This document shows positions 1 through 43,653 of a DNA stretch of 43,653 bases, one piece after another. Position 1 is the stretch's first letter. The number at the start of each line of letters is the position of its first letter. The stretch comes from Sphaerodactylus townsendi (lineage: Eukaryota): assembly GCF_021028975.2 (NCBI RefSeq), contig NC_059428.1, positions 147,952,348-147,996,000 of the forward strand. Direction: 5' to 3'. The translations under genes were made by a program, and so were the position numbers. Under the pieces are notes generated by a model, which did no database searches, was not told the origin of the DNA, and saw only the letters and a program-made list of their open reading frames with translations.

Positions 1-10450: not shown

Positions 10451-13400
10451 ATGACCAGTCGGCTGTACGACAGCATAGAGCCCAGCGTCATCGACGACGA
10501 GATGCTCCAGAAGGCGGTGGAAGAGCAGGGGCCGAAGGAAGAGGCGGGCCTGTTGGCCAAGAAGGAAGGGATAAATTTCAAAGACGTCAAAGAGCTGCAG
10601 CTTGATTTCAGAAGTAAAGCTCGGAGTGTGAAGTTTGCAGTCCCAAACCATTGCTCCCTTCTCAGTCCACCAACATCAGTGAGCTTAGAAGGGTACAATT
10701 TGGCTAAGATACAGCCAGTCTGTGCCCGACTGTGTGTTTCTCCCTCGACCTGAGTCGTTTAATTATCTGTTCTCATTTAGACAACATCTGAGAGGAGCTG
10801 TTTTTCCTCGACTTGCCTGTTTCGTTGTGACAGGGCTTGACGAAATGTAAACAGTTATTACTCAGTGGCGTGGGCTGGCTTATCTGGGGGTGGAAAGTCC
10901 TGTCAGGTCAACCCCATAAGCCGTGGTGGCGAACCTTTGGCACTCCAGATGTTATGACTACAATTCCCATCAGCCCCTTCCAGCATGGCCAATTGGGCTG
11001 ATGGGAATTGTAGTCCATAACATCTGGAGTGCCAAAAGTTCGCCACCATTGCCATACGGTTTTCAGGCAAGAGAAGTTCAGGGGTTCTTTACCTTTATCT
11101 GCCTCTTTGTCACAAACCTGGCAATCTCCTATACAAGCCCTAACTGTGGCCAACCCAAGTCACGTTCCCGAATCTGATGAAATCAGGCCAGGTTAAGTAA
11201 TCCAGGTCAGGCCATGTGCTAGGACAGTTCGTGGAGAGCAGTGGTTCCCGAACTAGGATGTTGTGGGTTTTCCAGGTCCCAAACCGCTTCGGACTGCCGC
11301 ACCCTTGGCTCCCAGGCCTGCCCCTAATGCTTCCCCATGCATGCATATGACCATACATCTCTTTCTTGGTATTAGGTCCATTGCAAGTTCGAAACAACTT
11401 CTACCACTGTAAACACATGTATCTATTTCACAATTCAAACATGACCTAGCAAAAGCGAACCAATTAATTGAGCTGTTTTAACGACATGAAAGGGTATGTC
11501 ACCATCTCTCCCATTATGCCTTCATGGTTTTAATGGGACAGGTGTGCTTGGTGCAGGCTTATCTGCTTCTCAGCATCAGGCTGCAAAATACTAAGTCTTA
11601 GATCCCTACATTTCCAGCTTGGAAAGAAGCTGTGACTGCACTGAAGCCCCACTTGACTGAATATCATTTTGGGAAGGCATTGAAGGACCTCTTGACTTTG
11701 TCCCACAGTGCAGGAACAAAGAGCTAGAGTGCTGTACTGGTTAAGAGCAGGTGCATTCTAATCTGGAGAACTGGGTTTGATTCCCCGCTCTGCCAGTTGA
11801 GGTGTGGAGGCTTATCTGGGGAACTAGATTAGCCTGTGCACTGCAACACATGCCAGCTGGGTGACCTTGGGCTTGTCGCAGTTCTTTGGAGCTCTCTCAG
11901 CCCCACCTACCTGACAGGGTGTTTGTTGTGAGGGGGGAAGAGAAAGGAGTTTGTAAGCCCAGGAATTCCTGCACCACCTCCTTACCTCCCCCAAATTTCT
12001 CACCATTTTCCTTGAAGTTTCCTCTGCCCACTTAGGGAATCCCTAATGTGGAGACATACACTGCCACAAGGGCAATCTCATAAGTTGTAACAAAGAGTTT
12101 TTTATTCATTTTAATTTATTAGAAGAAGAAGAAGAAGTAGTAGTAGTAGTAGTAGTTTGGATTTATATCCCCCCTTCCTCTCCTGTAGGAGACTCAAAGA
12201 GGCTTACAATCTCCTTGCACTTCCCCCCTCACAACAAACACCCTGTGAGGAGGGTGGGGCTGAGTGAGCTCCAAAAAGCTGTGACTAGCCCAAGGTCACC
12301 CAGTTGGCGTGTGTGGGAATGTACAGACTAATCTGAATTCCCCAGATAAGCCTCCACAACTCAAGCGGCAGAGCTGGGAATCAAACCCGGTTCCTCCAGA
12401 TCAGAGTGCACCTGCTCTTAGCCACTGCGCTTAGCCACTGCTGCTCCCTATATTTGTTTCATTTATACCTCTCCTTCCCAAAGCAGCCAACATTATTTCC
12501 CTCACCTCCATTTTGTCCTCACAGCAATAGGCTAGGCTGCATGGGTGTGGCTGCCCCAAGGTGTGTAATTTGCCCAAGGGAGCTTCCATGGCAGAGTGGG
12601 GGACTTCGACCTAGGGCTCTTCCATCGTAGTCTGGCACAGTAATCTCTCCTGGCTGTCCATTTAACACCTGCCGCCTCAAAATACATGGCTGTTTTGATT
12701 CCAGATATCTTGAAGATAGACAATCTCTGGCAGTTCATCAGTCTGACAAAACTGCAGTTGGACAACAACGTCATAGAGAAGATAGAGGGTCTGGACAGTC
12801 TGGTTCACCTGGTCTGGCTAGGTAAGGCATTGAAATGAAGGCTGTTTGATGTTCCTCTGTGGCAAGCATTTTATTATAGGAATTAGTGTGGTGTACAAGA
12901 GCCAGTGGTGGTTAAGAGCAGGTGCACTCTAATCTGGAGAACTGGGTTTGATTCCCCACTCTGCCTCTTAAGTTGTGGAGGCTTGTCTGGTGAACCAGAT
13001 TAGCTTGTGCACTCCAACACATGCCAGTTGGGCTAGTCACAGTTCTTCGGAGCTCTCTCAGCCTCACCCACCTCACAGGGTGTTTGTTGGGGGGGGGGGA
13101 GTCAGCCCCTTTGAGTCTCCTTACAGGAGAGAAAGGGGGGATATAAATCCAAACTCTTCCTTCCTGTGTCTGGCAATCACCTGGGCAACCTTTTGGGAAG
13201 GGTTTGGGTGTGGAGCTGGGTTCGCCTCATCCTCCCAGAAAATGACAAGCGCCATTTTCCTCTTGGTCCGGTGTTCGAGTTTTGCTGCTCACCCAGATTT
13301 GGGATTGGCCCGGCGAACATTAAATACAAAACCCTGCATGCTTATTCGATGACGAACAGAAGGAGATGGGAATCTGGCATTCTCCAAAGAGTCTAGCTTG

Positions 13401-16400
13401 CTCTGCCTGTGTGGCTGCATTCATTATTAGGTTCTGCTGCATAATAGAAGCGCTTTGTTTCCGCCGCTATGTCTGGGCCTCGGCCTGTTAGGAAAACATG
13501 ACCTCATCAGGAAGCCTTTTGTTTAAAAGACTGACATGTCGTGAATCACATTCTTTTCATAACCTTCTTTTCCTTATTAGTTACATTTTTGAGGTTTCTG
13601 TAGGCATAAATCAGAACTTGCACTGGACATGCGTGTCCGTGCCTGTGAAAGAGAAATGTGTATGCTTTCGTGGTATTCCAGTCCAGGAGCACCTTAGAAA
13701 CCTACAACGTTCTCAGAGAATAACATTTGAAGAGTCAAAACTCTCTTCATTAGATCTGAAAATATTGTGGGCCTCTAAGGTGCTACTGCAGACCAACACA
13801 GTGACCCCTTGAAAACAGTTAGAACTGAAATTGTAGGCAGAGGATACCTGAAAGGGGAACAGAGGATACAGTTGCAAGAATGGAAATTTCAGGATTCTTA
13901 GACAGGATCTTATCTTCCCAACCAACCACAGAGAGAGGCTTAGGGAGCTGGGGATGTTTACTCTGGAGAAGAAAAGGTTAAGAGGTGACATGATAGCCAT
14001 GTTTAGATATTTGAAGGGATGTCACGTTGGTGAGGGAGCAAGCTTGTTTTCTGCTGCTCCAGAGACGAGGACCAGGAGTAACGGGTTCAAGGTGAAGGAA
14101 AAGAGATTCCACCTAAATATCATGCGCTGCCTTGGAGGGTGGTGGAGTCTCCTTCTTTGGAGGTTTTTAAAGAGAGGCTTGATGCCCATCTGTCAGGAGT
14201 GCTTTGATTGTGCATTGCAGGGGGTCGGACTTGATGACCCTTGGCGACTCTTCCAATTCTATGATTCTAATTTGATGCAGCAGCTGCAGAGACCGTTGAG
14301 CCCAATCCATTTTTTTAATCCACTTGCCCAAATACAAAATGACCTAGTGAGTAAAGATTTCCCTTGACAGCATTTGAACCGTTTGGCAATGGTGAAATCC
14401 AACAAGGAAGTTCTTTTCCACCATTCCCTCCAGACCTGTCCTTCAACAACATCGAAGTCATCGAAGGCCTCAACGCCCTGGTGAACTTGAAGGACCTCAG
14501 CTTGTTCAACAACAGGATCTCCACGATCGAGAACCTGGACAGGCTGCAACAGCTTCAGATATTCTCGATTGGGAATAACAACATTGGAATCCTAGAAAAT
14601 GTACGTGTCAGCGAAGGGGAGCCGTCCGGGGCTCCAGTTCTGGGCACGCGGGCTCAGAGGTGTAAAAGATGGTAGAATTATGCAGAGGGGCAGAGATTCA
14701 AAGGTTCCTTTTCCTCATCTTCCCCACCGCAGCTCATCTACCTCAGGAAGTTCAAACATTTGCGCACTTTGAACCTTGCTGGGAATCCGGTGTGTGAAAA
14801 CGAGGCGTATACCTTGTACATTGCAGCCTATCTCCCAGACCTCGTATACCTGGATTTCAGGATGCTGGAAGACAGCACGGTAAGAGCCTGAGTGTCAGGT
14901 CTCGGACCTTGAAGCAATAAACGGACTCTGGATTGGCGATCAGCAGCGTTCATTGATAGGCGTCGAGGCACCCAGCTTGGCAAAGCCAGTTCTGGCAAAC
15001 CTGGCTTTTGCTATCCCCTTTATTCCGATGACAGTCCCCCCTCACATTTTCCCAAAGAATGTGAGAAAGATCGATCGAGATAAAGCCACCTGGCCTCCTG
15101 CCTCCACAGGGCAATGGAAACATCCTGTTTCCCAAGAGACCAAAAGTGTCAGGGATAAGCCCAGTTACCTACTCGGCATGTGAAGCCATAAAGCGAAAGA
15201 TCAAGGAAAAATGTCCCAGTACAGCAGTGGTAACATGTAGCAGGCTGGTTACATGTATTTACATTTACATTGAGTTTGGAATGCATCTCAATCAACTAGA
15301 TACAATCCCTGACGCTGAAGTACGCTTTACCCTTTTCCCTTAAGGTATAGAAATATTCTTAAGCCTACGATAGCCTCCTCTTCTCATCTGGGTGACCTTG
15401 GGCGAGTCACAGTTCTTTGGAGCTCTCTCAGCCCCACCTACTTCACAGGGTGTTTGTTGCGGGGTAGGGGGGGGGAGGAAATGGATATTGTAAGCCCCTT
15501 TGAGTCTCCTTACAGGAGAAAGGGGGGTTATAAATCCAAACTCCTCCTCCATATCCAGGTCCCATAAGAACTTTTGGTTTTATCATAGAGTTTCTGACGA
15601 TTCCTAGAACTCCCCTGAGTCACTACTGGGTAGTTCTAGGAATCATCAGGAACTCTATGGTAAGAACTTCCTTTGAGGCGTTATTTTTCTTTTTAATTTA
15701 ATTAAGGCCTGCACTGTATACTGCCTCTGTTCCCAAACAGCTGCTCCAGCAAACCAGACTTGTAGATACATCCGTCTCCCTGAGTAGGCTTTGAAAATTG
15801 AGTAGGCTGTGCTGTACATTTTACGCTTGGGGGGGGGGGGGTTGCCTTCCATTATGTATGAAATACCAGTATGCATGCATCTCGAGAAGAAGAGATGGAA
15901 GCAGGGGAGAAGCGGTGGCTATTAGGCAAAAGGCCCAGGAGGCCGAGCAGAAGGAACTGGAGTATCACAAGGTAAATTTCCTCCATTTGGTTGGATGTCT
16001 GTCACCAGAGCAGACAGAAGACCCAAGAGGTATTGGACTCTCTCCCACACTGGCAAAGCTTCAATATAATTGGGATAAAACTGGCACAGAAACTGATCTC
16101 TGCCGGGCATAACTGTTGCCCTTCAGAAGGCAGGGTTTGAGAGAAATATAATTCTTTGCGCCAAACCGGTGCAGCCCTAAATATGTGAGGAAATGCCAAA
16201 AGATGAAATTGAGTATTGAGGTAAAATAGAGTATTAGGTATACCAGTTTAACTTAGCAGGGAGCAGGAAGGAATTTTTTAGAACCATCAAATTTAAAATA
16301 TATTTGTGTTTCCTCTTGGTTTTTCCGCTTGGCTGCACCCTCCGACCTCCAAGGCGGCTTATGTAGAATATCTCAATGGCTCCTTCCTCTTCGACAGCAT

Positions 16401-19400
16401 GTACGCAGAGGACCCTGAGGCTTCCAAACTGGCGTACCTCCCTGGTGTGCCAGAGCTGCTGGAGACATATCCTGTCTGGTTTGGAACTGAACTGACAGCA
16501 CATTTGGAGAACTCCACCTCTGCCCGCTTCTTGGCTTGAGAGCCCCCTGGGCTGGAGGGAGTATACGGTTTTGGAATCAACTAGACGTAGTCTAGGGTAT
16601 GATTTTGGGGGTCTGAGCTTTTGAAAATCTAAGCCGGGGCGGAGTGAGGGGGAACTGCGCCTGGGGCACCTGCCACGCCCCCCCCCCCACAGCTCTACGC
16701 CACAAGTTCCCCATTAATCACTGAAAGTTTGTTCTACCTTAAGAGAAACAGAAAGAATTCCAAGCCAAGTATTTAAAATTCAGCACGCAACGCTTTAAAG
16801 GACAACTTGTGTTCTCCAAAGGACTTCGCTCTACGTTGCCTGCAATTGAATGCATAAGAAGCTTTAGCAGTTGTTAATCCACTGTGTGTTAGGTCTCAAA
16901 CCTTGAAGCTATAAACAGACTCTGTATTGTTGATCAGCAGTGTTTATTGATTGGCTTCGAAGCACCCCTCTGGACGAAACCAGCTCTGGTGAACCGGGCT
17001 TTTGCTATCCCCTTTATTCCGATGTTAGCCCCCCATCCCATTTTCCCAAGAAATGTGAGAAAGAGTTAGTTTGGAGGCGAGGCACCCCAAGGTCGGCGAT
17101 AGACTGAGATAGAGACCCACCTGGCATCCTGCCCCCACGAGATAACAGAAACAATCCCACTTCTCATGAGACCAAAGTGTCAGGGGAAAGCCTAGTTATC
17201 TACTCGGTGTGTGAAGCCATAAAGTAAAGATCAAGGAAAGAATGCCCCAGAATAGCAGTGGCAACATATAGCAGGCTGGTTACATATACCTTGTAGCAAT
17301 TACATTGAGTTAGGAATGCATCTCAATCACCTGGACACTGTGTAGTGCTGCAAATTTTGGTTGATTTATAGTAATCATTTTCAACGTATTGTAATCAAAT
17401 TATCAGGACTTCCTGATGCATTTGAGTGATATTTTGTGAGCCGATAGCGAGTTCACACTGCACTTCAAAGCTCTTTAGTAGAAATCCTTTAATGTTAATT
17501 ACTAACTTGTGGTACATACGGCTGTTGTTATCACCTTCTGTGTACCACTGTTTGCTTCGCCCACAAGCGGCAGTATTTCCTTGACTCCTGGCGCCACTTA
17601 CAAGAGTAAATTTGTTGACATCTGCATGACCCTGTCCGACTACGGCCTGAAGCAGCACGAGAAGCGGAAGGCTGAGGTGGCCCTTTTCAACGAGTGTCTC
17701 AGCGAAGCCCTGGACGACAACCGCAAACAGGGGAACAAGATCATGGCCGATTTCGAAGAGAAGCACAGCCAGGTATGTGGCCAACCATTTTCTTGTTGTC
17801 ACCTGTCAAAGCTGCTGTATTATTTTGTCCCCCTAGCAAGTCGGGAGGCTGGGGACTCCTTGGGTGATGACATCAGCCTCCGTATTTGCCTATCTTGTCT
17901 TCCCCAATGGTTTTTCCCATGGTCTGTAAATGTAGCCTCTCCCTGGAGAGTTGCTGGAGTTAGAGAGAATGTTGCTTGAGCCAACTGGAACTGTTGTGGG
18001 TGACAAAATAATGTTCTTATTTCGATGCCAGCCACCTGGTTGGGGGAAGCCCCTCGCCCTGTAGAGTATATCAACCCTCATGTCTCCTAAGTTACTTCAG
18101 ATCTGGCTATAGAAGTATACAGTTTCAAATCCTGCATAGAACTTCAATAAAGAATATCTACCTCTGAATTCGCTTTTTAATGTATTTTAATATTTTAATG
18201 TCTCAGTTAGTGGATAAATGCCCTTTTTACTAACTCTGTAATTTAAATTGCCAATAAAGGCTTTGCAATTGGAATTGGAATTCGCTTTTGACGTCTATAG
18301 CACGGAACCTTACACTTGTGTTTATTTGTTACAGAATAAAACATTTTACACCTTGTTTTTCCTGGAGGTCCGTAATAGCGAAAAAGCATTTTCAGTTCAA
18401 ACCCAGAAATCAAGAGCAAACCCCAATCTCTTGCCGCCCCCTTAGAAGATGCATCCCATTCAAAAACCCTCAAAAGCTGTCTTTGCGGTGGCTCTGAAAG
18501 ATCTCTGACGATGGGCCCCCTCTCACCTCTTCGGGGAGCCAGTTCCACAGACCTGGGGCCACAGTGGAAAAGTCCTGGGCTCTGGTCGATGCCAGACGGG
18601 TCACCCGATGCAGCAGGATAGCCAAAAAGATGGCCGTAACTGGCAAACAGGGAGGGAGCTCAGTTTACGGAACACCCGAAACTGCCTTTATCATCCCTTC
18701 CTATAGAATAGAATCACAGAATTGGAAGAGACCCCCAAATCCTTTGGGGCTGCGACTGCAGTAGGCAAAGATCATAGAATCATAGGGTCATTCCGCACAT
18801 GCAGAATAATGCACTTTCAAACTGCTTTTAGTGCTCTTTGAAGCTGTGCAGAATAGCAAAATCCGCTTGCAAACAGTTGTGAAAGTGGTTTGAAAACGCA
18901 TTATTTTGCGTGTGCGGAAGGGGCCGTAGAGTCGGAAGAGACTCCAAGGGCCATCAAGTCCAACCTCCTTCAATGCAGGAACACACAATCAAAGCACTCC
19001 CGACAGATGTTCATCCAGCCTCTGTCTAAAAACCTCCAAAGGAGACTCCACCACACTCAGAGGCAGTGCATTCCACTGTCGAACAGCCCTGACGGTCAGG
19101 AAGTTCTTCCTAATGTTTAGGTAGGATCTCTTTTCCTTCACCTTGAACCCCTTCCTCCTGGTCCTAGTCTCTGGAGCAGCAGAAAACAAGCTTGCTCCCT
19201 CACCAACAGGACATCCCTTCAAATATCTAGCCATGGCTATCATGTCACCTCTTCACCTTCTCTTCACCAAACTAAACATCCCCAGCTCCCCAAGTCTCTC
19301 CTTGTAGGGCATGGACTCCAGACCTTTGGCCATTTAGGTCGCCCTCCTCTGGATCCGTTCCAGCTTGTCAGTATCCTTCTTGAGCTGCGGTGTCCTGGGC

Positions 19401-22213
19401 ACTCGGTTCTAACCCTCAGTGGCTGCTTGGGATCTTGGGCACAGAAATCTTTTCCCAACACTGGCTCCTTGAGATCTGCACTTTTCCACAACTGCACTCT
19501 GATGTAAGGACCAGTTGCACCCCGGCCTGGGAGAGTCGTTTCAATGAAGCCCACACATTCCTACATAGCATCGCTCTAACTTATGCCACAAGCAATCACA
19601 TCTGGGATGCCACAACCTCCCATCCTCCCCTGGAGATGATGACAAGACCAAGGTTTTCAGGGTCTTGGCAAAGAAAAAGTGTTGTTCTGCTGTGAAGCTG
19701 ATCACTAATATTCCTCTCTGTCTCTTGGCGGGGGCGCCGTTTGCAGGCAATGGATGCGATTCAGAACACCAGCGAGACTGACATTTTGGACTCTAAACTC
19801 CAGGCGTACACAGATGACATCAGAACACTCTCCGAAACGCTGATGACTCTGGAGATGCAGCTGGTCGACCAGTTGGAGGTGAGGCCAAAGCAGTGCGAGG
19901 GTCCCTTCCCAGCGTGACATTTTATGGGGTGTATTTTTGAGACTCGAGCAGGACACACTCAATACTGGGGTGCTGTGTGGTTTCCGGGCTGTATGGCCGT
20001 GCTCTAGCAGCATTCTCTCTGGCCCCGTTTAAGCCTGCCATCTGCTTGGCTACGGCATCTTCCAGGAGGAGTCTGATGGGACCATCAGATCCTCTGAAGA
20101 TCTCAACAACCGATATAACGTCAGGATACTTAAACTACACCAACTATCCAATGATTCCGGCCGTGAAAGCCTTCGACAATACACTCAATATTCCTCCAAC
20201 GGGTCATAAGGGGAAATCACTAGGAACTGCCTTTCCTGCTGTGTCCCTCGCCACCGTTGATCTTATTGAGGCAAACCCTCAGGGTTCACAAGAACACAGC
20301 TTGAAAGCCACTGAGATCTCTGAATCCATTCCTAGACTTTCCAACTAAACCACTCAAGCAGCGGAGCTGGAGAATATAATGGCCCCAGACCACAGAGTTA
20401 CATCTTCCCCACCTCGGTTATCTTGTGATAATTAACAGTCAGAGACAACAGGAATAAAATTCCTCCGGGCGTCTAAAGGCTGGATTTCATTTCAGCGTGT
20501 TTGGGTTCTCTAGAAAGCATGCGCCCTTTTCGTGCTTTTCTCTCCTGTGCAGGAAGTCATCAAAGATTTTGAACGGAACATTTCTGACCTTGTGTCCCTC
20601 TTCATAGAAAATGAACAAGGGCTATATCCTTCCCGTGGCCCAAGGGCAGGTTTGTTCAGGACTTGAATCACTCAACATATTTGAGATTTCCAAAGCTGAC
20701 ACTTGAAAGCTTGAAGGAGGGCCTCATAAAAAGGGTCAGGAACAAGAGGGCACGAGTTGCAGGTTGCTAGACTTTCGAGCCTTCTTGAAAGGATCCGCAG
20801 TCATTTTAGAGGTGACTCTTAGAGGTAAATAAAAATGGGCTGATGTTTGGCTGAATTTTATAGAGGGAGGGGTTACTGTGTGCCTCTGGCTGATTTATTT
20901 TCTTCGTTTATATTCCATGTTTCCCTCCAGTGGGGACCTAAAACAGCTTAAATGGTTCTCCTCTCCTCCATATTGTCCTCTCAACAGCCCTGTGAAGAAG
21001 GTTAAATGGAGTGTGAGCAGCTGGAGACCCCAGATGGTAACAAATGCAGAGAAAGGCAGAGCAAAATTGTTTTGAGGGGGAAAAGACAGGGCTGGGGAGT
21101 GTTTCAGCAGCCTTGGCCAAAATGGAGAATATCTGAGGGCTCTGCCAAGGCTTCCATTGTTGTTGACACTGAGGAGTCCTTTGCCACCATCTTGGTTTGT
21201 GCCAAGGCCTCTGCTGTTGTTGACACTAGGGAGCCCTTTGCTGCCATCTTGGTTTGTGCCACGGCCTCTGTTGTTGTTGACACTAGGGAGTCCTTTGCCT
21301 CTGTGTTGACTTGTGCCAAAATGAGTCCATGAGTGACCCGCACCTTGCTGAACATGGCCCCCCTTGAAAACTGGTTGCCGGGCCCGGGTATAGAGCAGGA
21401 AAGCCAGACTTCTGCAGGTAGGCAGGCCTCTTTGCCTTTGCTTTCTGGATTTTTCTTAATCTCTCCCCATACGATGGCACAGTGCCGGGATCTTGAGAAT
21501 CATCACCACGAGAAGCTTCTTGAAATAGCCATCAACACGCTGGAGAAAATAATCAAAAGCGAGTTGGACGAAGACATACCAGACGACGTCCGGATGGTGA
21601 GACCTTCCCCCTCCTTTGTTGGTGTATTCCTGCCTGGCAGGGGGCTGGACTTGTGGTCTCTCCCAACTCTATGATTCCTCCTCCCCCAGCCCAAAGCTCT
21701 CTGGGTGCAAATCTTTGGAAAGAGAGCGGCGTTTGCTTTTATCCCATGGTAAATCAACACTTCCCTTCCTAGCTCTTCGTGGACAAGGACACGATTGTCA
21801 ACGCCGTCAATGCCTCCCATGATATCCACCTCCTGAAGATCGACAACCGGGAAGATGAGATCATCACCAAAGCCAATAGCTGGGCTTCTGCACTGTTAGG
21901 CACGGTAAGTAAAGCCCGACTGTCCCCCTGCAAACAGGTCCTCTGCTGACCCCTTTGTTGCTCTGAAAGCAGCAGGGCCTCGGTAGGGTTGGCCACCAAC
22001 ACAAAAGAATGACGGCCCCGGAACAAGCAGCCTCCCGCCCAGCTGACCTTCGGAGGGCATCCTCGAGCAGGCCAAGGATGCCACCCTCGATTTCCTGTCC
22101 TCCAGATTCACAAAAACGAAATAACGAGAAACCGCAACCGCGTGAAGGAGATCAACCAATTCATAGACCACCTCCACAACGAGCTGGAAAACATGGACGT
22201 TCTGGATCAGTAG
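10451..22213 (+). CDS. DRC3: Dynein regulatory complex subunit 3 (LRRC48), leucine-rich repeat ciliary protein, about 522 aa
   Basis: Coding exons: 10451-10613, 12705-12821, 14434-14600, 14733-14879, ~15852-15971 (5' end garbled), 16354-16466, 17598-17772, 19747-19878, 20553-20623, 21473-21596, 21773-21904, 22106-22213 (TAG). LRR motifs (LTKLQLDNNVIEKIEGL, DLSFNNIEVIEGL, DLSLFNNRISTIENL) and C-terminal MAQCRDLENHHHEKLLE, LFVDKDTIVNAVNASHDIHLLKIDNRED. Two introns are AT-AC. Confidence 0.94.
10921..11051. mobile_element. hAT-type palindromic MITE (family 1)
   Basis: Same arms as 4446-4569; degenerate flanking repeat CCATAAG / CCATACG. Confidence 0.87.
11727..11960 (+). mobile_element. tRNA/CORE-type SINE (Squam3-like)
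   Basis: A/B boxes and CORE-like block. Confidence 0.82.
12121..12443 (-). mobile_element. tRNA/CORE-type SINE (Squam3-like) with (AAG)n(TAG)n tail
   Basis: Near-identical to 41461-41752. Confidence 0.87.
12886..13163 (+). mobile_element. tRNA/CORE-type SINE (Squam3-like)
   Basis: A/B boxes; 3' end ATAAATCCAAACTCTTC. Confidence 0.82.
13930..14268 (+). mobile_element. CR1 LINE 3' fragment, subfamily B
   Basis: [26 protein letters not shown]; tail TTCTATGATTCT. Confidence 0.9.
14893..15314 (-). mobile_element. Solo LTR, copy 1
   Basis: Termini TGTCAGG...CCTGACG; flanks CTGAG / CTGAA; homologous along its length to 16887-17337. Orientation inferred from the minus-strand AATAAA in copy 2. Confidence 0.72.
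15388..15550 (+). mobile_element. Squam3-like SINE, 3' half
   Basis: CTGGGTGACCTTGGGC...ATAAATCCAAACTCCTCC. Confidence 0.8.
16467..17597 (+). other. U12-type AT-AC intron 1 of DRC3
   Basis: 5' ss ATATCCTG at 16467, branch point TTCCTTGAC 17577-17585, terminal CAC at 17597; joining gives in-frame ELLET-YKSKFVDIC. Confidence 0.9.
16887..17337 (-). mobile_element. Solo LTR, copy 2
   Basis: TG...CA termini and a perfect 5-bp TSD CTGTG (16882-16886, 17338-17342). Confidence 0.8.
18768..19395 (-). mobile_element. CR1 LINE 3' fragment, subfamily B, interrupted by a MITE in its tail
   Basis: Minus [32 protein letters not shown]; the tail ATCATAGAATCATA is split from the body by the insert at 18785-18925. 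Confidence 0.88.
18785..18925. mobile_element. PIF/Harbinger-like MITE
   Basis: Imperfect TIR GG.TCATTCCGCACA / TGTGCGGAAGGGGCC; near-identical to 43020-43160. Confidence 0.78.
19965..20180. mobile_element. Penelope-like element remnant with internally inverted end
   Basis: Flanked by the 10-bp direct repeat ACACTCAATA (19955-19964, 20181-20190); ends in ATTCCGGCCGTGAAAGCCTTCGACAAT, shared with 25831-25857. Confidence 0.7.
20624..21472 (+). other. U12-type AT-AC intron 2 of DRC3
   Basis: 5' ss ATATCCTT at 20624, branch-like TTTCTTAAT 21452-21460, terminal TAC at 21472; joining gives in-frame ENEQGL-MAQCRDLE. Confidence 0.9.
21143..21320. repeat. 57-bp tandem repeat, 3 copies
   Basis: TGCCAAGGC.TC...TGTTGTTGACACT...GAG.CCTTTGC..CCATCTTGGTTTG. 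Confidence 0.9.
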
Positions 22214-22711
22214 CGGGCTTTTGACAGTGCCAGTAGCCACTTCTTCCCCGGTTTCGGACACCTGTTAGCTAGAAAGCAAACCCGGCGGGAGGTCTCCCTT
22301 CACAGCCCCCTGAAAATGCTCCTCTTCCCCCCAAAAAACGAGAATTAACCTGATGGAAAGGGAGGGGAATCAGCCCCAGGAGTTTTTAACGACTCAAACG
22401 AGCAGGGTTTTGTTTAAAAAAACCCAGCCTGCATGGAAATTTAAGAGGGATCGCAGTTCTCGGAAGAAGCGGGTGCAGCAGCCACAAATCATCTCCCTGT
22501 TACCCTCCCGCACATTCATCACAACCAGACGGGACATCTTTGTGAAAGGTTTTGTGTTCAACAGCAGCGATGCAAAGACAGACCTGTCAGGCAACACTAG
22601 TTAGGTTTGTAGGTCACCGAGAGGCAACAGCCACTCATAGCAGGGAATGAATGGGGAGCCCCCACAGGGCAAAGCCATTCCATGGCCCTGGAACCTACCA
22701 ATTGTGAAGCT

Positions 22712-22720
22712 TTTATTAAA
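22712..22720. terminator. Overlapping candidate poly(A) signals: AATAAA on minus (ATPAF2) and ATTAAA on plus (DRC3)
   Basis: TTTATTAAA between the convergent stop codons at 22213 and 23375; another plus-strand AATAAA at 23098-23103. Confidence 0.5.
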
Positions 22721-23374
22721 ATGTTCAGACAAGTTGCGCAGTGTGGCAGACAGCAGACTTTAATTCAAAGTGGAGGGTGGGAGGGGGCAGGCCACTCTTG
22801 GTCCACTGCAGGAACAATTTTAGCAGGCTCAAGTGGAGCCAGGACAGGACTGGTCTGCTGGGGCCAGGGACTCATACGAGGGGGGCCAGGAACGGGCACC
22901 TCCCCAGAAGCGGGACAGGCCCTTCAGCTGGTTAAAAGTCTTGAAAGGTTTTGGAGAACCCAGACTGGGTCCCGCCTCCATTTTAATTCCGAGTAGCAGC
23001 AACTGGCCGTTTGAGACAGGTGGCGGAGCTGTCCCTGGTCAGGATAGGGGAGCCTTTTTGGTTCTTGATGAGCTCAGCACAGCCCTTCATTTCCCAAAAT
23101 AAAACAAGGGGCTCACTGGGAGGGCAGGGAAAGGTCCACACAGACAGCCAAGACTCTTAGAACACCGTCGGCCGTTAACTGAAGGCCACCAGAGGAATGG
23201 ACCCGGGCAACAGGGTCAGCATCAACCCACAGGAAGAATGAAGCTAAGTTTGGCGCATTGCTAGTCTCTGAGTCTCAGGAGGCATGGGCGTTTCATCACC
23301 ACCAGTGGTCCAGCACTGTCAGTCGTTCTACTAGCTGTCCATCCGACAGGAGCCCCTCCTCCGCCTCCCCAGCC

Positions 23375-24038
23375 TCAGTCCTGCAGCAGCTTTTGCTTGA
23401 CGGTGGACGTCTCCGAACACAAGTGAACAAAAAGGGTAGCGGCGGCCGTGCGGGCGCGCAAGTCGTAAACGTCGTAGTCGTGGGCCCACTCCACATTCCC
23501 CCAGCGCCGGATCTGGAGAAAGAGAAATGGGCGAAACGGGTCACGAGAAAACCATCAATCCTGCCCCAGTCTGGGGGTGTCAGTCTTCCAGATGGGAGGC
23601 TGTCCTCAAAAAAATGTGACCAATCCCTCGAGTCCTGGGGGAGGAGCCGTCAACTCCCCTATGGGCTGTTATTGGCAGCAGATTCCTAAGTTTTAAAAAC
23701 TCCCAGTTCATTCCCTACACTATCTGGCATCTTCCATGTCATGTCATAAAACATTTCTGCAACGCTTGTTTCATTCCATCAGAAAAACCATGGAAGGACC
23801 TGGTATCTTTACAGTGGAGGGATACATGCTTTCACCTCCTGCATGTGAGCTCCCAAAGGCACCAGGTGGGCCACTGTGAGTAGCAGTGCTGGACTAGATG
23901 GACTCTGGTCTGATCCAGCAGGCTCTTTCTGATGTTCTTATTGAACAGCTGCCCCACACCAGTGCAAAAACTATCACATACAGAAGCTGGGATCCTGAAA
24001 ATGCCAGCCTTCCTGTTGGACAAGCACCCGCTCCTAGC

Positions 24039-24069
<31 letters not shown>

Positions 24070-27000
24070 TATATATAGCTATATATAAATATATATATTT
24101 TATTTCTCAGTTGAAATTCCCGATACACTTCACCCCAGAGGCTTCTGCTAATCTTACAGAGGCTTTTAAAAAGAAGAATATAAGATCGGTAATAGACTGA
24201 GTAAGAACAACTGAGTAATAAAATATATCTCCACCCTTTCTTTTGCACCATCGGCCTTATTTTATTTATCTCCTGTGACTGGTGCAGACTTTTATTCCTG
24301 CTTAGCAAGATGAGTTTGAAAGCATGGAAGCAGAAACCCAGAAAGGGAAGGATTATTGTAAGCAGATAACAGTTGACGCTTGGCAGGTAGCAATCCCCCA
24401 CCTTTATAGCAATTCCCCCACCCCCACCCCCCAATGCACTTGACTGGCAGAAAGAGTGCAAACCATGCAAAGTAGGTAAATAATCTGCATAATTTATAAC
24501 TCACTCCAAGGGGGCCAAGCTTAGTGAAAACAAACTGAATCATCTGCGATAAGGTCATGCACGAAAACACAGTTTTCATTTGCATCGCTTCTGCACATGG
24601 TGCAGAACCCTGGCTGCCTCGATTCTAAATTCCAGCATTTTGTTTTCTACACATTCTTGGGGAGAAGATTTTGAGGGATTTCAGGGCCCCGTATGCAGAG
24701 AGAAGAACCTCGTCCAAGCAACCAAAGCTGGATTCAAGCCCTGCCAGTCAAACGGATGCTCCGGCCCCTGCCTTCACCCACTGCAAGTCCGTGCCCTCCC
24801 TGCACAAGGGGTCTGGAGCCCTCTGTGCTGCTTTAAAACGAGAGGAGGCCCGCTCAGAGCACACGACATCTCCCCACAGTGCATGGCTGGGAATCCCGTC
24901 CCCAAAATTTTAAAAGGCGCTACTGAAGTTCTGGATTGAGCTGGGGGGAGACTCACCTGGTATTCCTCCTCCAGGCGAGATAACAAGACAGCTTGCTCCA
25001 CCGTCAGTTGCTTGTCTACGAGGCCCATCGAGAGAATCAGAGACTTCAGCTGGGCTATCATGTATTCTATGCCTGGCGAGAGGGAAAAACGTTGCGGTTG
25101 CGCTCGCCATGTGAAGCAGCTTCCACCACTGGTTCACGCACCTCCCCAGGTCACAAAGATTAAAGGCTATCAAAAATTGCCCAAGCAGTTTCATGCAGTT
25201 TAGACTGGGGAGAGGCAGGGTTCCTCGACCTTTGGCCTCCCCATCCCAAACCCCACCCCACCGCCCCGCAGCAAGATGAGGAGGCTCAGGACTTTTGATC
25301 TCGGGAAGGAGACTTCCCACTGGCTTAGAAAACACTGCAAATGGGAAATGGGGTGGGGGAACAATTATGGAAAAATGTGGGAAGCTGCCCTGTCTGTACC
25401 ATGCAAAGCCCATGTGTTGTATGATGCAAGGTGGCTGGCAAAGGTGTCTTTGGTGCTTTGCGGGATGCTGGGCCCCATGATGCTGGTTGAAGAGCCGATG
25501 GTGACGTTGTACCTGGTTGAGGGTGGGGAAGGAGGAGAATAAAGAGATCACAGGTTAGATCTGCTGGGATCTAGAATCATAAAGTTGGAAGAGACCCCAA
25601 GGGCCATCATGTCCAGCCCCCTGCAATGCAGGAACACACCATCAAAGCACTCCTGACAGATGGCCATCCAGCCTCTGTTTAAAAACCTCCAAAGGAGGAG
25701 ACTCCTCCACACTGCGAGGTAGTGAATTCTACTGTCATCGAAATATCCTCTAAATGTGCCAGCCACAGATGCAGGCGAAAACGTCAGGAGAAAATGCTAC
25801 TGGAATATGGCCATATAGCTTGCTCCAGTGATTCCGGCCGTGAAAGTCCTCGACAATGCATCAACTCTCTTGTGATACAAGCCGTTGGTATTTGCGGGGG
25901 TGGTGGTGTGCCAGAATCCTGTGCCTATTTCGGGGGGGGGGGTTCCTTTTGCACCCACTCACCTCTTTTCCGCCCATGCAATGACAGGATCCCATTCATT
26001 TTTCTGCAATTCCACCAAGGCAGGCGGCTCCTCCACACGATAGCTGCAGCATCCCCGAAAGGGCAAGAAGAACACACAGCCGGTCACTGGACTGTTCAGC
26101 CACGCTGAAGCTGCATCTGTGCCAGTTGCCCTGTTTTGCCCTCTGCGCCCCTGCCCAGCCCCATCCTCAGTCTTCATGCTTTGTCCTGGCATGCTAATTT
26201 AAGGGACTCCCCAGCCTGCAACAAATGTCAGAAGCACTCCTACCAGATGGTGTCTGTCTCCAGGAACTTCACGGCCGCCCTGATGAGCTGTTCTTTGCTT
26301 CTCTGCGATGGGTTGTCCAGAGCTGTGTTACATAAAGTCGTCTGAAAAGAAAGGGATGGATTATGAACTAAACATCCCCACCTCCCTATGCCCTACGAAA
26401 AGAGACTTAGAGAACTGGGGATGGTTAGGGTTAGGGTTAGAGAAGTGAAAGTTAAGGGGGGACATGATAGCTATGTTTAAATGTTTGAAGGGATGCCATG
26501 TCGAAGAGGGAGCAAGCTTGTTTTCTTCTGCCTCAGAGACTAGGACACAGAGTAACAGATTCAAGGTGCAGGAAAAAAGATTCCACCTAAACATTAGGAA
26601 GAACTTCCTGACCATCAGGCTGGGATGGAGGTGGAGAACTACATTTGTCACCCTTGCAGGAAAACAGCAGAATAAGAACGCAAGAGAAAGAGAACTGTTG
26701 GACTCACCAGGTGCATGGTGAAAAACTGGATAGTGTCCCGCTGTGAATCCCACTCCGTCGCCACTGCAAGAGCCAAAGGCTTGCTGGGTACCATGAAGAT
26801 CTTATTCTGGGGAGTTTTCAGCTTCCGATGGTCCAGGTTGATTTCAAAACCGCCTAAAGGAGAAAGTTTTTAAATGTATATATTTTAGAAAGTTACCCAG
26901 TCTGCAGCTAGAATGGTAATATGGGGTTTGGGCAGTCCCGATTTTCCTGAGTCCTATTGTCTGAGCCCGGCATTCTCCTAACTTTGTACTCAATTTTGCC

Positions 27001-27539
27001 TGGAAGGAGGTGCCCGGTCATTCTTTATTTGGTCATTTGACCAGCTTATACAGATAAAATGAGGCTAACAACAGTGATTAACAAACAGCTGTACCAGAGA
27101 CCCAAAGTCCCCTGCCTATCAGCCTAAACCCCCTTGAGATAGGACACAGTCCAGATAAATTTATTCCAGGCATTGAAATAACAGCAGAAAGCTAAAATTT
27201 GAGGAAAAACTTACCTTCACCTTGGGAGATGTTAACATTCTGGTAAAACCGTTTCCTTTCTGAGAAGGCAAAAGTATGTCTGGTCAGGAGACAAATGAAA
27301 CCTTAGTTTTCAAGATTTGATGAGATCAGGATAGCTCTATCCATGTCATGGCATTACCTCTCACCCAGCCCCGTTACAGCAAGCCAAACTCTGCCTGTAA
27401 TCTTACCTGGCTGTGGCGTATATGCCTGCCTCAAATCCACTTGCCAAAACACCAGCCGGCGAGCAAAGAGAACCGGGCGTCGACACCGGACTGCGGCGGG
27501 AACACCAGCGAGCACGCTCTGCAAACTGCCACTCCACAT
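23375..27539 (-). CDS. ATPAF2: ATP synthase mitochondrial F1 complex assembly factor 2 (ATP12 family), 289 aa
   Basis: Exons (minus): 27539-27407, 27259-27215, 26853-26708, 26341-26244, 26043-25963, 25512-25400, 25072-24957, 23512-23375 (TGA); total 870 nt, all GT-AG. Arg-rich presequence-like N-terminus followed by ERKRFYQNV...GFEINLDHRKLKTP...VEQAVLLSRLEEEYQIRRWGNVEWAHD. Confidence 0.96.
23828..23941 (+). mobile_element. CR1 LINE extreme 3' end, subfamily A
   Basis: Matches 731-846. Confidence 0.85.
24039..24096. repeat. (AT)n microsatellite
   Basis: Directly visible. Confidence 0.9.
25572..25737 (-). mobile_element. CR1 LINE 3' end, subfamily B
   Basis: TAGAATCATAAAGTTGGAAGAGACCCCAAGGGCCATC..., matches 18926-19080. 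Confidence 0.85.
25745..25860 (+). mobile_element. Penelope-like end fragment with a mutated hammerhead core
   Basis: Reverse-complement homologue of 33309-33404. Confidence 0.7.
26385..26618 (+). mobile_element. CR1 LINE fragment, subfamily B
   Basis: ORF MIAMFKCLKGCHVEEGASLFSS...FHLNIRKNFLT. Confidence 0.85.
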
Positions 27540-27949
27540 TGTGAAGGGTCAGGAAGGAAAGTGAAGCGACCCACCCACAGAGACTTTGCTCTCTTCCAAA
27601 AGACTCACTCCACCAAGTGGCCCCTGGCTAGTATTAAAATACACATGCAACACATCTACCACTTGCAATCTAGCATGCATAAGTATTTTGCTCTAAAATG
27701 CACGTGTGTGTATGTATATATACGCAGAAATATACTGTGGCTCTAAGTTATTTAACTTGCAGCCATTAGACCCAGTGCAAATTTTTACAGGGGTGGGCAG
27801 ACAATATAAAGGAAGGTTTGAGAAGACCAGCAGTCTCCGCAGATTGCTCTGCCCTTATTTTGTATGAACTGGGGAGCTGGAAATTTGCAGCCCTGCAAAT
27901 CTCTGCGGGGAAATCCTGGCTCAGCTCTCTCCAGCCCGGACCCTTTACG

Positions 27950-28320
27950 GGAGAGGGCGCTTTCCAAGCCTTCCAGCCCCCCCGCTCCCCACCGATCTAC
28001 TCTCAGCCCCTAATTCTTCCTGCAATGACATTCCAGCCCTGCTGTCTCATGGGCGCCGCCATCTTGCCCCGGGCGGAAGCATTTCCCGCAACGCGTTTTG
28101 TCCCCTCGCGGCCGCCGTGGCCGGGCCGGCGTCCTATAAAGCCGGGCCAATGGGGCGGCGGTGCGCGGGCGGCGGGCCAATCGGGAGCGGCGCGGGGAGA
28201 TGACGCGGCCACGGCGGCCTGTGAGGTGGCGGGGGAGACGCCGCGACGGGGAGGCCGGAGGGCGGCCGAGGCTGGCGGCGGGGGGCGTCGTCGCGCTGGC
28301 GCCGGGAGACTCGCCCGCCA
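27950..28320. promoter_or_regulatory. CpG-island bidirectional promoter for ATPAF2 (-) and GID4 (+)
   Basis: CpG-dense; YY1-type GCCGCCATCTTG near 28055-28066, TATAAA 28135-28140, CCAAT at 28147 and 28177, GC boxes. Confidence 0.72.
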
Positions 28321-31300
28321 TGCCCGTGCGGAGCGCCTGCTGCTGCCCGCCGCCCCCGCCGCTGCCGCCGCCCTTGCCCGGCGCCGCCACCGCCGCCCGC
28401 CTGGAGCCGCCGCCGCCCATCAACACGGCCCAGCCGGGCGTCAGCACCAGCCGCCTCTACAGCGGCGCCAAGTTCCGCGGGCAGCAGCGCTCCAAGGGCA
28501 ACGCCTACGAGGTCGAGGTCGTCGTCCAGGTCCGCAAGCCGGGGGGGGGGGGGGGGGGGGGGTGGAAGTCTCGGCGCGCCTCCGTCGGAATGCGCGGGCA
28601 CGTGCGTGGGTGTATGCGAGTGGGTGGCGCGCGCATGCATGTACATACGTGGGCGTGCATGTGCGCTCTCACTCGTGTGTACGCTTTCTCAATATATATG
28701 AGCGCGTGCGTGTGCGTGGGTGAACATGTGTGTCAATACAGAGCTATACACACGTGCACTTATACACGTAAATGCTATACGCGCGTGCACGTATTTATAC
28801 ACGTGCACGCACATGTGTGTGTAAATATAGAGCCATACGCACACACATATTTATACACATTTTTTAACTGAGTAGGAATGCAGGTACTAGTGTCTTAAGC
28901 ATAGCAAGGGATAATAAACACGTGTGCATATGAATACTGCACATGTGCATACACGTTTATACACACTCATGCATTGTCTCTCACTGAATATATAGGAATG
29001 TAGGTATTAGTGTGTGTATGTATATCAAGGCATATGAGGTCATGAGTGTGTGTGTACATGTATAACTTATACACACACATATTTATACACTGAATATATA
29101 GGAATGCAGATATTGGTGTGTATATCAAGGGATAAACTTATGTGTGCCTATGTATATACATGTGCACACACATTTATACACACTCTCGCTGAATATACAT
29201 GAATACTTTCACTGATATATGTGAGTGTGTGTATATATATATGAATGTCTGTGTGAGTAGATCTGAATGCATGTGTATATAGGTGTACCCACATGTTTTT
29301 GAACACATTCTGTCTCGCTGAATATGTATGAATGCAGGTCTTAGCGTGTGCATGTATATTAGGCATACCCTGTTTCCCCTAATATAAGACATCCCCGAAA
29401 AATAAGACATAGTAGAGGTTTTGCTGAAGTGCAAAATATAAGGCATCCCCCAAAAGTAAGACATAGCAAAGTTTTTGTTTGGAAGCATGCCCGACGAACA
29501 GAACACAGAAAAATAAGACATCCCCTGAAAATAAGACATAGCGCATCTTGGGGAGCAAAAACTAATATAAGACACTGTCTTATATTCGGGGAAACACGGT
29601 ATATATGTGCGCATATGTATACGTGTGTGTTTGTAAATATATATTCAATGGAAAACTGATCTGTAATATATTCAATGGAAAACTGATCTGTAATTCAATG
29701 GGAGATTATCAAAGAAGTCCATGGCCTACACAGGAGGAAGCAATGGCAAACCATCTCTGTTTGTCCCTTGCCTGACCTGGATGGTCTACGGCCTAGGCTA
29801 ACCCCACCTGATGAGATCTCAAAAGCCAGAGGGGTGTAGTGGTTAAGAGCAGGTGGACTCTAATCTGGAGAACCGGGTTTGACTCTCTACTCCTCCACAT
29901 GAGTTGTGGACTTTTATCTGGTGAACCAGATGTATTTCCGCACTCCTACGTTCCTCTTGGGTGACCTTGGGCCAGTCACAGTTCTTCGCAGCTCTCTCAA
30001 CCCCCCCACCCCCAGTGTGTCTGTTGTGGGGAGAGGAAGGGAAAGGAGTTTGAAAGCTGTCTTGAGTCTCCTTACAGGAGACTCGGAAGCTTCTTAAATC
30101 CAAACTCTTCTCTTCTCTGGCAGGGTTGGTCTTTGTTAGAGCTTGGATGGGAGACCACCAAGGAAGTTCAGTGTCATGATGCAGAAGCAGGCAATGGCAA
30201 ACCAGTGTGGTGTAGTAATTTAGAGTATCAATCTCTAACTGGAGAACTGGGCTTGATTCCCCACTCCTCCACTTGAAGCCTTCTGTGTGACCTTGGGCCA
30301 ATCACAGTTCTCTCTCAACTCTCTCAGCCCCACTTACCTCACAAGGTGCCAGTTGTGGGGAAGGGGAGGGAAGACAATTGTAAGTCGCTTGAGACTCCTT
30401 AAAGGTAGAGAAAAGCAGGGCAAAAAAAACAAACTCTTTTTCTGCAGTGGTCTCTTGACCCCGTGGGGTCACCATAAATCAGCTGTGACTTGGCAGCACT
30501 TTCTGTCACCACTGTGTGTATATTTGTATATGTATCGGTCTGTACATATGTTTATGTATGAGGAAGGACTTTCGAGGCCATCAAGATTTTCAGGTGCTTT
30601 AGCTTACCCACTCTTCGATTTCGAATACCTTTAATGGCATATAAATAGTTTAAGATTAACTTAGCAAGATAATAACAGCCTTTACAACTTTACAACTTCT
30701 GACGAGTTAAAATAACACCATTTAAAAATTTAGCCACCGCTTCCAACAGCTTGTAGTTGTGGCTGTTTAAAAGATATATCACCTTCTGTTTATCTGTAAT
30801 GCCTTCACTTCCATGCAGGAAGGGGATTATGTGCTTCTTCCTACCTATTTCATAAAAAGGACAATTCAACAGCATATGAGATACTGTTTCCACAGAACCC
30901 ATGCCACACGGGCATTTCCTTTCTTTATGTGTGCTTACCCACTCATCTGCTCATACGCTGAATATCTTGCTCCTCTCTGAGGTGCTTGGGTACTTGAATC
31001 TAGCTTTTCTAAGTCCCCCCTCCCCCCTTGAAAATAAGTGTCCTGCATTCACTCCCTTTGTAGGAGCCTGCCTTGGCATTGTTAGTCACAATGTTGAGAT
31101 CGGCTTTACAGATTCAACTCTAGCTCTTCCGAGATCAACGAGATTTTCAGGTGCTTTTGAGAGCCAACACTTTCTCAGGTACAAGTAGAAGTGGAGATCC
31201 CTGAACCTTTTACAGCTCAGGTGGGAGAAATGTTGGGGGGAAGAGAGGCAGAATGTTAGGCAGCATAGCTAGAAAGGCTCCAGGATCTTCCGATTTGTAT

Positions 31301-34300
31301 CTGATGAAGAGAGATTTGACCCTCGGAAGCTCATCCCTCCCAAAATCTTGTGCTCTCTGAGGGGACTTCTGGACTCGATTCTAGCTATTCTGTTGCAAAC
31401 CAGCATGACTACCTATGAAACCATCTGTTTGCATGCATGCTTGTGTCTTTTCTACACTAGCTGTGGACATCGGTAGTAGTGATGTAAACAGCCACAGGCA
31501 AACCTTTCTATGCTTCTCTTTCTGGGTACCTAGAGAGTGAAGCCCCATGGGGCAGAGAGGTGACCTGCTCATGAGTTCAATCCTGACAGAAGTCAGTTTC
31601 AGGTAGCCGGCTCAAGGTTGATCCAGCCTTCTGAGGTCTGTAAAATGAGTACTCCCACCATATCCTGGCTGCCTATGGCAACAAGGAGCTAAGCTTTAGT
31701 GCAAATATTCATTAAAATGCGACAGTGAATGTGCAGAAGCGCAAAACACGCATAGCAACGTGTACAGCTTTGCTTTGGGGACCTTGGGTCAGCTACCTAC
31801 CCATTCTCAGTCTGTCCTACCTCGTGGGATTGTTTTTGGAGAAAGTGGAAGGGAGGAGGTGAGCCACCTTGGTAATCAAAGGGTGGGAGGTGAGCCACAA
31901 TAACTGGGAAATTATCATAAATCTTAGTCCAATGAATACCAATTAGCAGGGGTCTGCAATGGTCCAATTGGCCATGCTGGCAGGGGCTGATGGGAATTGT
32001 AGTCCATGAGCATCTGGAGAGCCGCAGGTTGCAGACCCCTGGTCTATTTCAGAGTCCCGCTGATAGTTATTTTTCGTAGTATCAAGAATCGCTCATAAAC
32101 AGACCACCCTAGTAAATGTTGTCATGTGATCTCACCCCATGCATCAATAATGATCCTCGCAGCTTTGATCTAACGGGGCTCTTCTGATGGATGTCCTTAT
32201 CATTGTCTTCTGCGTGTCAGTGAAGTCTTTTTCTGTTTTGTTTGATGTACCTATATGTCAAGCCGCCCTTCCTTATTTTGATGTGTTTGTGTGTTCGTCA
32301 GCTGTTGTTGAATGGTACATTATTGAATTATTGTACGTGATTTCACGTTTGACGCTCGCCAACTTGGGAGACCCTGCTTGGGTGGAAAAGAAGCATTTTC
32401 AATAAACAATCTATGTTGATCAGGGGAAATGAGAACAGGGGAGGAGGGAAAGGGATGGTCTAAGGCTAAACAGCTGGCGCTGGGAGTTGGATGTTTGGAA
32501 GCAGAAGCAGGGGTTTGGGGGGGGAGACTCTGGTATTGCAGTCAGAGAGTGTTTCCTCCGGTGTCTGGTTTGTGGGAATCATCCGGATCAGCGGCAAGCA
32601 CGCAGCCCAGCAGCTGCTTGCGTGGCGGGGAATGAGTCAGTTTCCTTGCTGTGTGGTTGCCACTTTGGAAACCCAAGGTGGTATCCCCTGCCTGTTCTTC
32701 CCTTCTGGAAAAACAAATACTGGTAAAACTGTCCAGGGGATGTGGGGAGAAATGCATGCAGTGCTTGCGGGGGGAGGGGGTATCGGAGTCGGTCCAGAAA
32801 TCTCCCCGGTCCAGAACATTGGATGTGAATAGCAGCCACTGGTCACTGTGTCTCGTTGCGTCTGGAACAGTGTGAAATGCACATGAAACATTTCTGACTG
32901 GCGCAGAGCCGCGCTTTAGAGAAAGCAGCCTTCTGTTGCTTAGCAACCACCAATATTTTCCCAACGTTACCTTAATTTAGCTGACAGGCTCCCCGATTTT
33001 TGGCTTTGGAAGGTTTCTCTGCATGGGGGATAAAAACAGCACATTACCTTTAATGCATTAACTGTAAATTTGCAGCCAACCAGCCCCGCGCAGCTGAATT
33101 CATGGCTAAGGTTTATCAGCAGCTTATTGTGTCCCCACAGCTAGGCTGGATCTTGATGAACAACCCCTGAATTGTTTTATTTTGTTTATTTTCCTCAATT
33201 AATACCTCGCTTTTCTCCCTGGCGCGGACCCAAGGTGGTTCACCTCCTCCCTTCCACTATCTCCAAAAACAATCTTGCGTGGTAGGACAGACTGAGAATG
33301 GTTAGGTGGGCTGCTGTGTGGTTTCCGGGCTGTATGGCCGTGTTCTAGCAGCGTTCTCTCCCGACGTTTCGCCTGCATCGGTGGCTGGCATCTTCAGAGG
33401 ATCTGAATGGTTAGGTGCCTGAGCCAAGGGCCCCAAAGCAAGCTTTCATAGCAGAGTGGGGATTTGAACCCGTGTCTCCTGGTTCGTAGTGTGCCAGCCT
33501 AACCACTAACAGTGAGGACCAGTATCTTGCATTCCCTACTTGCAAGGAGACTTCTGATTTTGCCGGTATTGGGAAACAAGACGCTGGGCTCAACGAACCT
33601 TGATTTTCGGGGTTCCCTTGTGGTTTCCGATTCCTCCATCTTTCCCTTGTTCCTTTCTTCATTTTCTACCCCATTTTTCTTTCAAAGAGCTCAGGCTGGG
33701 GTACGTGGGTGGCACTTTTAGCACCCTGCCTTCCCAACTTGGTTTACTCAGTTGCCCCCGAGCATGCATAATTAACAGGAGGGCATTCCTTTCTTTTCCA
33801 GCATGTGGACAAGGAGAATTCCTATCTCTGCGGCTACTTGAAGATTAAAGGCCTTACGGAGGTAAGCGTGGGGGCACACGGGAGACCGAGGGTGCCACTC
33901 CGGGAACAGAATAGAGGTATGCTTACCCGACTGGGGTTTTCAGTGTTGGTGATTTTCCAACTTTGCTCCCCTGCAGGAATATCCGACCCTCACAACTTTC
34001 TTTGAAGGGGAAATAATCAGTAAAAAGCACCCGTTCTTAACACGGAAGTGGGACGCGGACGAAGACGTTGACCGTAAGCATTGGGTGAGTCCCCCCGGTG
34101 TGACTTGCTTTTTCCCTGTCACGGGGAGTGAACTCTTTCAACTGACTGAAGGGGGGGTGGGGGTTGCTCTATAAAAAAAAGACCCTTCTGTGTAAGAAAC
34201 TGTATTTTCTTTATTTCATTCATACCTTTCACAGCATCCCTGTGAGGTAGGTGAGGCTGGGAGTGTATGACTGGCCCAGGATCACCCACTGAGTGACTGC

Positions 34301-36451
34301 GGAGATTCAAGCTGGGTTCTCTTAGCTCCTCCCAGTTGGACATTTCTAACCACCACACGACACTGGCTCTGTAACCTAGCTTTCTCCCTGACACGGCAAT
34401 TCCCTGTGACCTGTGGAATGGATTATTCCATTGCGCAATGTAACCACTGTACTGCGTTGGTGTCCCCTGCATCCTTAAAGTGGCACAGCGGGCATATCAT
34501 TTTAGCAAGAGAATCCATCTCCCTTCCATCAAACTTGGCTCAATTCCCATTTCGACTCAAGACTCTTTTCTGAGGGCCTCACGTAGGTGGTGACTCCACA
34601 GCAGTCGCGGCCGCATCGCACACGGTCTCTGAATGCTGCCCCGTGCGGCTTACTAACAAATTTTCACTCACCTGTTTTCCCCTGCCTAGCATTGTCCTGA
34701 CCTTTGCTCATACCAGCTTCTATTAAGCTTCTCGCGTGGTGTTGCGGTTAAGAGCAGGTGGATTCTAATCTGGAGAACCGAGTTTGATTCCCCACTCCTC
34801 CACATGAGCAGTGGACTCTTACCTGGTGAACTGGATTTGGGTCGCCACTCCTACATTCCTGCTGGGTGATCTTTGGCCAGTCACAGTTCTCTCTGAACTT
34901 TCTCAGCCCCACCTGCCTCACAAGGTGTCTTTTGCAGGGAAAAGGAGTTTGTAAGCCCCCTTGAGTTTGTAAGCCCCCTTCCAAGAGAGAAAAGTGGGAT
35001 ACGAATCCAAATTCTTCTTCGTCAGCTCTCACCGGGTGACATTGGGTGAGAGCTGACGAAGTGAGAGCTGACGTACATGTGGCTAAACTGACGTTACAGG
35101 ATTGTCGCTGTGAGGATGCAGCGGAAGCTTAAAAAATGATGCAGAATCTTCTTTGGATTCTCCTTGGGGAGAAAAGCAGGGTGTGAATATCTAGATGGAA
35201 AAATACTTCATTAAGTCTGAGGTTCAAGGGAGGTGAAGTTCTGCATCCCAGTGATGGAAGGAGCCCTGTGGAAAGAAGGCGAATGTGCCAGTCTGGCTGG
35301 GAGAGCTCACCTAACCACACCTTTGAATGCATCTGGATGAAGATCGTTGTCTGAAGCACTGCATTGAGTGGGGGGTGGCGATTTTGTATTTGTCTTCCAG
35401 GGAAAGTTTCCTGCCTTTTACCAGTACGCAAAAACATTTAACTCAGACGACTTTGATTACGAGGCTCTAAAGAATGACGACTTCGTCTTCATGAGGTGGA
35501 AGGTAAAGATGCATTTTCCCACTGGGGGGGTGGGGGTACCTTGCTGAAGATGTCGCACTGAGAGGGCAGCATCGCAGCGAGTAAAGGTTGAGCCATCGAA
35601 GATCAATCTGGAAAGCAAATGTTCGCAGCCCTGGTTGCTTGGTGGTTGTAGTGGTTAAGAGCAGGTGCCCTCTAATCTGGAGAACCAGGTTTGATTCCCA
35701 GCTCTGCCACTGGAGCTGTGGAGGCTTATCTGGGGAACCAGATTAGCTGGTGCACTCCCAACACATGGAAGAAGAAAAGAAAGAAAAATGTTATTTTAAA
35801 AAGTTTCCAGCCCCGCCTTGTGTAGCGCAGACGAGGTCACCACGCACGCACGCACTTCCAACGCTATTTTAACTCTCTGTGTTCTTATTCCTGCCGTTTT
35901 TAATTTTTTCTCTGCCCAGGAACAGTTCTTGGTGCCTGATCACACCATTAAAGACATCAGCGGGGCTTCTTTTGCCGGGTTTTATTACATCTGCTTCCAG
36001 AAATCTGTGGCATCTATAGAGGGCTATTATTATCACAGGAGCTCAGAATGGTAAGAAATTCCACCTTTTGGTCTCTCCCCCGGCAGGTGGGTTTTGCTTT
36101 TTGCTCTGCAGCCTCTTAGGCTTCCCTTACTCGCTGCTTCTGATCGCTGGCTGGACTGCCGCTGTTTCTCCTGCTCCGGTGAAACCAAGCATGCAGTCTG
36201 TGTCTCTATCTTGACGACAGCAGAGCAAACCTTCCCAGACGTGAACAAGAAAATGGGTTGAGAAGTGAACTTCTTGGCTTCAGAGGGAGGGAAAGCTGTG
36301 GATTAAATAAAGCCCAAGGTCCAAATGCAAAGAGAAATAAGGGACAGGCTGTTTCGCTTCAGGTGCCTTTTTTTGGCTTTCCCACAGGTACCAATCCCTA
36401 AATCTGACCCACGTCCCCGAGTACAGCGCACCCATTTACGAATTCCGGTGA
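28320..36451 (+). CDS. GID4: GID complex subunit 4 (Pro/N-degron receptor of the CTLH E3 ligase), 224 aa from ATG 28320
   Basis: Exons: 28320-28529, 33802-33861, 33977-34084, 35401-35502, 35920-36050, 36388-36451 (TGA), all GT-AG. Peptides [59 protein letters not shown]...[18 protein letters not shown]...APIYEFR. An in-frame upstream ATG lies at 28200. Confidence 0.96.
28590..29365. repeat. Low-complexity alternating purine-pyrimidine (CA/TG/TA/CG) tract
   Basis: Directly visible at the start of GID4 intron 1. Confidence 0.8.
29368..29599. mobile_element. Tc1/mariner (pogo-like) MITE
   Basis: TIR CC(C/G)TGTTTCCCC(T/G)AATATAAGACA, TA on both flanks, internal repeats of AAATAAGACAT. Confidence 0.85.
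29772..30502 (+). mobile_element. 5S rRNA-derived SINE carrying two nested Squam3-like SINEs (about 29833-30117 and 30205-30443)
   Basis: 5S-like GATCTC..AAGC [insert] GCAGGGTTGG...GTTAG..CTTGGATGGGAGACC, then tail GGCAATGGCAAACCA [insert] GGGGTCACCATAAATCAGCTGTGACTTG. Confidence 0.72.
30640..30925 (-). mobile_element. Non-CR1 LINE ORF2 C-terminal fragment with CCHC zinc knuckle
   Basis: Minus frame [22 protein letters not shown]...AVAKFL; clade not determined. Confidence 0.65.
31947..32041. mobile_element. hAT-type MITE (family 2), internally deleted
   Basis: Both TIR ends present, most of the left arm missing. Confidence 0.82.
33309..33404 (-). mobile_element. Short Penelope-type insertion with 13-bp TSD
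   Basis: GAATGGTTAGGTG at 33296-33308 and 33405-33417; inserted in an older minus-strand SINE. Confidence 0.8.
33359..33401 (-). ncRNA. Minimal type I hammerhead ribozyme motif
   Basis: Minus strand reads UCCU-CUGAAGA-U-GCCAGC-CACCGAU-GCAGGC-GAAA-C-GUC-GGGA: core boxes, stems I and II and a GUC cleavage triplet. Confidence 0.7.
34736..35020 (+). mobile_element. tRNA/CORE-type SINE (Squam3-like), full length
   Basis: A/B boxes, CORE-like block, TTC tail. Confidence 0.85.
35643..35765 (+). mobile_element. Squam3-like SINE, 5' half
   Basis: GTAGTGGTTAAGAGCAGG...GGTTTGATTCCC. Confidence 0.8.
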
Positions 36452-39400
36452 CCGTGATTACGACAATAGCGAGAGGTGGGCAGAGGGGGTCCGGGAAAGA
36501 GAACGTCTCCGTGAAGACGACGGCTGCGTCCCTGTCGGAACTGGAGGCTCTAGGCTCTCGCCTTTGCCGGGAAACCAGAATGCTGTAGGAATGCAGGTGT
36601 TGGAGCCCAGCGCTTCTTCCAGCTGCGTGGGGATATATGAAAACTTTAACCTCCTTTTAAAGCTCCCTTTTTTCAATTATCTTTTTCTGACTGCCCAGCG
36701 CATCCCGTCTATCACTGAGTACACTCCCCTCCTGCGTCTTTCTTTGGGTGGGAGGAGTTGGCTAGCCCTCACTGGATTTCACTTTGAATAGAGGAAAACG
36801 CCTCCCTGTCCATTCAGATTTTTTTCCAGCAGTCCCTTGCACGGGATGGCTTTAAGAGTCGCCACCCGGAGAGTGTGCTGGCTTTCCGACTAGAAGCTGG
36901 CCCGACTTTCGGTTCTGAGCTTTAGCCGCTGCAAGGAAGCCATTGGTCGAAGGAGCAGAGCCCGACAAACCGTCTGTTAACCGTGAGCCGGCAAGATGGG
37001 GCCTCCCCGGGGATGGGAGCCAATTGCGGGGGCCCAAGCAGTTGTCTTCACCGCGTCAAAAGGGAATTGCTTCAGCCGTTCTGTCAAAATGCAAACGGAA
37101 TTCTGCTCGTGCAAAGACTGAGAGATTAAAAGGAGGGACTTTAAAGACAAGTCAGAGAACACTTTTTTTTAAATGGCCTGTTTTACCAGTAATCCCCCAA
37201 GGATGCTACACCAAGGGTTCGTCGTGACACTTTACTGGGTTTGCAGGGAGTGGGGGTGGGCGGGAGGCTGTGAATGTCAGTGTGTGGAGGGGTGATCTCT
37301 GTGTAACAACCCAGGAGCATTTTGACTCCCGCCTGCCCCCGAGGCAAGCATTTAACAGTGGCGTGCAAGTCGAACCAGCTGGCCCACGGCTCCGATTCTT
37401 CATGCTGCATTTAAATATATATATATATATATATATATGTGGTATTTGCTACATTCTTCTCAGACAAAGAACCTTCCCATAAAAATCAAATAAAAACTGC
37501 TCTGCTAGGACTTGGATGTTCACTCACACAAGGCTGACGTGCCAAATTTTGCACGCACGGGGAGCGTAAGAAAAAGTTGTCGTTTTTTTCTAATTGGTTT
37601 GTTTGGACTTGGGGCTGACTTCTATTTGATTTTGTCTGTTATTGTGGGGGTGGGGTGTGTGGAAATGGACCGCGGTTCCCCTGATTGGTCAAGCGGAGAA
37701 ACCACATGCAATCCATGGGCCTCTCTTTGCAAAAATCTCCTCTCTTTGCAAAACTAGTTCTTTTCCCTTAACACAAATTCAAAGGCAAAGCTTAAATTGA
37801 GACCTGCTGGCTGAGAAGAACCGGCCGTCAAAGGTTGCGCTGTGGTTTGGCTACCACGCGTGTGGAGCCTGGCACTGGACGGTTCTTATTCTACGTGGTT
37901 CAGAAGCGAGATTCTGTCGTCCAGGATGAATGTTTGGGAGGTGCTACTGGGTATGAGTGCAGTTTCTGACGAGCTAGTTCACAGATGTTGTGGTCCAAAG
38001 AGATACCTGAAAGCAGGTGGAGAAAGTCTGTTAACGTGTCCGAAATCCAAAAGATGGCCAATTGGGGCGGGGGAGCACAGACTTTATAACTTTGTGTCGC
38101 TCCTTTCTATAGTGAATTATACAAAATGAGGAAAGTGCGTAACTTGGACAGGTTTTAGCTGTCTAGCTTCACTGCAGGTGGAATGAGAGAATCCGTACAA
38201 GATTGCCCCCCTCCGGTAGCTGAACCTTTGCAGGATTTAAAAAAAAATTAATTACAACTTTCAAGCAAACTTTCAATTATTTGCTTTTTAAAGCAAAGTC
38301 TGTTACAAATTTCTGCTTCCTTATTCAAGCTTGCTGTGAGGGGTGGGCAATATATTGTTCTCTGTGGGGCCGAATTGCTAATTCCTCAATTAATGGAAAT
38401 GTGAGGGTCTTGAAGGCATCTTTATTTTAAATCAAGCGTTTGGAATAAAACGCAAGGGACAGTCTCCAACACAGACCTGGCAAGAGAGCTTGAATGCCAC
38501 AGCGGAAGAAAGCCTGCATTTCACTGCCCTGTGCCTGTCACCTTTTGTTTTGAAGAGGCAAGGATGCAGGCTTCAGAACGCGCAGGGCAAGCAGCTCAGG
38601 TCTCAGGAGCGAATCCTCAGCGGATCCATTGTGAAATCTGCAATCTTCCGAAAAGATGGTCTGGAATCCTTTGGGATGTGGTCGTTAACTACGATGCCTT
38701 CTCAAAACCAGAAAAGAGAGCGGGTATGGCCTCTACAGATCCCCTTTGGAGAATTGAGTGTTCACGTTAACGTTAGATCCATTTCCCTGCCTTGCTGGGC
38801 GTCATCTGCTAGCGGGCCACCCAGAAAAGCAAACATGCAAATGCACTAGGAGATGTGTTTGCTGCCTTTCCAGGTTGGACCAGTAAGAAGCCAGGAGTCA
38901 CGTACCTTTTGCAGAAGGCCTGAAATACATTAATAAGCTAAGAGGCCATGATTTGCTGCCACAGGAGCAGAGCGTGACAGGCAGCCTTATGCTTGCTTAT
39001 GAGTTGAGTCTAGTTTTTGCTTGGCATACCTTGAGTGGAGTTCTTTCCTTGGTATGACGCCCATTGAATGAAAAGCTATTATTGTGGGAGGGAGAAAATA
39101 CTAATTCAGTGATGCTTTTGGTCATTTAAATCTGCTCCAGAGCTGTGTGTGAGGGTCTTCTGTTTACCTGACCCCCACTCCCCAGTGGGATTTTATGTTT
39201 GCCTTCTATCTCCTATTTATAGTGGACAAAGCACCCCATCTTTAAAAAGAAAAATATGGGCTAAGAGTGTTACGAATACAACTGTTAGTTCCAAATAGGG
39301 GGGTGGGTTGTGTTTCCACAACCTCAGGTCCCTCCCCAGCTCTCTGCAAGTTCTGTTTATTTACACAGCAGATTGAAAAAGAAAAGAGAGAGAACTAAAA

Positions 39401-40260
39401 TGGGCGACAGATTCCTTAAGACTTTTGGAAAGCAATTTAAAGATGTCTGCCCGGAAAGGAAACTTAAGAACCCCGTAGGTCTACCTGTAGGGCCCTGGAT
39501 CCTGGCCAGGGCCCAGAAATGAGAGGCTAATTCCTGTTGAACTGCATTCTCCTTTCAAGCCAAGCATGTTTCGTTCCCCAGATCTTTCCAATGCCGTGGG
39601 GGAAGCCCTCTGGCTGCGTCCCGCCCTTCCAAACAGTTTAGGGAAAGAATTGTTGCTGACTTCCCGGGATTTGTCTTTTGCAGTTCAGCCGGTTCTTCAC
39701 GCTATTTTAAAGAAAATGTTGGCCTTTTGCAAGCAAAATTAGTCAAGCCCCAGACCATTTTCTGTTGCTGTGATATTTGCAGAGTTCTTAGGGTCAGACC
39801 CCAATTCAGTGATTCCACCCAAAGCCTCCTGGTTCTTTAAAAATAAATGTGTACAGCAGAGCATTTTAAAAAAGGAAATACGTTCCTTGGGTTTTTCAGA
39901 ACAAGAGCCTTTTTCTTTATGCCCTGCTTTTTGGTTCTCTTCCCCCCTCCCCCATCCCTTCAATTCACCCCTTTTTATACATTTTGCTAGATGTCAAAAG
40001 GAAAGGACTAAAAAGTGATTGCTTTAGTCTCGAGGTGGATATCACAAGCCGGGTCGCGTTACAGCCAGTGTTGCCTATGACGTGGGGAATATTTGGACTC
40101 GGAATGGGGTTGGGTTGGGGGGGGGTTTGAGGAGTTTTTATAAAGCTAACTTGTAAATCAGAGTATCAAAGAATATTTATAGACAATGTGCTGAGAAGGT
40201 TCTGCGGGGTTTGCAGAGTTATCGGTGTCCAAATAAAAGAGAAAAAAATGTCTTAATGGG
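36452..40260 (+). other. Probable long GID4 3' UTR with alternative poly(A) signals
   Basis: About 3.8 kb with no recognisable transposon; AATAAA at 37489, 38444, 39842 and 40232, the last followed by a GT/T-rich tract. Confidence 0.5.
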
Positions 40261-40784
40261 GACTGTATGCGTGTCCTTTTTTAAAAAAACATTTGGCATG
40301 GCTTTTGGGGGGGACCAAAGGCCAGGACTTACTACGTGCGAAGCAAATGTGTTAACTACTGTTAAGAGGTCAAGATTGGAACCTGGGAGAGCCGTTTCCC
40401 AAACCCCGCTCTGCTCACTGGGAGACCTTGGGCCAGTCCCAAATTTTCGGCTTGGCCTACCTCACAGAGCTGTTGGGAAGAGACAGTGGGGAAGGGTGGC
40501 CAGTGGGGCTTCTCGAAACTCTTAGGAGGACTGTGGGTAGAAACACACAGAGCCCAAAGCCTTCTCAAGTGTCCTTGAAAAGTCTCCCTAGCAGCCTTCC
40601 ACCCGTTGCTTCATACCAGTTCCCTTAGAGAACAATGCAGCCTATTTAGTTGATGTGGGGTGACAAATTCATGGAGGGTCATTTTATCTCTGCGAGTCAA
40701 CTTTTGATTCAGCAGTCTCTGGGACAAGGCAATGGCAGCTGCCAATCAGCCCCATTTCCCAAACTTTTAGGAGTTTCCTACCCC

Positions 40785-40926
40785 CAGCCATGGGGTTTTC
40801 AAGGCAAGGGACGTACAGAGGCCATTTGCCACTTGCATCCCTTGACTGTCGTGATGATCTCCCATCCAAATGCTAACCAGGACCCACCTACTGAACTTCC
40901 AAGATCTGACTAGCCTGAGCTATCCA
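40785..40926 (-). mobile_element. 5S rRNA-derived SINE, degenerate
   Basis: TCTCCCATCCAAATGCTAACCAGG...CTTCCAAGATCTGAC, with the same tail as 3499-3672. Confidence 0.62.
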
Positions 40927-41306
40927 CACGCAGGTCCACGGCTCCTCTTATGGCCCTTTCCGCACGTGCAGGATAATGCGCATTCAATCCATTTTGGATT
41001 GAATGTGAAAAATAACCAGCCCATCCCCAAATAACCAGGAATTTCCCAGCCTAGAATTGGCAGCTGTGGGATATTTTCCATTCACGCCTATTTTAAAATG
41101 TGTACCATTTAGAAGAAATCAACGTGGACGACAGCTTTAGGAGGCTAAGCGTGTCTTCTCTTGGAATTAAGTTCGCCGCTGTTTGCTTTCTGGTATAACG
41201 GTTGTACTGGCCAGAAACTCTGTGCCTCTTCTGCCTCTCGGAAAGCTTAGGTTAAAAGTCAGATTGACAGTTTCCCAGAATTACAACTCCTATCCCGATT
41301 AGATGT

Positions 41307-41422
41307 CATAGAATGATGGAGTTGGAAGAGACCCCAAGGGCCATCCAGTCCAACCCCCAGCTGCGCAGGGGGTTAGACTTGATGGTCCTTGGGGTCTTCT
41401 TCCAACCCTATCATTCTATGAT
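41307..41422. repeat. Inverted pair of CR1 subfamily B 3' ends (hairpin)
   Basis: Two ~50-bp arms that are reverse complements of each other around CAGCTGCGCAG. Confidence 0.82.
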
Positions 41423-41460
41423 CTCTAAGATCAATTTCCTTGAAGAACATAGTTCCTTCC

Positions 41461-41752
41461 GAAGAAGAAGAGTTGGATTTATATCCCCCCTTTCTCTCCT
41501 GCAGGAGACTCAAAGGGGCTTACAATCTCCTTGCCCTTCCCCCCTCACAACAAGCACCCTGTGAGGTGGGTGGGGCCGAGAGAGCTCAGAAGAGCTGTGA
41601 CTAGCCCAAGGTCACCCAGCTGGCGTGTGTGGGAGTGTACAGGCTAATCTGAATTCCCCAGATAAGCCTCCACAACTCAAGTGTCAGAGCTGGGAATCAA
41701 ACCCGGTTCCTCCAGATCAGAGTGCACCTGCTCTTAGCCACTACGCCACTGC
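41461..41752 (-). mobile_element. tRNA/CORE-type SINE (Squam3-like), full length
   Basis: Near-identical to 12121-12443. Confidence 0.88.
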
Positions 41753-42607
41753 TTCTCCCCGAGAAGGTTCTCTGACTTTATACCCTGCCTCCTTCCAGCT
41801 CTTCTCCTAAATCTCCAAGACTATTAACTGACAGGTGGCAGCTCTAGTTAGGGGGAGAGTGGAGGATCTCGCATTCAGGGCTGACCTCTTTGGAGGAAGA
41901 ATGGTCTCAATATACATAGAGTTTGGGTGAAATTGGCCAGCCAAAAAATAGCCAGGTCTAGGAAGCTACATCCCAGGGCCACTGTTTGAAATACGGGGGT
42001 GGACCAGATCTTCATCTTACGCAACCATTTGTGAATTACAAGTGGGTTCAACATGACCCAGAGCAGTTGCGTAAAAGCTAACAAACAATGGTAGTTCCTG
42101 GGTTTGGGAGAACCCGTCACTGTTTGCTTCCAAAGAACAGGCATATACTAATGTCCATTAGGTTATAGAGACACTTGGCTGGGATTATTTGTTCACAAGG
42201 GGGATGGGTGCATGCGGGGGAGGGCAGATTTTCAAAAGGTAGTTTGGCTCTTTGCTATTTTTCGTATGGTCAGCCACAGGACATTATGTGGTGCAGAGTC
42301 AGGCCTGATTAGCTGCATTCCCAAGGTCATAAATTGCTAGTCCCGAGTAGAAAACTCGGCCCATAACTAACAGGCTGATAATGAATTGTGTTTACTGATG
42401 AGGGAATCCTGCTGTGCAAATCCCAACTAATGATTCACCCACACAATTGCTTCTGAAGGAATACTGAAATCTATTATCAAGCGCCCTCAACAAGCTTTAC
42501 AAACTCAGCAAGGAAATTTTTCTACTCCTTCTCATCACAGATCCTAAGAAATCCTGGAAGGTCACAATTTTTGTAGCGTGGTCATTCTTTTTTTTAAAAA
42601 AAAAATG

Positions 42608-42850
42608 CGGTATACTAGGTAAGAGTAGTGGACTCGAATCTGGAGAGCCGGGTTTGATTCCTCACTCCTCCATATGAGCAGCGGACTTTAATCTGGAGAA
42701 CTGGGTTTGATTCCTCACTTCTCCACATGATCAGAGGACTCTAATATGGTGAACCGGGTTAGATTCGCAGCTCTCTTCGAACTCTCTCAGCCCCACCTGC
42801 CTCAAGGTGTCTGTTGCAGGGCGGGAAGGCAATTGTAAGATGCTTTGAGA
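42608..42850 (+). mobile_element. Squam3-like SINE with tandemly repeated B-box head
   Basis: The unit GGACT..AATCTGGAGA.C.GGGTTTGATTC occurs three times at ~53-bp spacing. Confidence 0.75.
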
Positions 42851-43019
42851 AAAGCTGGGTACAACCCGCCCCCCCTCTTTTGTTCCAAACGCTTCTGGAG
42901 TATTTTGCATTTCAAGAGCGTGGTACATCATCTGGAAATACATCTGCACATTGAGAGCATAAACTCAGCAATCTCTGGTTCCCAAATGGCAACCTATAAA
43001 TGCTCCCAGAAGAGCCCAA

Positions 43020-43160
43020 GGCTCATTCCGCACATGCAGAATAATGCACTTTCAAACTGCTTTCAGTGCTCTTGGAAGCTGTGCGGAATAGCAAAATCCA
43101 CTTGCAAACGGTTGTGAAAGTGGTTTGAAAAGGCATTATTTTGCGTGTGCGGAAGGGGCC
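43020..43160. mobile_element. PIF/Harbinger-like MITE
   Basis: Imperfect TIRs and a 3-bp flanking duplication CAA (43017-43019, 43161-43163). Confidence 0.8.
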
Positions 43161-43339
43161 CAAGAAATTGGGGCGCTTTCAGACTTGCTGAATAATGCGC
43201 TTTAAATCCACTTTGCAGCTGGATTTTAACCACTGGGAAGACATCATCGCCTTGCTGCCTGGGCAGAGGTTGGTTTGTTTTAGTAGCCTCAAAATATGGA
43301 TGGATTTATCCTCCATGAGTTTGTTTATTTCCCAGTTAG

Positions 43340-43537
43340 GCTTCCTCTCCCGCCACCTGCTCCCCCGGGAGTCCCCTGGAGGAAGGATGTTGGGAACGCC
43401 ACCAAACAAATCCGGCTTAAAAGGAGAGTCGAAGCGGCGGAACCAGAAGGCGCGGCTCCGGTTTGCCGGAGGGACACGTTCGCGTGTCGGACCCGCAGAG
43501 ATCCACTTCCGGTTTCTCGCGCTCCCCACCGGCCACG
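43340..43537 (+). promoter_or_regulatory. DRG2 CpG-island promoter / 5' UTR
   Basis: CpG-rich stretch just upstream of the DRG2 ATG with an ETS/GABP-type CACTTCCGG at 43504-43512. Confidence 0.65.
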
Positions 43538-43601
43538 ATGGGGATCCTGGAGAAGATCGCGGAGATCGAGAAAGAGATCGCCCGGACCCAGAAGAACAAG
43601 G
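43538..43601 (+). CDS. DRG2: Developmentally regulated GTP-binding protein 2, first coding exon (gene continues beyond the window)
   Basis: ATG 43538 gives MGILEKIAEIEKEIARTQKNK, then a GT donor at 43602; CpG-rich context; follows GID4 as in the conserved synteny block. Confidence 0.93.
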
Positions 43602-43653
43602 GTACGGGGCGGCGGGGCGGCTGCTCTCCCTGTCCCCTTCCCCCGCTGGGCTT

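What the first reader, a model, noticed from the sequence alone, without database searches (positions are those of the whole stretch)
33296..33417. A ~96-bp mobile insert that is mostly an intact hammerhead ribozyme
Seen: a short insert bounded by a perfect 13-bp direct repeat (GAATGGTTAGGTG) inside GID4 intron 1. Its minus strand has all hammerhead core elements: stem I UCCU/GGGA, CUGAAGA, stem II GCC(A)GC/GC(A)GGC, GAAA, a 2-nt CG loop and GUC, with predicted cleavage between 33363 and 33362. Established: Penelope-like retroelements carry minimal type I hammerheads whose very short palindromic stem III (here ACGU) is thought to need dimerisation. Inference: this is a recent, extremely truncated Penelope copy or a retrozyme-like non-autonomous family in this lineage.
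Basis: partly seen in the sequence, partly recalled or inferred. Interest (0 to 1): 0.7.

Follow-up and report, generated by a model that had tools for sequence, protein, structure and literature searches.

The report
Short Penelope retrotransposon stub with hammerhead
This 96-base insert is one of over 20,000 short scraps of a known lizard-type jumping gene (Penelope/Poseidon), carries that element's hammerhead ribozyme motif facing away from the host gene, and was likely copied from the element's internal start point back to the front end of its messenger RNA.

Summary
In detail: an exact 13-bp direct repeat flanks a 96-bp insert in GID4 intron 1, and its minus strand has a complete minimal type I hammerhead core (43 of 96 nt, so not 'mostly'). 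It is the 5' end of the ORF of a Poseidon-clade Penelope-like element: 89/93 identical to the start of an 819-aa RT ORF in the same genome, and by eye 74/92 identical to Anolis PAc, whose ribozyme is already tested. A 20-mer of it occurs 22,072 times. Copies end 3' at the two known internal RT start sites. Their 5' ends are not random: 39 of 100 stop 11-18 nt before the ATG, about 30 nt below a TATATA box, so most are likely run-off copies to the mRNA start. It is not a retrozyme (1 tandem pair in 100 matches; short and long copies share haplotypes). The insert is shared with a related species, and the ribozyme is antisense to GID4. This scan noted the same family and a similar reading before on other DNA. 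Verdict: ordinary member of a known kind, with one testable mechanistic lead.

The parts
33296..33308 (+). Target-site duplication, left copy (13 bp as seen; 33308 and 33307 also match the element's +83/+84, so the true length may be 12)
   Evidence: paralogous single-copy site
33309..33404 (-). Insert: positions -13..+82 (A of ATG = 0) of a Poseidon-clade Penelope-like element
   Evidence: 89/93 identical to the ORF start in L137; 22,072 exact 20-mer matches in the genome
33359..33401 (-). Minimal type I hammerhead motif: stem I 33401-33398/33362-33359, core CUGAAGA 33397-33391, stem II 33389-33371, GAAA 33370-33367, CG 33366-33365, predicted cut between 33363 and 33362
   Evidence: sequence; descriptor 1 hit vs 0 of 300 shuffles; same position relative to the ATG as the tested PAc ribozyme
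33308..33391 (-). First 28 codons of the element's ORF ([28 protein letters not shown]); start codon lies at the foot of stem II
   Evidence: full ORF L137:2799-5258, 819 aa, Pfam RVT_1 E 1.1e-12
33307..33312 (-). 3' end of the insert = the upstream one of two family-wide 3' end points (+82..+85; the other, 'tail', at about +115..+121); inferred RT start site
   Evidence: 52 of 100 matches end at +74..+89 and 46 at +110..+124; loose ends at +82 and +117; PMC11167929
33402..33406 (-). 5' end of the insert (-13, or -15 with 2 nt shared with the target); family-wide pile-up point; inferred mRNA start
   Evidence: 39 of 100 end at -18..-11; genome counts
33405..33417 (+). Target-site duplication, right copy
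   Evidence: 33417-33418 differ in one organism C contig
33230..33510 (+). Host short interspersed repeat interrupted by the insert (resembles Sauria SINE; name recalled, not tested)
   Evidence: paralogue at 31770-31861(-), 82/92; high depth over 33433-33473; outer bounds approximate
33802..33861 (+). GID4 exon following the intron (context; exon before it ends near 28529)

Best explanation
The insert is a 96-bp piece of a Poseidon-clade Penelope-like retrotransposon (its hammerhead motif plus the first 28 codons), inserted with a 12-13-bp target duplication, and it was likely made when the element's own enzyme started reverse transcription at its internal site (+83) and ran back to the likely 5' end of the mRNA (-13). 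Shown: identity with the element, the two family-wide 3' ends, the 5' pile-up, a TATATA box about 28-35 nt above it in long copies, dispersal, antisense orientation to GID4. From the literature: internal RT start at two sites 30-40 nt apart, nicking and extension of both strands, uncleaved RNA as template, protein-assisted ribozyme (PAc). Inferred: the pile-up is the transcription start; such copies lose the TATA box and are dead on arrival; when both target strands are primed the two short cDNAs join head to head, often at the GATC palindrome at -12..-9 (71 of 100 matches have an inverted piece upstream); this copy is the simpler one-arm outcome. The ribozyme is a passenger and would not cut GID4 pre-mRNA. 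Identity as a Penelope piece about 0.97; the run-off-to-mRNA-start step about 0.55-0.6.
For: Parent ORF with RT. By-eye gap-free match of 74/92 to the PAc template printed in PMC11167929 Methods. 3' ends 52 + 46 of 100 at two sites. 5' ends in a positional sample chosen by a 3' anchor: 39/100 at -18..-11, 18 at -10..-1, 18 at 0..+51, 16 at -300..-19, 9 longer. Genome-wide: 22,072 arms hold -11..+8, 7,426 (34%) reach -18, 6,108 (28%) reach -23, i.e. about 14% lost per base across -11..-18 against 2.5% per base across -18..-23 in the short-spacer subfamily. An 8- to 25-fold step in summed contig depth at the same place in 4 of 4 runs from 3 studies (a rough measure). TATATA upstream in the long copies and in PAc; TATA+Inr was also proposed for a rotifer Penelope pLTR (PMC3846280 passage). 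Simple one-arm copies with a duplication end there too (L006, L035, L043, L059, L088, L099).
Against: No transcription start was measured. The ends form a spread (-11 to -21, mode -12), and part of it is microhomology (GATC palindrome; AGAT repeated at -13 and -2; inverted GCATC mimicking -17). No excess of a cap-derived G at -14: A is the commonest base in the 100 listed. The predicted shift of ends with TATA spacing is small once upstream variants are allowed (79% vs 88% retained from -18 to -23; the first 54% figure was an artefact of a too-strict pattern) and could reflect age or further variants. D. virilis Penelope has a TATA-less internal promoter and an intron ending at the hammerhead's 5' edge (PMC2377424, PMC4209133). 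The 100-copy sample is all from the first 7.3 Mb of one chromosome.
Confidence: 0.6

Rival explanations
1. Ordinary 5' truncation of a long pLTR-ending transcript, concentrated at -12 only because the GATC palindrome or the folded/protein-bound hammerhead stops or resolves the cDNA there.
For: Mode of ends is -12, the edge of the GATC palindrome (29 of 99 arms); many junctions show microhomology; strong 5' truncation and inverted ends are general for PLEs (PMC8557442, PMC3846280 passages).
Against: Other 4-nt palindromes in the same 100 nt give only single ends; one-arm copies without inversion also end at -11..-17; an RT moving 3' to 5' meets the hammerhead's stems from the +32 side, so a structural stall would be expected there, not at the far edge (inference).
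Confidence: 0.22
2. The boundary is a 3' splice site (pyrimidine tract + CAG at -14..-12) and short copies come from spliced or splicing-intermediate RNA.
For: Long copies read pyrimidine-rich...CAG just before -11; in D. virilis the intron ends at the 5' side of helix I (PMC4209133).
Against: No recurring same-strand upstream exon in the 38 sampled copies ending at -18..-9 (28 inverted, 8 simple, 2 direct); no GT..AG joint ending there among the 15 joints shown of 96; PAc has no AG at that position but keeps the TATATA; many ends run on to -13..-17.
Confidence: 0.1
3. A discrete non-autonomous retrozyme/SINE-like family that copies itself from short copies through ribozyme-cut or circular RNA.
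For: Very high copy number of a near-constant 96/130-nt unit; retrozymes are reported to derive from pLTRs (bioRxiv 10.64898/2026.07.22.740005); rare tandem pairs exist (L006/L007, L084).
Against: 1 head-to-tail pair in 100 matches; unit ends are not the cut site (cut lies inside); 51 short and 20 long arms share the same two haplotypes; short copies lack the TATA box; unit is below the 170-400 nt of animal retrozymes (PMC7229834).
Confidence: 0.05
4. The ribozyme acts on host RNA at this locus (exapted regulator of GID4 or of an antisense transcript).
For: Core is intact here while only 39 of 71 sampled arms keep the 3' half of the core; insertion is shared with organism C.
Against: Antisense to GID4; single copy without a partner; stem III of one pair; PAc ribozyme inactive without the element's protein; an intact core is common among young copies.
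Confidence: 0.03

Closest known systems
Poseidon_Ac (PAc), Penelope/Poseidon-clade PLE of Anolis carolinensis (Frangieh et al. 2024, PMC11167929)
   Same: Gap-free 74/92 identity over -9..+82 by eye; ORF starts at the foot of hammerhead stem II; cut site 26 nt after the start codon; ACGU stem III; two 3' ends 30-40 nt apart ('tail'); TATATA upstream; parent ORF with RT.
   Different: Different family in another lizard-type genome; N7 is A, stem II has an A-A mismatch; GATC palindrome at the 5' edge, absent in PAc; this copy is only 96 bp. The parts of the paper I could read do not describe a 5' pile-up of genomic copies (Fig. S2 not visible).
Minimal PLE hammerheads (Cervera and de la Pena 2014, PMC4209133)
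   Same: Type I, 4-bp helix I, long helix II, extra base between positions 9 and 10.1, G10.1-C11.1, palindromic stem III; thousands of single dispersed motifs ascribed to truncated PLEs.
   Different: Nothing of kind; this lizard family was not among the passages read.
Non-LTR retrozymes (Cervera and de la Pena 2020, PMC7229834; bioRxiv 10.64898/2026.07.22.740005)
   Same: Small, non-coding, type I hammerhead, pLTR-related, needs PLE enzymes.
   Different: Retrozymes are tandem units with mostly canonical hammerheads and circular RNAs; here copies are single or head-to-head, bounded by RT start and a 5' stop, with the same haplotypes as long copies.
Minus-strand strong-stop DNA of LTR elements (analogy, recalled)
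   Same: RT starts near the 5' end of the RNA and would run off its end after about 100-130 nt.
   Different: Here priming is by nicked target DNA, so the short product is integrated; no tRNA primer, integrase or LTR. An analogy only.

Membership tests
Penelope/Poseidon EN+ PLE (as fragment) | Derived from an element with a single RT-bearing ORF | tested here: met
   819-aa ORF begins with the insert's codons; RVT_1 E 1.1e-12
Penelope/Poseidon EN+ PLE (as fragment) | C-terminal GIY-YIG endonuclease with CCHH motif in the parent | tested here: inconclusive
   GVYRIPCSCGQVYIG and later H residues seen by eye; Pfam gave no GIY-YIG hit at E<=0.1
Penelope/Poseidon EN+ PLE (as fragment) | pLTR that repeats the ORF's 5' end downstream of the ORF | tested here: met
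   19 references (from 16 distinct places plus re-fetches) carry the YVDD region upstream of this sequence on the same strand; L123 shown
Penelope/Poseidon EN+ PLE (as fragment) | Optional 30-40-bp tail; inverted truncated copy at the 5' end | tested here: met
   52 short-end and 46 tail-end of 100; 71 of 100 with inverted upstream piece. The focal copy has neither tail nor inversion
Penelope/Poseidon EN+ PLE (as fragment) | Target-site duplication | tested here: met
   12-13 bp here; 12-13 bp is the mode in the sample (26 of 100; 35 none found; 7-mers likely chance)
Penelope/Poseidon EN+ PLE (as fragment) | Placement in the Poseidon clade by RT phylogeny | not tested
   No tree built; clade rests on the by-eye nucleotide match to PAc
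Minimal type I PLE hammerhead | Core CUGANGA...GAAA...UH with helices I and II, palindromic stem III | tested here: met
Minimal type I PLE hammerhead | Match to an Rfam hammerhead model | tested here: not met
Minimal type I PLE hammerhead | Self-cleavage (dimer or protein-assisted) | not testable with these tools
   Shown for the homologue PAc with protein; indirect hint from ends at +29
Non-LTR retrozyme | Head-to-tail tandem units each with a hammerhead | tested here: not met
   Single copy here; 1 tandem pair in 100 matches
Non-LTR retrozyme | Lineage independent of autonomous copies | tested here: not met
   51 short and 20 long arms share two haplotypes at 5 sites; low resolution
Non-LTR retrozyme | Abundant linear and circular monomer RNA | not testable with these tools
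   Needs RNA data for this organism

The most novel reading that the evidence does not exclude
Most insertions of this vertebrate Penelope family are complete run-off cDNAs from the internal RT start to the capped 5' end of the mRNA, a 'strong-stop'-like dead-end product, so the genome holds some 15,000 fossil primer-extension products that map the element's promoter; and the 1-2% of arms that begin exactly at the hammerhead cut (257 vs 108 at a control position) record ribozyme cleavage in the living germline, which RNA-seq failed to show for PAc.
Probability: 0.4. Interest if true: 0.5.

Novelty: new member of a known kind. Interest (0 to 1): 0.25.

Why it matters
The single insert matters little: it is one of tens of thousands. 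The family pattern could matter to people working on how Penelope elements move. Internal initiation near the mRNA's 5' end raises the question of how long copies and pLTRs are made at all; a fixed 5' stop at the promoter would explain the many 100-130-bp single and fold-back stubs in lizard genomes and gives a direct test with the existing PAc in vitro system. An excess of ends at the ribozyme cut would be the first in vivo trace of cleavage for this clade that I could find, but the present support is one control position.

Tried and rejected
Rfam: no hammerhead hit. Folding z-scores uninformative. Sequencing runs: no RNA holder listed, so no start site or expression could be examined. Empty allele: no 33308-to-33418 joint among the 15 joints shown of 21 in runs X3, X5, X6, X8; X5 covers the flanks only in patches. 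Cap-G test at -14: confounded by inversions, A commonest. TATA-spacing test between subfamilies: first result (54% vs 88%) was inflated by a pattern that missed upstream variants; corrected 79% vs 88%, treated as weak. Twenty loci of a more distant family (about 72-79% RT identity) were fetched for hammerhead covariation; only 1 of 20 gave a motif, so no covariation analysis was done. Two candidate full-length pairs (L094, L104) and L077 were separate short insertions. Pfam found nothing in the 228-aa L033 piece. Lunse et al. (PMC5785218) is not held; known only from its citation in PMC6765202. One of the 100 arms was not recovered (99 analysed); one search's haplotype table dropped 28 arms under 85% identity. 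Literature searches for a promoter-bounded or strong-stop Penelope product listed no paper that states it; only listings and passages were seen, and Fig. S2 and the GenBank file of PMC11167929, which map genomic copy ends, could not be viewed and may already show it.

Full report
Observation. The window shows an exact 13-bp direct repeat at 33296-33308 and 33405-33417 around 96 bp. A simple descriptor finds it once in the window and in 0 of 300 shuffles; Rfam models do not detect it. The motif covers 33359-33401, 43 of the 96 nt. The gene context is right: exons at 33802, 33980 and 35920 match Pfam Vac_ImportDeg and a first exon ends near 28529. GID4 is on +, the ribozyme on -, so it is not in the GID4 pre-mRNA.

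The site. The insert interrupts a short interspersed repeat. A paralogue in the same window (31770-31861, -) aligns without gaps, 82/92, to the flanks joined with one copy of the target, which shows that the direct repeat is a duplication made at insertion. The paralogue and one contig of organism C differ from the window at 33417-33418, and both ends of the duplication share two bases with the element, so the true length is 12 or 13 bp; 12-13 is the mode in the family. Another sample of the same organism has both junctions without differences (X3). In organism C, contigs of X6 and X8 run from unique intron 23 nt into the insert and one X8 contig bridges the right junction with 33 and 62 nt. 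With flanks 2.5-5.5% apart, the insertion predates that split.

What it is. A DNA search of the own genome gave copies at 95-97%. A 22-mer near the 3' end occurs 17,227 times and a 20-mer over -11..+8 22,072 times; these count arms, not events. A long copy led to an 819-aa ORF (L137:2799-5258) with an RVT_1 domain and a GIY-YIG-like motif seen by eye. The insert is 89/93 identical to its start and translates as [28 protein letters not shown]. Long copies carry the same sequence again downstream of the RT, as a pLTR. The template of Anolis PAc printed in PMC11167929 matches the insert at 74 of 92 positions without gaps (counted by eye). That paper (parts 1-3 of 4 read; supplement figures not visible) reports that the ORF starts at stem II, the cut lies 26 nt after the start codon, RT starts at two internal sites that define the 'tail', both strands are nicked and extended, the ribozyme cleaves only with protein, cleavage is not needed for insertion, and no RNA-seq reads began or ended at the cut.

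Family anatomy. I took the first 100 matches of the 3' anchor (first 7.3 Mb of C1, no selection on 5' end). 3' ends: 52 at +74..+89, 46 at +110..+124, 2 other, as for PAc. The focal copy uses the first site. 5' ends: 39 at -18..-11, 18 at -10..-1, 18 at 0..+51, 16 at -300..-19, 9 longer. 71 have an inverted piece of the element directly upstream; one pair is head-to-tail. In a second sample of 99 arms holding -11..+8, 20 were called long by motif (about 3 more by eye) and the rest end at -11..-21, mode -12. Genome-wide, 34% of such arms reach -18 and 28% reach -23. Laying four public runs on a long copy gives an 8- to 25-fold depth step at the same place (contig depth is a crude measure).

Why there. 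Long copies have TATATA starting about 28-35 nt above -13, where the sequence reads as an initiator-like TCAGAT (the consensus spacing is from my own knowledge). PAc keeps the TATATA but has neither the AG nor the GATC at this place. The simplest reading is that RT starts at +83 or +117 on an mRNA that begins at about -13 and runs off its end; two such cDNAs from the two nicked strands join head to head, and one alone gives the focal type. Against it: no start site was measured, no cap-G excess was seen, microhomology blurs the ends, and the shift expected from different TATA spacing is small (79% vs 88%). D. virilis Penelope has a TATA-less promoter and an intron ending at the ribozyme edge (PMC2377424 passages; PMC4209133 parts 1-2), so a splice acceptor is a real rival, but no recurring exon was found upstream. 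A TATA+Inr in a pLTR and palindromic inverted junctions were already noted for rotifer Penelope (PMC3846280 passages).

Ribozyme activity. The focal copy includes both sides of the cut, so it came from uncut RNA. Arms that begin exactly at the cut number 257 against 108 at a control three bases on; 17 of 20 and 7 of 10 inspected were true junctions, and 6 inverted pairs in the 100 listed have both arms starting at the cut against none in the control list. This is 1-2% of arms, rests on one control, and at least 4 of the 20 are explained by AGGA microhomology, so it is a hint only.

Retrozyme? Not met: no tandem array here, tandem pairs rare, the unit is not cut-to-cut, and 51 short and 20 long arms share two haplotypes. 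Definitions from PMC7229834 (passages) and bioRxiv 10.64898/2026.07.22.740005 (part 1 of 5 and passages). General PLE features from PMC8557442 and PMC6765202 (passages).

Earlier notes of this scan describe the same family in this genome and others and reach the same identification; one also proposes copying up to the RNA start. My reading was written down before that look-up; those notes are not independent support.

Verdict. A real, correctly described feature, but an ordinary stub of a known and biochemically studied retroelement. Interest 0.25; the promoter run-off and cut-site signals are the only parts worth follow-up.

Noticed in passing
window 19964-20183: Head-to-head (fold-back) insertion of the same family with one tailed arm and a duplication ACTCAATA; both hammerhead cores look decayed.
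   Followed up: partly
window 25743-25861 and 1830-1951: Two older single copies; both begin near -10. The one at 1830-1951(-) belongs to a sister family with a different sequence after the cut site.
   Followed up: partly
G000 genome-wide: Arms starting exactly at the hammerhead cut are about 2.4-fold more frequent than at a control position; several inverted pairs have both arms starting there (e.g. C2:59490022-59490065, C3:166011703-166011746, C4:8559889-8559932).
   Followed up: partly
L137:2799-5258 (G000:C3:109298-111757): Uninterrupted 819-aa ORF preceded by an inverted stub instead of a promoter-bearing pLTR; its own 5' end also lies at about -10, and no downstream ribozyme-bearing pLTR follows the 3' UTR.
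   Followed up: partly
long copies: At least three upstream (promoter-region) variants with different TATA-to-ATG spacing share a near-identical hammerhead/ORF start; loosely linked to A or C at +83.
   Followed up: partly
L256 and loose ends: A sister Penelope family shares the hammerhead core and stem II but has U at the cleavage position and different flanks.
   Followed up: no
L014, L016, L055, L079: Copies abut long G/C homopolymer-like tracts; may be sequencing or assembly artefacts at fold-back sites.
   Followed up: no
L095/L096, L191/L192, L197-L199: Copies with shared flanks, i.e. local segmental duplications that slightly inflate the samples.
   Followed up: no
window 33417-33418: Two adjacent bases differ from both the paralogous repeat and an organism C contig, and this change is what makes the duplication a perfect 13-mer.
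   Followed up: partly
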